Virus record (IMG/VR): IMGVR_UViG_3300005985_000002
Span: 4,344-68,343 of that record
Source of the DNA: a virus
Taxonomy: Duplodnaviria > Caudoviricetes
Strand: one strand, 5' to 3'
Length of the DNA stretch: 64,000 bases
The translations under genes and the position numbers were made by a program. This document shows positions 1 to 64,000 of this stretch, piece after piece; positions within the stretch are counted from its first letter, which is position 1; the number at the start of each line of letters is the position of its first letter. The notes below the pieces were generated by a model. That model did not search any database, was not told the origin of the DNA, and saw only the letters and a program-made list of their open reading frames with translations.

Positions 1-1
1 C

Positions 2-340
2 CCAGTCGATACGCCGAAGGCGTCCGAAAAACGTACACAAACTTCGGACAAGCCCAAGGCCGGCAAGAAGGAGAAGAAGCTCAGCCACGACGATCTCATG
101 GACTTCTTCGGCAAGTTTTTCGACGTGCCGACAGGCCCGAAGAAGACCAAGCGCATGGACGCCATCGAGAAGGTTCTTGATGTGCTTGGCCATAAGGGCG
201 GGCGCATCCGCGATCTGCCCGAGGACAAGTGGGCTCAGGCCATCGCTTACGCCAAGGAATTTCTCGACAACGGCGAGATCAAATTCCCGGATGCCGACGA
301 AGAAGACGAAGACGAAGAAGATCAGCGCGCGCTGTTCTAA
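2..340 (+). CDS. 5'-truncated hypothetical protein with Lys-rich linker and acidic C-terminus
   Basis: Frame of ORF 98..340 is open to the window edge (PVDTPKASEKR...); ends ADEEDEDEEDQRALF. Confidence 0.7.
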   Translation, partial: PVDTPKASEKRTQTSDKPKAGKKEKKLSHDDLMDFFGKFFDVPTGPKKTKRMDAIEKVLDVLGHKGGRIRDLPEDKWAQAIAYAKEFLDNGEIKFPDADEEDEDEEDQRALF

Positions 341-497
341 CCGAAGGGAAGAAGCGGAGGGGTGTCAACCGGACATCACGGCGATGAAGAAGCGGATCGA
401 TTTTTCCGGTTTCTAATCCGCGCCAACGAAATGGCAGGCGAGCTTTCAACCCGTGCCCCTCCGCTTGTTATACGCTGAATCGCAAAGTGAGTACAAC

Positions 498-698
498 ATG
501 TTGATCTTGCTGCCCTCTTCGACAAGCGCGAATTTGTACGCCTACCGTCGTTGTGACATTCGCGCGGTCAAGCCCAAGCTCGACGCTGACTATCCGAACA
601 CCAAGGCATGCGTCGAATTCGACGGCGGTTCGTTCTTCATGACTTCACTTTCTGTGGAGCAGGTCACGCACTTGGTCAATCAACGCTTGGTCCCCTGA
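498..698 (+). CDS. hypothetical protein (66 aa)
   Basis: ATG 498; TGA overlaps the next ATG (TGATG at 696-700). Confidence 0.6.
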   Translation: MLILLPSSTSANLYAYRRCDIRAVKPKLDADYPNTKACVEFDGGSFFMTSLSVEQVTHLVNQRLVP

Positions 699-1915
699 TG
701 GCTGCGCACGCCCTTCTCTCGCCCTCGTCCGCTCACCGCTGGATGAACTGCCCCGGTTCTGTGGCGGCGGAGAAAGGTTTGCCTGACGAGGAGACGCGAT
801 GGGCGGCGGAGGGAACGGTCGCTCATGATGTGTTCGAATTGGCGTTGAAATTCGGCATCGAGCCGCATTGGCTGATCGGTCAAAAGCGTCGGATCGGCCA
901 GTTCAATATCGAGATCATTGCCGAGATGGCGGACTACCTGCTTCCGATCATCGACGAGATCGAGGGTATCGGCGGCCAGCAATTCTATGAAATGCAGCTT
1001 CGACTCGACAAATGGCTGCCGGCCCAATGGGGCACACTTGACGTTGGTATTCTCACAGACGATTGGGTCATCATCGCTGATCTGAAATACGGGCAAGGCG
1101 TGCCCGTGCATCCCGAAGGGAACGAGCAGCTTCTGATCTATCTTCTTGCGTTCTGCGCCTGGCTGAACGTCCAGGGCGTCAAGATCGGCAATCGTCGGCT
1201 TAAGATCATCATCTACCAGCCTCGCTGTCCCGGAGGCGGCGGCGAGTGGGAGATCAGCTTCAACGATCTCATCGAGTTCGGCAAGAAGGTTCGTCGCGCC
1301 GGCCGGGCCGCGATGAAGCCCAATGCGCCGCTCGTGCCCGGTCGTAAGACCTGCCAGTGGTGCAAGGCCGCGAAGACGAACCCTCCGTGCGCCGCCTACA
1401 GTAAATTCAATCTCGACTTGCTTGGTCTTGAGAAGCTCGGCCCGGAGGACTCCATCGAAATGACCTCGCCTGAAAACATGCGGCCGGAGCATCGCGCTGT
1501 CATTCTCAAGCACCAGCCGATGATTGAGGCCTGGCTCGCGACCCTGCATCAGAACGCGTTGGACGATGCGCTCGCCGGGCGGCCGACACCGGGAATGAAG
1601 GCCGTCTACGGCCGCGCGCCTCACCGCAAATGGAAGAACGAGATCGCTGCGCGCACCTTCCTGGACGGGCTCGGCGTTCATCCGTTCAAGCCGCCGGAGA
1701 CGATCTCGCCGGCCGAAGCAGAAGACGCGTTGAAACAGCTCACGCCCGCACGCACCAAGGAAGGCAAGGCGAAGCGCGCCGCGACGATGGGCAAGCTCGA
1801 CAATCATGTTCAGCATGGCGATCCGAAGCCGATCCTGGTCGCTGACAGCGACAAGCGCGAGGCAATCACCGTTGCGCGCCACGAATTTGAAGACCTAGGA
1901 GCGGAGGACGCATGA
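698..1915 (+). CDS. DUF2800-like Cas4/PD-(D/E)XK exonuclease
   Basis: HALLSPSSAHRWMNCPGS start, GTLDV...IADLKYG nuclease motif, CQWCKA; precedes SSB and PolA as in Chi-like phages. Confidence 0.85.
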   Translation: MAAHALLSPSSAHRWMNCPGSVAAEKGLPDEETRWAAEGTVAHDVFELALKFGIEPHWLIGQKRRIGQFNIEIIAEMADYLLPIIDEIEGIGGQQFYEMQLRLDKWLPAQWGTLDVGILTDDWVIIADLKYGQGVPVHPEGNEQLLIYLLAFCAWLNVQGVKIGNRRLKIIIYQPRCPGGGGEWEISFNDLIEFGKKVRRAGRAAMKPNAPLVPGRKTCQWCKAAKTNPPCAAYSKFNLDLLGLEKLGPEDSIEMTSPENMRPEHRAVILKHQPMIEAWLATLHQNALDDALAGRPTPGMKAVYGRAPHRKWKNEIAARTFLDGLGVHPFKPPETISPAEAEDALKQLTPARTKEGKAKRAATMGKLDNHVQHGDPKPILVADSDKREAITVARHEFEDLGAEDA

Positions 1916-2112
1916 TGTGGCGGTTCAGGCTTTTCATGTTCATGCTCACCGGCGCCTGGATGCTGGCGGCATGCGGCTATACGACAGCGACCGTTCGTGT
2001 CGCGCAAAACCACGCCCTGCGCCGACCGGAGGCCCCGAGCGGGCCTTTCTGTTGCGATTGTAAGCTTTTACGCAACAATCGAGCATCATGTTCTCAATGG
2101 AGCACTGCATGA
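1912..2112 (+). CDS. possible small lipoprotein
   Basis: ATGA overlap with upstream stop; hydrophobic N-terminus ending in LAAC lipobox; 3' end runs through a regulatory motif. Confidence 0.35.
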   Translation: MMWRFRLFMFMLTGAWMLAACGYTTATVRVAQNHALRRPEAPSGPFCCDCKLLRNNRASCSQWSTA

Positions 2113-2855
2113 CCACCAAGAAGAAAACCAATCGCATCGCCCGCACTGTGCGGCTGAAGGACGTTCGTCTGTCTTTCCCGGCCCTGTGGCGCGCCCGCGA
2201 GAGGGAGAACGACAAAGGCGAGATCACGAAGAAGTTCGAGGCCGCCTTTCTGATCGACCGCGAAAACGACAAGAACGGCAACATCAGGGCCATCGAGACG
2301 GCGGTCGATGAAATCCTGGATGAGGCCGGTTTCGACCGGGAAGACCTCGGCAAGGACCGCCTGCCCCTGCAACGCGGAGACCGGAAGGAGTATGACGGCT
2401 ATGGTCCCGGCATCTCGTTCATATCCGCGAAGAACTCTCGCCGGCCCCAAGTGGTCGACCGCGATCTGTCTCCGCTGACCGAAGACGATGAGAAGCCCTA
2501 TGCTGGCTGCTACGTCAACGCGACGATCACGCTGGTTTGGTACGAGAACAAGAAGAAGAACCACGTCTCGCGGATCATCGCTTCGCTTGAAGCGGTGCAG
2601 TATCTGCGCAAGGGCGACGGCTTCGGCGCCAGCAGCGTGGATGTCAACGAGGAGTTTCAAGACCTCGGCGACGAGGACGGTGACGATGAGTCCACCCGCC
2701 GCCGCTCGCGCGATAAAGACGAGGATGACCGTTCGTCTTCTCGTCGTAAGCATAAACGCAACAATGACGACGATGAAGACGATGATCGCGGCTCGCGCCG
2801 CTCGTCCCGCTCTTCTCGCCGTGATGAAGACGAGGATGACCGTGACCTCGTCTAG
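2109..2855 (+). CDS. DUF2815 / Enc34-type single-stranded DNA-binding protein
   Basis: VRLSFPALW, PYAGCYVNATI, SLEAVQYLRKGDGFG motifs; long D/E/R/S-rich tail; GGAG RBS. Confidence 0.85.
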   Translation: MTTKKKTNRIARTVRLKDVRLSFPALWRARERENDKGEITKKFEAAFLIDRENDKNGNIRAIETAVDEILDEAGFDREDLGKDRLPLQRGDRKEYDGYGPGISFISAKNSRRPQVVDRDLSPLTEDDEKPYAGCYVNATITLVWYENKKKNHVSRIIASLEAVQYLRKGDGFGASSVDVNEEFQDLGDEDGDDESTRRRSRDKDEDDRSSSRRKHKRNNDDDEDDDRGSRRSSRSSRRDEDEDDRDLV

Positions 2856-2871
2856 CGGCGTCTTCTGCCCG

Positions 2872-3060
2872 ATGACAGCAGCCTCGCCCTTTAACCGGGG
2901 CGAGGTACTGTATGACTGTGCATATGCGAGCTTCGAGGAATTCCGCGCGCATTGTGCTGACAAACAGGCCGCATACGCCGCGTACCGCCGCGCCTGGTGG
3001 GAAGCCAATGTCCGCGAAATCGTCCCCCCACATCTTGCCAAGCCGGGGCGGCCGAGATGA
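2872..3060 (+). CDS. hypothetical protein (62 aa)
   Basis: Fills the SSB-HicA gap; ATGA coupling to the next gene. Confidence 0.5.
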   Translation: MTAASPFNRGEVLYDCAYASFEEFRAHCADKQAAYAAYRRAWWEANVREIVPPHLAKPGRPR

Positions 3061-3269
3061 GGAAGGACGTAAGGCAGCATATCGAACGCGCCAAAGCTGA
3101 TGGCTGGGAGTATGTTGGCCTAACCGGCAGGGATCATCACAAGCTCCGTTGCACTCGCACAGGCGCTATCGTGTTCTGCTCGGCGACGCCGTCCGATCCG
3201 CGCGCCTTGAAGAACAATCTCAACGACATGAAGCGCGCGCGCATGCAGGCTCTGGCCCGCGGCAAATGA
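3057..3269 (+). CDS. HicA-like (dsRBD-fold) protein
   Basis: GWEYVGLTGRDHHKLR...VFCSATPSDPRALKN pattern, 70 aa. Confidence 0.6.
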   Translation: MRKDVRQHIERAKADGWEYVGLTGRDHHKLRCTRTGAIVFCSATPSDPRALKNNLNDMKRARMQALARGK

Positions 3270-5344
3270 CCCGTCTCTTTGTCGATTTCGAGACGTTCAG
3301 TGAGGCCGACCTGCGCAAGTGCGGCCTGGACCGCTATTCTCGCGATCCGTCCACGGAAGCCCTGATGCTGGCTTTCGCGTTTGACAGCGAAGCCGTGCAG
3401 CAATGGGTCCCTGCCGAGGGCCAGAAGATGCCGCGCGACCTTAAGGACGCGCTGCGCGATTCGGCCATCATCAAGAGCGCATGGAACGCACAGTTCGAGA
3501 AGCACATCTTTAAAAACGTGCTCGACATGGGCATCCCTCACACGCAGTGGCGGTGCTCGATGGTTCTAGCCCTGACGTTGAGCTTTCCCGGCGCCCTCGA
3601 TAAGGTAGGCAACATCATCGGTCTGCCGAATGACAAGAAGAAGGACGGGCGCGGCAAGTCGCTGATCCGACTCTTTTGCACACCGCAGAAGATAACGAAG
3701 AAGCGCGGATATTCGCGCGTCACCCATTTCACCGAGCCCGACAAATGGGAAGAGTTTAAGCACTACAATCGCCAGGACATCGAAGCCGAGCGCGCGATCT
3801 GGCGCCGTCTGCGTAAATGGGACCTGCCGGACGATGAGTGGGCCTTCTGGCATCTTGACCAGACCATCAACCAGCGCGGCATTCCCATCAACGAGGCCGT
3901 TGTCAACAATGCACTGCGCGTCGCCGAGCATGCGCGCGCGATCCGTTACGAAGAGATGCGCAGGCTAACTGGCCTGGAGAATCCGCGCAGCGTGGTTAGT
4001 CTGCTCACTTGGCTTCGCCAGCACGGCTATCGTTTCCACGACCTCAAGGCCGGCCACGTCAAACGCGAGATCGAATCGATGGAAGGCCAGGAGGGCTTTC
4101 TGTCGAGCGAAGAAAAGAATGTGCTGCGCGTCCTCCAGCTCCGCTCGGAAGTCGCGAAGACCTCCGTCGACAAATATGCTGCGCTTGACCGTGCGATGGA
4201 CCGCGATAGCGGTGTGATCCGTAACTGCTTTCAGTTCGCCGGCGCCGGGCGCACCTGGCGTTTCGCCGGGCGGCTCTATCAGGCGCAGAATCTGGCGAAG
4301 CCGCCGCCAGCCTGGGAGAAGCCCGAAAAACTCATCGAGGTTGTGACTGATCTTGAACGCATGCCCCCGGTTGAGATTGAGCGTAAGTACAAAGCGCCCC
4401 TCGGTCCCATGGAAGTCCTGTCGGCCTGTGTGCGCCCTGTCGTCCAGGCGCCGAAGGGCATGGTGTTCGTCGATGCCGATCTCAACGCCATTGAAAATCG
4501 CGTGCTTGGCTGGCTCGCCAACGATGAGAAGATTCTTGATGTCTTCCACAAGGATCGCGATCCCTATATCGATTTTGCGACTTACATGTTCGAGCGCCCG
4601 TATGAAGAGCTGTTCGCCGAATTCAAAGCGGGCGACAAGTCCAAGCGGACGACGGCCAAGCCCGGCGTGCTCGGCTGCGGCTACATGCTTGGCGCCGGCG
4701 GGGAATTCGAGAATGAGGACACCGGCGAGATCGAGGCCACGGGTCTGCTGGGCTACGCCTGGAACATGGGCATAAGGCAGTTCACTCTCGAACAATCGAA
4801 GCTATCGGTCGAAGTGTGGCGCAAGACATACGAGCGGACCGTCGAGTTCTGGTACGAAATCGAAGACGCCATGAAGGCGTGCATCCGCACGGGCAAGGAG
4901 ACCGATTGCGGCGTCATCGGTTTCGACCGTTCCGGGCCGTTTCTGCGCATGCACCTGCCGTCCGGCCGGGCGCTGCATTACTGCCGTCCGCGGATCGAGA
5001 AGCGGATGATGCCGTGGGGCAAGGAGAAGTGGGTCATCGTCTACCAGGGTCTTAACGACCGCAACCAGTGGACCGAAATTCAAACCCATCCAGGCAAGGT
5101 TACCGAGAACGCCGATCAGGCGATCTCTCGGGACGTGCTCAAGCACGGCATGGAGAACGCCGAGCGCGAGGGCCTGCGGCTGCGCTTGCACGTGCATGAC
5201 CAACTCGCTGCTCTCGTCGGGGAGAATCAAGCCCAGCGGAAGCTGAAACTGCTGATCGAGTGCATGTCAGATCGGCCGCCATGGGCAAAGACCCTGCCGT
5301 TGAAGGCCTCAGGGACGATCAACCGCTACTTCATGAAGGACTAG
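3266..5344 (+). CDS. polA: family A DNA polymerase with 3'-5' exonuclease domain
   Basis: ExoI DFET; motif A DLNAIENR; motif B RTTAKPGVLGCGY; motif C VHDQ. Confidence 0.95.
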   Translation: MTRLFVDFETFSEADLRKCGLDRYSRDPSTEALMLAFAFDSEAVQQWVPAEGQKMPRDLKDALRDSAIIKSAWNAQFEKHIFKNVLDMGIPHTQWRCSMVLALTLSFPGALDKVGNIIGLPNDKKKDGRGKSLIRLFCTPQKITKKRGYSRVTHFTEPDKWEEFKHYNRQDIEAERAIWRRLRKWDLPDDEWAFWHLDQTINQRGIPINEAVVNNALRVAEHARAIRYEEMRRLTGLENPRSVVSLLTWLRQHGYRFHDLKAGHVKREIESMEGQEGFLSSEEKNVLRVLQLRSEVAKTSVDKYAALDRAMDRDSGVIRNCFQFAGAGRTWRFAGRLYQAQNLAKPPPAWEKPEKLIEVVTDLERMPPVEIERKYKAPLGPMEVLSACVRPVVQAPKGMVFVDADLNAIENRVLGWLANDEKILDVFHKDRDPYIDFATYMFERPYEELFAEFKAGDKSKRTTAKPGVLGCGYMLGAGGEFENEDTGEIEATGLLGYAWNMGIRQFTLEQSKLSVEVWRKTYERTVEFWYEIEDAMKACIRTGKETDCGVIGFDRSGPFLRMHLPSGRALHYCRPRIEKRMMPWGKEKWVIVYQGLNDRNQWTEIQTHPGKVTENADQAISRDVLKHGMENAEREGLRLRLHVHDQLAALVGENQAQRKLKLLIECMSDRPPWAKTLPLKASGTINRYFMKD

Positions 5345-5346
5345 GC

Positions 5347-5664
5347 ATGGCGCGCGAAGCATCGCTGGAGGAGATCGGCAACGCATACGCCGAGGCAAAA
5401 GGCTGGTCGCAGCGCAAGACCGTCTATGCCGGCGTGCGCGGCGCTCCGGATCGCCATTACTACCGCTGGAAGTTTGTGCTCCTGGTGGAGTGGAAGCGGC
5501 CAGGGGAAACCCCCAGCGCGATTCAGCAGAAGGAGCATGAGAGGCTGAGCCGGAGCGGGACGCAGGTTCATGTCATCGATAACCTCGACGAGTTCAAGCG
5601 CTTGATCGACCGGCATAATGTGCTGATCGAGGACTGCATCCGTGCCCTCCGCTCGCAACCTTAA
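5347..5664 (+). CDS. VRR-NUC domain nuclease
   Basis: GAPDR...LVEWKRPGETPSAIQQKEHERL...VHVID; position between PolA and SNF2. Confidence 0.85.
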   Translation: MAREASLEEIGNAYAEAKGWSQRKTVYAGVRGAPDRHYYRWKFVLLVEWKRPGETPSAIQQKEHERLSRSGTQVHVIDNLDEFKRLIDRHNVLIEDCIRALRSQP

Positions 5665-7276
5665 GACGCGCGCCGATCTGCGCAGGGCTCAGCTCTGGGC
5701 GACGACGTGCTTGAAGCGTCCTTGGTCTAAGGGCGACGATTGGATTCCCGGCGTGATCCTGGCCTGGGATATGGGCGCCGGAAAAACTGCCGCCGTTCTT
5801 TTTGCTCTGCTCGATCTTTACGCCGAAAAGATCATTCCCGCACATCGCAAGGTGCTGATCGTAGCGCCGAAGCTTGTGGCGCAAACGACGTGGCCTGATG
5901 AGATCGAGGAGGAATGGGAAGAGCTTCGCGCCTTCTCCTACGAAGTGCTTCGCGCCGAAGACGACGATCCGCGTGTGTTGCTGTTCAATGATCTCGAATA
6001 TGCGCGCATAAAGCATCAATCGCCGATACTTTCGGCGCAAGTTTCCGATCTCGATGGATACGGGCGCCTTATCCGCCGGCTTGCGGCCGAAGATGCGCGG
6101 CGTGAGGCTGACCGGGCGACGACCGAATTCAAGACCGAGCTGCGCCGGCGCCTTGCCCAGTCGCCGGCCCGTCTGCACATCATCAACAAGGAGGGTCTTG
6201 CCTGGCTTTGGGACTATTATCAGACCACCAAAACGAAATGGCCCTATGAAGTCCTGGTGGTCGATGAAGCCTCAATGCTTAAGGGCGGCGTCCATCGCGT
6301 TAAGAGGGACAAGAACCTCAAGCGGCGCGGGCCGGCGCCGTTGTCGCGCTTCGGCATCGTCGCGAAGATGGCCGCGCTGTGTAAAACCGTATTCGAGATG
6401 ACTGGAACGCCTGCGCCCAACGGCATTCGCAACCTCTTCGGCCTGCTCTATCCAATCGATTTCGGCGAACGCCTGGAAAAAAGCAAAGCCCGGTTCAATA
6501 AGCGCTGGTTCGTTCACGAACAATACACCCACAAGTGGCATCCCAAACCCGGCGCCGAAGCCGAGATCATGTCGCGCATCAAAGACGTCATGTTCTCGCT
6601 CGGCCCGGATGACTACCCCAAACTGCCAGGCGGCGCTCCCGTGCCGGTCATTCGCAAGGTGCCTCTGTCGCCTGATGTGTTGGAACAGTACGAACGCTTC
6701 GCTCGCGAAGCCGTTTCGGAGGATTATGATGTTGAAGCAGTCAATGCCGGCGTGTTGTATGGCAAGCTTCTCCAGTTCGCCAACGGCTCGATGTATCGTG
6801 AGGACGGACACGATGTTCATATCCACGACGCGAAGCTGGACATGCTGGAACAGCTCGTGGAGGAGCTGGAAGATGAGCCGCTCTTCGTCGCCTACTCGTT
6901 CGAATTCGACAAGGTGCGGATCAAGAAACGCTTTCCGCACGCCGTCATTCTCGATGAGGGCGATCCGCGCGACATCAAGCGGCGCTGGAACGCCGGTCAG
7001 ATCAAGATGCTGTTGGCGCATCCGTTGTCCGCAGGTCATGGTCTCAATTTCCAGCATGGCGGCCATCATGCCGTGTGGTACGGGCTTACGGCCGATCTGG
7101 AGCTGTTCTTGCAATTCAACAAGCGTTTGTCCCGCCCGGGTCAGACCCATCCGGTATGGCTTCACATCATCATTGCGGAGGACACCAAGGATGAGGAAAT
7201 CATCCCGATCTACCTCAACCCGAAACAGGAGACGCAAAATCGTATTCTCGAAGCTGTAAGGGTGGTTGACTTGTAA
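5642..7276 (+). CDS. SNF2-like superfamily 2 helicase
   Basis: DMGAGKT (Walker A), VVDEAS (Walker B), MTGTP, GHGLNFQ, QFNKRLSRPGQ. Confidence 0.9.
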   Translation: MPSARNLKTRADLRRAQLWATTCLKRPWSKGDDWIPGVILAWDMGAGKTAAVLFALLDLYAEKIIPAHRKVLIVAPKLVAQTTWPDEIEEEWEELRAFSYEVLRAEDDDPRVLLFNDLEYARIKHQSPILSAQVSDLDGYGRLIRRLAAEDARREADRATTEFKTELRRRLAQSPARLHIINKEGLAWLWDYYQTTKTKWPYEVLVVDEASMLKGGVHRVKRDKNLKRRGPAPLSRFGIVAKMAALCKTVFEMTGTPAPNGIRNLFGLLYPIDFGERLEKSKARFNKRWFVHEQYTHKWHPKPGAEAEIMSRIKDVMFSLGPDDYPKLPGGAPVPVIRKVPLSPDVLEQYERFAREAVSEDYDVEAVNAGVLYGKLLQFANGSMYREDGHDVHIHDAKLDMLEQLVEELEDEPLFVAYSFEFDKVRIKKRFPHAVILDEGDPRDIKRRWNAGQIKMLLAHPLSAGHGLNFQHGGHHAVWYGLTADLELFLQFNKRLSRPGQTHPVWLHIIIAEDTKDEEIIPIYLNPKQETQNRILEAVRVVDL

Positions 7277-7332
7277 GCTTTTACGCAATATCTCAACTTT
7301 TTGGTGACAAATTCCAACGGAGGGTTAACGAC

Positions 7333-8049
7333 ATGTCTCTAACTGCAACGAAAGACAATTTCAGGCCAACGCTCCGAGACAAGGACAAAGGCCACGGCGA
7401 GCGCATCCTACAGGCCCTGCGAGCCCATCCGCGCGCGCCCGAGGGGCGGGGCGAGCAGGTCTGGCTGATCCGCGAGCTGAAAGCCCAGAGGGGCTACGAG
7501 GTTTCCCGGACGACCGTCTCGCGATGGCTCGAAAGCACCGTGATGCCGAGCCCGGAAGCCATGGAGCATCTTTCGGCCGTGCTCAACGTGCCTGTCGTAT
7601 ATCTGGCTTACGGCCATCTGCCGGACCAGACCGACGCCGAGCGCAAGGCCCGAGGGATCGCCGTAGAGGGCGCCCTTAATCTTGTCGCCGGCTTTCTTGC
7701 CGTCGCCGGCGCCAAGCCGACCTTCCCGAAAGACAACAGAGACTACGATGTCGGCGCCGTCATCAAGGCGCACAATTACCGTTTCCGTGTCGCCCTGGCC
7801 AGCCAGCACGGCGAATATCTCCGCTTCCGGCTGCCGCTCAAGATTGAAGACGATGTCATCTGCATCGGGGTTGTTCCCAAGGGCGCTTTCTCAGTCGACC
7901 TGGTCGAGCTGTCGCCGGAGATGGTCGCCAAACACGGAAAACAGGACGGGGTTCAGATCGAAGTCTCTATGAAGCCGGCCGAGCGGGGCCTGTATGCGTC
8001 CCGAGGCGAGACATGGCGAAGGATTGTCAACTTCCAAGAACGCATATAG
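7333..8049 (+). CDS. XRE/Cro-type HTH transcriptional regulator with extra C-terminal domain
   Basis: VSRTTVSRWLESTVMPSPEAMEHLSAVLNVPVVYLAYG is a typical XRE HTH. Confidence 0.75.
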   Translation: MSLTATKDNFRPTLRDKDKGHGERILQALRAHPRAPEGRGEQVWLIRELKAQRGYEVSRTTVSRWLESTVMPSPEAMEHLSAVLNVPVVYLAYGHLPDQTDAERKARGIAVEGALNLVAGFLAVAGAKPTFPKDNRDYDVGAVIKAHNYRFRVALASQHGEYLRFRLPLKIEDDVICIGVVPKGAFSVDLVELSPEMVAKHGKQDGVQIEVSMKPAERGLYASRGETWRRIVNFQERI

Positions 8050-8126
8050 TTCTGCTCCTCTATCCTTGTCGCTCTCTGTCCCTTTAGCCCGCTGGCGCGG
8101 CATTTGCATTATTCCGGTCAACGGAG

Positions 8127-8843
8127 ATGCTGATGCCGCGCCAGATGCGTTTACTGGACCTGTTCTGCTGCGCCGGGGGCGCCTCTGTCGGCTATTCGCG
8201 GGCCGGTTTTGAGGTCGTCGGCGTCGATAAGGCGCCCCAGCCCAACTATCCGTTCGAATTTATTCAGCGCAACGCGCTCACGATGGACCCCGCATGGATC
8301 GGGCGCGAGTTTGATGCCGTGCATGCCAGCCCGCCTTGCCAATTCGGGTCCGCGCTGAGCAACGCCCACAACGCCAAGCGCGGTCATCGCAACCTTATCC
8401 CGGCGACGCGCCGGCTGCTCAAGGCGACAGGATTGCCTTACATCATCGAGAACGTCGAAGCCGTTGCCCGCGCCGGCCATCTGATCGACCCGATCATGCT
8501 GTGCGGGACGATGTTCGATCTTGGAACCAACGGATGCGAGTTGCAGCGTCACCGTTATTTTGAGAGCAATGTCAGCTTATCCGCGACAAGGTTCTGCGCC
8601 CATAGCGGCGGGCCTGTCGTCGGCGTCTATGGCGGCCATGCCCGTGTCCGGTCCGCCAGGCACGGTGGACGTGGAACACGCGATGCCTGGCCGCGCGGCC
8701 ACCGAGCGGCTGCGGCCGAGGCGATGGGCATAACCTGGGCGACGCTTGCGGAATTGAGCGAGGCCATTCCGCCGGACTATACTGAGTTTCTCGGCCGTCA
8801 ACTGGTACAAAATATATCGCTTCGGCGGGCTCGGGCTCAATGA
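8127..8843 (+). CDS. C5 cytosine DNA methyltransferase (short phage type)
   Basis: Motif I LDLFCCAGG, IV SPPCQ, VI ENV, VIII QRHRYF. Confidence 0.85.
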   Translation: MLMPRQMRLLDLFCCAGGASVGYSRAGFEVVGVDKAPQPNYPFEFIQRNALTMDPAWIGREFDAVHASPPCQFGSALSNAHNAKRGHRNLIPATRRLLKATGLPYIIENVEAVARAGHLIDPIMLCGTMFDLGTNGCELQRHRYFESNVSLSATRFCAHSGGPVVGVYGGHARVRSARHGGRGTRDAWPRGHRAAAAEAMGITWATLAELSEAIPPDYTEFLGRQLVQNISLRRARAQ

Positions 8844-8986
8844 ACAGAGTGCTCAACATCATCTTGCAGCTTTCCATCATTTCCGCTTGCTTCGCCGTGA
8901 CCTGCGCCGGCTTCGGCGTTCTGATCGTGGCGAGCGACGTTCACAAGTTGCTTGGCCTCGTAGCGCTCGCGGAGCTTTTGCGCTGA
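8840..8986 (+). CDS. small membrane protein (48 aa; not in ORF track)
   Basis: MNRVLNIILQLSIISACFAVTCAGFGVLIVASDVHKLLGLVALAELLR; stop/start overlaps at both ends. Confidence 0.55.
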   Translation: MNRVLNIILQLSIISACFAVTCAGFGVLIVASDVHKLLGLVALAELLR

Positions 8987-9183
8987 TGCCGTCCGGCCCG
9001 CCCGAACTCCACAGGAAGTGGAAGTCCGACTCGAATGCGATCCGGTTCTTGGAAGCGCGGGGCTGGAAGCTAACGCGAAAATGGGAGTGGGTTGCTCCGC
9101 TTGGTCGAAGTCCGGAGTCTGAAGAGTACGAGGCTATCAACTACCTCATCCTTGAATGGGACTTCGGGGGCGTATGCGAATGA
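8986..9183 (+). CDS. hypothetical protein (65 aa)
   Basis: TGATG and ATGA coupling on both sides. Confidence 0.6.
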   Translation: MPSGPPELHRKWKSDSNAIRFLEARGWKLTRKWEWVAPLGRSPESEEYEAINYLILEWDFGGVCE

Positions 9184-10079
9184 GTTCGATACTGATCGAA
9201 GGCATGTACGGCCTCGGGGACAATATCTATCAGCGCCCCTTCATACGCTCGGCGCTCGCGATCTACAGCCGTGTCTTTCTGAAGACGGCCTGGCCGCAGC
9301 TTTATGCCGACATGCCGCTCTTGCACTTCGTGAACCCAGAGACGGGGCTGCGCACGCAAGCCAAGAACGTTGCGGCTTGGCCAGGCGTCTGGGAGCATCC
9401 CAGGCAAGCCCCGCGCATTCGCTTAAGTTACGGCGTAGTTGAATTGAAGACGATGGGGATCGTGGAGTCTCTTCGCAAGCGCGCGACATGGCATGGCGAG
9501 TATCCGCTTGTCTGGGATGCGCCAAAGTTCGACGTCGCCGTCCGGCAGGGGCCGCGCTACGCCATCGTGCGTCCGGTCACGGTTCGCCAGGAATGGAAAT
9601 CACAGGCCCGAGGCTGCGATCCAGCCTATGTTCAGCATGCGATCTACGCCCTGAAGGATCGCGGATATAGGGTCGTCAGCCTTGCTGATGTAGACGGAGC
9701 TGCCGAGAGGTTCGTCGGCGACCCGCCGCGCGGCGCCGACGTCGAATATCATCATGGCGAACTACGGGTCGATCAGATTATCGAGCTGGTTCGCAAGGCC
9801 GCGGTCTGCGTCGGCGGCGTGGGCTGGTTGGCGCCGATGTGCTTTGCGATTGGGACGCCCCTCTTTCTGATCTATGGCGGACGCGGCGCGCACAATGCGC
9901 CTGAAGTCATCACGCACGCGACAATGGGGCTTCGTCACGTCGAGCACGTATTGCCTGACAATTTCTGCCGTTGCGATCAGCCAGAGCACGATTGCGATAA
10001 GCGCATTTCGAACTTCGAGCGCAGGTTCGAGGAGTTCCTCACCAAGATCGAGATGAAACATGGACCTGCTTTGGGATGA
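9180..10079 (+). CDS. GT-B glycosyltransferase, GT9 (heptosyltransferase)-like
   Basis: GMYGLGDNIYQRPF start; VRKAAVCVGGVGWLAPMCFAIGTPLFLIYG; C-terminal CRC...HDC. Confidence 0.75.
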   Translation: MSSILIEGMYGLGDNIYQRPFIRSALAIYSRVFLKTAWPQLYADMPLLHFVNPETGLRTQAKNVAAWPGVWEHPRQAPRIRLSYGVVELKTMGIVESLRKRATWHGEYPLVWDAPKFDVAVRQGPRYAIVRPVTVRQEWKSQARGCDPAYVQHAIYALKDRGYRVVSLADVDGAAERFVGDPPRGADVEYHHGELRVDQIIELVRKAAVCVGGVGWLAPMCFAIGTPLFLIYGGRGAHNAPEVITHATMGLRHVEHVLPDNFCRCDQPEHDCDKRISNFERRFEEFLTKIEMKHGPALG

Positions 10080-10686
10080 TCGCTTCGGCTACGGGTTTTT
10101 TCCCGTCAAGCAACGCAACTGGCCTTACGACCAGGCTTACTTCGAGCGTTATCGCGCTATGCAGGAAAGCCCCATCGCTCGGGCATTGAACGAGTATCGC
10201 GTCCTGCTTAGCAACGCGTATGCCGAGGAAGACCTTTGCGATATTGGAATTGGCTCGGGCGTGTTTCTTGATACGCTTCGCCGCTCTAATCTTTGCCGCT
10301 GGGGCGCTCACGCCTACGGCTATGATATCAATGCAGCCGGCGTCGTATGGCTGCGCCAGAACAATTTCGGCTTCCACGATCCGTACCTCGCGCCATGCGA
10401 CACATTGACCTTCTGGGATAGCCTGGAGCATATCCCCCATCCCGACGAGATTCTCGCCAATTGCAAGACGGTCCTGGTGTCGATCCCGATCTTTTCCGGG
10501 CTTGAAGCCGTGTTGATGTCCAAGCATTATCGCCGCGACGAACACATGTGGTACTTCACCGACCAGGGCTTTGTGCGGTACATGTGGCGCTTGGGGTTTG
10601 AATGCATTCATACGTCAAACGTCGAAACCGTGCTCGGCCGCGAAGGCATTGGGACTTTCGTGTTCAAAAGGGCTGGGTTGCGCTGA
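10060..10686 (+). CDS. class I SAM-dependent methyltransferase (Methyltransf_23-like)
   Basis: LCDIGIGSGVFL, YGYDIN, TFWDSLEHIPHP. Confidence 0.8.
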   Translation: MDLLWDDRFGYGFFPVKQRNWPYDQAYFERYRAMQESPIARALNEYRVLLSNAYAEEDLCDIGIGSGVFLDTLRRSNLCRWGAHAYGYDINAAGVVWLRQNNFGFHDPYLAPCDTLTFWDSLEHIPHPDEILANCKTVLVSIPIFSGLEAVLMSKHYRRDEHMWYFTDQGFVRYMWRLGFECIHTSNVETVLGREGIGTFVFKRAGLR

Positions 10687-10858
10687 TCCCGTTCGGGCGA
10701 TCCGCGTCGGCGTGCGGTTATGTCTCGCGCGAAGGGAAGGCTGCCGCTGCTGAGCGCTGGGCCGGAAAGAAGAAATAGCAAAGCGCGGCCCGATCCGGCA
10801 TATTCGGATCGACGAGCCTATAGGCGGTCCTGAGAGGATCGGCGTTTGCGACTGATGG

Positions 10859-10900
10859 TACAAAACATCGGCATTTGCGGCTAAGTGCCGATGTTTTGTA
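10859..10900. terminator. strong hairpin, likely bidirectional terminator
   Basis: TACAAAACATCGGCA...TGCCGATGTTTTGTA, perfect 15-bp inverted repeat with A and T tracts. Confidence 0.7.
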
Positions 10901-10919
10901 TCACATCACGCGTTTCGTG

Positions 10920-11180
10920 ATCACGGTATTGGCCTACGGTATTGGACTTGCATCAACGTAAAAAAGCGCAAGAAAGCCTTACAAAACGCGCCTTTTCGAA
11001 TCCTAGCGCCCCAGCCAGAGGTCTTCCCCATACGTCTCACTCCAGCACAGCGAAGCGCGGAATTTCAAATAAAATTGCGCGGTTAACCACGCATTCGGTG
11101 CGGTGAGGGGGCTTACAAAATCCGGGTCGATCACGGTACTGGCTTCGGTATTGCAGCGGATTTTCCGCCAATACCGTGAT
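10920..11180. repeat. integrase arm-type sites flanking the attP core
   Basis: ATCACGGTATTGG 10920-32; TACGGTATTGG 10935-45; ATCACGGTACTGG 11130-42; TTCGGTATTGC 11144-54; exact inverted copy CCAATACCGTGAT 11168-80. Confidence 0.75.
10995..11017 (+). other. attP core = 3' 23 nt of a tRNA (tRNA-Gln-like)
   Basis: TTCGAAT-CCTAG-CGCCCCA-G-CCA = T-loop, T-stem 3' strand, acceptor 3' strand, G73, CCA; no 5' tRNA half present. Confidence 0.85.
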
Positions 11181-11191
11181 GGGGTGTTTTC

Positions 11192-12403
11192 ATGGCCTAT
11201 GCTGATACAGCGCTCGCGACCAAAGCAACGAAGCAGTCCTTCGGCGACGGCCTCTACCTCTACACATCGACAACCGGCGCTCAGTCCTGGCGCTGGGACT
11301 ACGTCTTCGGGGACAAGCGCAAAACGATCACGCACGGCGCGCACCCGGAGATGAAGCTGAAAGAGGCCAAGATCGCGCACTTCGAGGCCAAGGGCATCCT
11401 CGCCAAGGGTCAGGACCCGATGATGGTGCGGGCTATCGAACGCAAGATGGAGGAAACCGAAGCGTCCGGCGAGACGTTCAAGGACTATGCGGATCGCTAC
11501 ATGGCAAGCCGCAAGATAGCCTGGGACGCCAAATACTACGCGCTCCAGCAGGCCCGGCTCACGGCCGACATCATCCCGCAAATCGGTAAACTTCCCATTA
11601 ACAGCATCGAGCCTCAGATCATGCTTTACACTCTGCGTCAGATCGAGAAGCGCGGCGCCATCGAGACGGCCGACCGAATGCGCGTTCTATGCAGTCAGAT
11701 TTTCGCCTATGCGATTGCAGAAGGGGCGTTGAACCAGGACCCGACCGCCTCGCTGAAGCCGGCTCTGGCGGCGAAGCCCAAGAAGAAGAACCGCCCTCGC
11801 GTGCAACCTCACGAAGTCGCCGAACTTTTCTACAAAATCGATCAGTACGATGCAGACCCGCTGACGCGGCTTGGTCTGCTCCTCGCGCTTCACACTCTGG
11901 TAAGGACTGTCGAGCTGCGCTTCTGCCGGATCGTCGATCTGGAGCTTGATGGGAAAGCGCCGACCTGGCGCATTCCTAAAGAGATCATGAAGATGGATCG
12001 TGAACACGTTGTCCCACTCTCCGCGCAAGCCGTTAAGCTGTTCCGCGAGGCGATCTCGGCTGCACCGATTAAGAATGGTTACGTGTTTGCCTCCATGACC
12101 AACACTAAGGTGATTTCGGAAAACACGATGCTCTATGCGCTGTATCGCATAGGCTACCACAAGCGTCAGACGGTTCACGGCTTCCGCGCACTCGGCTCGA
12201 CTGTCCTTAATGAGTCAGGCCGGTTCGACGGTGATTGGATCGAGAGGCAGCTTGCGCACGATGAGGACGACAAGGTGCGTGCTGCATATAACGCCGCTCA
12301 GTACATCGAACACCGGCGGCCGATGATGCAGTGGTGGTCCGACTACATCGACGCCAAGATCGATGAGGGTGAAGGCGCTAGGCTCCGGCATCTGTTGGAC
12401 TGA
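11192..12403 (+). CDS. int: tyrosine integrase, P4-like, with N-terminal arm-binding domain
   Basis: GDGLYL...SWRWDY arm domain; LVRTVELR, HGFR, QLAH, AAYN catalytic motifs. Confidence 0.95.
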   Translation: MAYADTALATKATKQSFGDGLYLYTSTTGAQSWRWDYVFGDKRKTITHGAHPEMKLKEAKIAHFEAKGILAKGQDPMMVRAIERKMEETEASGETFKDYADRYMASRKIAWDAKYYALQQARLTADIIPQIGKLPINSIEPQIMLYTLRQIEKRGAIETADRMRVLCSQIFAYAIAEGALNQDPTASLKPALAAKPKKKNRPRVQPHEVAELFYKIDQYDADPLTRLGLLLALHTLVRTVELRFCRIVDLELDGKAPTWRIPKEIMKMDREHVVPLSAQAVKLFREAISAAPIKNGYVFASMTNTKVISENTMLYALYRIGYHKRQTVHGFRALGSTVLNESGRFDGDWIERQLAHDEDDKVRAAYNAAQYIEHRRPMMQWWSDYIDAKIDEGEGARLRHLLD

Positions 12404-12519
12404 GTCTTGCTCCAGACGGATTATGAGTCGACGCGCGGGTTACTCCGCGCGCCGTGCTTTTTGGTTGATTGTCAGCTTATGCGTGACAAATTGGGACGCA
12501 TCAGGACGCATGAGGCTTC

Positions 12520-12726
12520 ATGACTGAACAGACGGAGAGGCGTGAGGACTTCATTCGCTTGCCTGAAGTCATGCGCCGCTCGGGACTGTCGCGCTCCGAA
12601 ATCTATCGTCGGATGGCGGCCAACACGTTCCCGAAATCGCATCGACTCGGACACCGAACGGCGTGCTGGACGGTCGGCGAGATCGACGACTGGAAAGCTG
12701 ACGTGAGACTGAAGGACTTGCTTTGA
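12520..12726 (+). CDS. alpA: AlpA-family excisionase/regulator
   Basis: FIRLPEVMRRSGLSRSEIYRRMAANTFPK...CWTVGEIDDW. Confidence 0.9.
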   Translation: MTEQTERREDFIRLPEVMRRSGLSRSEIYRRMAANTFPKSHRLGHRTACWTVGEIDDWKADVRLKDLL

Positions 12727-13349
12727 TGGCGCGTAGTGCGGAAGACATTCTTGGCGCCGATCCGGACGAGACGCAGCATTTCGACCCGGACAACTGGGCC
12801 GATCCTCGCGAGGGCGTGACGTTGACCTGGCTCAGCGAAGCCTTCCACATGGACAAGAAGAAGGCTCGGGCCAAGCTCGCCAACTGCCGCGTCCTGGGCA
12901 AGCGCAAATTCCCTGGAGGCACGTTCGACGTCTACGACCTGCGCGAGGCCGCAGCCCATCTTGTTCCGAGCGTCGGCGCGATCTCGCACGCCATTCGGTC
13001 GATGACAAAGAGTGATCTGCCCGTCCAGCTTCAAGAGGCGTATTGGGACGCCAAGCTGAAAGAGGACAAATGGCGGAAAGAAGCAGGCCAGCTTTATCGC
13101 GCCGAGGATGTCGCCGAGTTTCTCGGCACCGTCTTCCTCATCATCAAGAACCGCTTGATGCTGGTGCCCGACACGCTTGAGGAAACCAGCACTCTGTCGA
13201 ACGATCAGCGGCGGCGCGTGATCGAGATCATGGACGCGGTGCAGCGCGACATCCACAAGGAGATGGTCGAGCTGCAACACCGTCAGAAGACCAAGCCGGT
13301 TTCTGACAGTGAGCCGGCGGGCGGGGACGCCTCTCACGATGCGGAATGA
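12726..13349 (+). CDS. terminase small subunit (DUF1441-like)
   Basis: Directly upstream of the GpA-type terminase; LQEAYWDAKLKEDKWRKEAGQLYRAEDV. Confidence 0.8.
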   Translation: MARSAEDILGADPDETQHFDPDNWADPREGVTLTWLSEAFHMDKKKARAKLANCRVLGKRKFPGGTFDVYDLREAAAHLVPSVGAISHAIRSMTKSDLPVQLQEAYWDAKLKEDKWRKEAGQLYRAEDVAEFLGTVFLIIKNRLMLVPDTLEETSTLSNDQRRRVIEIMDAVQRDIHKEMVELQHRQKTKPVSDSEPAGGDASHDAE

Positions 13350-15441
13350 GGCGCGCACGCTGGAGGAGCTGCTGGCTGAGCAGGCCGAAGCGGTGCGCCC
13401 GGCCGAGCGGCTTAATGTCGCCGAGTTCGCGGAGAAATACCGCGTGCTCGACAACCCAGGCTCCTATGTCGGGCCGTTCCGCTATGAAAAGACGCCCTAC
13501 ATGCGCGAGCCGGCCGAAGAGCTGACCTCGCTTGACTTCAAGGCGCTGGCTTTCGTCGGCCCGGCGCGCACCGGCAAATCAGACCAGCTTCTCAACTGGA
13601 TCGGCCAGACCGCCAAGCTCGATCCGGTTCAGGAGATGATGGTCGTCCACATGACGCAGTCGAGCGCGCGCGATTGGAGCCAGGGCGATCTGCGCAAGAT
13701 GTTTCGCGACTCGCCCGAGATCGGCGCACTGGTGGCGAAAGGCCGGCAGAACCAGAACACGCATGACGTCAAGTTCAAGTCGGGCATGCGGCTGCTCATC
13801 AAATGGCCGACGATTACCGAGCTATCGGGCAAGACGACGCGCTATGTATGGCTGGTCGACTATGACCGCTTTCCGCCGGACATCGACAAGGAAGGGCCGG
13901 CCTTCAACTTGGCGCGCAAGCGCACAGGCACGTTCAAGCGCCACGGGATGACGGTCGTTGAAAGCTCGCCAGGCTATCTGGTCAGGGAGCCGAAATGGCG
14001 GCCGTCAACGCCGCACGAAGCCCCGCCGGTCGGCGATGAGAAGGGCGGCGGCATTCTTACCATCTACAACCAGGGCGACCGCCGCCGCTGGTATTGGCGC
14101 TGTCCGCAATGCCGCGAGGCGTTCGAGCCGTCCTTCAAGCTCATGAGCTGGCCGGACTCGCTCGACAAGATCGAGGCTGCTGAGCAGGCGGTCCTGGTAT
14201 GCCCGCATGATGGCTTTCCGATCACCAACGACCTCAAATACGAACTCAATCTTGGAGGCAAGTGGATCAAGGAGGGCCAGGCCTGGATGCCGGACGGCTC
14301 GGTCAAGGGCAGGGCGCTGCGCAGCGAGATCGCTTCGTTCTGGATGAAAGGCCCGGCCGCGGGCTTTACCGACTTCAAAGACCTTGTGATCCGGCACCTC
14401 AACGCGATGGAGACCTGGAAGCAGACCGGCGCCGAGGAGGAGTTGAAGGCGACTGTCACGCTGGATCAGGGCGAACCCTATCTGCCGAGGGCGCTGCAAT
14501 CCGACCGGCTGCCCGAGCAGCTCAAGGAGCGCGCCCTCGATTGGGGGTCGAGCGAATTGGAGCCGACCGTTCCAGAAGGCGTGCGCTTTCTCACGACGAC
14601 GGTCGACGTGCAGGCCGGCGCGAAGCCATCCTTCGTCGTGCAGGTGCACGGCCATGGCGTCGGCAACGACATATGGTTCATCGATATGTTCAAGATCAGG
14701 AAGTCGGAGCGCCTGGACAAGGATGGCGAGCGCGAGCTGATCGATCCGGCTGCCTATCCGGAGGATTGGGATCAGCTCATCCCGCTTGTTATCGAGCGCA
14801 CTTATCCCCTGGCCGATGGCTCCGGCCGGCGCATGAAGGTGAAGGCCATCGGATGCGACAGCGGCGGCAAGGCCGGCGTCACGGCGAACGCCTACGCGTT
14901 CTGGCGCCGGCTTCGCGACGACAAGCTCGGGCGCGGGCATCAGCGCCGCTTCCAGCTCGTCAAAGGCGAGGCTTCCAAGATGGCGCCGCGCATCCGCGAA
15001 GTTTGGCCCGATTCAGGACAGAAGGGCCTTAACGCCATCGCGCGCGGCGACGTGCCGGTCCTTCTCATCAACTCCGATATGGTGAAGGATATGGTGGCGC
15101 ACATGCTGGCGCGCAGCGAACCCGGCGGCATGGTGCGGTTTCCGCATTGGACGCCGGATTTCATTTACAAGCAGCTCACGACCGAAATCCGCACCGCAAA
15201 AGGCTGGGAGAACCCGCCCGACCGGCGCAACGAAGCGTGGGACTTGCTCTATTATTCGCTTGGGGTGTGCCTGCATAAGACAATCCGGATCGAGCACATC
15301 AAGTGGGACGCTCCTCCGATCTGGGCCGCCGAATGGGACGACAACGACATGGTCTTTGCCCCGGTCGAGGGCGCAGCGCCTGAGTGGAAGAAGCGCCGGA
15401 AAAGTCTGGACTTCAAAGCCCTCGGCGAAAAGCTTGCCTAA
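13339..15441 (+). CDS. terminase large subunit, lambda GpA family
   Basis: GPARTGKS Walker A, ESSP, CPQC...CPH Zn knuckle, TTVDVQ nuclease, DSGG, NEAWDL. Confidence 0.95.
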   Translation: MRNEARTLEELLAEQAEAVRPAERLNVAEFAEKYRVLDNPGSYVGPFRYEKTPYMREPAEELTSLDFKALAFVGPARTGKSDQLLNWIGQTAKLDPVQEMMVVHMTQSSARDWSQGDLRKMFRDSPEIGALVAKGRQNQNTHDVKFKSGMRLLIKWPTITELSGKTTRYVWLVDYDRFPPDIDKEGPAFNLARKRTGTFKRHGMTVVESSPGYLVREPKWRPSTPHEAPPVGDEKGGGILTIYNQGDRRRWYWRCPQCREAFEPSFKLMSWPDSLDKIEAAEQAVLVCPHDGFPITNDLKYELNLGGKWIKEGQAWMPDGSVKGRALRSEIASFWMKGPAAGFTDFKDLVIRHLNAMETWKQTGAEEELKATVTLDQGEPYLPRALQSDRLPEQLKERALDWGSSELEPTVPEGVRFLTTTVDVQAGAKPSFVVQVHGHGVGNDIWFIDMFKIRKSERLDKDGERELIDPAAYPEDWDQLIPLVIERTYPLADGSGRRMKVKAIGCDSGGKAGVTANAYAFWRRLRDDKLGRGHQRRFQLVKGEASKMAPRIREVWPDSGQKGLNAIARGDVPVLLINSDMVKDMVAHMLARSEPGGMVRFPHWTPDFIYKQLTTEIRTAKGWENPPDRRNEAWDLLYYSLGVCLHKTIRIEHIKWDAPPIWAAEWDDNDMVFAPVEGAAPEWKKRRKSLDFKALGEKLA

Positions 15442-15533
15442 CCCCTTGTCAGCTTATGCGCACGATTTGTCAGCTTAATGTTGACGATCCCTCAACCTGC
15501 CCGCAGTTTGGGGCGGTAGATCGGGATTCCATC

Positions 15534-15743
15534 ATGACAGTGGCCGAAAAACTCGCGGATGCGCAGGCGAAATATCACGCTCTGCTGACCGGCGTTTCCG
15601 CGCGCGAAATTGTCGATCAGAACGGGGAAAAAGTGGTTTACACCGCTGCAAACCGCGATGCGCTCAAGGCGTATATCGAGGAGCTGACGCTTCAGAACTC
15701 GAATGTCACTCGCGCCAAAGGCCCGCTCAGGGTGTGGCTCTAA
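15534..15743 (+). CDS. gpW-like head-tail joining protein
   Basis: 69 aa between terL and portal; LLTG...VDQNGEKVVYTAAN..ALKAYI. Confidence 0.85.
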   Translation: MTVAEKLADAQAKYHALLTGVSAREIVDQNGEKVVYTAANRDALKAYIEELTLQNSNVTRAKGPLRVWL

Positions 15744-17470
15744 TGGGTCGCGCGCGTCGTTCTGTCGAAGAGCTGCTTGGCGCGCCCGTAGGCGGCGCTG
15801 GCCTCGCGGAACCGCCCGTGCGCCCGGCGAGCGCGCCGACCCCCTCCGGTGCGGGGCGCACGGGCGGCGCGCTGGCGATGACGGGCGCACACGACGCCGC
15901 GAACCGCTTTGACCGCACCACAGCGCTGTGGCGCCCGCCGCTGCTCTCGGCTGACGCAGCAATCCTGCCTGAAAAGTCCGTGATCGACGCGCGCAGCGCG
16001 GACATCGTGCGCAACGACGCGTTCGTTCAAGGCGCGGTCGCGCTGCATCGGGACAACATCGTCGGCGACCAGTACATGCTGAACTCCAAGCCGGAGTTCA
16101 AAATCCTCGGTCTCGACGAGACCTGGGCGTCGGAATTTCAAGAGGAAGTCGAAACCTGGTGGAGTCTTTGCGCCGAGAGCCCCGACTGCTGGCTTGACGC
16201 GGCTCGGACGCTCACCTTCACCGGCATGGTGCGGCTTGCTATCGGCGCCTTCTTGACCTCGGGCGAAGTTCTGGCGACGTCCGAATGGCTTCGCTATGCG
16301 ACTGGTCCGGTAAAGACCGCGATCAACATGATTGATCCGGATCGCCTGTCCAATCCCGGCGACCAGGCCAACATCGACGACATTCGCGCAGGCGTGAAGC
16401 TGGATCGCTTCGGAGCTGCGCTGGGCTATTACATCCGCAACTCACACCCCAGCGATTTCACGCTGCGCCGGATCAACGACAATTTCACATGGAAGTTCGT
16501 TCCGGCGCGCAAGCCTTGGGGCCGGCCGCAGGTCATCCATATCTACGAGCCGATGAAGCCCGGCCAGACCCGCGGCATCTCCGAACTCGTGACCGCGCTC
16601 AAGGAGATCAAGGTCGCCAAGCGCTTCCGCGATATCGTTCTTCAGAATGCGGTGCTCAATGCTACGTTTGCCGCCGCCATCGAGAGCAATCTGCCGCCTG
16701 AGAAAGTCTTCGAGGCGCTGGGCTCAAACTCGGACGGCAATCAGGCGATCCTGGATTACGCAACCGAATGGCTCGGGGCCATCGGCGAGTACACGGACTC
16801 GGCTCGCCAGATGCAGCTCGACGGGGTCAAAATCCCGCACCTGTTTCCTGGCACCAAGCTCACTCTGCTGCCGGCGGGAACCGGCGAGCCGCTCGGGAAC
16901 AATTTCGAGGCCTCGCTCAACCGCTACCAGGCGGCGGCGGTGGGCGTTTCCTACGAACAATATTCGAAGGACTACGCCGAGACCAACTACTCCTCGGCCC
17001 GTGCGGGCGAGAACAACACCTGGAAGTTCATGCGCGCGCGCAAGCGCATGGTGGCGGATCGCTTCGCCACGCTGGTGTTTCGCAACTGGCTCGAAGAGAT
17101 GATCGGCCAGGGCGCTTTCAAGACGCTGCCGAACGGGGCCGAGCTGATCTATACCGGAGACCGCCTCAATATGAAATTCGACGCGCTCGCAGCGTGCGAG
17201 TGGATCGGGGCCTCGCGCGGCCAGATCGACGAGGACAAGGAGACGAAGGCCGCCGAGTCGCGCCTCAAGATCGGCATCTCCACTCAGGAAGAAGAGTGCG
17301 CCCGGCTGGGCAAGGATTGGCGCAAAGTCAATGCGCAGCTCCAGCGTGAGGCCGAGGACCGTGCAAAGCGCGGCCTCAAGAACGCCCAGGAACAGGAAAC
17401 CGCAATGGCTGAAGCCGCCGCGGCGGACGACGTCGACCGCGCCGAAGAGGAGACCGAGGATGCTGAGTGA
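15743..17470 (+). CDS. portal protein, lambda family
   Basis: RNDAFVQGAV, GQTRGIS, DYAETNYSSARA, IDEDKE motifs. Confidence 0.93.
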   Translation: MGRARRSVEELLGAPVGGAGLAEPPVRPASAPTPSGAGRTGGALAMTGAHDAANRFDRTTALWRPPLLSADAAILPEKSVIDARSADIVRNDAFVQGAVALHRDNIVGDQYMLNSKPEFKILGLDETWASEFQEEVETWWSLCAESPDCWLDAARTLTFTGMVRLAIGAFLTSGEVLATSEWLRYATGPVKTAINMIDPDRLSNPGDQANIDDIRAGVKLDRFGAALGYYIRNSHPSDFTLRRINDNFTWKFVPARKPWGRPQVIHIYEPMKPGQTRGISELVTALKEIKVAKRFRDIVLQNAVLNATFAAAIESNLPPEKVFEALGSNSDGNQAILDYATEWLGAIGEYTDSARQMQLDGVKIPHLFPGTKLTLLPAGTGEPLGNNFEASLNRYQAAAVGVSYEQYSKDYAETNYSSARAGENNTWKFMRARKRMVADRFATLVFRNWLEEMIGQGAFKTLPNGAELIYTGDRLNMKFDALAACEWIGASRGQIDEDKETKAAESRLKIGISTQEEECARLGKDWRKVNAQLQREAEDRAKRGLKNAQEQETAMAEAAAADDVDRAEEETEDAE

Positions 17471-18731
17471 TGTCCTTCCTGCGCGCTTCAGCGGCCAACA
17501 TGCGCTGATCGCCCCGCACCGCTCTGAATCCGTCGCTGCTTGCCTGCGTGGCCTGGCGACGCACCACCTGATGGACAAGATGCTGGACGCCCAGATGGCG
17601 GCGGCGACGGATGATTTTTGGCCGACTGATCCGAAGAGCTGGATGAACCAGGTCAGGCCGTACAACGTCGTGAACGGCGTCCTGCAAATTCCCGTGCGCG
17701 GCGTGCTGCTGCACGACTTCCCCTATCAGGCCTGGGAATGGGCGACGGGCTACAAGTACATCGAGCGCGCGTTCCAGCGCGGCATGGACGATCCCAATGT
17801 TCGCGGCATCGCCTTTATCGCCGATTCGCCGGGCGGGGAAGTCGCGGGCTGCTTTGATGCCTGCGACCGCATCATGGTCAAGAAAAGTTCGGCTGCGACC
17901 AAGAAGCCGGTGCGGGCCTTCGCCGCGGAGAGCGCCTATAGCGCCGCCTTCGCAGTCATCTGCTGCGCGGACGAAATCGTCGTCTCGCGCACCGGCGGGG
18001 TCGGATCGGTCGGCGTCGTCACCAGCCATGCCGACTGGTCAGGCTGGATGGAGAATTACGGCATCAAGATCACCTTCATTTTCGCCGGCAAGCACAAGGT
18101 CGACGGCAATGCCTATCAGCCGCTGCCGGATGACGTGAAGGAGCGCATCCAGGCGCACATCGACGAACTCTACGGAATTTTCGTCACTCACGTGGCGAAA
18201 ACTCGGGAGATGAGCGACGCCGCCGTCCGTAAGACGGAAGCGGAATGTTTCTCGGCTTCCGAAGCTGTGTCGGTCGGTTTTGCCGATTCCATCGGCGCGC
18301 TCGACGAAGAACTGGCCGCCTTTTCGGCCTCCCTCCAACAGGACGCAGGAGCACTCCAAATGTCCAACACTGCCCAGACGGCGGCCGAACAAGCTGCCGC
18401 CAACGAAGCCGCCCTCCTCGCCGCTCGCGCAGAAGCGCGCACGGCCGAGCGCGCACGCGTCGCCGCGATCATGGATCACGCCGAGGCGAAGACCCGTCCC
18501 GCCGCCGCTCGCCACGTCGCTCTCAAGAGCGACATGAGCGTCGAAGCCGCCGCCGATTTCCTGAAAGCCCTCCCCGAGGAGAAACAGGAGAAGGCCGCCG
18601 GCTTCGATCTCAACAAGCGGATGGACGGCGACAAGCAACCGGACATCAACGCTTCCACGAGCGAAGACGCCCGGACCAAGGATGAGAAAGACGCTGACCG
18701 CATTCGTCGCGCGGCCGGCTGGATTCAGTAG
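17460..18731 (+). CDS. S49 head maturation protease with C-terminal scaffold
   Basis: DSPGGEV, YSAAF, GSVGV; Ala/charged C-terminal region. Confidence 0.9.
   Translation: MLSDVLPARFSGQHALIAPHRSESVAACLRGLATHHLMDKMLDAQMAAATDDFWPTDPKSWMNQVRPYNVVNGVLQIPVRGVLLHDFPYQAWEWATGYKYIERAFQRGMDDPNVRGIAFIADSPGGEVAGCFDACDRIMVKKSSAATKKPVRAFAAESAYSAAFAVICCADEIVVSRTGGVGSVGVVTSHADWSGWMENYGIKITFIFAGKHKVDGNAYQPLPDDVKERIQAHIDELYGIFVTHVAKTREMSDAAVRKTEAECFSASEAVSVGFADSIGALDEELAAFSASLQQDAGALQMSNTAQTAAEQAAANEAALLAARAEARTAERARVAAIMDHAEAKTRPAAARHVALKSDMSVEAAADFLKALPEEKQEKAAGFDLNKRMDGDKQPDINASTSEDARTKDEKDADRIRRAAGWIQ
18360..18731 (+). CDS. nested in-frame scaffolding protein (lambda Nu3-like)
   Basis: Internal AGGAG RBS before in-frame ATG 18360 (MSNTAQTAAEQ...). 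Confidence 0.65.
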   Translation: MSNTAQTAAEQAAANEAALLAARAEARTAERARVAAIMDHAEAKTRPAAARHVALKSDMSVEAAADFLKALPEEKQEKAAGFDLNKRMDGDKQPDINASTSEDARTKDEKDADRIRRAAGWIQ

Positions 18732-18789
18732 TCCCCATCGCCCGGCGTTAGCGCCGTAACTGCAACTCGAACCCGACAAGGAGTTCACT

Positions 18790-19233
18790 ATGACGACTAT
18801 TCCGAACTTCGGCGACAAGGTCGGCTATGCCGCCGGCGCCGTTGAAACCTTCACCCCGCCCGGGATCATCCAGACCGGCAAAGGCCCGGAGGTTTTCCTC
18901 CAAGGCGTGCTTGTCGACCAGAATGCGGTTCTTCCGATCCGCTCAGTCGTCGGACGCATCACGTCCAGCGGCAAGCTGACTTTCTGTGATCCGTCCGCTT
19001 CGGACGGCTCGCAAGTTCCGGTCGGCATTACCAGCACCGAAGCGCCTGATGTCAGCGGCGACCAGACCATCACCATCATGAAGGATGGCTACTGGAACCC
19101 GGCGGCCCTCAACTACGACCAGACGACCGGCGGTTTCGCCTCGGTCGCCGCTCTTCAGATCGCTCTGGAGGCCCGGTGCCCTGGCCTGATCCTCAAGACG
19201 CCTGCGACCGGCACGCCGGGCGCGAACCCGTAA
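18790..19233 (+). CDS. head decoration protein (gpD-like)
   Basis: Between protease and capsid; DPSASDGSQVPVGI, GYWNPAAL. Confidence 0.8.
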   Translation: MTTIPNFGDKVGYAAGAVETFTPPGIIQTGKGPEVFLQGVLVDQNAVLPIRSVVGRITSSGKLTFCDPSASDGSQVPVGITSTEAPDVSGDQTITIMKDGYWNPAALNYDQTTGGFASVAALQIALEARCPGLILKTPATGTPGANP

Positions 19234-19295
19234 TCCGTTTGTCAGCTTAAACGCAACAAGCGGCCACGAACCCCCAAACCCACGGAGCAATTCCA

Positions 19296-20345
19296 ATGTT
19301 TGAGAGCTACAGCACGGAGACTCTGCTCCGTGTCATGGAAGACCCGAAAGCCTCTGCCAAGCAGAGCTTCTGGCTTCGCAACTTCTTCCCCCAGATCGTG
19401 ACCTTCACGACCGAAGACATCATCTTCTCCAAGCTGCCCGGCCGCAGGAAGATGGCGCCGTTCGTTCGTCCCCAGAACGTCGGCCAGCCGATGTATTCGC
19501 GCCTGGGTTCGGAAGTGCTGAGCTTCCGCCCGGCCTACATCAAGGCGAAAGACCCGGTGCGTCCCGGCGACTTCTTCCAGCGCGGCGTCGATGAGATCGG
19601 CCGCTCCGCTCCGAAGACGCCGCAGGAGCGCTTCGACGCCGAAGTGGCGCGCGTCAGCGCGTATCACCGCGACGGCATCGAGCTGTCCTGGGAGTGGCTC
19701 GCAGCGCGCGCGATTCTCGACGGCACCGTGACTGTCGTCTACGCGGACGGCGTTTCGGCTACGGTCGATTTCAAGCGCGACGCCGGCCATACCGTCGTCA
19801 AGTCGTCCGGCTATTGGGATTCCAGCTACGATGTCTATGCCGACGTCCAGCTCTGGGCGGATATCATGTCGGCGGCTCAGTTCGGCGGCATCCTCAACAA
19901 GATCATCATCGGCAAGGACGTTTTCACGGCCATCCGTGAGAACTCCAAGATCAAGTCGATGATGGACCTCAACACGAAGAACTCTTCGGCCGATCTCAAG
20001 CGGGGCCTTCTGCTTCAGACGAACCGCGAAGAGAATGTTCGGTTCTGGGGCATGCTGGACTTCGGCGTCGAAGTGTGGGTCTACGACGAATCCTTCGAGA
20101 ACAACGCGGGCTCTCCCGTCAAGTTCATGAACCCGAAGGACGTGCTGCTTGTGGGCGGCGATCCGGAAGGCGTGCGCTGCTATGGCGCCATCGTCGATCA
20201 GGACGCCCAGCTCCAGGCGCTTCCGATCTTCGCCAAGATGTGGCCTGAGAAGGACCCCTCTGCGACGCTCATCATGTCGCAGTCGGCCCCGCTCATGGTT
20301 CCGCAATCGCCGAACCGGACGTTCCGCGCGCGCGTTCTGGCGTAA
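19296..20345 (+). CDS. major capsid protein (gpE family)
   Basis: FWLRNFFP, MAPFVRP, FRPAYIKAK, MSQSAPLMVP. Confidence 0.92.
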   Translation: MFESYSTETLLRVMEDPKASAKQSFWLRNFFPQIVTFTTEDIIFSKLPGRRKMAPFVRPQNVGQPMYSRLGSEVLSFRPAYIKAKDPVRPGDFFQRGVDEIGRSAPKTPQERFDAEVARVSAYHRDGIELSWEWLAARAILDGTVTVVYADGVSATVDFKRDAGHTVVKSSGYWDSSYDVYADVQLWADIMSAAQFGGILNKIIIGKDVFTAIRENSKIKSMMDLNTKNSSADLKRGLLLQTNREENVRFWGMLDFGVEVWVYDESFENNAGSPVKFMNPKDVLLVGGDPEGVRCYGAIVDQDAQLQALPIFAKMWPEKDPSATLIMSQSAPLMVPQSPNRTFRARVLA

Positions 20346-20432
20346 GTCCTGCACTGACCGACGGACAAGGCGGCCTGCATCTGCGGGCCGCCGACCTCCG
20401 AACTCGCAACCGACAAACTGAGGGAAAAGTTC

Positions 20433-20762
20433 ATGTCGCTCGTTCAAATTGAAGCCCGCTTCGTCTGCGTCGCCAACGACCCGGAGAATAAAGGCAAGTC
20501 CATCACCGTGGCGCCCGGCCAGCGCGCCTGGGTCCTGGAGGCGGACGCAGAAGTCTTCATCAAGGCCGCAGCAGCGCGCCTGGTCGTTGAGGATGCCCTG
20601 GAGCCGGTCAACGGCAAGCCCAAGCGCCGGAAGGCCAGCCGGCTCGCCGGGCTGCAGCCCGATCCGAACTCGCCGGAAAACATGACGCCGCAATTTACCG
20701 CGGACAATGTCGGCGGTCCCGATAACGCGCCCAAATCGCGCGATGCGCTGGCGATGCTCTAA
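20433..20762 (+). CDS. hypothetical head-associated protein
   Basis: GAGGGA RBS; position after capsid. Confidence 0.6.
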   Translation: MSLVQIEARFVCVANDPENKGKSITVAPGQRAWVLEADAEVFIKAAAARLVVEDALEPVNGKPKRRKASRLAGLQPDPNSPENMTPQFTADNVGGPDNAPKSRDALAML

Positions 20763-21145
20763 TGGCGACATGGCGTGAGGCGAAAAAAGAGATGCGCCGC
20801 ACCGTGCATGACGCCATGCAGGTGCGGGCGCTCTACTTCGCCCACGCCCCGCCTCAGACCGGCGATGATGAGCCGCTGGATGTCAACGTTCGCATACATA
20901 CGGAGATGAAAGCGCTCGGAGACATCCAGGGCCAGTTCGGGGCGGAGCGCCAGGAGCAAATCCCGCGCATCGTGTTCGATCTGGTTGAAGTCCAGCCCAT
21001 GCGCGGCTGGATTGTGTCCGTCGAAGCCGGCGAGGCCTACCGCATCGACAATCTGCTTCCCCCCGACCTTGGCTATCAGACAGCCGAAGTCTCGCGCCTG
21101 TCAGCGGCGCAGTCCGCAGGCCTGCCCGTGCCGGAGGATGCGTGA
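20762..21145 (+). CDS. head-tail joining/closure protein
   Basis: Position; GWIVSVEAGEAYRIDNLLP as in gpFII-like proteins. Confidence 0.65.
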   Translation: MATWREAKKEMRRTVHDAMQVRALYFAHAPPQTGDDEPLDVNVRIHTEMKALGDIQGQFGAERQEQIPRIVFDLVEVQPMRGWIVSVEAGEAYRIDNLLPPDLGYQTAEVSRLSAAQSAGLPVPEDA

Positions 21146-21774
21146 TGGCGCAGGCCTATGGATTGGTGATCGCCGGGCTGGAGCAGCTTAAGGACATCGA
21201 GACGATCCCCGCGAGGATCGCGCTGGCGGCGCAACGCGCAGTCAACAAAACGCTGGACCGCGCGCGCGCCGGGGCCGCGCGCGAAGCAAGGCGCGAAGTG
21301 AATTTTCCGGCGCGCTATCTTTCCGGAGATCGCCTGCGCGTGGCCAAACGCGCATCCGGCCGCGACCTTGAAGGCATTGTGCGTGCGCGCACCCGGCCGA
21401 CGTCGCTTGCCCGCTTCGTCATTTCCGGCGGCCTCGGCCGCCGCGGCGGGGTTGCGGTCGCGGTGAAGCCCGGCGGCGCTCGCGCCATTCCGCGCGCCTT
21501 TCTTATAAAGCTGCGCGCGGGAACGGCCGCACTCGACACCAAGTCGAACCTGGGCCTGGCGATCCGCCTCAGGCCCGGCGAGACGCTGAAAAACAAGCGG
21601 GACAAGATCAGGCTCAGCCGCAATCTCTACCTCCTCTTTGGCCCGAGCGTGAGCCAGGTGCTCCTGCACGAAACCCAAGGCCGCCAGGCCGGGGTCTTCG
21701 TCGATATCGAGCCGGAGATCGCCGACTTCCTCGAACAGGAATTCCTCCGCCTCTTGGACCTTGATCATGTCTGA
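21145..21774 (+). CDS. minor tail/neck protein (gpZ-like)
   Basis: Basic; RAVNKTLDRAR, LFGPSVSQV. Confidence 0.7.
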   Translation: MAQAYGLVIAGLEQLKDIETIPARIALAAQRAVNKTLDRARAGAAREARREVNFPARYLSGDRLRVAKRASGRDLEGIVRARTRPTSLARFVISGGLGRRGGVAVAVKPGGARAIPRAFLIKLRAGTAALDTKSNLGLAIRLRPGETLKNKRDKIRLSRNLYLLFGPSVSQVLLHETQGRQAGVFVDIEPEIADFLEQEFLRLLDLDHV

Positions 21775-22261
21775 CCCGCTTCGCCTGCGCGTCTTGAAGG
21801 CGCTGACAACCTTGCTGGAAGGCGTCACGCCAACCAACGGCTATATGCATGACCTTGCCGGCAAAGTCTTCCGTGGCCGCACTATCTTCGGCCAGGACGA
21901 CGCTCTGCCGATGCTTGCGATTCTGGAGTCGCCGGTTGCCCCCGAGCAGCTTCCATCCCCGCCGAACAGCGGGTTGAGCAACGGCAATTGGGAGCTGCTG
22001 ATCCAGGGCTTTGTCGAAGACGACAAGGACAACCCGACCGACCCCGCGCACTTGCTCATGGCCGAAGTGAAAAAGCGGCTTGCGGTCATGAAGAAGACGA
22101 CCGGTCCCGGAACGGGACAGGACTTGCTTGGCATCGCCGAGATTTATGATTTCAGGATCGGGGCGGGCGTGGTGCGCCCGCCAGACGGCGAGATTTCGCC
22201 CACGGCCTATTTCTGGCTCAACGTGGTCGTCGTCCTCGCCGAAGACCTCTCGAACCCGTAG
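21767..22261 (+). CDS. tail terminator (gpU-like)
   Basis: Position before tail tube; VFRGRTIFG, PTDPAHLLMAEV. Confidence 0.65.
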   Translation: MSDPLRLRVLKALTTLLEGVTPTNGYMHDLAGKVFRGRTIFGQDDALPMLAILESPVAPEQLPSPPNSGLSNGNWELLIQGFVEDDKDNPTDPAHLLMAEVKKRLAVMKKTTGPGTGQDLLGIAEIYDFRIGAGVVRPPDGEISPTAYFWLNVVVVLAEDLSNP

Positions 22262-22396
22262 GGCGTTTGTCAGCTTAATGTAGACAAGCAACACACGCTT
22301 CGAGAGGATGCACCAAGCCGACCCGCCCCGGCGGGACACCACACGTGTGAGCTGTTTGTCAGCTTATACGCAACAACGCCAACAGGAGCTTTGACC

Positions 22397-23173
22397 ATGG
22401 CAGACAACCTGACGCTTGGCCGGGGCGAGATTCACTTCGCCCTGTTCAAGGATGCGATCTACACCCCGGCCGGGGAGCGCTATTTCGGCAATACCCCGGA
22501 ATTCTCCCTCACCATCGAAGAAGAGACGCTGGAGCACTTCTCCTCGGATCGCGGCATCCGCGAGAAGGACGACTCGATCTCTCTGGAGACGACCCGCACC
22601 GGCCAGCTCGTGACCGACAACATCTCGGTCGAGAACGTTGCGCTGTTCTTCTTCGGCGCGGCCTCGGTCGTGGCCGACGCCGGCGCCACTGTGCTGGACG
22701 AGCAGCATGTCGACGTCCAGAAGGGCTACACCTACCAGCTCGGCATCTCTTCGACCCGCCCGACCGGCGCCAAGTCCGTGGCGTCAGTGACGGTTCGGTC
22801 TGCGGCGACCGGCGGCACGCTCTATGTCGCCAATACCGACTACACGCTCGATGCCGAGCGGGGCCGGATCACGATCCTGACGACCGGCAGCATCGCTGAA
22901 GGCGCGGACATCTTCGTCGACTACACGATCCAGGCGAAATCGTTCAAGCGCGTCATCTCGGGCTCCTCGCCCGTGGAAGGCGCGATGCGCTTCCTCGCCA
23001 AGAACCCGAAGGGCGAGAACCACGACTTCTACTTCCCGCGCGTTCAAATCAAGCCGAATGGCGATTATGCGCTCAAAGGCGAAGACTGGCAGCAAATCCC
23101 CTTCACGATCGACATCCTGAAGCGGACGGATCGCGAAGCGATCTACCGCGACGGCCTGCCGTACACGCCGTAA
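22397..23173 (+). CDS. major tail tube protein
   Basis: LGRGEIHF, YFGNTPEF, PNGDYALKGEDWQQIPF; AGGAG RBS. Confidence 0.85.
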   Translation: MADNLTLGRGEIHFALFKDAIYTPAGERYFGNTPEFSLTIEEETLEHFSSDRGIREKDDSISLETTRTGQLVTDNISVENVALFFFGAASVVADAGATVLDEQHVDVQKGYTYQLGISSTRPTGAKSVASVTVRSAATGGTLYVANTDYTLDAERGRITILTTGSIAEGADIFVDYTIQAKSFKRVISGSSPVEGAMRFLAKNPKGENHDFYFPRVQIKPNGDYALKGEDWQQIPFTIDILKRTDREAIYRDGLPYTP

Positions 23174-23179
23174 GGAGCG

Positions 23180-23644
23180 ATGCAGATGGGTCAGTTGACC
23201 GCTCTTGGTTTTCCGACCGTCGAAGCCCAGGTCCCTGGAGGCGTCCTTCGCCTCCGGGGGCTCTCGCTCGACGACGTGATGCGCCTCGCCCGCACCTATA
23301 CGAAAACCTTGCCAGTGTTGTTCGCGAAATTCGTCAGCGAGGAAACTCCTGACCTCGACGACCTGGGGGCGATTGCAGCGCTTCTTGCGGAGACCGCGCC
23401 GGAGGTCGCCGCTGATATCATTGCGATGGCGGCCGACGATCCTGGCGCCTCGAATGTCGCAAAGCGTCTCCCGTTCCCTGTCCAAGTCGATCTGCTCGAC
23501 AAGATCGGGAGCGTGACTTTCACGTCCGAGCTGCCGCCAAAAAAGCTCGGGGAGTTGGTGCTCAGGATGGTGGCGGGTCTGAGTCGTCTCACACGGGACC
23601 TCCAGCCTTCTCCGAGTGGCTTGGAGGGTACCGCCGGCAAGTGA
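23180..23644 (+). CDS. tail assembly chaperone G
   Basis: Between tube and tape measure; contains A AAA AAG slippery site. Confidence 0.8.
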   Translation: MQMGQLTALGFPTVEAQVPGGVLRLRGLSLDDVMRLARTYTKTLPVLFAKFVSEETPDLDDLGAIAALLAETAPEVAADIIAMAADDPGASNVAKRLPFPVQVDLLDKIGSVTFTSELPPKKLGELVLRMVAGLSRLTRDLQPSPSGLEGTAGK

Positions 23645-23856
23645 GTCTGTTGCGGTCGCAAGGCCATCAACAGGCTCTGAACTATCCGCTCGGCGCTGTG
23701 GTCGACGAAGCGCGGATGATTGTCGAACGCATCGACAACCAGATCGCGACCGAGGCGATCCTTAACCGTCAGGCGATCCATTCGCTGTTCTCGCCGAAGG
23801 CCAACAAGGCGTTCGAGAAGGACATCAAGAGGCTGATCGACAATGGCAAAGCGTGA
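23539..23856 (+). other. -1 programmed frameshift giving G-T chaperone
   Basis: A-AAA-AAG at 23539-45; the -1 frame is open through the 23641..23856 ORF. Confidence 0.75.
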
Positions 23857-26800
23857 TGTCGATCTGGTAATCCGCGCCAAGGATCAGGCGCTGAAGGTGA
23901 TCGAAGGGATTGCCGGAGCGCTTGACCAGCTCCAGGCGTCCCAGGACGGCGTGTCGAAATCGGCCGAGCGGGCGGATGGCCTGCTCGGCCAGCTCGGCGA
24001 TCAGTTCAAGACTCTGCAGGCCTCGCTGCAGGGCCTCAAGGGCCTGGCTCAGATCGCCAGCCAGATCGAGCGCGCCAGCGCGGCTGTGACGCGGATCGAG
24101 AGCCAGTTTGAGCGCGCCAGCGATCAATCGCGCGAGCTTAAGACGCGCACCGAAGAAGCCGCCGCCACATTGGCGAGGCTCGGCGAAGCCGCGAGGTCGG
24201 CCGAGGCCTCGTTCAAGGGCCAGGTCGACAGCCTGGCCGAATCTCGCCGCGAGCTGGCCGCGCAGAACGACCGGATCAAGCTTCTTGTCGCGCGCTATCG
24301 CGAGCTTCGCGAAGAGATTCCCAAAGGCACGCAGGCCAACGAGCAGCAGCTCGCACAGTTCCGCCAGCTCGACGGTCAGATGGCGCAAGCGACCGCGCGC
24401 CGGCAGGCGCTGGTCGAAGTCATCGAGCGCGGCGTTGCGGCAACCACGCGCGAGAAGGCGCAGTTGCAGGCGGCCAATATCGCTCTGCGCGAGGCCTCCG
24501 CGCACCACCGCAATCTTGCCGTAGCCTCGGAAGAGAATGCGGCCAGCCTCAAAGAGATGGCGGAAGAGCTGGAGCGCGCGAAGCGGGAGCTGGCCGACAT
24601 CCAATCTGTCGCCGACCGGGCCTCGCGCGCGCTTGGCGGTGTGGAAGCGCGGAACGAAGCCGTCGCAGAAGCCTCGCGCCGCGCCGCCGAAGACCTGCAG
24701 CGCGTCGCCGAGGCGATCAAGCGGGCGCAAGCGACGACAACGCAGCCGCAAGCTGTGACGCCGGTCACAGATCGTCGCAGCGCGCTTGCCGCGCTCAATG
24801 CCGAGGCGCAGAAGCTCCGCGAGCTTGACGAGGCGCGCAAGGCATCCATCGCCACGGTGGGACGGCTGTCGGCCGAGCTGAAAGCGGCGGTCCAGCCCTC
24901 GCAGCAATTAGAGACCGCGCTGCTCCTCGCCCGCAACGCCGCCCGTGAGAGCACGGCGGCTTTCGAGCAGCAAAAGCGCGTCGCGCTGGACATGGCCAAC
25001 GGCATCAAGGCGGCCAAGGCTGTGGCGGCCGGCTTCGCCCCGGTTTTCCACCAGCTTGCCGCCGAGCAGGCCCAAGCCGCCGCAACCGCCCAGCTCGCCG
25101 GCAACGCCTTCCAGGGCTTCCTCCGGCGCCTTCTAGGCATCAAGGAAGAAGCCAATGCGGATGCCGCCGCGCTGGATCGGCTGGATGGCGCCGCGCGCCG
25201 CGCCGCGGCCGGCGTCGGCACCTGGGGCGAGCACACGCGCCGGGCGCTATCGCTTGGCCAACGTCTGCGCGGTGAAGTGCTGGCCCTGGCTGCAAGCTAT
25301 GTCGGTCTTTTCAATGCGATCAACCAGGCGGGCAGCGTGGTTACCGCCTTCCGCACCCTGGAAGCGGCGACCAGCCGGCTCGGCGTTGTGTTCCAGCAGG
25401 ATGTGGGCCGGGTCAAGAACGAGCTGCGCTTCATCGCCGACAATGCCGACAGGCTGGGCCTCAGCTTCGCAGTTCTGGCGGATGAGTATTCCAAGTTCGC
25501 GGTTGCGGCCGACGCCGCCAATTTTCCGCTGGAAGATCAGCGTCGCTTGTTCCTGGCGATTGCGGAGTCGGCTCGGGTCAACAAGGTCAGCCTTGAGAAT
25601 CTCCAAGGCATCTATCTTGCGTTCACCCAGATTCTCTCCAAGGGCAAGGTCGCCTCCGAAGAGCTGCGCCGCCAGCTCGGCGACCGTATGGCGGGCGCGT
25701 TCAATCTCTTCGCAGAGGCCATCGGCGTCACCGCGGCCGAACTCGACGATATGCTGCGCAAGGGCGAGGTCATCGCCGACCGCGACACCCTGATCAAGTT
25801 CGCTGAGCGGCTGGAGAAGGGCTTCGGCCCGCAGCTTGCTTCGGCGCTGCAGACCACGACGACCCAGCTCGACCGCTTCAACAACAACATCTTCCAGTCG
25901 CAGCTCCTTATCGCCAAGGGCGGCTTCATCGAAGCGCTGACCGACGTGGTGAAGCAGCTCAACAAGCAATTTGAATCGGCTGAAGGCAAGCAGTTCTTCC
26001 TCGGCGTCGGCGCCGCGCTCGGCAATGTGGTGAGGCTGCTCGGCGTCTTCGTCCTCAATCTCGACAAGATCATCCTGGCGGCCAAGGTCGCCGCCGCCAT
26101 CGTCATCGCCCGCTTCCTGGTGGAGACCGCAACGCGGCTCTCCAAGGTCAACAATCTGTCGAGCGAGACCATCGTCCGCATCAACACCATGACGCGGTCG
26201 TGGAAGGACTTCGGCAAGGCCATCGATATTTCGAACGTGTTCCGCCTGGTCTCGACCTTCGCCCAGACCGTGCGGCAGATGGACGTCTTCAACCAGAAGC
26301 TGACGGTCAACATCGCGCTTCAGCGCCTGTCGGCGACCACGCTTGGCGTGATGCGTGTCGGCCTCACCGCGCTTGCGACCGCAGCGCGCGCAGCCTGGAT
26401 TGCGATTGGCGGCTTTCCTGGCGCTATTCTTACCCTTGCCACGTTCGCGATCACCGAGCTGTTCCTTGCCATTACCACGGGCGCGCCGCCCGCCACAAAG
26501 GTTCTGGAAGAGCACGAGCGTCAGCTTCAGGATTTGCGCGAGGCCTATCAAGACGCCAAGCGTGCAGGCAAAGAGTTCAATGCCGAACTCGCCAAGACGA
26601 CGGCGCTCGAAGCGATCCGGAGTTTCGATGATCTGACCAAGCAGGTCGCCAAGGCGCGTCAGGAGTTCGATGATTTCATCGTTGACGCCTCAAGCGGGAT
26701 CAGCGCCAAGCCCCAAGATCGCGGCCTTGTCGAGCAGCTCAAGATTCTCTCCTTCCAACTGATCGATGGGTCGATCTCGGCGGGAAAATTTCGCCAGGAC

Positions 26801-28822
26801 ATCAGCAAGATTTTCGAGGACAACGACGACCAGGCTTTGCGCGACTTTATCGTTAAGTTGGACGAGCAAGCCAAGAAGATCGAGATGGTTGAAGTCGCCC
26901 AAGGCGAATCCGCCGCGGCGCTGAAACTGCTGCGTCCGGAGTACGAGGGGCTTAACGAAATCCTCGACCGCACGGGCGTCAGCATGTCGGTCGTCACTGG
27001 CGAGATCGACGAGGCCGCCGGCGCGATGCGCGAGGGCGCGAAGGACGCCAACGCCTACGCGGAAGCCCTCAAGCGGTTGACGCCGGAAGAGACCGACGCG
27101 GATCGCGTCGTTCGCGAGATCAATGAAGTCAACAAGGCCTTCGACGTCGCTGTCAAGAACGCGCAGACTCTCAGCCCAGGCCTGGCCGGATTCCTGGAAG
27201 CCTCGCGCCGCACGACCATTCAGCAGATCAAGGATTCCTCGGATGCATCCAAGGAGCTGCTGCGGCGTGAGAAAGAGCTTGCCGACGAGGCCGAGCGCCG
27301 CCGCAAGGCCATCGCGGACGCCAAGAAAGACCTGCAGTTCGAGATCGCCCAGAGCCAGCGCTCCAAGCGCGAGCAGGCGGTCGCCGAAGCCCTCAACGAT
27401 CAGAGCTTCAGCCCGGCGGACATTGACAAGAACAAGGACGCAGCGGAGATCGCGCGCCTCGCCGGCAAGAAATTCGACCTCGAAGTCGAGAAGCGCTCGC
27501 AGAAAGCCATTGCGGACGTGGAAGCGAAAATCCGCGAGGCGCGCGACATTCCGTTGGAGCGGGACCAGTTCGTCCAGCTCGAATTGGCTAAGCTGGAGCT
27601 GAATGATGCATCCGAAGAGCAGCTCCAGAAACTCCGCGAGCAGCTTGGCCTGCTGTTTGATGTCGAGCAGCAGCAGCGCCGTCTCAAGGAGCTGCTGGAG
27701 CAAGCCCGCCAGCTCGATCAGGACCGCATCGCGCTCTCCCGCGAGCTGAAGGAAGCCATCGCTTCCGGCGATCCCGAGGCCGCCGGCTTGCAGCAGGAGC
27801 TGGCGCGGGTCACCGCCGAGCTTGAAAAGGCCAAGAGCGAAGCGCTGGACTTCGCGATCCTGCTCGGCGATGACAAGGCGATCACCCAGCTCGGCCGCAT
27901 CGGCGCCAAAGTGACGGAAGTCAAGAGCGCCATCATCGACGCTCGCGAGGTCAATCGCGATCTTGCCCGCGTCTTCGGCGACTCGGCGGTTGAATCCGGC
28001 AAGCTGATCGGCCAGTGGCTGGACGGCACCAGGAAGTTCGGCGAAGGCCTCTCGGACCTGCGCGACTCGTTCCTGCAATTCGTGGCCGACTTCCTGCTTG
28101 GCCTGTCGCGCATGATCGCCCAGCAGCTCATCCTCAACGCCATCAGCGGCCAAGGCAATGGCGGCGGCGTGGGGGGCTTTCTCGCAAACATCTTCAACCG
28201 CAGGGATGAAAAGACCGGCGATGCCGAAGCGCCGGCCTCGAAAGCGGTCGCCAGCCTGGGCAAGGCGGCGGAGGGCGCAGCCGTCAGCGTGGGCCAAGAC
28301 CTCGCGCAAGGCGCAGCCGAGGCTGCGCTCAAGACCGGCATCGAGGCCGGCGCCAGCGCCAGCCAGACCGCGACGACGATTACCCTGACGCAAGCCCTGG
28401 TGGCGTTGCAGACAGCCGCCGCTGCGGCAGCGGCAGCCCTTTCCAGTCTCGCCACGCAGAACGTCGTCGCCGCCGTGGCGCATAGCGGCGGGGTGATAGG
28501 CAGGGTCGGGTTGAAGCGCCAGATCGCGCCGGCCTGGTTCTCGAACGCGATCCGGTATCACTCCGGCGGCATCGCCGGTCTTGCCCCTGGCGAGGTTCCT
28601 GCAATTCTGAGGCGCGGAGAGGAAGTTCTGACCGAAGATGATCCGCGTCACTTGTTCAACGGAGCGGGCGCGCAGCCCGCAGGCCAGACTGCGCTGAAGA
28701 TCATCAACGCTTTCGATGCCGGCGACATGCTGAGCCAGGCCTTGTCGACCCAGGTCGGCGAGAAAGCGTTCCTCAATTTCGTGCGCAAGAACCCCGGCGC
28801 CGTGCGCCGGGCGATGGAGTAA
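23843..28822 (+). CDS. tape measure protein (1659 aa)
   Basis: Long Ala-rich helical protein; QILSKGKVASEELRRQLGDR tape-measure motif; HSGG/YHSGG C-terminus. Confidence 0.93.
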   Translation: MAKRDVDLVIRAKDQALKVIEGIAGALDQLQASQDGVSKSAERADGLLGQLGDQFKTLQASLQGLKGLAQIASQIERASAAVTRIESQFERASDQSRELKTRTEEAAATLARLGEAARSAEASFKGQVDSLAESRRELAAQNDRIKLLVARYRELREEIPKGTQANEQQLAQFRQLDGQMAQATARRQALVEVIERGVAATTREKAQLQAANIALREASAHHRNLAVASEENAASLKEMAEELERAKRELADIQSVADRASRALGGVEARNEAVAEASRRAAEDLQRVAEAIKRAQATTTQPQAVTPVTDRRSALAALNAEAQKLRELDEARKASIATVGRLSAELKAAVQPSQQLETALLLARNAARESTAAFEQQKRVALDMANGIKAAKAVAAGFAPVFHQLAAEQAQAAATAQLAGNAFQGFLRRLLGIKEEANADAAALDRLDGAARRAAAGVGTWGEHTRRALSLGQRLRGEVLALAASYVGLFNAINQAGSVVTAFRTLEAATSRLGVVFQQDVGRVKNELRFIADNADRLGLSFAVLADEYSKFAVAADAANFPLEDQRRLFLAIAESARVNKVSLENLQGIYLAFTQILSKGKVASEELRRQLGDRMAGAFNLFAEAIGVTAAELDDMLRKGEVIADRDTLIKFAERLEKGFGPQLASALQTTTTQLDRFNNNIFQSQLLIAKGGFIEALTDVVKQLNKQFESAEGKQFFLGVGAALGNVVRLLGVFVLNLDKIILAAKVAAAIVIARFLVETATRLSKVNNLSSETIVRINTMTRSWKDFGKAIDISNVFRLVSTFAQTVRQMDVFNQKLTVNIALQRLSATTLGVMRVGLTALATAARAAWIAIGGFPGAILTLATFAITELFLAITTGAPPATKVLEEHERQLQDLREAYQDAKRAGKEFNAELAKTTALEAIRSFDDLTKQVAKARQEFDDFIVDASSGISAKPQDRGLVEQLKILSFQLIDGSISAGKFRQDISKIFEDNDDQALRDFIVKLDEQAKKIEMVEVAQGESAAALKLLRPEYEGLNEILDRTGVSMSVVTGEIDEAAGAMREGAKDANAYAEALKRLTPEETDADRVVREINEVNKAFDVAVKNAQTLSPGLAGFLEASRRTTIQQIKDSSDASKELLRREKELADEAERRRKAIADAKKDLQFEIAQSQRSKREQAVAEALNDQSFSPADIDKNKDAAEIARLAGKKFDLEVEKRSQKAIADVEAKIREARDIPLERDQFVQLELAKLELNDASEEQLQKLREQLGLLFDVEQQQRRLKELLEQARQLDQDRIALSRELKEAIASGDPEAAGLQQELARVTAELEKAKSEALDFAILLGDDKAITQLGRIGAKVTEVKSAIIDAREVNRDLARVFGDSAVESGKLIGQWLDGTRKFGEGLSDLRDSFLQFVADFLLGLSRMIAQQLILNAISGQGNGGGVGGFLANIFNRRDEKTGDAEAPASKAVASLGKAAEGAAVSVGQDLAQGAAEAALKTGIEAGASASQTATTITLTQALVALQTAAAAAAAALSSLATQNVVAAVAHSGGVIGRVGLKRQIAPAWFSNAIRYHSGGIAGLAPGEVPAILRRGEEVLTEDDPRHLFNGAGAQPAGQTALKIINAFDAGDMLSQALSTQVGEKAFLNFVRKNPGAVRRAME

Positions 28823-28825
28823 GCT

Positions 28826-29803
28826 ATGGCTTTCAGGACCGGAACCGCTGCGGATCATGCCGACCTTTATGCCGCGCTGATCGATTTCTTGACCGCCGAT
28901 GCCGCTCTCGTTTCGGCCGGCGAAGAGTGGAGCGTTGTGTGGACGGCCTCGGGCGGACAGCAAGATGGCGTCGTCCTGAAAGGGCCGGGACTTGCGGCAA
29001 GCGATTCGATCTACGTGTCTTTAAGGCTTGAAGCCAATGTCGGTACGGATACCGCGTTGATACGGTTGCACGGCATGACCGGCTACTTAAGCGCCGGGCT
29101 GTCCTTCATCGACCATGTCAATGTCTCGCCCAGCAGCGTGGTCATGTTCTTGCGGACGCAGGCGATGGACTACTGGTTCACCGCCAACGGCCGGCGCTTT
29201 ATCGCCTCCGCGCGGGTCTCAACCGTCTATGAGTCGATGTATGCCGGCTTCTTCCTGCCTTATTGCCTGCCGGACCAATATCCCTATCCGATGTTCGTCG
29301 GCGGCTGCGGCAGCTATGGCAAGAGCAACTCGGCCTCGTCCTGGAAGTCGACGGTCGACGATCACGCCTACTTCGCCCGCGGCACCGCCAATGGCAGCGC
29401 CAGCGGCCCTTCAGCCTGGATGCTGTCGCCGCAAGGGGACTGGCTCGGGGCCGCCGTCAACAGCAACGGCTCGATCAATATCGGCCCGAGTTATTTTGGC
29501 GGCAGCGCCAATTTTGTCATCGCCGCAGACGGCCAATTCAACGCCTGGGGTTACGCCACGGTCGAAAGCAGGATCGTGCAGGCTTACGGTCAGGAATGGG
29601 CGCTGCGGCCGATTACGCTGACGCAGTCTTCGCCGGGCGATCAGACCTTCGGGGCGCTCGATGGCGCTTACCATGTCGGCGGGCGGGGCCAGTCGGTTGA
29701 GAACGTCATCACGGTCGACGCTATCGATTACATCGTCATGCAGAACACGTTCCGCACCGCGACGCTCGAAATGTGGGCGATGCAATTAGGGGAGAGCACC
29801 TGA
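28826..29803 (+). CDS. virion structural (tail) protein
   Basis: Post-TMP position; YAGFFLPY...YPYPMFVGG. Confidence 0.7.
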   Translation: MAFRTGTAADHADLYAALIDFLTADAALVSAGEEWSVVWTASGGQQDGVVLKGPGLAASDSIYVSLRLEANVGTDTALIRLHGMTGYLSAGLSFIDHVNVSPSSVVMFLRTQAMDYWFTANGRRFIASARVSTVYESMYAGFFLPYCLPDQYPYPMFVGGCGSYGKSNSASSWKSTVDDHAYFARGTANGSASGPSAWMLSPQGDWLGAAVNSNGSINIGPSYFGGSANFVIAADGQFNAWGYATVESRIVQAYGQEWALRPITLTQSSPGDQTFGALDGAYHVGGRGQSVENVITVDAIDYIVMQNTFRTATLEMWAMQLGEST

Positions 29804-30768
29804 TGTATTCGACCAGCGCAATCACCGCCATCGGCCAGATTCCGGCTTTGCTCGCGACCTTCGCTGCAGCGGCCGGCTTTACCGTCAACACGTCAAATCC
29901 GGACGAGCCGATCATCACGGCCGTCAGCGGTGGCAAGGCTTTTCGGTTCCGGACCCTCATCGGCTCGGCGACGCAACACGACATGATCCTGGACGGCAAT
30001 GGCGATACCGACATCACGTCTGATGCTCGCGCTCGCTCGCCCATCCTCGCCGGCGTCAGCCAAGCCCCGACGCGCGTCAACTTGATCGGCGATCAGACGC
30101 CGCAGCCCTATCTCGGGATCGTGGTTGAATACGGGACCAACCTCTACCGCCATCTCTATCTCGGCAATATGCAGAAGGTCGGCAATTACACCGGCGGGGA
30201 AGTCATCTCGGCGATGACCGGGCCGGCGGCCACATCCGTGGGCGACATCGACTATCGCGAGCCCTCGCGCACCTTCTACATGTTCGGCGCCCGCTCTACG
30301 CTGTGGGGCAGCGCCAATGTCGGCGGCGTGCGCGTCGTCCACGCCGACAATTCGGTCCCTTGGCTCTTGTTCGACAGCCCCACGACGGGGTCCGCGATCA
30401 CGTCCGGCTGGGTCGCCGGCCGTGTATTTGGCGGCTTCGGCGACGGCGTCAATGACGGCTATCTCGCGCGCGGGCGTTCGCCCTTCGCTGGCGTTTCGAT
30501 TCTGACGCCGGTCAATCTGTTCAATCCGGTTCCGATCACGGGCGAAACGAGTTTCCGGCCGCTTGGACACCCCGCCGGAGTTCGCCTCATCAACATGCTC
30601 GACCATCCTCCTGGTTCATCCTTCGATATCGCCGGAGAGACCTGGCATGCCTATCCGGCTCTGTCGCGCAACCTCTCGACGTCAATGCCGCCCACCGCCG
30701 GATCGGGCGGACAATGGCGCACATCGGAGTCGAGCTACATGGTCGGCTACGCCTATCGGGAGGGTTGA
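29803..30768 (+). CDS. virion structural (tail) protein
   Basis: TGATG coupling; YRHLYLG motif. Confidence 0.7.
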   Translation: MYSTSAITAIGQIPALLATFAAAAGFTVNTSNPDEPIITAVSGGKAFRFRTLIGSATQHDMILDGNGDTDITSDARARSPILAGVSQAPTRVNLIGDQTPQPYLGIVVEYGTNLYRHLYLGNMQKVGNYTGGEVISAMTGPAATSVGDIDYREPSRTFYMFGARSTLWGSANVGGVRVVHADNSVPWLLFDSPTTGSAITSGWVAGRVFGGFGDGVNDGYLARGRSPFAGVSILTPVNLFNPVPITGETSFRPLGHPAGVRLINMLDHPPGSSFDIAGETWHAYPALSRNLSTSMPPTAGSGGQWRTSESSYMVGYAYREG

Positions 30769-32481
30769 GTGGGCTGGCTTTTGTCCTTGCTTGACGTGGC
30801 GGAGACACCGGACGTCTCTGCGAGTTTTGCCGCGCCCAGTCTGCCGGCCGGCGTCTATGGCGGCTATCTCGTGGCGGGCCTGGGCGCCGGCGGCTATGTC
30901 TACGTCTTCCGTTCCGAGACGCTGTTCAGCGTCGGCAATGGCTGGCGGCTTGGCTCGTTCTTGAGCGATTGGTATTTCCGCATCCACTTCTTTCCTTCGG
31001 TTCTGAATTTCGGCTCCTTCTCGCAAGCGATTAATGGCAGCGTCTTCGTGTGGAACGCCTATCTGGGTCCGGTGACGCTCAACACGGTCACAGCGGGCGC
31101 TGGCGATCAGGGCGTCACTTATAATGCGCCCGCCCTGCCGGCTGCGTTCTCGGCGCTGCAAATGCGCTCGGCGAGCTTCAACGCCACATTCGAAGGGCCA
31201 TTCAGCATCATCGAGAGCTTCGACTTCGCATTCTCCAACGGCGATGTTGCAACTCTCGGCGTGGTCGGCGTGCGCATCACGCCGCCCGAGGCGGTCGCCT
31301 TCGCCTTCCTCCCCGACTGGAAGAGCAAGGTCGTAATCAGCCAGGAGTGGAAGACCCAGATCACCCTGTCGCGCAATGGCCGCGAGCAGCGCAGCGCGCT
31401 TCGCGCCGCGCCGCGCAAGACGATCAATTTCGTCACCCACATCAAGCCCGCGGACCAGGCCCAGTTCAAGCGCGCCATCGCGCGCGGATCGCAAGCAACC
31501 TTCATCGTGCCCGAACTGCCGCGGCGCGTAACCTTGGTGAGCGCCGAGACGGATGGCGTGACCATCGTCACAGACGCCACGCCTTATTGGGCGCAGCCGG
31601 AATCCTGGCTGGTGATGCGCTTGGGTCCGCGGGTCAGCGCCCGCAAGGTGAGGTCGGTTTCGACCTCCGGCATCGAGTTCTATAGCGACGACGGATACAT
31701 ATGGGCGCCCGGCGCCCTCATCCATCCCGGCCTCATCTGCGAGCGCCCGGATGAGCTGCAGGCGCAGTTGCTCACCAACACCAAGGCGGTGATCCAGTTG
31801 CAGCTCGACGTGGTGCCGGGCTCGGAGCCCATCGAAGATTATGGCGTCGATGACACGGTGTTTGACGGCCGCGAAGTCCTGCTGCTGCGCTCGAACTGGG
31901 CGGACGGCAAGCCGCGCGTGCTTCAGCGCTTGAGCGAGGTTGTCGATCCCGGTTTTGGCGTACGCTCGCGCTTCTATCCCATCCCGCATCTTACCGACCT
32001 CACCACCCATGCGTTTGTCGGCAAGAACCTGGCCGAGGCCGAGAAGATCAAAAGCTTCTTCCATCGTCGGCGCGGCCGGCAGGGCGAGTTCTACATCCCG
32101 ACCTGGGAGCACGATCTGACGCCTGATGCGCCTTTGGCGTCCGGCGAGGCCGAGTTCCGCACCGCAGGCCAAGACGACGCGCTCGCCTATGGTCTTGATC
32201 TGGTCCGCCGGGCGGTGATGGTGAAGCTTAATTCGGGCGCGGTCTATTACCGGGTGGTGTCGAGCATCGAGCCGGGCGAGGACTCAGGCGGTCTGTTCTC
32301 GCTCTTCACCGTGATCGGGACCTGGCCCTCCACGATTCAGCCCGAGGAGATCGAGCGCGTCTCCTGGCTCAATCTCGCGCGCTTCGCGTCCGACCTGATC
32401 CAGATGGAATGGCCGACGGATCAGGTCGCGCAGACCCAGCTCGCCGTCCAGACCCTCGAACGCCTTCCCGCGGAGACTTGA
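30769..32481 (+). CDS. virion structural / distal tail protein
   Basis: PDWKSKV..EWKT..LSRNGREQRSALR; FFHRRRGRQGEFYIPTW. Confidence 0.7.
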   Translation: MGWLLSLLDVAETPDVSASFAAPSLPAGVYGGYLVAGLGAGGYVYVFRSETLFSVGNGWRLGSFLSDWYFRIHFFPSVLNFGSFSQAINGSVFVWNAYLGPVTLNTVTAGAGDQGVTYNAPALPAAFSALQMRSASFNATFEGPFSIIESFDFAFSNGDVATLGVVGVRITPPEAVAFAFLPDWKSKVVISQEWKTQITLSRNGREQRSALRAAPRKTINFVTHIKPADQAQFKRAIARGSQATFIVPELPRRVTLVSAETDGVTIVTDATPYWAQPESWLVMRLGPRVSARKVRSVSTSGIEFYSDDGYIWAPGALIHPGLICERPDELQAQLLTNTKAVIQLQLDVVPGSEPIEDYGVDDTVFDGREVLLLRSNWADGKPRVLQRLSEVVDPGFGVRSRFYPIPHLTDLTTHAFVGKNLAEAEKIKSFFHRRRGRQGEFYIPTWEHDLTPDAPLASGEAEFRTAGQDDALAYGLDLVRRAVMVKLNSGAVYYRVVSSIEPGEDSGGLFSLFTVIGTWPSTIQPEEIERVSWLNLARFASDLIQMEWPTDQVAQTQLAVQTLERLPAET

Positions 32482-32482
32482 G

Positions 32483-33346
32483 ATGAGTTTTGCAGCCTTG
32501 GAAGAAAGCCGCCAGCAGGCGACGCCGGCCAATCTCTTCTACTTCAAATGGGGGGTGGCGACCGAAGCGTTCTATGCATTCACCAACGCCGACCGCTCGA
32601 TCACTTATGCCGGCGTCACTTATACCCCGGCGCCCATTTCGACCGAGGATTTCCAAGCCTCCGGCACGCTCGACAAGCAGTCTCTGTCGCTGGAGCTGCC
32701 GCGTGACAACCCCATCGCCGTGCTGCTGCGTGGCTTTCCGCCCTCGGCCACCGTCGCCCTCACCATCCGCCAGGGCCATGTCGCCGATCCGGATGTCGAC
32801 TGGCCGATTGTCTGGATCGGCCGGCTCCTGGGAACGTCCTTGGAGGGAAGCGTCTGCAAATTGGGCTGCGAGCCGATTACGACGTCGCTGAAGCGCGTCG
32901 GCTTGCGCCGGCTATGGCTGCGCCAATGCGGGGTCCAACTCTACGGGCCGCAATGCCAGGCCAGCCTGGCGGCGGCCTCGTCCAACCATATTCCCGACAG
33001 CTTCACGACCGACACCGTGACCTTGCCAAACGGCTGGACCTCGCCGGAGAATGCGCTGAACTATCGCGGCGGGGTGTGCAAATGGTCGGGCGCCGGCGGG
33101 GAGGAGGCGCGCACTATCATCAACGTGACCGGCGACAGGGTGCTTTTGCTTAACGGGCCGACCACGGGCCTTTCCGGCGGTGAAGCCGTCACGGTCGCCC
33201 TGGGCTGCTCGCACGTTCTCACCTTGAGCGAAGGCCAGCTCACCGGCGATTGCAAGACGCTGCACAACAACATCAACAATTTCGACGGCGCGCCCTGGAT
33301 TCCGACCGAGAACCCCGTCGGGCTCTCAAACAACCTCTTCTATTGA
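32483..33346 (+). CDS. DUF2163/BR0599-type tail protein (gpL-like, Cys motif)
   Basis: CGVQLYGPQC, GCSH...C..LHNNINNFDGAPWIP. Confidence 0.8.
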   Translation: MSFAALEESRQQATPANLFYFKWGVATEAFYAFTNADRSITYAGVTYTPAPISTEDFQASGTLDKQSLSLELPRDNPIAVLLRGFPPSATVALTIRQGHVADPDVDWPIVWIGRLLGTSLEGSVCKLGCEPITTSLKRVGLRRLWLRQCGVQLYGPQCQASLAAASSNHIPDSFTTDTVTLPNGWTSPENALNYRGGVCKWSGAGGEEARTIINVTGDRVLLLNGPTTGLSGGEAVTVALGCSHVLTLSEGQLTGDCKTLHNNINNFDGAPWIPTENPVGLSNNLFY

Positions 33347-33421
33347 ACGTCCGCTTAATAGTGACACCTGGCGCAAGACTTGTAAGCTTATCCGCAACAA
33401 CTGCCGAAGCGAGACAGAACG

Positions 33422-33643
33422 ATGCCGACCTGGCTGGTGCAAGCACTTTGGGCCTTGGCCTTCGCGGTCGCCGGATACCTTCTTACTCCCAAGCCCAAGC
33501 CCGAGGGGCCGGCCGAGCTGGAAGCCCCGGAGCCCAAATCCGGCGAACCGGTCGCCGTCGTCTTCGGAACGCGCTCCATCGGCAATCTCAACATCCTCTG
33601 GTTCGGCGAGAAGTCGATGCGGACCTACAAGGTGAAGACGTGA
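33422..33643 (+). CDS. small tail assembly protein
   Basis: Hydrophobic N-terminus; GEPVAVVFGT...NILWFG. Confidence 0.7.
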   Translation: MPTWLVQALWALAFAVAGYLLTPKPKPEGPAELEAPEPKSGEPVAVVFGTRSIGNLNILWFGEKSMRTYKVKT

Positions 33644-33843
33644 CCCGCGAGCCGGTTGTCCGCATCGGAGACATCCAGAATGCAGGCTTCTGCGTTCGCG
33701 GCGCCCGTGCATGGTTCAAGGCTCGCAATCTCGACTTCAAGCGCTTCGTGCGCCACGGCATGCCGCTGGACGAGTTCGCTAAGATCGACTGCGAATATGT
33801 GCGTCGTGTGCTCGCGCGGCGCGCCAAGCAGGGGCGCGTCTGA
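33640..33843 (+). CDS. small tail assembly protein
   Basis: GTGA overlap; GFCVRGARAWFKARNLDF. Confidence 0.7.
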   Translation: MTREPVVRIGDIQNAGFCVRGARAWFKARNLDFKRFVRHGMPLDEFAKIDCEYVRRVLARRAKQGRV

Positions 33844-36230
33844 TGGGCAAGAGCCAGAAACAGGAGGTCACGGAGTACCGGCTGTCGATGCACATGGGCG
33901 TCTGCTACGGCCCGGTCGACGCCGTGACGCGGTTGAAGATCGGCGGCAAAACGGTCTTCCAGGGCCGCACGCAGGGCATTCAGACCATCGACGTCTACCA
34001 GCCCGAATTGTTCGGCGGGCCGACCAAGGAAGGCGGCGCGGACGGCTGTGTCTACATTCTGCCCGGCGAGCAAAGCCAGGTCTTGCCCGATCCGCTGGCG
34101 GCGCGCCTGGTCGCCGGAGCAACCGGCGCGGACCTTCCTGCTTTCCGGCGCAAATGCACCGTCTTCTTCGTCGGCGCCAAGGATTTGCAGGGTTCGACAT
34201 CCGAGGTTGGGGAATCGCAGATTACCGGGACACTTTTCTATCGTCAGTATTACTTGTCTTTGCTGTCCACCCGGCCGCGTGCGCTTGCCTCGCAAGCGGC
34301 TTTCGCCTGGAGCCACAACAACCCGTACCTCAAGCCGGTTGAAGTCCAGGTCGAGCGCATCCCGAAAGTCCTGTCGCCGACCTACGCCAAGATCGAGAAC
34401 GCCAACGATCCCGACGCCATCGTCTATGACGCCAACCCTGCGCATATCATTTATGAATGCCTCACCGACAAGGATTGGGGCATGGGGGCGAGCCCGCTCC
34501 TGTTTGACGCCGCAAGCTTCGAGGCTGCCGCCGCCACGCTGTTCAACGAGGGCTTCGGCCTGTCGTTCGAATGGACCCGGCAGAGCACGATCAAGGCCTT
34601 CATCGACCAGGTGATCGACCACATCCAGGCCGTGCTCTTCCTTCACCCGCAAACCGGCCTGTGGACGCTAAAGCTCCTGCGCGATGATTACGACGCGGAC
34701 GCTTTGCCCTCGTTCGATGAGTCCAATTCCAGGATCGAATCCTATTCCGAGCGCCTGATCGGCGAGACCATCAACGAGCTGACCGTCAAATACACCGACT
34801 TCGTCAACGAAAAGAATGACGGCGTCACCATCCAGGACTTGGGCAACATCATCGCCCAGGGCGATGTGGTCAGCGACACACGGGAATATCCCGGGATCAC
34901 CAAGCGCGACCTCGCCGCGAGTGTATGCGCGCGCGATCTGAGGAGCGCCTCGGCGCCGTTGAAGTCAGCGACGGTCATGCTGAACCGCTCGGGCTGGGAC
35001 ATCGTTCCCGGCGCCGTGATCAAGCTATCCTCTGTCGAGCACGGGTTCAGCAACGTCATCTTTCGCGTGCTCGACATCAATTACGGCTCGGTCGGCAATC
35101 GCGAGATCAGGGTCAATCTGATCGAGGACGTTTTCGCGCTCAACTACTCGGCCTATGTCGAAGCCCCGCCGACGCTCTGGCAGTCCTCCAGCCTCTACCC
35201 GGAGGACATGACCTATGTCGACTTCCTGACGGCGCCTGCATATTTTACGCCCCGCGTTCAATCTGCGAGCTTGGAAGAGCCGGACGCGGTTGTGATCGTG
35301 CTGGCGAGCCAGCTTGGCGTCGACACGTTCAGCTACGATCTGCGCACCGAAGTGACGCTGGACAATGGCGAGGTCGAGTATCTCGGCAACGGCAGCCTGT
35401 CGACGATTAAGCGGGGCGTTCTTGCAGCTCCTCTTTCCGCCGAGGCTGAGACCATCGAGTTCCAATTCCCGGCGATGACAACCGGCGCCCTGATCCAGGA
35501 AAACGGATTTGTCGTCATCGGCGGGGACGAGGCGACGCAGGAGATCGCTTTCCTGGCGGCGGCCGACGACACCCTCACCAAGTGGACCTTGAAGCGCGGC
35601 GTGCTTGACACGACGCCCAAGGCCTGGCCGGCGCTGACGCCGATCTGGGCGTTCGATCTTGATGTGCCGATCGACGATCCCGATATTCGCGCCGCCAGCG
35701 CGCAGCCCAAATACAAGCTCTTGAGCAAGACCTCGCTTGGGACGCTGACGCCGGCCGCGGCGACGACCCATGCCTACACCGTGCTCGACCGCCCCTATCG
35801 GCCGATCCGCCCGGCCGATGCAAGGATCAACGGCCAGGCCTTCGGCGAGTTCGACGGCCGCGGGGTGGCGACCATCACCGCGACCTGGGCGACCCGCAAC
35901 CGTCTCCTCGAAGACCAGCAGGTTCTTGCCTGGACCGACGCGGCGATCACGCCGGAAGCCGGACAGACGACGACGATTGAGCTGCGCAAGCCGGACGGCG
36001 CGCTGGTGACGCGCATCACCGGCCTCACGGGCGCAAGCTACACCTTCGATCAGGTCTACGACTTCCAGGGCTTCGCCTTCCTGGATGCAGTCTTTTTGGC
36101 GACGCTGGACGGCGTCGACAGTTTCCAGGGGCACGCCATTCGCATCCGCACCGATGGACTGGTGTCGACCGGCGGCGGCGCGCCGCAGGGCTTCGGCTAC
36201 GGGTTCGGCCTCGATTACGGCGGCACATAG
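33843..36230 (+). CDS. tail tip / central fibre protein (gpJ-like)
   Basis: YDANPAHIIYECLTDKDWGMG, LKLLRDDY, WATRNRL. Confidence 0.85.
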   Translation: MGKSQKQEVTEYRLSMHMGVCYGPVDAVTRLKIGGKTVFQGRTQGIQTIDVYQPELFGGPTKEGGADGCVYILPGEQSQVLPDPLAARLVAGATGADLPAFRRKCTVFFVGAKDLQGSTSEVGESQITGTLFYRQYYLSLLSTRPRALASQAAFAWSHNNPYLKPVEVQVERIPKVLSPTYAKIENANDPDAIVYDANPAHIIYECLTDKDWGMGASPLLFDAASFEAAAATLFNEGFGLSFEWTRQSTIKAFIDQVIDHIQAVLFLHPQTGLWTLKLLRDDYDADALPSFDESNSRIESYSERLIGETINELTVKYTDFVNEKNDGVTIQDLGNIIAQGDVVSDTREYPGITKRDLAASVCARDLRSASAPLKSATVMLNRSGWDIVPGAVIKLSSVEHGFSNVIFRVLDINYGSVGNREIRVNLIEDVFALNYSAYVEAPPTLWQSSSLYPEDMTYVDFLTAPAYFTPRVQSASLEEPDAVVIVLASQLGVDTFSYDLRTEVTLDNGEVEYLGNGSLSTIKRGVLAAPLSAEAETIEFQFPAMTTGALIQENGFVVIGGDEATQEIAFLAAADDTLTKWTLKRGVLDTTPKAWPALTPIWAFDLDVPIDDPDIRAASAQPKYKLLSKTSLGTLTPAAATTHAYTVLDRPYRPIRPADARINGQAFGEFDGRGVATITATWATRNRLLEDQQVLAWTDAAITPEAGQTTTIELRKPDGALVTRITGLTGASYTFDQVYDFQGFAFLDAVFLATLDGVDSFQGHAIRIRTDGLVSTGGGAPQGFGYGFGLDYGGT

Positions 36231-36239
36231 GAGGACTAG

Positions 36240-37145
36240 ATGTCAGGCGAACGCACACTGCCGGGCCTTGGCCTGGTCGCATTCCGGAATGTCGGGGATG
36301 ATGGCTGGGAGAGCGAGTTCAACGAGAACGCGCGCAAATGCTCCGCCCTGGTTCAGGGCCGCGCGATCTCGCGCGTCACGGCCTTGCCCGGCTCGCCGTC
36401 CAATGGCGACATCTATATCGTGCCCTCCGGCGCCGGCGCCAATCCCAACCAGATCGCCGTGCGGGACAATGGCGCTTGGGTCTATTATGCTCCGGGTCAG
36501 GGTTGGTTGATCTTCGTGGCCGACGAAAACCAGTATCGCTACTGGTCCGGCTCTTCCTGGCTGCCGTTCGCAGGATCGCTGCCGACCGCTGCTCAGGTTG
36601 TCTTCACCGGCTGGACCGGCATTGCGAACGCCGAGGACGCGCTGCTCGATCTCGACGACCGGCTGAGTACGGCCGAAGCAACGCTTGTCTCGCACGGCTC
36701 ACGCCTCACCGCCGCAGAAAGCGACATCGACGCCCTGGAAGCCGAAGCGGCGGATCACGAGACGCGGCTGGCCAGCGTTGAAGCAGAGGCGTTCGAATAC
36801 CGCATCGGCGCGGCGATACTCGGCTCCACCTTGGGCGCGAGCGAGCGCTTCTTCATGCATGTGTTCGACGGCGCGGTGAATTTCGCATCCGGCCTCACCG
36901 ATATCCGTCAGATGATCGAGACCCAGTCTACCAGCGCCTACGATATCACGGTCAAGAAGCGCACGGCTGCGGGTTCGACCTCGACGGTGGGCACGTTGTC
37001 GACCAATGCATCATCGGCATTCACGGGCGGGTTCTCCGGCGCAACGAGCTTCGCCAATGGCGACGCTCTGATCCTCGAAGGCCAGGCGACGCCTGACGCC
37101 ACGCTCAAGAATGTTTCTCTTACCTTTGTCGGAACGAGGCCCTAA
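36240..37145 (+). CDS. DUF2793-containing tail fibre/adaptor with coiled coil
   Basis: PGSPSNGDIYIVP...GAWVYYAPGQGW; heptad repeats RLSTAEATLVSHGSRLTAAESDI. Confidence 0.75.
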   Translation: MSGERTLPGLGLVAFRNVGDDGWESEFNENARKCSALVQGRAISRVTALPGSPSNGDIYIVPSGAGANPNQIAVRDNGAWVYYAPGQGWLIFVADENQYRYWSGSSWLPFAGSLPTAAQVVFTGWTGIANAEDALLDLDDRLSTAEATLVSHGSRLTAAESDIDALEAEAADHETRLASVEAEAFEYRIGAAILGSTLGASERFFMHVFDGAVNFASGLTDIRQMIETQSTSAYDITVKKRTAAGSTSTVGTLSTNASSAFTGGFSGATSFANGDALILEGQATPDATLKNVSLTFVGTRP

Positions 37146-37147
37146 CC

Positions 37148-39715
37148 ATGGCTACCAAGATCGCAAAAGCCACCGGAAACCTTACCGATGCGACCGGGAC
37201 ATGGGGCGTTGCCGATTCAACCTCGCTGCTGTTCAACGTCGGGTCCGCCCTGGCTACGACGGCGACCACGACATCTTTCGTCGCATCGCAAACCTCGACG
37301 CCCGGCGCCATTACCATCGACGGCATTGCGATCCGCATCGCCAGCCGCTCAAGCTCGCCCAACGGGACGTTTTCGGTCGATCTCTTCAACTCGACGGACA
37401 GCGCCCAAGTCGCCGGCACTCAGGTCGATGTGAATGTGAGCGATCTGCCGGCCGAGAACACGATCAACAATTATGGAATCGGCTGGCTGTTCTTCAAATT
37501 CGCTTCGCCCATAACGCTCACCGCAGGCAAAGCCTACTCCGTCCGGGTCAAGTCTTCGGTGTCCTCACAGGTCACGGTTTACCGCAACGGCACGGCGGGC
37601 AATTGGCTGCGCGCGCTGCGCACAACGACTGAAGCCGCGCCCGCTGCCGGCGACACCCTGGTGATCTCAAAACAATATACCGGCGCCGGCGCATCGACCG
37701 CCGTCACCATCACCATGGACTCCACATCGAGCACTGATTATGGCGATGCTTCCACCAGCACCAATGACGGCTCGCTCTTCATCGCCGATGGCTGCACGTT
37801 CAAATGCGGCACGTCGGCGAGCACGAATTACGTGTTCCGGATTTCCGGCAATGTGTGGATCGGCCGCGGCGCAACCTTCAGCTATGGCAGTTCAGGCGAT
37901 CCCGTTCCCCGCTCGTCCACCGCCGTGTTCGAGTTTGATCTCGGCGCCTCCGGGGATTTTCGCTTCCGGATTGCGCCGGGTTCGACATTCAACACGGAGG
38001 GCCAATCCCGGAGCAGCGGGAAGAACATCGTTCAGACCAAGCTCACTGCGAACATGTCGGCCGCCGGCACGTCGCTGTCGGTTGCGGACGATACGGGCTG
38101 GCTCAGCGGCGATATCATCATGATCGCCGCGACCGGAATCACATTCACCCAAACCGAACAAAAGATTCTCAACGGAGACGCCAGCTCAAGCAGCATGTCG
38201 ATCACAGTCGGCGTCACCAACGCCCATAACGGGACTTCGCCCAATCAGGCCGAAGTGGGTCTCATCACCCGCAACGTTCAGTTCCGGTCGACCAACGTCG
38301 CGCGGCTCTGGGGCTTCGATCTTCCGGGCGATGCGACCATCAGTTCAAAATGGACGCGCTATACCTCTCTTGGCGACAACCTTGTGCGCGGATTCGAGTT
38401 TGGCGGCAGCGCCGCGACAGCGGCCAAGGTCTGGGATTTCTGTTCTTTCGATGCTTTCGTTTTTGCCATCTTATTGAGTACGACATTTAGCAACCACGAT
38501 AATTATGAGATCACGAATTGCATCGCCTACGCAGCGTCCGGCGTGAACACCTGTCTTCTCGTGCGCAACGCGCTCGACCCACCAACCAATATCAAGATCA
38601 ACAACAACCTGCTGTTCGGCAACACTAGCACCTCGTCTATCGGGGTCTCTTTCGAAGGAAAGGCGACACAGTGCAACAACAACACTTGCGTAGGCTTCGG
38701 GTATGGCCTGCGCTTCGGCGTCAACACTTGGGGCTCATCCGATTATCTTACAATGACCGGCAATGTTGTTCATTCCAACTACCGCACCGGCTTCCATTTC
38801 AGCGGGGGCCGCAATCGCGGCCTGAAGCTTTCGGGAGGCGCGGCTTACCGGAATGGAGACGTCAGCACCAGCAGTCTTGCTGCGTCGAACATCTATTTCG
38901 AAAGTCAGCCGAACCAAGTCTGGCTGCACAATATCGACATCTGGGACGGCAATGTCGCGAACATCTCGATCTTCAACGAATCATATGCAGCCGATGTCCT
39001 GATCGATAGCTGCAATCTGGAGCGGGTCTCCGGCGCCAATATGCTCTACAACATCGCCTTCAATGACCCGCTGATCGAGACCGGCATTCGCCTGGTGAAG
39101 TGCAACATGGACGGCTCCAGCGGCATCGCGAGCCGCACGGCGCCCTCCACAAACCATTTTGGCTCCGGCTCCGGCGCCACCAATCATGGCCTCCTGCAGG
39201 TGGCGCTTGACTATTGCAAGACCGGATCGCTTGCTCTGGCGCACGCCAACACGCTGGCCTATCTCGGCAACAGCTCCTATATTCGCTCCTCGCACGACAA
39301 CTCCACGGCCGTACACCGCACCATCTCGCGCTATGGCACGGCGCAGAGGAACACGTCGGTCTACAACACCGCCTCTCCGTCGCAGGAACTCATGCCCGCA
39401 TCAGCATCGCTGAAGCTCGAAGGCTCGGTGGCTCAACTTCCCGTCGACAGCGGGGAGGCGATCAATGTCCAGGTCGCGGTGCGCAAGACCAGCTCCTACA
39501 ACGGCAATGCGCCGCGGCTCATCCTGCGCCGCAACGATGCGCTCGGCGTCAGCAGCGACACAGTGCTCGATACGATGAGCGTCGGGGCGGACACCTGGGA
39601 GGTTTTGACGGGAACGACGCCGACTGCATCCGCCGACGGCGTCTTTGAAGTGTTCGTAGACTGCGATGGAACCGCCGGCTCGATTTATCTCGACGACATG
39701 GCGAGGACGGCATGA
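37148..39715 (+). CDS. putative receptor-binding protein / tailspike (G8-like + beta-helix)
   Basis: AEVGLITRNVQFRS motif; Asn/Ser/Thr-rich repeats (INNNLLFGN, CNNNTCVG). Confidence 0.7.
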   Translation: MATKIAKATGNLTDATGTWGVADSTSLLFNVGSALATTATTTSFVASQTSTPGAITIDGIAIRIASRSSSPNGTFSVDLFNSTDSAQVAGTQVDVNVSDLPAENTINNYGIGWLFFKFASPITLTAGKAYSVRVKSSVSSQVTVYRNGTAGNWLRALRTTTEAAPAAGDTLVISKQYTGAGASTAVTITMDSTSSTDYGDASTSTNDGSLFIADGCTFKCGTSASTNYVFRISGNVWIGRGATFSYGSSGDPVPRSSTAVFEFDLGASGDFRFRIAPGSTFNTEGQSRSSGKNIVQTKLTANMSAAGTSLSVADDTGWLSGDIIMIAATGITFTQTEQKILNGDASSSSMSITVGVTNAHNGTSPNQAEVGLITRNVQFRSTNVARLWGFDLPGDATISSKWTRYTSLGDNLVRGFEFGGSAATAAKVWDFCSFDAFVFAILLSTTFSNHDNYEITNCIAYAASGVNTCLLVRNALDPPTNIKINNNLLFGNTSTSSIGVSFEGKATQCNNNTCVGFGYGLRFGVNTWGSSDYLTMTGNVVHSNYRTGFHFSGGRNRGLKLSGGAAYRNGDVSTSSLAASNIYFESQPNQVWLHNIDIWDGNVANISIFNESYAADVLIDSCNLERVSGANMLYNIAFNDPLIETGIRLVKCNMDGSSGIASRTAPSTNHFGSGSGATNHGLLQVALDYCKTGSLALAHANTLAYLGNSSYIRSSHDNSTAVHRTISRYGTAQRNTSVYNTASPSQELMPASASLKLEGSVAQLPVDSGEAINVQVAVRKTSSYNGNAPRLILRRNDALGVSSDTVLDTMSVGADTWEVLTGTTPTASADGVFEVFVDCDGTAGSIYLDDMARTA

Positions 39716-40236
39716 CAATGAAATATTGGGCCAATGGCGCGCCGTTGCTTCAGCCGGACCCGAACGGCGATGGCGGCATGAAATATTGGGCAAGCGGCGC
39801 GCCGCTGCCCCTGCCGACCGGCTCAAGTCCGGTGACGACCTTCCTGGAGATCGGCCCGGCCTCGGTCTCCCACTATGAGAACAGCGGATCGCCAACGACT
39901 TTCACCTATATCGTCACCCGCTCGGGCGATGTCTCCGGCGAGACAACGATCGATTGGGAAGTTCAGCCCGCATCGACCGATCCAGCCGACGAATACGACT
40001 TCGTCGGCGCAGTGTTTCCCTCCGGCTCGCTCACATTCCTGGCTGGCGAGACCCAGAAGACAATCGAGATCGACGTCGAGGACGATGACGATCTGGAGCC
40101 GGACGAGAATTTCATCGTCGCTCTGTCAAACGTCGTCGGCGGGGCCATCATCAACGGCTCGGCCTCGGGGGTGATCTACAACGACGACGCCCCGCCTGCG
40201 GTGCGCCGCCGCAACGCCATGACAATTGTGTGCTAG
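39712..40236 (+). CDS. Calx-beta domain protein
   Basis: VTRSGDVSG...GSLTFLAGETQKTIEIDVEDDDDLEPDENFIVALSN; duplicated MKYWAxGAPL N-terminus. Confidence 0.8.
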   Translation: MTMKYWANGAPLLQPDPNGDGGMKYWASGAPLPLPTGSSPVTTFLEIGPASVSHYENSGSPTTFTYIVTRSGDVSGETTIDWEVQPASTDPADEYDFVGAVFPSGSLTFLAGETQKTIEIDVEDDDDLEPDENFIVALSNVVGGAIINGSASGVIYNDDAPPAVRRRNAMTIVC

Positions 40237-40237
40237 C

Positions 40238-40858
40238 GTGAGCGGCCTGCCTCGCCTCGACGGACAAACCGTAGCGATCATTGGCGGGGGCCTCTCCTTG
40301 CGCGATTACGACATGGAGCGTGTGCGCCGCACGGGCTGGCCGGTCCTGGCCGTAAATAACGCCTGGAAGCTCGCGCCGTGGGCCGTGGCGTGCTTCTTCG
40401 CCGACAGCCGGTACTGGAAGCGCCTGCGCGAAGTCGTGCTCCAGAGCTATGCAGGGCCTCTGGTGACGACGACGCCGGATCGTCTCGCCGTGGCGCACCC
40501 GAGGTTAATCCATATGCACCGCGACCAGACGGCCGACCTCGCAACCGAGCCCGGCGTGCTCGCTGGGCTCGACAGCGGCACGATGACGGTCAATCTCGCC
40601 TTCCATATGGGGGCCAAGCGGATCGTGCTGTTTGGCTTCGACATGACGTTCGAGCAGGGCGGCTCGTCACATTGGCACACCGGAATGGCGGACATCGACC
40701 ATATCTGGCCGGCCAAAGCCGAGCGTTACCAAAACCAGTTCGCGCCCAAGCTCATCGCGATGATCGAGACGCTAAAGACGCACGGCGTCAGCGTGGAGCG
40801 CGCGACCGAACCTGGCGTGCCAAATGCGCCGTACATTCCGCTGGACTTGTCAGCTTAA
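40238..40858 (+). CDS. DUF115/Maf/MptE-like Rossmann glycosyltransferase-like protein
   Basis: VAIIGGGLSL, VLAVNNAW, FFADSRYW, LAFHMGAKRIVLFGFDM. Confidence 0.65.
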   Translation: MSGLPRLDGQTVAIIGGGLSLRDYDMERVRRTGWPVLAVNNAWKLAPWAVACFFADSRYWKRLREVVLQSYAGPLVTTTPDRLAVAHPRLIHMHRDQTADLATEPGVLAGLDSGTMTVNLAFHMGAKRIVLFGFDMTFEQGGSSHWHTGMADIDHIWPAKAERYQNQFAPKLIAMIETLKTHGVSVERATEPGVPNAPYIPLDLSA

Positions 40859-40894
40859 ACGCAACATCGTGGGTGGACACCCAAGAGGTTCTTG

Positions 40895-41512
40895 ATGCTT
40901 CGTGACGCGAAAACCTTTTTCGACGCCATTCGCGGCAACCCGTTCAATGGACGCCTTAAGGCGCTCCAGGTCCGCGGCGTCAACCAGATTCTGGACGCCT
41001 GGTTCAAGCGTTTCGCCAATGGCGGCGATCCGCGGCATCTGGCCTACATCCTCGCAACCGCCTTCCACGAGACCGGCGGCAGGATGCAGCCGGTGCGCGA
41101 GACCTTTGCCGAGAACGATGAAGCCGCGCGCCGCGGCGTCGCCAAGCGCGCCTACGGCAAGGCCGATGCGGAGACCGGCCAGGTCTATTATGGCCGCGGC
41201 CTGGTTCAGATCACCTGGCGTTACAATTACGAGACGTTCGGCAAGCTGGTCGACCGCGACCTCATCCATGATCCCGATCTTGCCCTTGATCCCGAGATCG
41301 CCGTCGCGGCGCTGATCGATGGCGCGCTCGCCGGCATCTACACCGGCAAGAAGCTTGCCGATTATTTCAACGAGCGCGAGAGCGATCCGGTGCAGGCCCG
41401 CCGCATCATCAACCGGCTCGACTGCGCCAGCCAGATTTCGGTCTACCACTTCGCCTTCCTCGAAGCCCTGCGGCTCGGGGGCATGGCCGTCGAGCCAGCC
41501 AAAAAACCCTAA
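40895..41512 (+). CDS. endolysin, GH19 (chitinase-like)
   Basis: AYILATAFHETG, YYGRGLVQITWRYNY, ARRIIN. Confidence 0.9.
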   Translation: MLRDAKTFFDAIRGNPFNGRLKALQVRGVNQILDAWFKRFANGGDPRHLAYILATAFHETGGRMQPVRETFAENDEAARRGVAKRAYGKADAETGQVYYGRGLVQITWRYNYETFGKLVDRDLIHDPDLALDPEIAVAALIDGALAGIYTGKKLADYFNERESDPVQARRIINRLDCASQISVYHFAFLEALRLGGMAVEPAKKP

Positions 41513-41521
41513 GAGGCAGAC

Positions 41522-41749
41522 ATGCTGAACAAACTCAAGAGCTACTGGACCAAGCTTACCGCGCCCCAGCGTGTGCAAGCCCTGATCGAGCGTCTCAACC
41601 AGCCCTCTACGCGCCGGGGGTTCGCCGCCATGCTTGCCGTGATCGGCATGAACATCGCCGACGAGAGGCTCGATCTTTACTTCGAGGCTGTGATCTTCGC
41701 TCTTGCCCTCCTCGCCATGGCGGCGGACGAACCCAAGCTCAAGGACTAG
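41522..41749 (+). CDS. putative holin
   Basis: 75 aa, two hydrophobic segments, directly after endolysin. Confidence 0.55.
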   Translation: MLNKLKSYWTKLTAPQRVQALIERLNQPSTRRGFAAMLAVIGMNIADERLDLYFEAVIFALALLAMAADEPKLKD

Positions 41750-41753
41750 CAAG

Positions 41754-42164
41754 ATGCTCTTCGGGCTCGACAGGCTTCCGCTTGCGGTCATTGCCGGCCT
41801 CGCGCTGGTCGTTGTGCTCGCCGTTTGGCGCTATGTCGGCGGCCGGGCGGCCGGCATGGTCGGCGCCGCCGCGGCGCTGCTCGCGATCTTCGCCATGGGC
41901 CGCAAGGCCGAACGGCAAGACCGCGATCTCGAAGAGGCGAACGGCTCGCTCTCGTCGATCCGGCGCGCCGAAGAGGCGCGCCGCAGGGCGAGGCGGGACA
42001 ACTCCAGCTCGGAGGCCCTGAAACATGATGACGGGTTTAAGCGTGTCGATCCTCCTGTGGCGCCTGCACCCCTTTCCCGCATCGACCCGCCGCTCTCTCC
42101 ACCCGCCCTAGCCAACGGACACGATCCCCTGCGCGCTAACGACGGCTTCAAGCGTCAGAATTAG
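41754..42164 (+). CDS. i-spanin (Rz-like)
   Basis: N-terminal TM segments, charged helix, DDGFKR end motif. Confidence 0.65.
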   Translation: MLFGLDRLPLAVIAGLALVVVLAVWRYVGGRAAGMVGAAAALLAIFAMGRKAERQDRDLEEANGSLSSIRRAEEARRRARRDNSSSEALKHDDGFKRVDPPVAPAPLSRIDPPLSPPALANGHDPLRANDGFKRQN

Positions 42165-42173
42165 GAGCCCGAT

Positions 42174-42362
42174 ATGTATCGCACCTGCTTTGCCGTCGTC
42201 GCGCTCCTCACCGCCGCCTGCGTGCATGCCCGGCCGCAGGCGGTCGCCAGCTTCTGCGATATCGCCAAGCCGATCTACTGGTCCGATCAGGACACCGACG
42301 AGACGATTCAGCAGGCCAAAGAGCACAACGCCGTTGGCAAAGACCAGTGCGGATGGAGGTAG
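42174..42362 (+). CDS. o-spanin (Rz1-like lipoprotein)
   Basis: Lipobox LTAAC; FCDIAKPIYWSDQDTDETIQQAKEHN...C. Confidence 0.75.
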   Translation: MYRTCFAVVALLTAACVHARPQAVASFCDIAKPIYWSDQDTDETIQQAKEHNAVGKDQCGWR

Positions 42363-42364
42363 CC

Positions 42365-42598
42365 ATGACCGATCTTGCCAAGCCCCAAGACCTCTTGAAG
42401 CACATCGCCGCGGGGGTGCAGGTCGTGATCTGCGCCCTGGCCGTCTGGGTCGCAACCACGCTCCAGGACACGCAGGTCAAGCTCGCCGAGGTTGCGGCCT
42501 CCCTCAAGGCCGTACAGGAACAAGTCGTGACGCGGATGCAGGATGACATCAAGGCGCTTGACGAGCGCGTGCGCGACCTGGAGAAGCCGCAGCCATGA
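42365..42598 (+). CDS. membrane protein with coiled coil (holin/antiholin-like)
   Basis: One TM then coiled coil; GGAGG RBS. Confidence 0.55.
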   Translation: MTDLAKPQDLLKHIAAGVQVVICALAVWVATTLQDTQVKLAEVAASLKAVQEQVVTRMQDDIKALDERVRDLEKPQP

Positions 42599-42807
42599 TA
42601 CTCGGGCTCGTCCTCTACTTCACGTCGGCAGGCGACCTTGTCCTTACCGAAGGCCGTTTTCGCGACGCCCAGACCTGTTCGAGCGTGGTCGAAGGGGAAG
42701 TGCGCCGGCTTCAGGCGCTCCAGAAGATCGCCGCCTTCGGGCAGTGTTTCGATGTCGGCCTCGGCCTGCCGGTTTCGGCCGGCATAAATGGCGCTAAGCC
42801 GCTTTAG
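42595..42807 (+). CDS. hypothetical protein
   Basis: ATGA coupling. Confidence 0.5.
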   Translation: MILGLVLYFTSAGDLVLTEGRFRDAQTCSSVVEGEVRRLQALQKIAAFGQCFDVGLGLPVSAGINGAKPL

Positions 42808-42875
42808 CTCGTCGAATCGATGAAGACCTGCGGTCGGCTGCCAGGCAGAGTGCGCCTCGTTTTGAGGGACCTGCT

Positions 42876-43109
42876 GTGGCCGACGATCTGGATGCCGAAC
42901 TTGCTTCCGCCGCGCGCTTGCTGAAACGCATGCCCCGCCGCCGGCGGCGGATATTCCGCATGCATTTGATGCAAACGCCTTATTCGGAGATCGCCATCCG
43001 GCTGGGCTTGCCGCTGGAAACCGTGAGGTCCGAGCTAGTGCGCGCATTCGAGACATGCGCCGCCCATCCGATGAAGGCCCGGAAAAATTCCCGCTCGGGA
43101 AAGCCGTGA
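42876..43109 (+). CDS. stand-alone sigma70 region-4-like HTH protein
   Basis: MPRRRRRIFRMH...TPYSEIAIRLGLPLETVRSELVRA. Confidence 0.6.
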   Translation: MADDLDAELASAARLLKRMPRRRRRIFRMHLMQTPYSEIAIRLGLPLETVRSELVRAFETCAAHPMKARKNSRSGKP

Positions 43110-43539
43110 GGAGGATCGCCAGCAAAAGCTGGATCAGTCGTCACGAAAGTTCCCGAGCGGGAAAGTTTATCCTGCGCAGCGGGAGGCCGCAGGATACTGC
43201 GCCATGCTACACAGCGAGCATGTTAAGACCGAAAGCGAACATCACGATGCACAGCGATGCGCTGACGGCCAGCAGAGCTTCCAGCGCAGGCCGGCGCTTG
43301 GAGCGCGCTGCAAGGGCGCTCAGCTCTTGATCCGGGACCTCGGATTTCGCGACCTGAACTGGCAGCGACCTATTCATCTCTAACCTCCTCAGCCGGCTTG
43401 GGCGGCGTCATGATCTGTCCCGTCTTCCGGTTGAGGTAGAGCTGGGCTCTTGCCTCGCCGACGAGGAAGAGCGGCTCGAAGCCCTCGACCTCTTCATAGA
43501 TGAGAGGCGGCTCGCCGCCGCGAAAGACCTGAACCGTCC

Positions 43540-43779
43540 TCATCTGCGCAGCTTGTCGGCAAGCACAAAAAGATAGCCTGCCGTGTAGCCCGCCGACTTC
43601 TTGGTGATGGCGTCACGAACCTGCTGCATGAACAGCGGAGTGTTACCCGAGCCTTGCAGCCCGACGATGTGATTTTTCGCATCGCGTAAACCTTGGGAGT
43701 TTTCCTCCTGCCAGTTGCCGCCTGAAGAATCGGCGCCTTTCATCAAACCCCATACATTATCGTTGTCGTCCATTACCAT
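43540..43779 (-). CDS. hypothetical protein
   Basis: 79 aa, GGGAG RBS on minus strand. Confidence 0.6.
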   Translation of the reverse strand: MVMDDNDNVWGLMKGADSSGGNWQEENSQGLRDAKNHIVGLQGSGNTPLFMQQVRDAITKKSAGYTAGYLFVLADKLRR

Positions 43780-43829
43780 CTCCCTTGATGGCGTTCACAC
43801 TAGCAGCAAGGTCTTAAGGAAACGCGCGA

Positions 43830-44411
43830 TCACGCTAACCGAAGTTCGAGAATGCGGTTAATGAATTGGCCACGCAACGTATCCGGGTTTTCGGGCTGCA
43901 GGTCTTGATCGTGGACGAAAGAAATCGGCGCCAGCGCGCGCCACCATTTCTCATCATCCGGCAGATTCGCATTGCCGAACACGTCCATCTCGTTGCGGCA
44001 GATGCGCTGATCCCATTCATGGCAGATGTCGGGCATCTCGGGCGTCAAATTGTAGCGCTCCGCCAACGTCGAGAGGATGCGCGCATCGAGCGCTGTGATG
44101 AGCGGCATGCCGCGCTTGAACGGGCTCACAATGTCGTTGGTTATGTACTCAGGCCAATCATGGATGAAGAACCAGACGATCTCGTTGCGGCCCATGCCCG
44201 CCCGTTCGGCGGCGTAGGAGAGGGCAAGACAATGCTGGGCGACCGAATATGCGTAGCGCGAGTGGCCGACATAGCGGTTGATGTGCGGCAGGGCGAGGGC
44301 GACGTCGTTGACGTTGATCGCATTCGGATCGAACAGGTCAGCATCGAGATAGATGCGCCTGCCGCCATAGGTCTGCATGTATTTCCACGTGACCGGCGTT
44401 CGCTCGCTCAT
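43830..44411 (-). CDS. HD-domain phosphohydrolase (YfbR/phage dNTPase-like)
   Basis: INRYVGH...YSVAQHC...IHDWPEYITNDIVSPFK; start reassigned to ATG 44411. Confidence 0.85.
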   Translation of the reverse strand: MSERTPVTWKYMQTYGGRRIYLDADLFDPNAINVNDVALALPHINRYVGHSRYAYSVAQHCLALSYAAERAGMGRNEIVWFFIHDWPEYITNDIVSPFKRGMPLITALDARILSTLAERYNLTPEMPDICHEWDQRICRNEMDVFGNANLPDDEKWWRALAPISFVHDQDLQPENPDTLRGQFINRILELRLA

Positions 44412-44627
44412 AGGATCGCCTCGGCTTCGCGACGATTTTTTGTTGCAGAAAAGCTGACAACGCCAACGAACCGATAAGCCTCCTTCATAGCGGGACCGCC
44501 ATACCCAGAACGACGCCGGCAAACGCCCATGCCCCGTACCACAGCACCGGATGGGCCGAGAGCGTGAAGGCGACCAACGGGCTGTGGCCGACACTGCGAT
44601 AGAAGCTGTAAGGGTAAGGCTCGCGCA

Positions 44628-44891
44628 TCACGGCATCTCCCAACTCGTGATAATCTCACCTTCGAGGTTTGCGAGGATCGCGCTGGGGTTCTGCTTGCCT
44701 TCCTTGCGCAGAGCGTCGAGATGCTGACCGACCCAATGCTTCAGCATCGGCTCTTCCCAGACCTCATGCATGGCCCACACTGGACGGACGCGCAGCCCTT
44801 TTGTCGCTTCGTAGTAGGCTTCCCGGTTCGCCTTAAGCTGAGCGACGACAGCGGGAGGCGCCAGGACCAGCTTCGAGTGTCGAGCGGCCAT
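44628..44891 (-). CDS. hypothetical protein
   Basis: Coupled stop/start overlaps. Confidence 0.55.
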   Translation of the reverse strand: MAARHSKLVLAPPAVVAQLKANREAYYEATKGLRVRPVWAMHEVWEEPMLKHWVGQHLDALRKEGKQNPSAILANLEGEIITSWEMP

Positions 44892-45087
44892 CAGGCGCCC
44901 CCGCCATGAAATTTCACCCTGTCATACTTTGACAAGAAAAAGATGCTGACCGGACCACACAGAAACAAGGAACCGGTCGCACTGCGGTGAAAAGTAAACC
45001 AGGTGCTGATTGGGTGTTCTGAGAAACGTGGCCAGGCCTTCACGCGAACAGGCCCCCAACGAAAAATGTAGAAGGGAGAGCGCGGCA

Positions 45088-45378
45088 TCAGATTTCACCG
45101 AGCGCATGAAGATAGACGTCCAGAATGGCCTGCTGCTCCTCGCGCTGCTTACGGTCTTGGCGGCGCAGACGGATCGCGGCCTTGAGCGCCTTGGCGTCGT
45201 AGCCCATCGCCTTGGCTTCCGCATAGGCGTCCTTGATGTGGAGCCCGGCCTCCCTTTTTTCCTCTTCCAGCTTTTCGATCTTGGCGACCGTCTGGCGCAG
45301 TTTTTCGCGGGCCGCCTTGGTGAGGCTGGCTGCCGGCGCATCGAGCATCTCTTCGGATGTGCGTGAGTTACGGGTCAT
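45088..45378 (-). CDS. gapR: GapR / DUF2312 nucleoid-associated protein homolog
   Basis: LRQTVAKIEKLEEEK...IKDAYAEAKAMGYDAKALKAAIRLRR...EQQAILDVYLHALG. Confidence 0.88.
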   Translation of the reverse strand: MTRNSRTSEEMLDAPAASLTKAAREKLRQTVAKIEKLEEEKREAGLHIKDAYAEAKAMGYDAKALKAAIRLRRQDRKQREEQQAILDVYLHALGEI

Positions 45379-45418
45379 GACTTTCTCCCTATTTCCCGAA
45401 TTGGCATCAATTTGGCGC

Positions 45419-46123
45419 TTACGAGGTAGTGCGCAGGAACACCCGCTCCTCGGCCCGGCCCTTAGCAGACTTGAAGCTTCCGAGCCGTTCAAAAGGGAGC
45501 CAAGTGGCGCCCGGCCCCTCACAGACGATTACTTGCCCATGAAGCCGAAGACACCATGACGCCAAGGCTTCAAATTCATTAAACCTGACGCGATAGTAGC
45601 GCCCTTTGTCGCCGTAGGGCGGGTCGATGAACCATGTGGCTTCAGTCTGCTGCGCAGCCTCGAAGGAAGCGTTGACGACGCTCCAGCCCGCCAGCATCGG
45701 GAGCTGCCGAGTGATGCGCTCCTTGGCCTTGAGCCCCCATGTAAGTTGGGCGCGATCAGTGCGGGCTGAAAACGCGGTGCGACTTTTTTTCGGCTGCGCG
45801 CTGCCGCGGTTCAACCAGAAGCCGATGAGCCACTTGGCTTCTTGCGGTAGGTCGTAATCCTCAACGCTATCGCCAACGTTCGGAAGATCGGGAAGCGCCA
45901 TGATCTCGGCGGGCGAGACGCGCAGTAGATAAGACCACACCCCCGCTATGACAGGATCGGCGTCGTAAAGTCGGACGCGCGGGCAGCTATGGAAGGTTGC
46001 GTATCCTGCACTGCCCGCGAAGGGCTCCACAACCAAGGCGCATGATGGAGCGGGGTAGTGGCGCGCGATGTTCCAATTGGAGCCGTAATATGGAAAGAAG
46101 GGACGCAATTCAGAGGTCTCCAA
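45419..46123 (-). CDS. N6-adenine DNA methyltransferase (Dam/D12 class)
   Basis: FPYYGS, VEPFAGSAG, FIDPPY. Confidence 0.8.
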   Translation of the reverse strand: METSELRPFFPYYGSNWNIARHYPAPSCALVVEPFAGSAGYATFHSCPRVRLYDADPVIAGVWSYLLRVSPAEIMALPDLPNVGDSVEDYDLPQEAKWLIGFWLNRGSAQPKKSRTAFSARTDRAQLTWGLKAKERITRQLPMLAGWSVVNASFEAAQQTEATWFIDPPYGDKGRYYRVRFNEFEALASWCLRLHGQVIVCEGPGATWLPFERLGSFKSAKGRAEERVFLRTTS

Positions 46124-46168
46124 ACTTTGAGGCGGTGAATGTCAACAGGATGGACATCGGTCTCGCCT

Positions 46169-47989
46169 TCACGCCGCCGGCTTCGCCGGCGCCGTCATCT
46201 GCGCGCGCCACTGCCGGTTCCAGATCGTGACCATCTGCCGCTTACCGTTGCGGTGGACGATGATGTGTGAGTGCGACCAGCCGCTCGGGCTGTCGGATGC
46301 GTACTCCATGTCGAGCCGGCCGGTGACGCCGGCCTGCCAGGCGCCGTTGAAAATGCCGGCCTCATGGGAATGGCCGATGCAGACGCGCCGGCCGAGCTTC
46401 GCGAGGTTGCGGATATTGCCGCGCGCGCCGCGCGGACCTTTATCGCCATGCAGCCCCATCTCCAGGCCGCCGCCGCGCGCCTTGAGGATGATGCACTTCC
46501 TGCGGCGCGACAGCCATTCAACGCCGGGCGCGGGATTGATCTTCTCGACGGCCCTGCGCAGCGGATCGAAATCGTTGTCGTTGGCCGCGATGGCGCGATA
46601 CCAGTCGGCATTGAGATCGTGGAAGATGATAGCGTTCTGCGGATCGCGCAGCACCGTTCCTTCCTTGAGCCATTTGCCGAGATGCTCGTTATGGTTCGAG
46701 GGCACGACGCGCGAGCGGCACCAGGGACGCTGGGACTTCTTGAGGAACTCGCCGACGTCGAACACTTCCTTCGAGACGCTGTCGCGCCCGTGCTTCCAGA
46801 GCTTGAAGGCCACGTGCGGGTCTTTGAGATTGTGGTGCGAGCGCGATTCGAAGTCGATGAGATCGTGAAAGAATTGCTGGCGTGGCCGCAGCACGTCGAT
46901 CATGCCGTCCTTGCCCCAGCAGAGATCGAACATCCACTGCTCAAGCTGGGCGACGTGAATGTCGCCCCATTGGACCGCCTCGACGCCGTCGTGCTTTTCG
47001 GCCGCGCCGTCCGGCCGATAGATCGTCTCCAGGTCGTAGATGACGCCCTTGTTGTCGGCGATGAGCTGGCGCACCCACCAATTGCCCTCGCTGTCGACCT
47101 CCACTAGCAGGCCGCCGAAGACGTGATCGAACTCGGCCTTCTGTCCGGCCTTGCGCTGGATGTAGTTCATGAGCCCGACCGTGCCCGTGGTGTACTGGAA
47201 CTTGGTCGGGTCTTCCTGGATGGTCGCGATGGACTTCATCTGGAGCTTGGCGTGCGGGAAGATGCCCGAGGCGCGGCCGTTATAATTGTCCATGCCGGAG
47301 AGCGGCTCGACCGCAGTGGGCCAGTTCTGGGTGTGGCCGTTCCACATCAGGCCCGGCGCAAGCTGCACCAGCTCGTCGCAGATATAGGGCTCGACGTCCG
47401 GCGCCCACCATTGCGCCCGCTCCTGCTTTTCCGTGCCGCGCTTCTCGGAGCCTTGCGCCTTCTGCACATAGGAGAACGAGCCGACCATCAGCTCGGCGTC
47501 CAGGCGCTCGGCGATGTTGAGCAGAGTGGGCCAGCAGGGATGGAGATAGGTATTGTTCTGAAGCGAGGTCAGCACATAGCGCGCGATCTGGCCCGGCTTG
47601 GGGACTGGGCGCACCACGGGCGGCCGCTCGGTCAGCGCGCCGTTGGCGAGCTTGGGCTGCAGCTCTGCCGCGGCAAGACGGGTTTGCAGCGTCTGACGCG
47701 GGATGCCAAGACGGCGCGCGGCGGCAGCCTCGCTTCCGCGCTCGATCTCCATCGCCTTGACTGCATCGCGGATGTCGGCCGGATCGACGCGACCTGGCCG
47801 CTTGAGGTTGTGGGGATAGGACGGCACTGCATCCTTGCCCCAGCGCTGCCTGGCGATCTTAATGCGCTCAGCAACGCCGTTGAACGTCAACCCAAGCTCA
47901 TCGCCGGCTTTCGTCCGGTCGCCATTGTGGCGCTTGATCGCGGCGATGGTCGCCTTAAGCGCTTTGTCGGTGAGGCGGGGAGCGGCCAT
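46169..47989 (-). CDS. HTH + calcineurin-like metallophosphoesterase
   Basis: GDIH, HDLID, SNHNEH, LHGD, IGHSH; N-terminal AAARRLGIPRQTLQTRL. Confidence 0.75.
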   Translation of the reverse strand: MAAPRLTDKALKATIAAIKRHNGDRTKAGDELGLTFNGVAERIKIARQRWGKDAVPSYPHNLKRPGRVDPADIRDAVKAMEIERGSEAAAARRLGIPRQTLQTRLAAAELQPKLANGALTERPPVVRPVPKPGQIARYVLTSLQNNTYLHPCWPTLLNIAERLDAELMVGSFSYVQKAQGSEKRGTEKQERAQWWAPDVEPYICDELVQLAPGLMWNGHTQNWPTAVEPLSGMDNYNGRASGIFPHAKLQMKSIATIQEDPTKFQYTTGTVGLMNYIQRKAGQKAEFDHVFGGLLVEVDSEGNWWVRQLIADNKGVIYDLETIYRPDGAAEKHDGVEAVQWGDIHVAQLEQWMFDLCWGKDGMIDVLRPRQQFFHDLIDFESRSHHNLKDPHVAFKLWKHGRDSVSKEVFDVGEFLKKSQRPWCRSRVVPSNHNEHLGKWLKEGTVLRDPQNAIIFHDLNADWYRAIAANDNDFDPLRRAVEKINPAPGVEWLSRRRKCIILKARGGGLEMGLHGDKGPRGARGNIRNLAKLGRRVCIGHSHEAGIFNGAWQAGVTGRLDMEYASDSPSGWSHSHIIVHRNGKRQMVTIWNRQWRAQMTAPAKPAA

Positions 47990-47990
47990 C

Positions 47991-48434
47991 TCACGCGGCC
48001 TTCTTGACGACGCCAATGAAATAGTAGGTCGGCTGGCCCTCGGCCTTGTCCTTTTCGAAGATCACGCCTTCGACCGGCGCAAGCATGGTGGGGAGAAGCT
48101 CGCCGTCGTCCGGCAGGTCGTGAACGCCCTTGCCTGTGATGTGCATCCACATGATCGCCAGGGCGTTCCAGGCGACGTGCGCAAGATGGTGACAGCCGGT
48201 CTCCCGGTCATACCATTCGCCGCGCAGCACGTGGTTCAAATGGCGCAGCAGGCAGCCGACGCATTCGCGCATCGACAGGCCCTTCTTCCAGTTGTCGTCG
48301 GCGTATTTGCGCGCGCCTTGGCTGAAGACCTGAGCCAGAGCAATGGTCCAGGAATGAGGCACAAGTTCCAGTTTCAGCTTGCCCTTGTTGAAGCGGTCGC
48401 CCAGCTTTGCGGCCGAGGGTTTCTTGTCAGACAT
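47991..48434 (-). CDS. DUF5664-type dATP/dGTP diphosphohydrolase
   Basis: GARKYADDNWKKG...LLRHL...DRETGCHHLAHVAWN. Confidence 0.85.
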   Translation of the reverse strand: MSDKKPSAAKLGDRFNKGKLKLELVPHSWTIALAQVFSQGARKYADDNWKKGLSMRECVGCLLRHLNHVLRGEWYDRETGCHHLAHVAWNALAIMWMHITGKGVHDLPDDGELLPTMLAPVEGVIFEKDKAEGQPTYYFIGVVKKAA

Positions 48435-48468
48435 GAGACGCGCTCCTTGTTGCGTTTAAGCTGACAAT

Positions 48469-48978
48469 CTAGACAAGCGTTAGGTCGACGCCGGCATCGG
48501 CGAGCACTTTGCGCGCGGCGGGAAAGTCGTAGCTGTCAGGCTGGTAGTCATCATCCGGGGGCCGGGCGATCACGCGCGCGATACCTGCATTGCCGATTGC
48601 GTGAGCGCAGGAGAGGCAGGGAAACCAGTTGACCGCCAGAGCGGCTCCGCGCGTGGGCAGACCCCTGCGGGCGCATTCTTCGATGGCGATACGCTCGGCA
48701 TGCCCGAGGGCGGTGAATTTCGGCTTGCGCTCCACGCCACGCGGGGTTGAGGCGTATTCGTGAACGCAGACGTCCGGGATATCATTGCTCGCCCAGATCA
48801 CCGCCATGTTCATGTCGTGGGGCAGGATGGCGCATAGCGTGGTCGCATAGCCGCGGCGGCGCGCGTCGATGAACGCCGCAAGATCATCGAGCCAGTGAAC
48901 GACGTTCACCGGCTGATACGGGACGATGCTGCGGTCGCAGGAAAAGGCGCAGCGGTTGCGGATGCGCTCGTCGATCAC
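48469..48978 (-). CDS. dCMP deaminase-like zinc deaminase
   Basis: HAE...PCLSC...IGNAGIARV. Confidence 0.85.
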   Translation of the reverse strand: MIDERIRNRCAFSCDRSIVPYQPVNVVHWLDDLAAFIDARRRGYATTLCAILPHDMNMAVIWASNDIPDVCVHEYASTPRGVERKPKFTALGHAERIAIEECARRGLPTRGAALAVNWFPCLSCAHAIGNAGIARVIARPPDDDYQPDSYDFPAARKVLADAGVDLTLV

Positions 48979-49259
48979 AGCAAGTCCCCCACATTGCGGC
49001 GCCGCGCCGGCTTGCCTATTGCGAGCGCATCGGCCGGCAGCATTTTGGGCCAGCCGTCGAACTCGTCGCTGTCGGTCAGCGCCTCGTCGCGGATGCCGGC
49101 GACGCCATAGAGAAAGACCGATCCTTTGAGGATTGGCAGCCCTTCGACATAGTCGGCGCGCTTTTCCTTTGCCGGCCGGCGCCAGCTCGACTGGCGAAAA
49201 CCGCTCTCGCTCCCGTACTGGCCGTAAAAGCCGTTATGCTCATAGACGATCCGCATCAC
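48975..49259 (-). CDS. hypothetical protein
   Basis: Coupled overlap with the deaminase. Confidence 0.55.
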   Translation of the reverse strand: MMRIVYEHNGFYGQYGSESGFRQSSWRRPAKEKRADYVEGLPILKGSVFLYGVAGIRDEALTDSDEFDGWPKMLPADALAIGKPARRRNVGDLL

Positions 49260-49269
49260 TAGGCCTCTA

Positions 49270-49593
49270 TCAATAAGGGCGGGCGTTCAAACGATGGATG
49301 TTCGCCTCGCGCAGCGCTGCTTCCTTCGCCTGGCGAATCTTCTCAACGTAACCGCGCGGGGCGCCGTTGCGAAGATTGGAGCGCACGAAAAAGCGCTTGG
49401 AGCCGGGAAAAGTCTCGACTGCGCGAGCGTTGATTTTATAGCCCTTGGCGGCCCAGAACGCGTTAATGGCCTCGCACCGCTTGTCGACGACATGCTTGCG
49501 GTCGCCGGCCTGGTCCGAGCGCTCGCGCGCCTCGGCGAGCATCTTGGCGCGCTGAAGCTTGGCGGTGTTGGCGGACTTGCGGATATAGGTCAC
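49270..49593 (-). CDS. hypothetical protein
   Basis: GTGA overlap with MazG gene. Confidence 0.6.
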   Translation of the reverse strand: MTYIRKSANTAKLQRAKMLAEARERSDQAGDRKHVVDKRCEAINAFWAAKGYKINARAVETFPGSKRFFVRSNLRNGAPRGYVEKIRQAKEAALREANIHRLNARPY

Positions 49594-49991
49594 CGGTTAT
49601 CTCCGTCGCCGCCCATCACGCCCCGCTCGTGCCGGTCGCAAGTCTTGTCGATGTTGATCTGGGCGACTTCGGCCAGGGTGCTGTCGAGCATCTCGGCGAG
49701 GCGGGCGATGTACCAAAGCCCATCGCCCAGCTCTTTCAGAAGCGCCGCGCGGCGCTCGGGCGCAAAGCGCAGTACGCTCAACCGTTCGATCAAGTTGAGC
49801 GTGTCGGGATCATCGCGCAGCGACTTGCCGAGATGCTCGTTGAACTCGCCGGCTTCGCCTGCGTACTTGGTCGCAAGATGGAAGAAGCCCATGACGGCCG
49901 AACCTTTAAGGCGGCTGTTCTTCCAGCTTACGTTGGATAGGTCAGCGTAGGCCTCGAAGGTAAGCGGGGCGGGACTGATGCCGGCGATCAT
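49590..49991 (-). CDS. mazG: MazG-like nucleotide pyrophosphohydrolase
   Basis: AGEAGEF...KELGDGLWY...INIDKTCDRHERGVMGGDGDNR. Confidence 0.9.
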   Translation of the reverse strand: MIAGISPAPLTFEAYADLSNVSWKNSRLKGSAVMGFFHLATKYAGEAGEFNEHLGKSLRDDPDTLNLIERLSVLRFAPERRAALLKELGDGLWYIARLAEMLDSTLAEVAQINIDKTCDRHERGVMGGDGDNR

Positions 49992-50407
49992 GCGCGCCTC
50001 CGTTTGTCGAACTCCTTGGCGAGCCGTCGCTCTTGCGCCTTCCGGACTTTGCGGCTGGCGCTCTTATTGACCGCGTTGATTGTCTTGCTGATCCGCGCCG
50101 GGGGTTGCACGTTGGGAGCGTTCTTGCTCTCATGGCCTTTGGCGAGACCTGAGAAGGTCCGCCGCGCGTTGCGCGCGTCCGCAGCCTGAAAGGCTTGGGC
50201 GAACGCCGGCGGGACCTGCTGCCCGTCGTTATAACGGGCGCGCATCGCCTGGCGGAAGCGATATTGCGCCGTTGTCGTGTCGCGATCCGACCAAGGACGG
50301 TCTTTGCGCGGCGTCGGCGGCAGACGTTTTCCGCTATGTTTGGAAAGTTCAGCGGCGAAGCTGGCAACCTCCTCAAGGCTGAGTGCTGCTGGGGTCTGCA
50401 AGATCAA
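49988..50407 (-). CDS. basic hypothetical protein
   Basis: GGGAG RBS; downstream of a motif copy. Confidence 0.6.
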   Translation of the reverse strand: MILQTPAALSLEEVASFAAELSKHSGKRLPPTPRKDRPWSDRDTTTAQYRFRQAMRARYNDGQQVPPAFAQAFQAADARNARRTFSGLAKGHESKNAPNVQPPARISKTINAVNKSASRKVRKAQERRLAKEFDKRRRA

Positions 50408-50430
50408 GTCTCCCTCGACTTAGGCGCAGG

Positions 50431-50628
50431 TTAGTTGCGTATAAGCTGACAAATCAAGCGCGCGCCCGCAACATTCGTCATCGACAAGTCCTTCGGATCG
50501 TCGATAGCCTCAAACGAACTGACCAGATTTGGCACAGGCGCCATGAACCGCCGCATCAGATCGCCGAACCCTTCGAGCGCGGCGCGATTACGGATCACGA
50601 TGACCTTGAGCTGCTCCCTGGTCTGCAT
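50431..50628 (-). CDS. hypothetical protein
   Basis: 65 aa in operon. Confidence 0.5.
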   Translation of the reverse strand: MQTREQLKVIVIRNRAALEGFGDLMRRFMAPVPNLVSSFEAIDDPKDLSMTNVAGARLICQLIRN

Positions 50629-50657
50629 AGCGAGAGCATTTCAAGGACCATGCCAGG

Positions 50658-50846
50658 TCACAGCAGATCGCGGTCATCCTTATCCTCATTCATCCCCTCG
50701 GCCGCGCACAGAGACAACAGCCAGTCGGACGTCGCTGGAGCGATGCACTGCTTGAGCGCACGCTCCAGTATCGTCGCGGCCTTGGCCGGATTAGCTTTGA
50801 GCCAACGCACGGCGTCGGTCTCTTTTGCGATCCGCTGCTTGGTCAC
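50658..50846 (-). CDS. hypothetical protein
   Basis: 62 aa directly after the RAMP partner gene. Confidence 0.5.
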   Translation of the reverse strand: MTKQRIAKETDAVRWLKANPAKAATILERALKQCIAPATSDWLLSLCAAEGMNEDKDDRDLL

Positions 50847-50850
50847 GTTG

Positions 50851-51354
50851 CTAATCCTCGAACATGCGCGCCAACTTCTTCGCGGTCTCCGCTACGGACG
50901 GCGCCCGCACGCGCTCGACATCCTGCTCAGCCCGTTTCACAGTACTCGTCCGTGCGGCAGCCTGGATCGTTCCGAGGACAGACAGCTCGCCAAAAAGACG
51001 TCGCCTGACAGCGCGCGGCACATCGTTGGCATGCTTCACGCCGCCCTCGATGGACTTAATCGCACGACGCGCCTTCGATCTTATAGAGGAACGAGCACGT
51101 TCAGCTACGACAGGCAGATTTTCGGTCGGCAAGCGTTTATACCCGACGCGGTAGACGCTCTCGAAAACAAGGCCGTACTCTTCGGTCGCCTCGCTCCGCG
51201 CGGCTTGGAGCACGTGACGCTTGGCGTTTATGTCGCCCCCAAGCACTTCGCTGATCGTCTTAAGAGTCAGAACTCCGCCAATTGGGGTGTTCTTCATTGC
51301 TTCGATCAGCTCGGCGCGCGCCTTGATGTTCTCGGCGCTGGCTGTGTAGTTCAT
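50851..51354 (-). CDS. winged-HTH/helical protein, candidate accessory of the RAMP locus
   Basis: LTLKTISEVLG...LQAAR...VFESVYRVGYKRL; RBS AAAGGAACTACA identical to that of the RAMP gene. Confidence 0.65.
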   Translation of the reverse strand: MNYTASAENIKARAELIEAMKNTPIGGVLTLKTISEVLGGDINAKRHVLQAARSEATEEYGLVFESVYRVGYKRLPTENLPVVAERARSSIRSKARRAIKSIEGGVKHANDVPRAVRRRLFGELSVLGTIQAAARTSTVKRAEQDVERVRAPSVAETAKKLARMFED

Positions 51355-51365
51355 TGTAGTTCCTT

Positions 51366-51475
51366 TCGTGTCGCTTCAGATCACTTCGGCCCGACTCGCA
51401 TCCGGTAGGTTCGTTTCCCGTCGCTTCGCCTCAAATAGGGGCAAGTCGCCTAGTCTCGTTTCAATTCGGTTCGGG
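51366..51475 (-). ncRNA. pentamer array B: 22 x (NN-YGA), candidate guide RNA
   Basis: Minus strand cccga accga attga aacga gacta ggcga cttgc cccta tttga ggcga agcga cggga aacga accta ccgga tgcga gtcgg gccga agtga tctga agcga cacga; intergenic. Confidence 0.75.
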
Positions 51476-51480
51476 GAATT

Positions 51481-52065
51481 TCATGCGGCCAATTTGCGGT
51501 TGTCGGTCCACTTCATCCGCTCGATATGGAAACGGCCATTCATGCCGCCGTTCTGCGGACGGAAACGGCCGAGGCCGTTGAACAAACCTGCCAGCTCCAC
51601 CATTTCGCGGAACACATCCTCGGTGATGATCGGATCGAGGATCAAAATCTCGAACGTCGTCGACCATTCCGAAATGATGGGGAAGCGTCTCGGAACGCGT
51701 TTGCCCGACCCGCGAACGCCGTCAGCGTTCGCGCTGATGTCGATAGGGCCGAAGTCTTCGGGCTTCACACCAAGATCGAGATCGGACATGACCATGATTC
51801 CGGCTTGGAATTTGGCTGTCCAGGTCGCTTTCCCTTGGCCCGGTATCTGGCGCTTTGAATACTTCGCGGCCGAGACCAACGCCTGATGGAACGCAAACGC
51901 AGGGATCAGGACATTGCCGTTGGCGCCGACTGTCAGCTTTGAACGCCAGGTTCTTTTGTCGTAGTCGTCCTTCCCCTCGCCTTCGAGATGGGGCTCGTCA
52001 TGCTGACGACTCGCCGAATACGGAGAGTCACCTTTGATCGTGAGGATCACATTGGTCAGTTTCAT
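51481..52065 (-). CDS. solitary Cas7-like RAMP protein (Vipr-like)
   Basis: ILTIKGDSPY first strand; IPAFAFHQALVSAA helix; C-terminal Gly-rich loop AGLFNGLGRFRPQNGGMNGRF; 194 aa. Confidence 0.8.
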   Translation of the reverse strand: MKLTNVILTIKGDSPYSASRQHDEPHLEGEGKDDYDKRTWRSKLTVGANGNVLIPAFAFHQALVSAAKYSKRQIPGQGKATWTAKFQAGIMVMSDLDLGVKPEDFGPIDISANADGVRGSGKRVPRRFPIISEWSTTFEILILDPIITEDVFREMVELAGLFNGLGRFRPQNGGMNGRFHIERMKWTDNRKLAA

Positions 52066-52086
52066 ATGTAGTTCCTTTCTGCGGTT

Positions 52087-52211
52087 TAAGATCGGTTCAG
52101 ATCGGTTTGGGTCAGATCGACTCGCTTCGCCTCGCGGCGGGTCGAATCGGTTCGTTTAGACTCGCTTCGCCTCACATCGGATCGGTTCGCCGCGGATCGA
52201 TTCGGCTCGAA
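52087..52211 (-). ncRNA. pentamer array A: 25 x (NN-YGA), candidate guide RNA
   Basis: Minus strand ttcga gccga atcga tccgc ggcga accga tccga tgtga ggcga agcga gtcta aacga accga ttcga cccgc cgcga ggcga agcga gtcga tctga cccaa accga tctga accga tctta; intergenic. Confidence 0.8.
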
Positions 52212-52212
52212 A

Positions 52213-52566
52213 TTAGGCAGTGGCTTGCGCGACGAGCCGGCGGATGAAGGCGCCGACAGGTTCGAGAAAGTCGCCGAGACTGCTGAAGATCACCCCGAAC
52301 CCGACAGCCAGAACCGCGGCGCCGATGATGATGGTGAGGCCCTTCTGCGGGGTCCATTCGTATTCGATCTTCTCCCCTTGCCTGTTGTGGATCAGCGGCA
52401 TGCGCATCCCGATGACGAAGGCGATGAGGCCGGCGAGGAAAAGGATCGAGCCGGCGACAAGACCCGATGCGGCGTCCGCCCAGATGCTGCGGGCGCCGTG
52501 CTGAAGCGCGAACCTGCCGGCCTCGCCTAGATCATTCAGCACTTTCGCGATGAGGTCGGACTCCAT
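52213..52566 (-). CDS. two-TM membrane protein
   Basis: Two hydrophobic helices; GGAGA RBS. Confidence 0.65.
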   Translation of the reverse strand: MESDLIAKVLNDLGEAGRFALQHGARSIWADAASGLVAGSILFLAGLIAFVIGMRMPLIHNRQGEKIEYEWTPQKGLTIIIGAAVLAVGFGVIFSSLGDFLEPVGAFIRRLVAQATA

Positions 52567-52568
52567 AG

Positions 52569-53060
52569 TCACGTCTCCTTCTGTTTGCGCCGCAGATCGC
52601 GGAGCTTCTGGTTGCGCTTGTGGGTGACGAGCTGCATGTGAGCGTCTTCCAAGCAGTCGCGCTGGCAGCATTTCTGGTCGAGCTGCTTGCGCGGCGGTAT
52701 CGGACCGTGGTCGACGATCCAGCTTGCGATGTGGACGGCGACCGTGCCGCCATCGAGGTTCATGCGGCCGTAGGAATGCCCTCGTCCGTTGCGGCCGCGG
52801 CCGGGCTTGCCGCTGTTGGGACCTGTCCAGATTTTGCAGAGGCTGGGCTCGCCATTGTGATCGACATAGCCGCGATCCTGGCGCACGCAGCGGGCGTTGA
52901 TCTTGTCGCGTATAAGCTGACGTCGCGAACACGGGTTTACCGGCAGAACCGCAGTCTGCCGGTAATCCTGAGGAAACACCGCATGCCCGGAAATGGCGCC
53001 CAGCATCGGAAACACACGATCCGGAACGTGATCGACCAGCAGTCTGCGGGGATCGAGCAT
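52569..53060 (-). CDS. HNH-endonuclease-like protein (degenerate)
   Basis: CKIWTG...YGRM...VHIASW...GPIP...LDQKC...C..DAHMQLVTHKRN. Confidence 0.65.
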   Translation of the reverse strand: MLDPRRLLVDHVPDRVFPMLGAISGHAVFPQDYRQTAVLPVNPCSRRQLIRDKINARCVRQDRGYVDHNGEPSLCKIWTGPNSGKPGRGRNGRGHSYGRMNLDGGTVAVHIASWIVDHGPIPPRKQLDQKCCQRDCLEDAHMQLVTHKRNQKLRDLRRKQKET

Positions 53061-53395
53061 CACCCATTCCTCCAGATCGAGGGACAGCGCCAGGCGCCGC
53101 CGGTGCGGCGATCTGCGAGCTGGCGGCACAGCCAGGCGCGCTGGTGCTTTGGAACGTCGCTTAGGGTCTTGACCCCGACCCGGCGCAGGAGCTGGTCGAG
53201 CCAGGCCCATTCGCCGGTGAGAAACACGACGCCGCGGCGACGGGTGTCTTCGACATGGAGGTCGAAGCAAATCTGGATGTCGCGCAGCGCGATCAACTCT
53301 GTCTCCGGCGTGTCGAGAATGCGCAACAGGCGCTGGGCCAGGCGGGCGCCCGGCGGCAATTGGGTCTGGCTTTTCCTCTTGGGCGCGTTGCTCAT
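53060..53395 (-). CDS. hypothetical protein
   Basis: ATG directly follows a motif copy. Confidence 0.55.
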   Translation of the reverse strand: MSNAPKRKSQTQLPPGARLAQRLLRILDTPETELIALRDIQICFDLHVEDTRRRGVVFLTGEWAWLDQLLRRVGVKTLSDVPKHQRAWLCRQLADRRTGGAWRCPSIWRNG

Positions 53396-53406
53396 GATGT
53401 TGCGTT

Positions 53407-54133
53407 TTAGCTGACAACCGGTTGAAGCGGGGTTTCTTCCGGCAGTGAAATTTGCCGTGCAGTTGACATGCCAAGGACCGGATCGTACAGCGCCAGCGGA
53501 TAATCGGCCGGCGCGAACAGCGGTTTGGCCTCAGGCGCTTTTGCAAAGCTCCCGCTATCCAAATACGCGCCTTTGTAAACCAGGCCGTCGCTGTCCTGAA
53601 TTGCAACATCCGGCAGGCGGCATAGATCGCCGCGGGCGGTGATCACCACATGGCGGGTGAAGCCGACATAGATGTTTGCGATCTCCGCCATGACATGTCG
53701 CCGCGGTCTTTAAGGGCCTCGATGTGAGTGTCGGCGAACATAATCGCTTCGTCCAGCGAATATCCCCTTGCGACGAAGCTCTGAACCAGGCCGCGCCAGA
53801 ACATGAAGTCTACGCCGGGAATGCGACTCATCGGCAGGATCATACCTTCGGACACTACCGAAAATTGATGACGGCTTTGCCGCCAATCGCTCACGGCGCA
53901 TCATCCGTATCCTGCCAGCGCCAATACAACGCGGCGTCGCCGCCATCTGGCTTGGTGACGGCGATCTTGTTGTACGGGCCAAGCGTCGGGACATCGGAGA
54001 AGCCGGTAAAGTCGATCGTTAGCTGATCGCGCAGCTCGTCAAGCGTGGCGAATGATCCGTAATAGCGCGGCGTCTGGTTAAAGGGCGGCGGATCGAGCGG
54101 GTTGATCTGCCACACGACGTGGATGATCTTCAT
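53407..54133 (-). CDS. three small hypothetical proteins (53407-53691, ~53643-53894, 53891-54133)
   Basis: Tandem, overlapping stop/start codons. Confidence 0.5.
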
Positions 54134-54489
54134 TCCTGGTTCAGACCTTCCCGCGCGCGCACAGCCCCGACCACATCTCTGTGACCCTGTTCGGCCTCTT
54201 CCCAGTCCAGGTAGTTGTGCTGCTCTATCGCCTCGTTATTCAGGAACACGATGGTTTCAAAGTTAAGCCAAACCGGTTCCCCGTTTCGGCGGCCCTGAAC
54301 CGGAGCGAGCAGGAAGACGGTCGACACAACAAGGCCTCGCCCGAGTTGTGTGCGTGCGACGCCGCGATCAGGAACGGCAAGCATCCATTGGAGCCAGTCC
54401 TGATCATCGCATTCAACAACCTGCTTGCCTTTGAGCTTGAAGCGAGGAATGCCGGATGGTTGGGTCAGCGTCACAATGAAACCCGGCAC
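54130..54489 (-). CDS. hypothetical protein
   Basis: VARTQLG...VSTVFL...FETIVF...AEQGHRDVV. Confidence 0.6.
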   Translation of the reverse strand: MPGFIVTLTQPSGIPRFKLKGKQVVECDDQDWLQWMLAVPDRGVARTQLGRGLVVSTVFLLAPVQGRRNGEPVWLNFETIVFLNNEAIEQHNYLDWEEAEQGHRDVVGAVRAREGLNQE

Positions 54490-54977
54490 CTTATGTTCGC
54501 TGCGACAAGCTTTGGCGTGAGCCAGGCCGGCGCCGAGATCGTCTCGCCCATGCCATCGCCCCCGCAGATCACCAGGCGGCCGGCGATGGGCTGCGGGTAA
54601 TTCGCCAGCACAGTCATGAACAAGGGCGGCTCGCGCAGCGCGCCTTTACCGTCGCAGTAGATGTCGACTTCATCATGCTCGTGCCCGGCCGGGGCATTCC
54701 AGTCTGCCCCGCAGGTTCGGACGATGTCAAAAGTGTCGACCTGGTGGATGCCGCTGAGGATCGGATAGAAATCTGTGTAGTGCTCGCCCATGCGCGACTC
54801 GCAGACATGCTCGCCGATGAGGGCTCGCACCGGCGTTACGATGATTATGCGGCGCGGAAGACTGCGGTATCTGATCTGGCCGATAAGGACCCGGCGCAAA
54901 TCATCCAGGCTCTTATTCCTGTATCGGGCCTCAGCCGCTAAAGCCAAGCGCATCAATTTATCCGCCACGACCTTCAT
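54471..54977 (-). CDS. DUF3846-like protein
   Basis: DIYCDGKG...YPQPIAGRLVICGGDGMGET. Confidence 0.5.
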   Translation of the reverse strand: MKVVADKLMRLALAAEARYRNKSLDDLRRVLIGQIRYRSLPRRIIIVTPVRALIGEHVCESRMGEHYTDFYPILSGIHQVDTFDIVRTCGADWNAPAGHEHDEVDIYCDGKGALREPPLFMTVLANYPQPIAGRLVICGGDGMGETISAPAWLTPKLVAANIRCRVSL

Positions 54978-56935
54978 AGCTTCACACCCAGTCTCTCCCA
55001 CATGAATTTCAGCAGCAGCTCGTCGGTCTCGATGGCGGCTTGCTCGAACTCGTTCGGCGTCACCAGCTTTGTCGCCTGATCAACTGTGTGCGTCGCCAGA
55101 AAGTCGGCCTCGGTCCAGCTTTTCGACATCACGCGCGCTAGGCGGTGCCACACGATGGCGCCACAGTGTGGGCACGTCTCCTTCTCATAGACCGGCGTGC
55201 GCTCCGGCATCAAGGCGACGAAGGGCTGGTTGCAGCAGGGATAATCGCCGTAGATCATGGTTCGGATTCAATCTTGTCCAAAGCATTCTGGAAAGCGTCG
55301 GCCGCGGCGTCAAATTTTTGCGCTTCAAGCCAGGCTTCGCGCATTTCATGCTCCAGTTTCCCGGCGCGGTCGCGAAGGTCTTTAGCTCGTGCGCGACGCC
55401 AATAGATCGCGTACTTTAACGTTTTTTCCGGAGTATCCTGAATATAGTCCGCATCGTCCGGCGCTTTACTCATATGCTTTTCTTTGTCCGGCAGGGGAAG
55501 CGCAGCTCGTCCTGCGAGCAGTGCCCGCACTTGCCGAGCATCAGTTCGTGCGATGTGTGCACCCGCCCCGGCGGATAGGCGCGGTCGAGCATCGATGCGA
55601 GATTGCCGGCGATCATCATCAGCTCCAGCGGCGTCAAGCGGAACAGGGGCGACATGATCCCAAGCCGCGTCGCCGTGAAGCTGAAAGGCAGCCTTGCCTC
55701 GTCCTCGGGATAAAAGCGCGTCTCCACGACGCAGCTTTCGCCATGCTCGTTGAGGAACCGGTCTGTGCGGGCCAGCGGCCCGCGCTCGCGCAGCATGCTA
55801 AGAACGTTGTCGACGCTAAGAGCGCTCATAGGCTTCTCCAAAGTTTCTGTTTGAGGCCCACGCATCGCTTTCCGCCCGTCTTCTTATGGTGTTGAACGCT
55901 ACGCACGCTTACGCTCGGCAAATTCCCGTCGAAGCCGGGTCACACTGCGCCCGATGCGGCGGACCGGAGCGACATCAGTCGGCGGCTTGATCAGGGCCAG
56001 GCTTCGGGTGAGGGCGCCAAGCTCGACGGCAAGCTGCTCGAACAGCTTGTCGATCTGTTCTTCCGTCGGCGACAGATCGTAGACGTCATTCATGATGCGC
56101 GGCTTCTGTGCTCTTTGGTGCGCGCCTCGCAGAATTCCGCGATCTCGCGCAAACACGTCTTCTCAAACGCACAGCCCGCCTGAGGGAAGAAAGAATACTG
56201 ACGCCAAGACCCGAACCATTTGACGTCGCCGAGATGCAACCCGCCGCCTTGTCGCGTAAGCACGGCCCAAGTCATTGTCTTCTTCTGGGCGATTTTGGCG
56301 CGCTGGGCAAAGCAAATATAAGTGCCGAGCCGGTCGTCGGGGTCACTGCCTATCGGGGTCAACATCCAGCCTTATCTCCGGAACCCATGAGCCCAAGCTC
56401 CAATCATAAAAGCGCCGCGCGCCGTCGGCATAGACCAGCTCGGCGACACACGTGCCGTAGCTGTGCATCCAATCCTCTTTCACTGTGACGCCGCCCCATC
56501 CGCTGACGCGAGGCAGATATTCAAAGCCTTGCTCGATGGGCTCCAGCTCTTTGACCTCTTCGACGCCGGCCAGCGACAGGACGAACGTGAATGCCCCCAT
56601 CATGCCCGGCGCAATCTTGATCTCTTTCAGCACCGGCTCGTTTTCCTTGAGCGCCTTTGCGGCTTTGGCCCAAGCCTCGCCGATGAGAGCGAACTGCGAT
56701 GCATCGCCATGGTGGGGCTTGCGGATCATGCTGCGAGAATACCCCCGATCTCTTTGCGCCAATCGATCTCGAACTCGGCTTCCAGCTCGCTCTGTTCGCT
56801 GCGCATCACGGCCTCTATGCAGGCGAAGAAATAGGCGAGGGCAAGGGCGCCGCACCACTGCGCATATCGCCTCAGAAAGCGGACGCGCTCGACGGCCTTT
56901 ACAAGATAGAGAAAGCGTTCCTCGCCCGACTGCAT
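54974..56935 (-). CDS. run of seven small hypothetical proteins (54974-55258, 55255-55473, 55470-55829, 55899-56093, 56090-56365, 56343-56729, 56726-56935)
   Basis: Head-to-tail ORFs with 4-nt overlaps; 54974-55258 has CC...CPHC Zn ligands. Confidence 0.55.
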
Positions 56936-57040
56936 GCCCCAGACCTTGTCCGCGCCCCGAATCCAACCTTTTAGTTTGGCGCGGTTACCGAAACCTCAAT
57001 TTTATTGTGGAGTTCCGAAGTGGGCGCAATCGGTTTTTGA

Positions 57041-57132
57041 AAATTGACTCGGGCGCGCCAAAGTGGGAATTGGCTCGTCAATCGTGGTTTTCCCTTAGGT
57101 GAGGCAAATTGACTCGGGCGCGCCAAAGTGGG
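57041..57132 (+). repeat. 27-bp perfect direct repeat x2
   Basis: AAATTGACTCGGGCGCGCCAAAGTGGG at 57041-67 and 57106-32. Confidence 0.9.
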
Positions 57133-57315
57133 CGGGAAAAATAATCCACAAGACGGCGCGCTCTGGGGCTTGCATCGAATCAAGGCTATCGGCATACATC
57201 GGCTTGCAGGCCCGTCCCCCCAACCCAGGGCCTGATGACTGGCAAAGCGCCGCTGAGACAGAAGGGGCGCCCGCACAGGCGCCCCTTCGAGTTTTCTGGG
57301 GCGAAGGGATCGCCC

Positions 57316-57403
57316 CCTGGACGCCCCCTGGACGCCGCCTGGACGCCGCCTGGACGCCGCCTGGACGCCGCCTGGACGCCGCCTGGACGCCGCCTGGACG
57401 CCG
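57316..57403 (+). repeat. 11-bp tandem repeat x8
   Basis: CCTGGACGCCG x8 (first copy ends in C). Confidence 0.95.
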
Positions 57404-57620
57404 CGGCGATCCCGGCCAAATGGGAATCCGCTACCGTCCAATTGGGAATGCGATCCGCAGGTAAAGGGCTAGGCGCGCGCGCCAGCCGCCGGCAAGGCGG
57501 TTACGGCACCGCCCTTGGCCGAAACGCGCGCCAGCGGCCACGCCAGCCCCAGCAACGGGCAAAAGAAAACGGGCGCCGGGATGGTGCGGCGCCCGTCAAG
57601 TTTGGGTCGACGAGAGTCGG

Positions 57621-57917
57621 TCAGAGACCGACTAGCATCAACAGCAAGAATAACACCACGCCCCCCGCGGCGATCGCGGGAGCGTTCTGCACGATCACGG
57701 CGGCAATGGAAAAGATGACCGCGCCCAAGACGCCAAGCGAGATGGCAAAGCGCGCCAGCTCGCCAAGCGTGACGCGGGCGGACACATCTTTGTCGGTCCA
57801 GCCGCAAAGATAAGCTTCGGCCTGCGCCCGCGTAAAGAACGGCCCGGCCAAAGCTTCATCGCCCTGAACGATATGGAAGCCTTGAGCGTCCGACACGATG
57901 CGAAGCGACTCTCTCAT
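57621..57917 (-). CDS. membrane hypothetical protein
   Basis: C-terminal hydrophobic helices. Confidence 0.55.
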   Translation of the reverse strand: MRESLRIVSDAQGFHIVQGDEALAGPFFTRAQAEAYLCGWTDKDVSARVTLGELARFAISLGVLGAVIFSIAAVIVQNAPAIAAGGVVLFLLLMLVGL

Positions 57918-58423
57918 GCGAGGTAGACCTTGCCGTCATCGCCCCGCATCACGTCGCGGTTCTCGAATTGCTTGCGCCAGCCGCATAACGCGCTCAACGC
58001 GTCGCGGTGCGGTTGCGGCCATTCGTCTTCCCAAAACCCGGCGCCGTGGCCGCAACGAGTCAGCCAAAAGTCATGGCCGCCCTGTTGCTCGATTCCGCCA
58101 TCGCACGTCACTTCGGCAAAGGGCTCTGGATCGGACTCGAACGCGGCAAGCGCGGTGCGCCATTCGGGCGTCTTTTGGAAGGCTGCGCAGTCCGCGATTA
58201 TTTCGGCCAGTGCATCGCCATCTAAATCACTAAAGCCGTAATCGCCCGGAAGCTCGGATATGCGGCCTTCGTGCACGTCTTCTTCTGAATGCGTCTCGCG
58301 AGTCGTGCTGGGCTCATTGTTCGTAAAAAAGATGCACTCAATGTAGGCGCGCGTGAAATCGTCGAGGTCGCTGAATGCGACTCCGTTCACGTCGCCTGCC
58401 GAGTCGAGGATGAATTGAGTCAT
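57914..58423 (-). CDS. acidic phage early protein
   Basis: GGHDFWLTRCGHGAGFWED motif; pattern recalled from other phage early proteins. Confidence 0.65.
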   Translation of the reverse strand: MTQFILDSAGDVNGVAFSDLDDFTRAYIECIFFTNNEPSTTRETHSEEDVHEGRISELPGDYGFSDLDGDALAEIIADCAAFQKTPEWRTALAAFESDPEPFAEVTCDGGIEQQGGHDFWLTRCGHGAGFWEDEWPQPHRDALSALCGWRKQFENRDVMRGDDGKVYLA

Positions 58424-58426
58424 GGT

Positions 58427-59077
58427 CTAGCGCTCCACAGTTTCAGAAACGCGCGCCTCTAGCGCGGCGATGGCTTGGACGACGTGCGGCATTGGGTTGA
58501 GTGAGCTAGCATCGCAAGACGAATGATATTCCGGCCCGCTAAGGCTGTATTCATCCGGAAGCGTTGCGGCTAAGGCAGCGCGCGGGGTTGCAAAAGGTCC
58601 GCGATCATCCGGGCCGCCATCCATCGCAACCCAATAAGCGCCGTTGGTGTCGCGATAAATGCCCTTGCCGCCGCTGTCGTGTATCCCTTCGTTTAGCTCA
58701 TCAACCGACTCGCGATCATCGGCCACGGCCGAAGGATCGCCCAAGCGCACACGGTTTAGAAAATCGCGCCAGCCGTCATTGACGCGCGAGACGACATGAG
58801 CGCGGATCGAGTCGGGCAAGTCGCCGAATTGCAAGTCAACCGCGCGGCCTTGCTCGGCTTCCTCTTGCAAGTGCTGCACGTCGATACGTTCGCCCCATTG
58901 GCTGACGCCTAGGGGATGTGAAGGACAAGCCGACAGCGACAGATAATCGCCATCGCAGAATGCGACTGTGTATCTGTCCACAGTGGCGCCGCCATTGTCT
59001 TGAATACGGAAGATGTAGCCGCTAGCGGCCAGCTCTTTTTCAGAGTGAAAAAGTCGAAGGTCTTCAGACGTTGTCAT
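58427..59077 (-). CDS. phage early protein
   Basis: DNGGATVDRYTV motif; GGAGTC RBS. Confidence 0.6.
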   Translation of the reverse strand: MTTSEDLRLFHSEKELAASGYIFRIQDNGGATVDRYTVAFCDGDYLSLSACPSHPLGVSQWGERIDVQHLQEEAEQGRAVDLQFGDLPDSIRAHVVSRVNDGWRDFLNRVRLGDPSAVADDRESVDELNEGIHDSGGKGIYRDTNGAYWVAMDGGPDDRGPFATPRAALAATLPDEYSLSGPEYHSSCDASSLNPMPHVVQAIAALEARVSETVER

Positions 59078-62000
59078 TCGTGCGACTCCTTGGGAATCCA
59101 AGTCAAGAATTCTTCCGATAGCTTGCCCGCATCCGTGAACACAACGACGCAATCGTCGCCGCATTCTGCATACATCGGGTACGCGTCGCGTGCATTGAGT
59201 CCCGTGTAGCAGTGAAGCAATCGGCCTTTGTAAGTCACCGTGACGTTGCGCACGAAAATGGCGCCTGTATTCTCGTCTTGATCGATTAGGAAAGGCGCTT
59301 GCTCGCCCTCGTCATCAAACACCACGTGAAGGTTGCAGCGTAAGCCAGAAACCCCGCGCTCGGATTCGATGTATAGGGCGCCGAGACACTTCAAGAGTTT
59401 CGACTCGTTGAACAGGTCGCGCGGGATGACTCGAATATAGCTCATATGCATTGCTCCTATCAGACTTCCAACACTTCGCCGTTGCGCCAGCCGACATGTT
59501 CGGCAATCGCGGTCATGGCGTGCTTTATAGCTTCATCGCCGTAGCCATCGAAATGCGCCGCGAATTTCACGCCTGCCGAAGCGAAGGCCGCGTCAATCGC
59601 CGCACTCGGCTTGTGATAGTCGCATCCGTCCGCGTAGCCGTGGCCGCTGGCCGTGTCCGAATGGTCGGGCAAGTGAATCCAGACGCTCGCATAAATCCGC
59701 GCGTCTGCGTAGCGATTGGATCGGGAGCGGTAAACGCGGGCGACCACGGCTTGCGTGAAGCGTCCGCGCCATTTGTTCGCGTCATAGTTTGGCGTTGCGC
59801 AAATGTAGATGAATTGGCAAACGGTTTCTTTGTCTTCGGCAAAGTTGCGCCCGTTGCGCTTCGGCTCGAATGATAGGACCGCGTTTGCATCGTAGGGCAT
59901 GCGTGGGGCTTTTGCAGTGTTGGTCATGTGCTGAGACTCCTTTGATTGGTAGGCTGATCAGTTGTCGGCAAGTCCGTCTTCGAAGCCGTCCCCGCGCTGA
60001 TAGCGCTGTGTCAGCTCTTCGATGGATCGTCGCGCTTCGCAGATGGCCGCCCAAGCGTCCGCGATGTCGGCCCGGTAGAGCGCGCAAAGGCGAGCATAGG
60101 TCGACTCGTCTTTGCCTTGCGCCTTGGCGTGGCGCTTGGCTTGGCGAAACTCCGCCGCAGTGTGCAAAGCTTCGGCGCGCCTTTGCTTTATCTCGCGCCG
60201 CTGATCTTGCACGCGGGCGCCGGCTTGCCATGCCTCTCGGTAATCGCGCTCCTTTTCCGCTTCTATCTCCGCGAGTCGATCCGCATAGCGCGCGGCCTCG
60301 CGTTCGTCATCCGTGATGCTGGAAAAGTCCAGCACTGCGGCAGACTCTACGCAGCATGAATTGTGGAACGCGCGCGGACGGCGGAATTCTTCTCCCGCCT
60401 GATAGCCCGAGATGAAACGAGTCTTGCCGTGTTTGGCGACAAGCTGGAAAACAACGCCGCGATACACTTCCGGCGGATCGCCATCGGGGAAAGTGAACCA
60501 TCCGCTATGGCGAAGCGGTAGAATCTCGTCAGCCCACCGCGGATGGCGCAAGACCTCGCGCGCGTTCTCGACCCAATGCAAGTGTTTGTCGCGCCCAAAG
60601 GCGGCGCCTGTGTTGCTGGCGCGATCCGGATATTGCTCGCGTGCTTCCTTTCTGGCGGTCTCGCGCCAATCGCCTGTCTCTTTCTTGAGCCGCGCTAGGC
60701 GCGATCCAAGATTGGCTAGGTTATCCAGCATGCGCCTCCTTCGGCGCTTTGCCTCCGCATCCCAATCGTCTTGGGTGCGGTTAGGAACGTGAATGAGTGA
60801 ACCCGGAAGGAAAGGCATAAACTGAGACTCCTTGTGTGTTGCTGAACTAGATTACGGTCGGCAATACGTGGCGCTGATGCTATCGGAGTAGCCCTTGCGC
60901 ACATATCCGCCCGCGATCAAATCGCTTTCGAGCGTGGCGAGCGCGGAGCGCATCGCTGTGCTCATGTAGCCCTTGCCGCTTTGGATCGTTAGGACGTCAT
61001 CCTTGGCCCATACTTTGAGAGTACGGTCCCCCGCCAAGGATCGGTCAAAGCCAACCAAGCTAACGTAGTAGCGGTCCCGCCAAGGCGAGACAGTGTTGAC
61101 GCCTTTGGACTCGTGCAAAAGTTTGAGTAGATCGGTCATAGGTAATGGTCCTTACTAGTTGCTGTGACGCCAGCCCAAGCGTTTGAGATGCTCCACAACC
61201 TTAGCGTGTGACGCATAAGGAACGGAAACCGGCCCGCTCTCGCGAAGTTGACGCACATGGCCTGTTGCTGAATTGGTGCAGATATCGTGGAGAAGCGCGG
61301 CTACATCGTCCGAATCGAAGCACATCAATTGCTTGTCCAGACGATTGGGGAAAGTGCGAAAGGTTTTGGTCATAGTTTGAGTCCTTTTGTTGCTTGCGGA
61401 TCAGTAGACAAATTCAGCGTACCCAATGCGAGTCCAGGCGCCGCCTATGCGCTGGCATGTTTCCACGTCTGGCGTGTCGCTTGTGTAAGATGAAAAGCGG
61501 ACGAGTCCTGCAGGCTTGCCGAGTCGTTCCGCGATTAGCTGCAAAGCTTTGCGCGAAGCTTCGGCGTCTGTTTCAGTGTCCAGCGGCCATTCATCCGGCC
61601 GCAGATGATGCTCTACATATTCGTTCGTGTAGAAATAAAGAGTGCCTTTCATTGTCTGACTCCTCATTCGTGCGCCCATTCCGGGCGCTCATCTTCAAAG
61701 GCAAAGGCCTTGCAGTCATCCGACATGACCGCAGCTTCCGGCCCGTCATCCGACTCCGGGCAGTCAGTATCAACGAGATTGCCTTCCTCATCGAATTCGA
61801 ACCAGTAAGCCCGCGTGTCGCGCAACTTAGAACCCGGCCAACTGCGATTGAACGCGGCGACGCCTTCACGCGAAACGCGGACTTTGTGTTTCCCAATCAT
61901 CGCAATGGGCGCCGCTTCGCGTTCAGCTTTGTTTTGCGCGGCCATCGTGCTTGAAACGATGCGCGCACACATCCGAGCGTCAAAGCCTTCAGCGTCGTTT

Positions 62001-63495
62001 AGCTCTGCGGCATGGGCTTTCATTTCATCCCACGTATCAGAATGCGCCCAATGAAACGGAATGGGCGTGTATCCGCGCTCATTGGCGATAGCGACGCCTA
62101 GCGCCGCATTGGGCGCGCTTTTCTGACCGGGCAAGACGGCAACGAAGCACCAAACCTTGCCCTTCACAACGTCTTCTAGCCCGCATTCAAAGCGGCCTTC
62201 TTTCGTGAACTTCCTAAGCATGTCTTCAGTCCTTTCTCTCTGGTTTTAGTGCAGCAATTGGCCGGTTTGCAGACTGCGAGCGTCGCTCAATATCGTTCCG
62301 GCGTTGCCTTCGCGAAGCGCCGTGCGTTGGCCCATGGCGAAAATGGTGCGGTAGGGGTCTTCCGAGTCATCCGTGTAATACGCGGAGTCCTCATCATCGG
62401 GCCATGCGATGCGGTATTCGCTTTCCCTCAATCTCACGCCTAAGCCGTAACGGCTCGCCGCGTCTTTCAACTGCGCCAGTGTGTAGGGCGTTTCGAGCCG
62501 GAAACTGTTTAGCCATGACGGCCCGTGCGAATTGCGAAGCGCGTAGACGTCAGTCAGGACCGCGCGCCAGTCTGCGGAATAAGCGGCGCTGATATCCGCT
62601 GATTGCCACAAGAGCCGCGCCTCTTCTTTCCATCGGCGGCCTTTCATGCGCGCAAATTCGCGAACGCTTGCGATTTGGTCCGCTGTTAGTGCTGCGTAGG
62701 TCATGTGTTGATTCCTTGCTCTTGTGTTTCAGTCATGAGTTTCACGAATGCGTCGCGCCATTCGTCCGCGGCTTTGGACACAAGCGATGGCGAATAGTAG
62801 GCAACAGGCTTTGCGCCGCGTCTCGGCTTCTCTTCACGGCCGAAGACCATGGAAAAACCGGCGATGTCTTTGACGCGGCCTTTCTTGACCGTGACCATGT
62901 CTTCGGGCCGATAGTGCATAGGCCATTCAGGCTCGACCACGGGCGGAAGGTCAGGGCACACACATTCAAGCGTGCGCCGACAATCGCGGAGGCGTTCGCG
63001 CTCATCGGAGGTGAGCGGCTTCACGCCGCGCACCATCGCTGTGTCTCGAATGTACAGATGGGCGAATGAATAGGCGACAGGCGCTAGCGCCTTGGCGATT
63101 GCTTGCCCTTGCAGTGTGATGGTGAGCGTCTTCATGTTAGCGCTTCACACTGAAGTAGACCGCAAGGGCGACGACGATAAGAGCGCCAACGGCGAGCGCG
63201 ATGAAGGCCGCTTGGGGATTCACTTCGGCGACTCGCGCCGCTGTCTCTGCAGTCAGGGTCATTGTTCCATCCTTTCGCATTCAACGCTCCGCCTCTGTTG
63301 CAGGCGGAGGCAGTCATCAAGTGTGAGGTTGTGGTCTACCACATGGCGGGCGCCGTTCACAAAGACATGCACGGCCTGCCATGTCGCAATGCGTGCATGC
63401 GCTTCGCCGTAGCAGGCGCCTAGCCAGAATGCGCCGATAGCCGCTGCAACTGCAGCGCCTATGCTGGCCAATCTCTGTTGCATGGGCGAGAGCAT
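59074..63495 (-). CDS. block of about 11 small early proteins (59074-59451, 59460-59927, 59958-60818, 60852-61139, 61155-61373, 61401-61652, 61664-62221, 62246-62704, 62701-63135 and short ORFs to ~63495)
   Basis: Co-oriented ORFs, most with GGAG(TC)/AAGGA RBS; no recognisable domains. Confidence 0.6.
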
Positions 63496-64000
63496 CACAG
63501 CGCCTCGCCTGTGCAAGCTGCGCATTCGCATTCGCGGAGCATGTCCGCATCGTCATCCTGATCGATTAGAGACTCCGCAAAGGACTCCAGCTCTTCAGTC
63601 ATGCGCGCCATCCGGGCGATAAAGGCCGGGGCGACAGCCGCGGCCGGGGTGCGTGTTTGTAGTCTCATTGGGTCTACTCCTTTTGTCTGAAAAACCCGCC
63701 GGCATGTTGCGCCTAAGCTTACAATTTGTCACGGAAAACGTGAGGTAAACGGGCAGGTTTTTCAGCGCGTCTTTGAGTGCGTAGACCGGCGCCTGAAGGC
63801 GCGTAACGCAGGGGCGAGGCTGCACTGGGACGGGGGTTAGGGGCGGCGGGGGTGGGCTGTTGGGCGGCGTCGCCGCCGCGCTCGCCAGCATGCTGGGGCG
63901 GAACGGCAAGCTCCCCTTAAAGGACACCCTGCACACTTTCCTGCCCCGCCTCTCCGCCGCGAACCTCACCCCGGACGTGGAGGTCCGGGTGTGGGACCCG

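What the first reader, a model, noticed from the sequence alone, without database searches (positions are those of the whole stretch)
50851..52211. Solitary Cas7-like RAMP flanked by two NN-YGA pentamer arrays: candidate non-CRISPR RNA-guided phage system
SEEN: the 194-aa ORF 51481-52065 has RAMP/Cas7-like features (ILTIKGDSPY, IPAFAFHQALVSAA, C-terminal G-loop GLGRFRPQNGGMNGRF). Both flanking intergenic spaces are filled by strict 5-nt periodic sequence on the coding strand. Array A (52087-52211, 25 units): position 3 = C/T 25/25, position 4 = G 22/25, position 5 = A 23/25, positions 1-2 variable. Array B (51366-51475, 22 units): C/T 20/22, G 19/22, A 20/22. No other cas gene or CRISPR array is in the window. 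KNOWN: Cas7-family RAMPs polymerise along guide RNA with a fixed nucleotide step. RECOLLECTION, to be verified: a recently reported phage RAMP system (VIPR) uses RNAs of alternating GGY/NN to read gapped dsDNA targets. INFERENCE: this is such a system, or a sister lineage, with a different scaffold triplet (YGA). Each protomer would grip YGA and present NN for pairing, probably to repress competing phages, mobile elements or host genes.
Basis: partly seen in the sequence, partly recalled or inferred. Interest (0 to 1): 0.96.

Follow-up and report, generated by a model that had tools for sequence, protein, structure and literature searches.

The report
Phage VIPR system with YGA repeats
A complete 68-kb phage carries a VIPR RNA-guided silencing system (a small Cas7-like protein, two arrays of 5-base repeats and a DNA-binding partner) of a kind first described in 2026, but its repeats use the fixed triplet YGA instead of the canonical GGY.

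Summary
On the minus strand, 25 units (52211-52087) and 22 units (51475-51366) of NN-Y-G-A flank a 194-aa ORF. These are the only such arrays in the whole phage genome, and they lie far beyond chance.

The ORF folds as a single-RRM Cas7/Csm3-like RAMP. Its family profile hits only one solved structure, the SUSP1 Vipr protein. The next gene is a winged-helix protein related to SUSP1-clade Vap1.

About 970 protein clusters form this Vipr clade. In 148 related loci the gene is flanked, on its own strand, by pentamer arrays (median 11 units). The fixed triplet differs by lineage: CGC 86, CTC 13, CAC 12, GGC 5, GAC 5, GAT 1, GTC 1. Only the window has a purine (A) at triplet position 3.

G-loop residue 167 tracks the middle base: R with G in 67 of 67, Q with A in 11 of 12 CAC loci. 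Residue 163 is I/V in 92 of 95 proteins and N only here.

Non-canonical triplets were already reported in October 2026. I found no target, and no RNA data exist.

Verdict: a real VIPR system and a new variant of a known kind. This scan noted the same stretch twice before.

The parts
52087..52211 (-). vrRNA array A: 25 pentamer units of NN-YGA. It starts one base after the stop codon of the upstream ORF and ends 7 nt before the RBS 13-mer of vipr.
   Evidence: Y 25/25, G 22/25, A 23/25, and the two exceptions at position 5 are C. It lies on the same strand as vipr, as in the SUSP2 control.
51481..52065 (-). vipr: a 194-aa single-RRM RAMP (Cas7-like) protein with the C-terminal G-loop G164-L-G-R167-F168-R169-P.
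   Evidence: AF2 pLDDT 84.7. Foldseek against the PDB gives Cas7/Csm3 at E 1.5e-7. The family profile's only PDB hit is 36pp 'SUSP1 Vipr protein', E 2.3e-4. hhalign to SUSP2 Vipr gives probability 85%, E 6e-6. phrog_4652 matches at E 1e-12. There are 969 homologue clusters.
51366..51475 (-). vrRNA array B: 22 pentamer units of NN-YGA between vipr and vap. Its last units run in register into the RBS (..AG-CGA CA-CGA AA-GGA..).
   Evidence: Y 20/22, G 19/22, A 20/22. The register relative to the RBS matches the relatives' ..AA-CGC AA-CGC AA-GGA...
50851..51354 (-). vap: a 167-aa accessory protein with an N-terminal winged helix-turn-helix followed by long helices.
   Evidence: AF2 pLDDT 93.8, elements H7-22, E28-30, H31-38, H42-60, E64-67, E71-74, then long helices. 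It is syntenic, downstream and on the same strand, in 60 of 63 related loci with a match. hhalign to the SUSP2 gene after vipr gives probability 74%, E 3e-5. Foldseek finds only weak wHTH regulators, E about 0.03.
52067..52079 (-). Array-to-gene junction 13-mer GAAAGGAACTACA (RBS) in front of vipr.
   Evidence: two exact copies in the window, 0 expected.
51355..51367 (-). The same junction 13-mer in front of vap.
52122..52173 (-). Two copies of the 12-mer GAGGCGAAGCGA inside array A, 40 nt (8 units) apart. A third copy lies in array B at 51421-51432. They may mark boundaries between individual vrRNAs.
   Evidence: 3 copies against 0.03 expected. The boundary reading is inference only.

Best explanation
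This is a VIPR (Viral Interference Programmable Repeat) locus of a temperate phage with a probable Rhizobiales host. Its layout is array A - vipr - array B - vap, all on one strand. By homology with the SUSP1 system, the arrays are transcribed with the genes. One Vipr protomer binds each 5-nt unit and sequesters the fixed triplet, here Y-G-A. The two variable bases of each unit are exposed and read double-stranded DNA with one base skipped between dinucleotides. The filament silences transcription of the target, most likely a competing phage, satellite or prophage, and the winged-helix Vap assists. The locus belongs to a large, mostly alphaproteobacterial Vipr clade in which the fixed triplet has diversified. 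The window's clade neighbours use C-G-C, and the window has changed position 3 from C to A. Shown here: the arrays, the RAMP fold, homology to Vipr and Vap1, array flanking across the family, the triplet census, and covariation of G-loop residue 167 with the middle base. Inferred: transcription and processing, filament assembly, gapped DNA reading, silencing, and a role for N163 in accepting A.
For: Arrays confirmed and unique in the genome. RAMP fold; BFVD best hits are uncharacterised phage proteins and a phage 'RAMP superfamily protein'. The family profile's only PDB hit is SUSP1 Vipr, aligning G-loop GlGRFRP to GVGDWRP, and hhalign gives 85%. In the SUSP2 control, NNGGT units lie on the vipr strand both upstream and downstream of the gene, the same geometry as here. 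Of 90 related loci with enough flank, 69 have an array upstream, 76 downstream and 58 both; 344 arrays have a median of 11 units, IQR 9-15, matching the published 9-16. Five loci of the same protein family use canonical GGC. Column 167, equivalent to SUSP1 D177, a published triplet contact, has the highest mutual information with the middle base: R in 61/61 CGC, 5/5 GGC and the window; Q in 11/12 CAC; F/V in GAC and GAT. CAC with Q turns up in both deep halves of the tree. Vap is syntenic and Vap1-like. The record is a virus genome, CheckV 100% complete. There is no self-target, as published for VIPR.
Against: There is no expression evidence: the only public run holding the DNA is the source rhizosphere metagenome. 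No target beyond chance was found in the phage itself, 147 related loci, IMG/VR seeds, or 401 genomes of the taxonomic order of a Rhizobium genome. The window has no structured 3' tail like SUSP1's or like that of some relatives. No promoter or terminator delimits the arrays. At 25 and 22 units the arrays are longer than usual, and array B is fairly degenerate (15/22 exact). A purine at triplet position 3 conflicts with the purine-excluding pocket described for SUSP1. No close relative with the same triplet is available to show the variant is maintained by selection; the best relative is 67-71% identical.
Confidence: 0.82

Rival explanations
1. A decaying or inactivated VIPR locus. The arrays have drifted from the ancestral CGC and the protein carries odd substitutions, so nothing functional is left.
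For: Array B has only 15/22 exact units. The window protein sits alone on a 0.37 branch with unique changes (I163N, H57F, Q18A). No second example of this triplet exists in the clade.
Against: The ORF is intact and keeps every invariant column of the family alignments: 56 in A1 and 21 in the broader A2. The change is directional, not random: 43 of 47 units have A at position 3, and 3 of the 4 exceptions carry the ancestral C. Both arrays changed in the same way. The RBS junctions are identical. The phage genome is complete.
Confidence: 0.08
2. The pentamer arrays act in cis. They could be 5'-UTR elements on which Vipr assembles to control translation of vipr and vap, or DNA iterons bound by the winged-helix Vap, rather than trans-acting guides.
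For: Both arrays abut the RBS, and array B runs into it in register. No independent promoter, terminator or tail was found. No target was found.
Against: Relatives carry up to 16 arrays per locus that are not followed by genes; they are separated by a structured element with compensatory changes. Two of every five positions are hypervariable, which is pointless for an operator. The homologous SUSP1 system is shown experimentally to act in trans. Autoregulation could still coexist with guiding.
Confidence: 0.06
3. A remnant or minimal CRISPR-Cas module (an orphan Cas7 of type III, IV or VII) unrelated to the repeats.
For: The best solved-structure matches are Cas7 of type VII and Csm3.
Against: No CRISPR repeat family and no other cas gene is found. 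Sequence identity to Cas7 is 13-19%, whereas the only sequence-level PDB hit is Vipr. The pentamer arrays co-occur with the gene in more than 100 loci.
Confidence: 0.01

Closest known systems
VIPR type II of Escherichia phage SUSP1/SUSP2 and the Pseudomonas fulva prophage (bioRxiv 10.64898/2026.04.26.720920 and .720927)
   Same: A single-RRM RAMP of about 195 aa with a G-loop. A winged-helix Vap gene follows vipr. Pentamer arrays of fixed triplet plus NN sit on the gene strand on both sides of vipr. It is phage-borne, with no cas genes and no self-target.
   Different: The triplet is Y-G-A, not G-G-Y. G-loop residues differ (R167-F168 against D177-W178; N163 against C173). An array lies between vipr and vap. 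There is no pseudoknot tail. The arrays run straight into the RBS. Protein similarity is detectable only by profile (E 2e-4).
Non-canonical VIPR arrays found by entropy periodicity (bioRxiv 10.64898/2026.10.21.760802: GAC/NN, CAC/NN, WGT/NN, TGH/NN next to Vipr-like folds)
   Same: The same idea: divergent Vipr proteins with a fixed triplet other than GGY. CAC and GAC classes also occur in this protein clade. TGH allows A at position 3.
   Different: CGC, CTC, CGA and YGA are not named in that text, and its Fig. S10A could not be read. No link between triplet and protein residues is reported there, as far as the text shows.
The CGC-type relatives of the same Vipr clade (for example IMG/VR loci L001-L019; MAGs of Roseomonas, Geminicoccaceae and Hyphomicrobiales)
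   Same: 62-71% protein identity, the same gene order, the same RBS junction (AAGGAACTAC), and the same register of units relative to the RBS.
   Different: Position 3 of the triplet is C there and A here. The constant terminal AA-CGC AA-CGC units are absent here. Some relatives add a 75-nt structured element after each array.
IMG/VR locus L209 (IMGVR_UViG_3300032138_000381)
   Same: Seven arrays with A at triplet position 3 (GGA/CGA, 78 of 84 units) lie upstream of a Vipr-like gene on the same strand. The residue equivalent to SUSP1 C173 is also small and polar (S there, N here).
   Different: The protein is SUSP1-like (G-loop GVGDWR) and unrelated at the clade level. Position 1 is G or C rather than C or T.
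CRISPR class 1 Cas7/Csm3 backbone subunits
   Same: RRM core, thumb and G-loop. In the known systems, one protomer binds per fixed RNA step.
   Different: There is a 5-nt step instead of 6, no CRISPR array, no partner cas genes, and a DNA-reading mode by gapped dinucleotides (by homology).

Membership tests
VIPR | Vipr protein: a small single-RRM RAMP with G-loop and thumb, homologous to described Vipr | tested here: met
   AF2 model with Foldseek hits to Cas7/Csm3 at E 1.5e-7. Profile hit to PDB 36pp SUSP1 Vipr at E 2.3e-4. hhalign to SUSP2 Vipr at probability 85%.
VIPR | Tandem 5-nt units (fixed triplet plus variable NN) beside vipr on its strand | tested here: met
   25 and 22 units. Orientation is as in the SUSP2 control. 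The feature holds across the family.
VIPR | Fixed triplet is GGY (canonical definition) | tested here: not met
   The triplet is Y-G-A: C 36, T 9 and G 2 at position 1; G 41/47 at position 2; A 43/47 at position 3. The original paper allows 'a related consensus', and a later one reports other triplets.
VIPR | Accessory vap gene with a predicted DNA-interaction domain | tested here: met
   wHTH model at pLDDT 93.8. Synteny in 60/63 loci. hhalign to SUSP2 vap1 at probability 74%.
VIPR | Encoded by a virus or provirus, without cas genes or a CRISPR array | tested here: met
   IMG/VR record of 68,343 b, CheckV 100%. Phage genes surround it. No CRISPR family found in Rfam.
VIPR | Conserved 3' tail after the repeat tract | tested here: inconclusive
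   No structured tail in the window. The two arrays share only ..GATCTGAAsCGA.. and the RBS 13-mer. Some relatives have a structured element with 9 compensatory pairs.
VIPR | Arrays give discrete small RNAs that co-purify with Vipr | not testable with these tools
   No RNA run holds the sequence.
VIPR | NN dinucleotides match natural targets under the 1-nt-skip rule; no self-target | tested here: inconclusive
   No self-target. No match above shuffled-guide nulls in related loci. IMG/VR seeds do not extend. There was 1 chance-level hit in 401 genomes.
CRISPR-Cas class 1 (Cas7) | CRISPR array and partner cas genes (Cas5, large subunit, Cas6) | tested here: not met
   None in the ORF list, the Pfam/PHROG scans or Rfam.

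The most novel reading that the evidence does not exclude
The fixed triplet may be a private identity tag set by a few G-loop residues. Residue 167 would read the middle base (R with G, Q with A), and residue 163 would gate position 3 (I/V with C, N or S with A). Phages of this clade would switch triplets repeatedly so that their Vipr ignores the vrRNAs and decoy vrRNAs of competitors. On this reading the window shows a pyrimidine-to-purine switch at position 3 that the SUSP1 structure would not predict. That would hand engineers a set of mutually orthogonal VIPR channels.
Probability: 0.35. Interest if true: 0.75.

Novelty: new variant of a known kind. Interest (0 to 1): 0.55.

Why it matters
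VIPR is a months-old class of RNA-guided DNA binders with a gapped code. This locus and its roughly 970-cluster clade show that the 'scaffold' half of the code is not fixed. At least eight triplets are used by related proteins, and one G-loop residue changes in step with the middle base. The window adds the clade's only purine at position 3, together with a rare substitution at the pocket residue that excludes purines in SUSP1. If the protein-triplet pairs are truly specific, they explain how co-infecting phages keep their guides apart. They also give a direct route to orthogonal programmable repressors. For annotation, it shows that GGY-based callers miss most systems of this clade.

Tried and rejected
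Contigs of the closest homologue (P0002, 71%) could therefore not be read. Loci came from the search for related loci instead.
- Pfam gave nothing for Vipr or Vap.
- Rfam found no ribozyme or known RNA in nine related loci, and nothing near the locus in the window.
- Promoter and terminator scans gave nothing meaningful.
- RNA evidence: no RNA holder is listed. The only run is the source DNA metagenome.
- Targets under skips of 0-3 in the phage's own genome were at chance, apart from the trivial skip-3 self match.
- Targets in 147 related loci were at chance.
- Three exact 8-unit seeds in IMG/VR gave 20, 8 and 8 hits, which did not extend beyond the seed.
- One 12-unit pattern with up to 3 mismatches in 401 genomes of the taxonomic order of a Rhizobium genome gave 1 hit, as expected by chance.
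- An IMG/VR scan for six consecutive CGANN units returned mostly pentanucleotide microsatellites. Only L190 (GAC type), L209 (SGA type) and L213 held a Vipr-like gene.
- The tree of 95 proteins is too poorly resolved for a formal independent-pairs test: only one pair lies on well-supported branches.
- Reading the arrays on the other strand (TCRNN) was rejected. The canonical and GGC-type members of the same family place GGY on the gene strand.
- An alternative register (GA-N-N-Y) was rejected. The units align with the relatives' CGC units relative to the RBS.
- The supplementary tables of the VIPR paper are not held, so the VIPR type (I-VII) of this clade could not be assigned.

Full report
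OBSERVATION

Read on the minus strand, the sequence between the stop codon of the upstream ORF and the ATG at 52065 is 25 consecutive pentamers of the form NN-Y-G-A (52211-52087). The sequence between the stop of the 194-aa ORF and the next ATG is 22 more (51475-51366).

Array A has Y 25/25, G 22/25 and A 23/25. Array B has 20/22, 19/22 and 20/22. Positions 1-2 use all four bases.

The best count of in-phase YGA in 22 units is 18. The maximum in 200 Markov surrogates of the window is 9, and the plus strand gives 6. The full 68,343-base record holds no other array, with this triplet or with GGY, CGC, CAC, CTC or GAC.

Of the four units that lack A at position 3, three carry C.

Both arrays end at the same 13-mer, GAAAGGAACTACA, directly before the ATGs of the two genes. 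A 12-mer, GAGGCGAAGCGA, occurs three times and only inside the arrays; two copies are 8 units apart.

THE PROTEIN

Pfam finds nothing. PHROGs gives phrog_4652, of unknown function, at E 1e-12.

With an alignment of 33 homologues, AlphaFold2 gives a confident model (pLDDT 84.7, pTM 0.80). It has a beta-alpha-beta core, a poorly ordered hairpin at 111-125 and a C-terminal glycine-rich loop.

Foldseek against the PDB returns only CRISPR backbone subunits: type VII Cas7 (8z4j_J, E 1.5e-7, probability 1.00, TM 0.55) and Csm3 of several type III-A complexes, at 13-19% identity. Against viral models the best hits are uncharacterised phage proteins and a 'Cas system-associated RAMP superfamily protein' of a siphovirus.

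A profile of the family searched against all PDB chain sequences hits a single entry, 36pp 'SUSP1 Vipr protein' (E 2.3e-4). Residues 103-183 align to 110-186 with the G-loops in register, G-L-G-R-F-R-P against G-V-G-D-W-R-P. hhalign against the SUSP2 orthologue gives 85% probability and E 6e-6. The RAMP claim and the link to Vipr are therefore both supported.

LITERATURE

VIPR is real and recent.

- bioRxiv 10.64898/2026.04.26.720920 describes phage-borne Vipr RAMPs. They have vrRNAs of 9-16 YNNGG units plus a 3' tail, dsDNA recognition by the NN dinucleotides with one skipped base, transcriptional silencing of competing elements, vap accessory genes and seven types. Some types use 'a related consensus'.
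- The companion structure paper shows one protomer per unit. G1 is read by H17 and D177, G2 by R138 and W178. Y3 sits in a pocket (E71, M72, C173, T175, R179) that excludes purines.
- A third paper shows satellites that hijack Vipr with solo vrRNAs.
- bioRxiv 10.64898/2026.10.21.760802 reports 21 clusters (6,318 sequences) of 5-nt arrays with other triplets next to Vipr-like folds, for example GAC, CAC, WGT and TGH. CGC, CTC, CGA and YGA do not appear in its text. Its figure listing all patterns could not be read.

CONTROL

In phage SUSP2 the NNGGT units lie on the coding strand of vipr, both upstream and downstream. The gene after vipr is vap1. The window has the same geometry, so the arrays should be read on the gene strand, with the conserved triplets aligned position for position.

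THE FAMILY

The protein has 969 homologue clusters at E<=1e-3, mostly metagenomic and 62-71% identical. I collected 80 loci from IMG/VR, 25 from metagenomes and 42 from GTDB genomes. The named hosts are mainly Alphaproteobacteria: Roseomonas, Geminicoccaceae, Hyphomicrobiales, Ancylobacter, Bradyrhizobium, Rhizobium, Paracoccus and Devosia. No locus is closer than 67% to the window.

Pentamer arrays on the gene strand flank the gene almost everywhere. Of 90 loci with at least 700 nt on both sides, 69 have one upstream, 76 downstream and 58 both. The 344 arrays have a median of 11 units, IQR 9-15.

The fixed triplet is lineage-specific: CGC in 86 loci, CTC 13, CAC 12, GGC 5, GAC 5, GAT 1, GTC 1 and CGA 1, the window. 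In 23 loci no triplet could be called. Position 3 is C or T in every called locus except the window. The presence of canonical GGC members inside the same protein family ties the clade to VIPR directly.

PROTEIN-TRIPLET COVARIATION (95 unique proteins)

The column with the highest mutual information with the middle base (0.63 bit) is residue 167, the equivalent of SUSP1 D177.

- R in 61/61 CGC, 5/5 GGC and the window.
- Q in 11/12 CAC.
- F or V in GAC and GAT.
- R in 9/10 CTC.

CAC with Q occurs in both deep halves of the tree. L073, L102 and L103 sit among 45%-identical CGC/R proteins, and L020, L040/41/47 and L050/56/90 sit among the 60-70% group. The tree is weakly supported, however, and only one switch is forced by well-supported branches. 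I therefore treat this as strong association with suggestive independence.

Residue 163, the equivalent of SUSP1 C173 in the purine-excluding pocket, is I or V in 92 of 95 proteins and N only in the window. A separate, SUSP1-like Vipr in IMG/VR locus L209 is preceded by seven arrays with GGA/CGA triplets (A at position 3 in 78 of 84 units) and has S at that position. That makes two lineages, so it is a lead and not a test.

THE PARTNER GENE

ORF 50851-51354 models at pLDDT 93.8 as a winged helix-turn-helix followed by long helices. Foldseek finds only weak matches, all wHTH regulators. A homologue lies downstream on the same strand in 60 of the 63 related loci with a match. hhalign to the SUSP2 gene after vipr gives 74% probability and E 3e-5 over 104 columns. 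It is best called a Vap1-like accessory protein.

CONTEXT

The record is a virus genome that CheckV rates complete. The locus sits in a leftward block with a DNA transfer protein, a dATP/dGTP pyrophosphohydrolase, a dCMP deaminase and MazG. An Atu_At1-type Rhizobiales sRNA at 353-461 (94 bits) and the rhizosphere origin point to a Rhizobiales host.

WHAT COULD NOT BE SHOWN

- No RNA data exist.
- No promoter, terminator or structured tail delimits the arrays.
[quoted passage not shown] Related loci, IMG/VR seeds and 401 genomes gave only chance-level hits.
Natural targets may match as few as six units. This blank therefore says little.

MECHANISM AND RIVALS

The most likely reading (0.82) is a working VIPR system. 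Its Vipr binds Y-G-A triplets and presents NN for gapped reading of a competitor's DNA.

- Decay (0.08) is disfavoured. The ORF is intact, every family-invariant residue is retained, and the change in both arrays is directional.
- A purely cis role for the arrays (0.06) is disfavoured. Relatives carry many arrays that precede no gene, each followed by a structured element with compensatory changes. Vipr assembly over the RBS-proximal units could still add autoregulation.

NOVELTY

The kind is known, and so is the existence of non-canonical triplets. Three things are new here:

- this particular triplet, with a purine at position 3 inside a CGC clade;
- the size and triplet diversity of the clade;
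- the residue-167 and residue-163 correlations.

I rate it a new variant of a known kind, with interest 0.55.

Noticed in passing
window 353-461 (+): Full-length match to the Rfam family Atu_At1, a Rhizobiales sRNA (94 bits, gathering threshold 60), inside a phage genome. It is a clue to the host, and a host-type sRNA carried by a phage.
   Followed up: no
L007:2047-4226, L002:2779-2862, L003, L004, L006, L029, L051, L058, L053 (alignment A4): In a subclade of relatives, every array is followed by a conserved element of about 75 nt. It has two nested helices plus a terminal hairpin: 21 predicted pairs, 9 with compensatory changes. It has no Rfam match. It is probably the vrRNA 3' tail or a processing site of this clade, and it is absent from the window.
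   Followed up: partly
L209:10810-11380 (-) and gene L209:9965-10747 (-): Seven arrays with triplets GGA/CGA (A at position 3 in 78 of 84 units) lie upstream of a SUSP1-like Vipr (G-loop GVGDWR, with S at the C173-equivalent position). This is a second, unrelated VIPR lineage with a purine at scaffold position 3.
   Followed up: partly
window 52162-52173, 52122-52133, 51421-51432 (-): The 12-mer GAGGCGAAGCGA (units GG-CGA AG-CGA) occurs three times, only inside the arrays; two copies are exactly 8 units apart. It may mark the starts of individual vrRNAs, dividing the arrays into 8+8+9 and 9+13 units, or it may be a shared target segment.
   Followed up: no
L077, L123, L127, L133, L135 (GGC); L130, L141, L143, L144, L148 (GAC); L132 (GAT); L134 (GTC): Members of the same protein family with G at triplet position 1 have N instead of Q at residue 61 in 10 of 11 unique proteins, and mostly non-R residues (often C) at residue 127. 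Most of them fall in one weakly supported tree group, so this is confounded by descent.
   Followed up: partly
window 46169-49991 (-): Directly downstream of the VIPR genes lie a DNA transfer protein (phrog_1745), a dATP/dGTP pyrophosphohydrolase, a dCMP deaminase and a MazG-like pyrophosphatase. This is a nucleotide-pool cluster in the same leftward block.
   Followed up: partly
L085-L149 record titles: Vipr genes of this clade also sit on contigs binned to Massilia, Kiritimatiellia, Flavobacteriaceae, Saccharibacteria, Planctomycetota, Nitrospirae and cyanobacteria. This reflects either a wide host range or binning of phage contigs.
   Followed up: no
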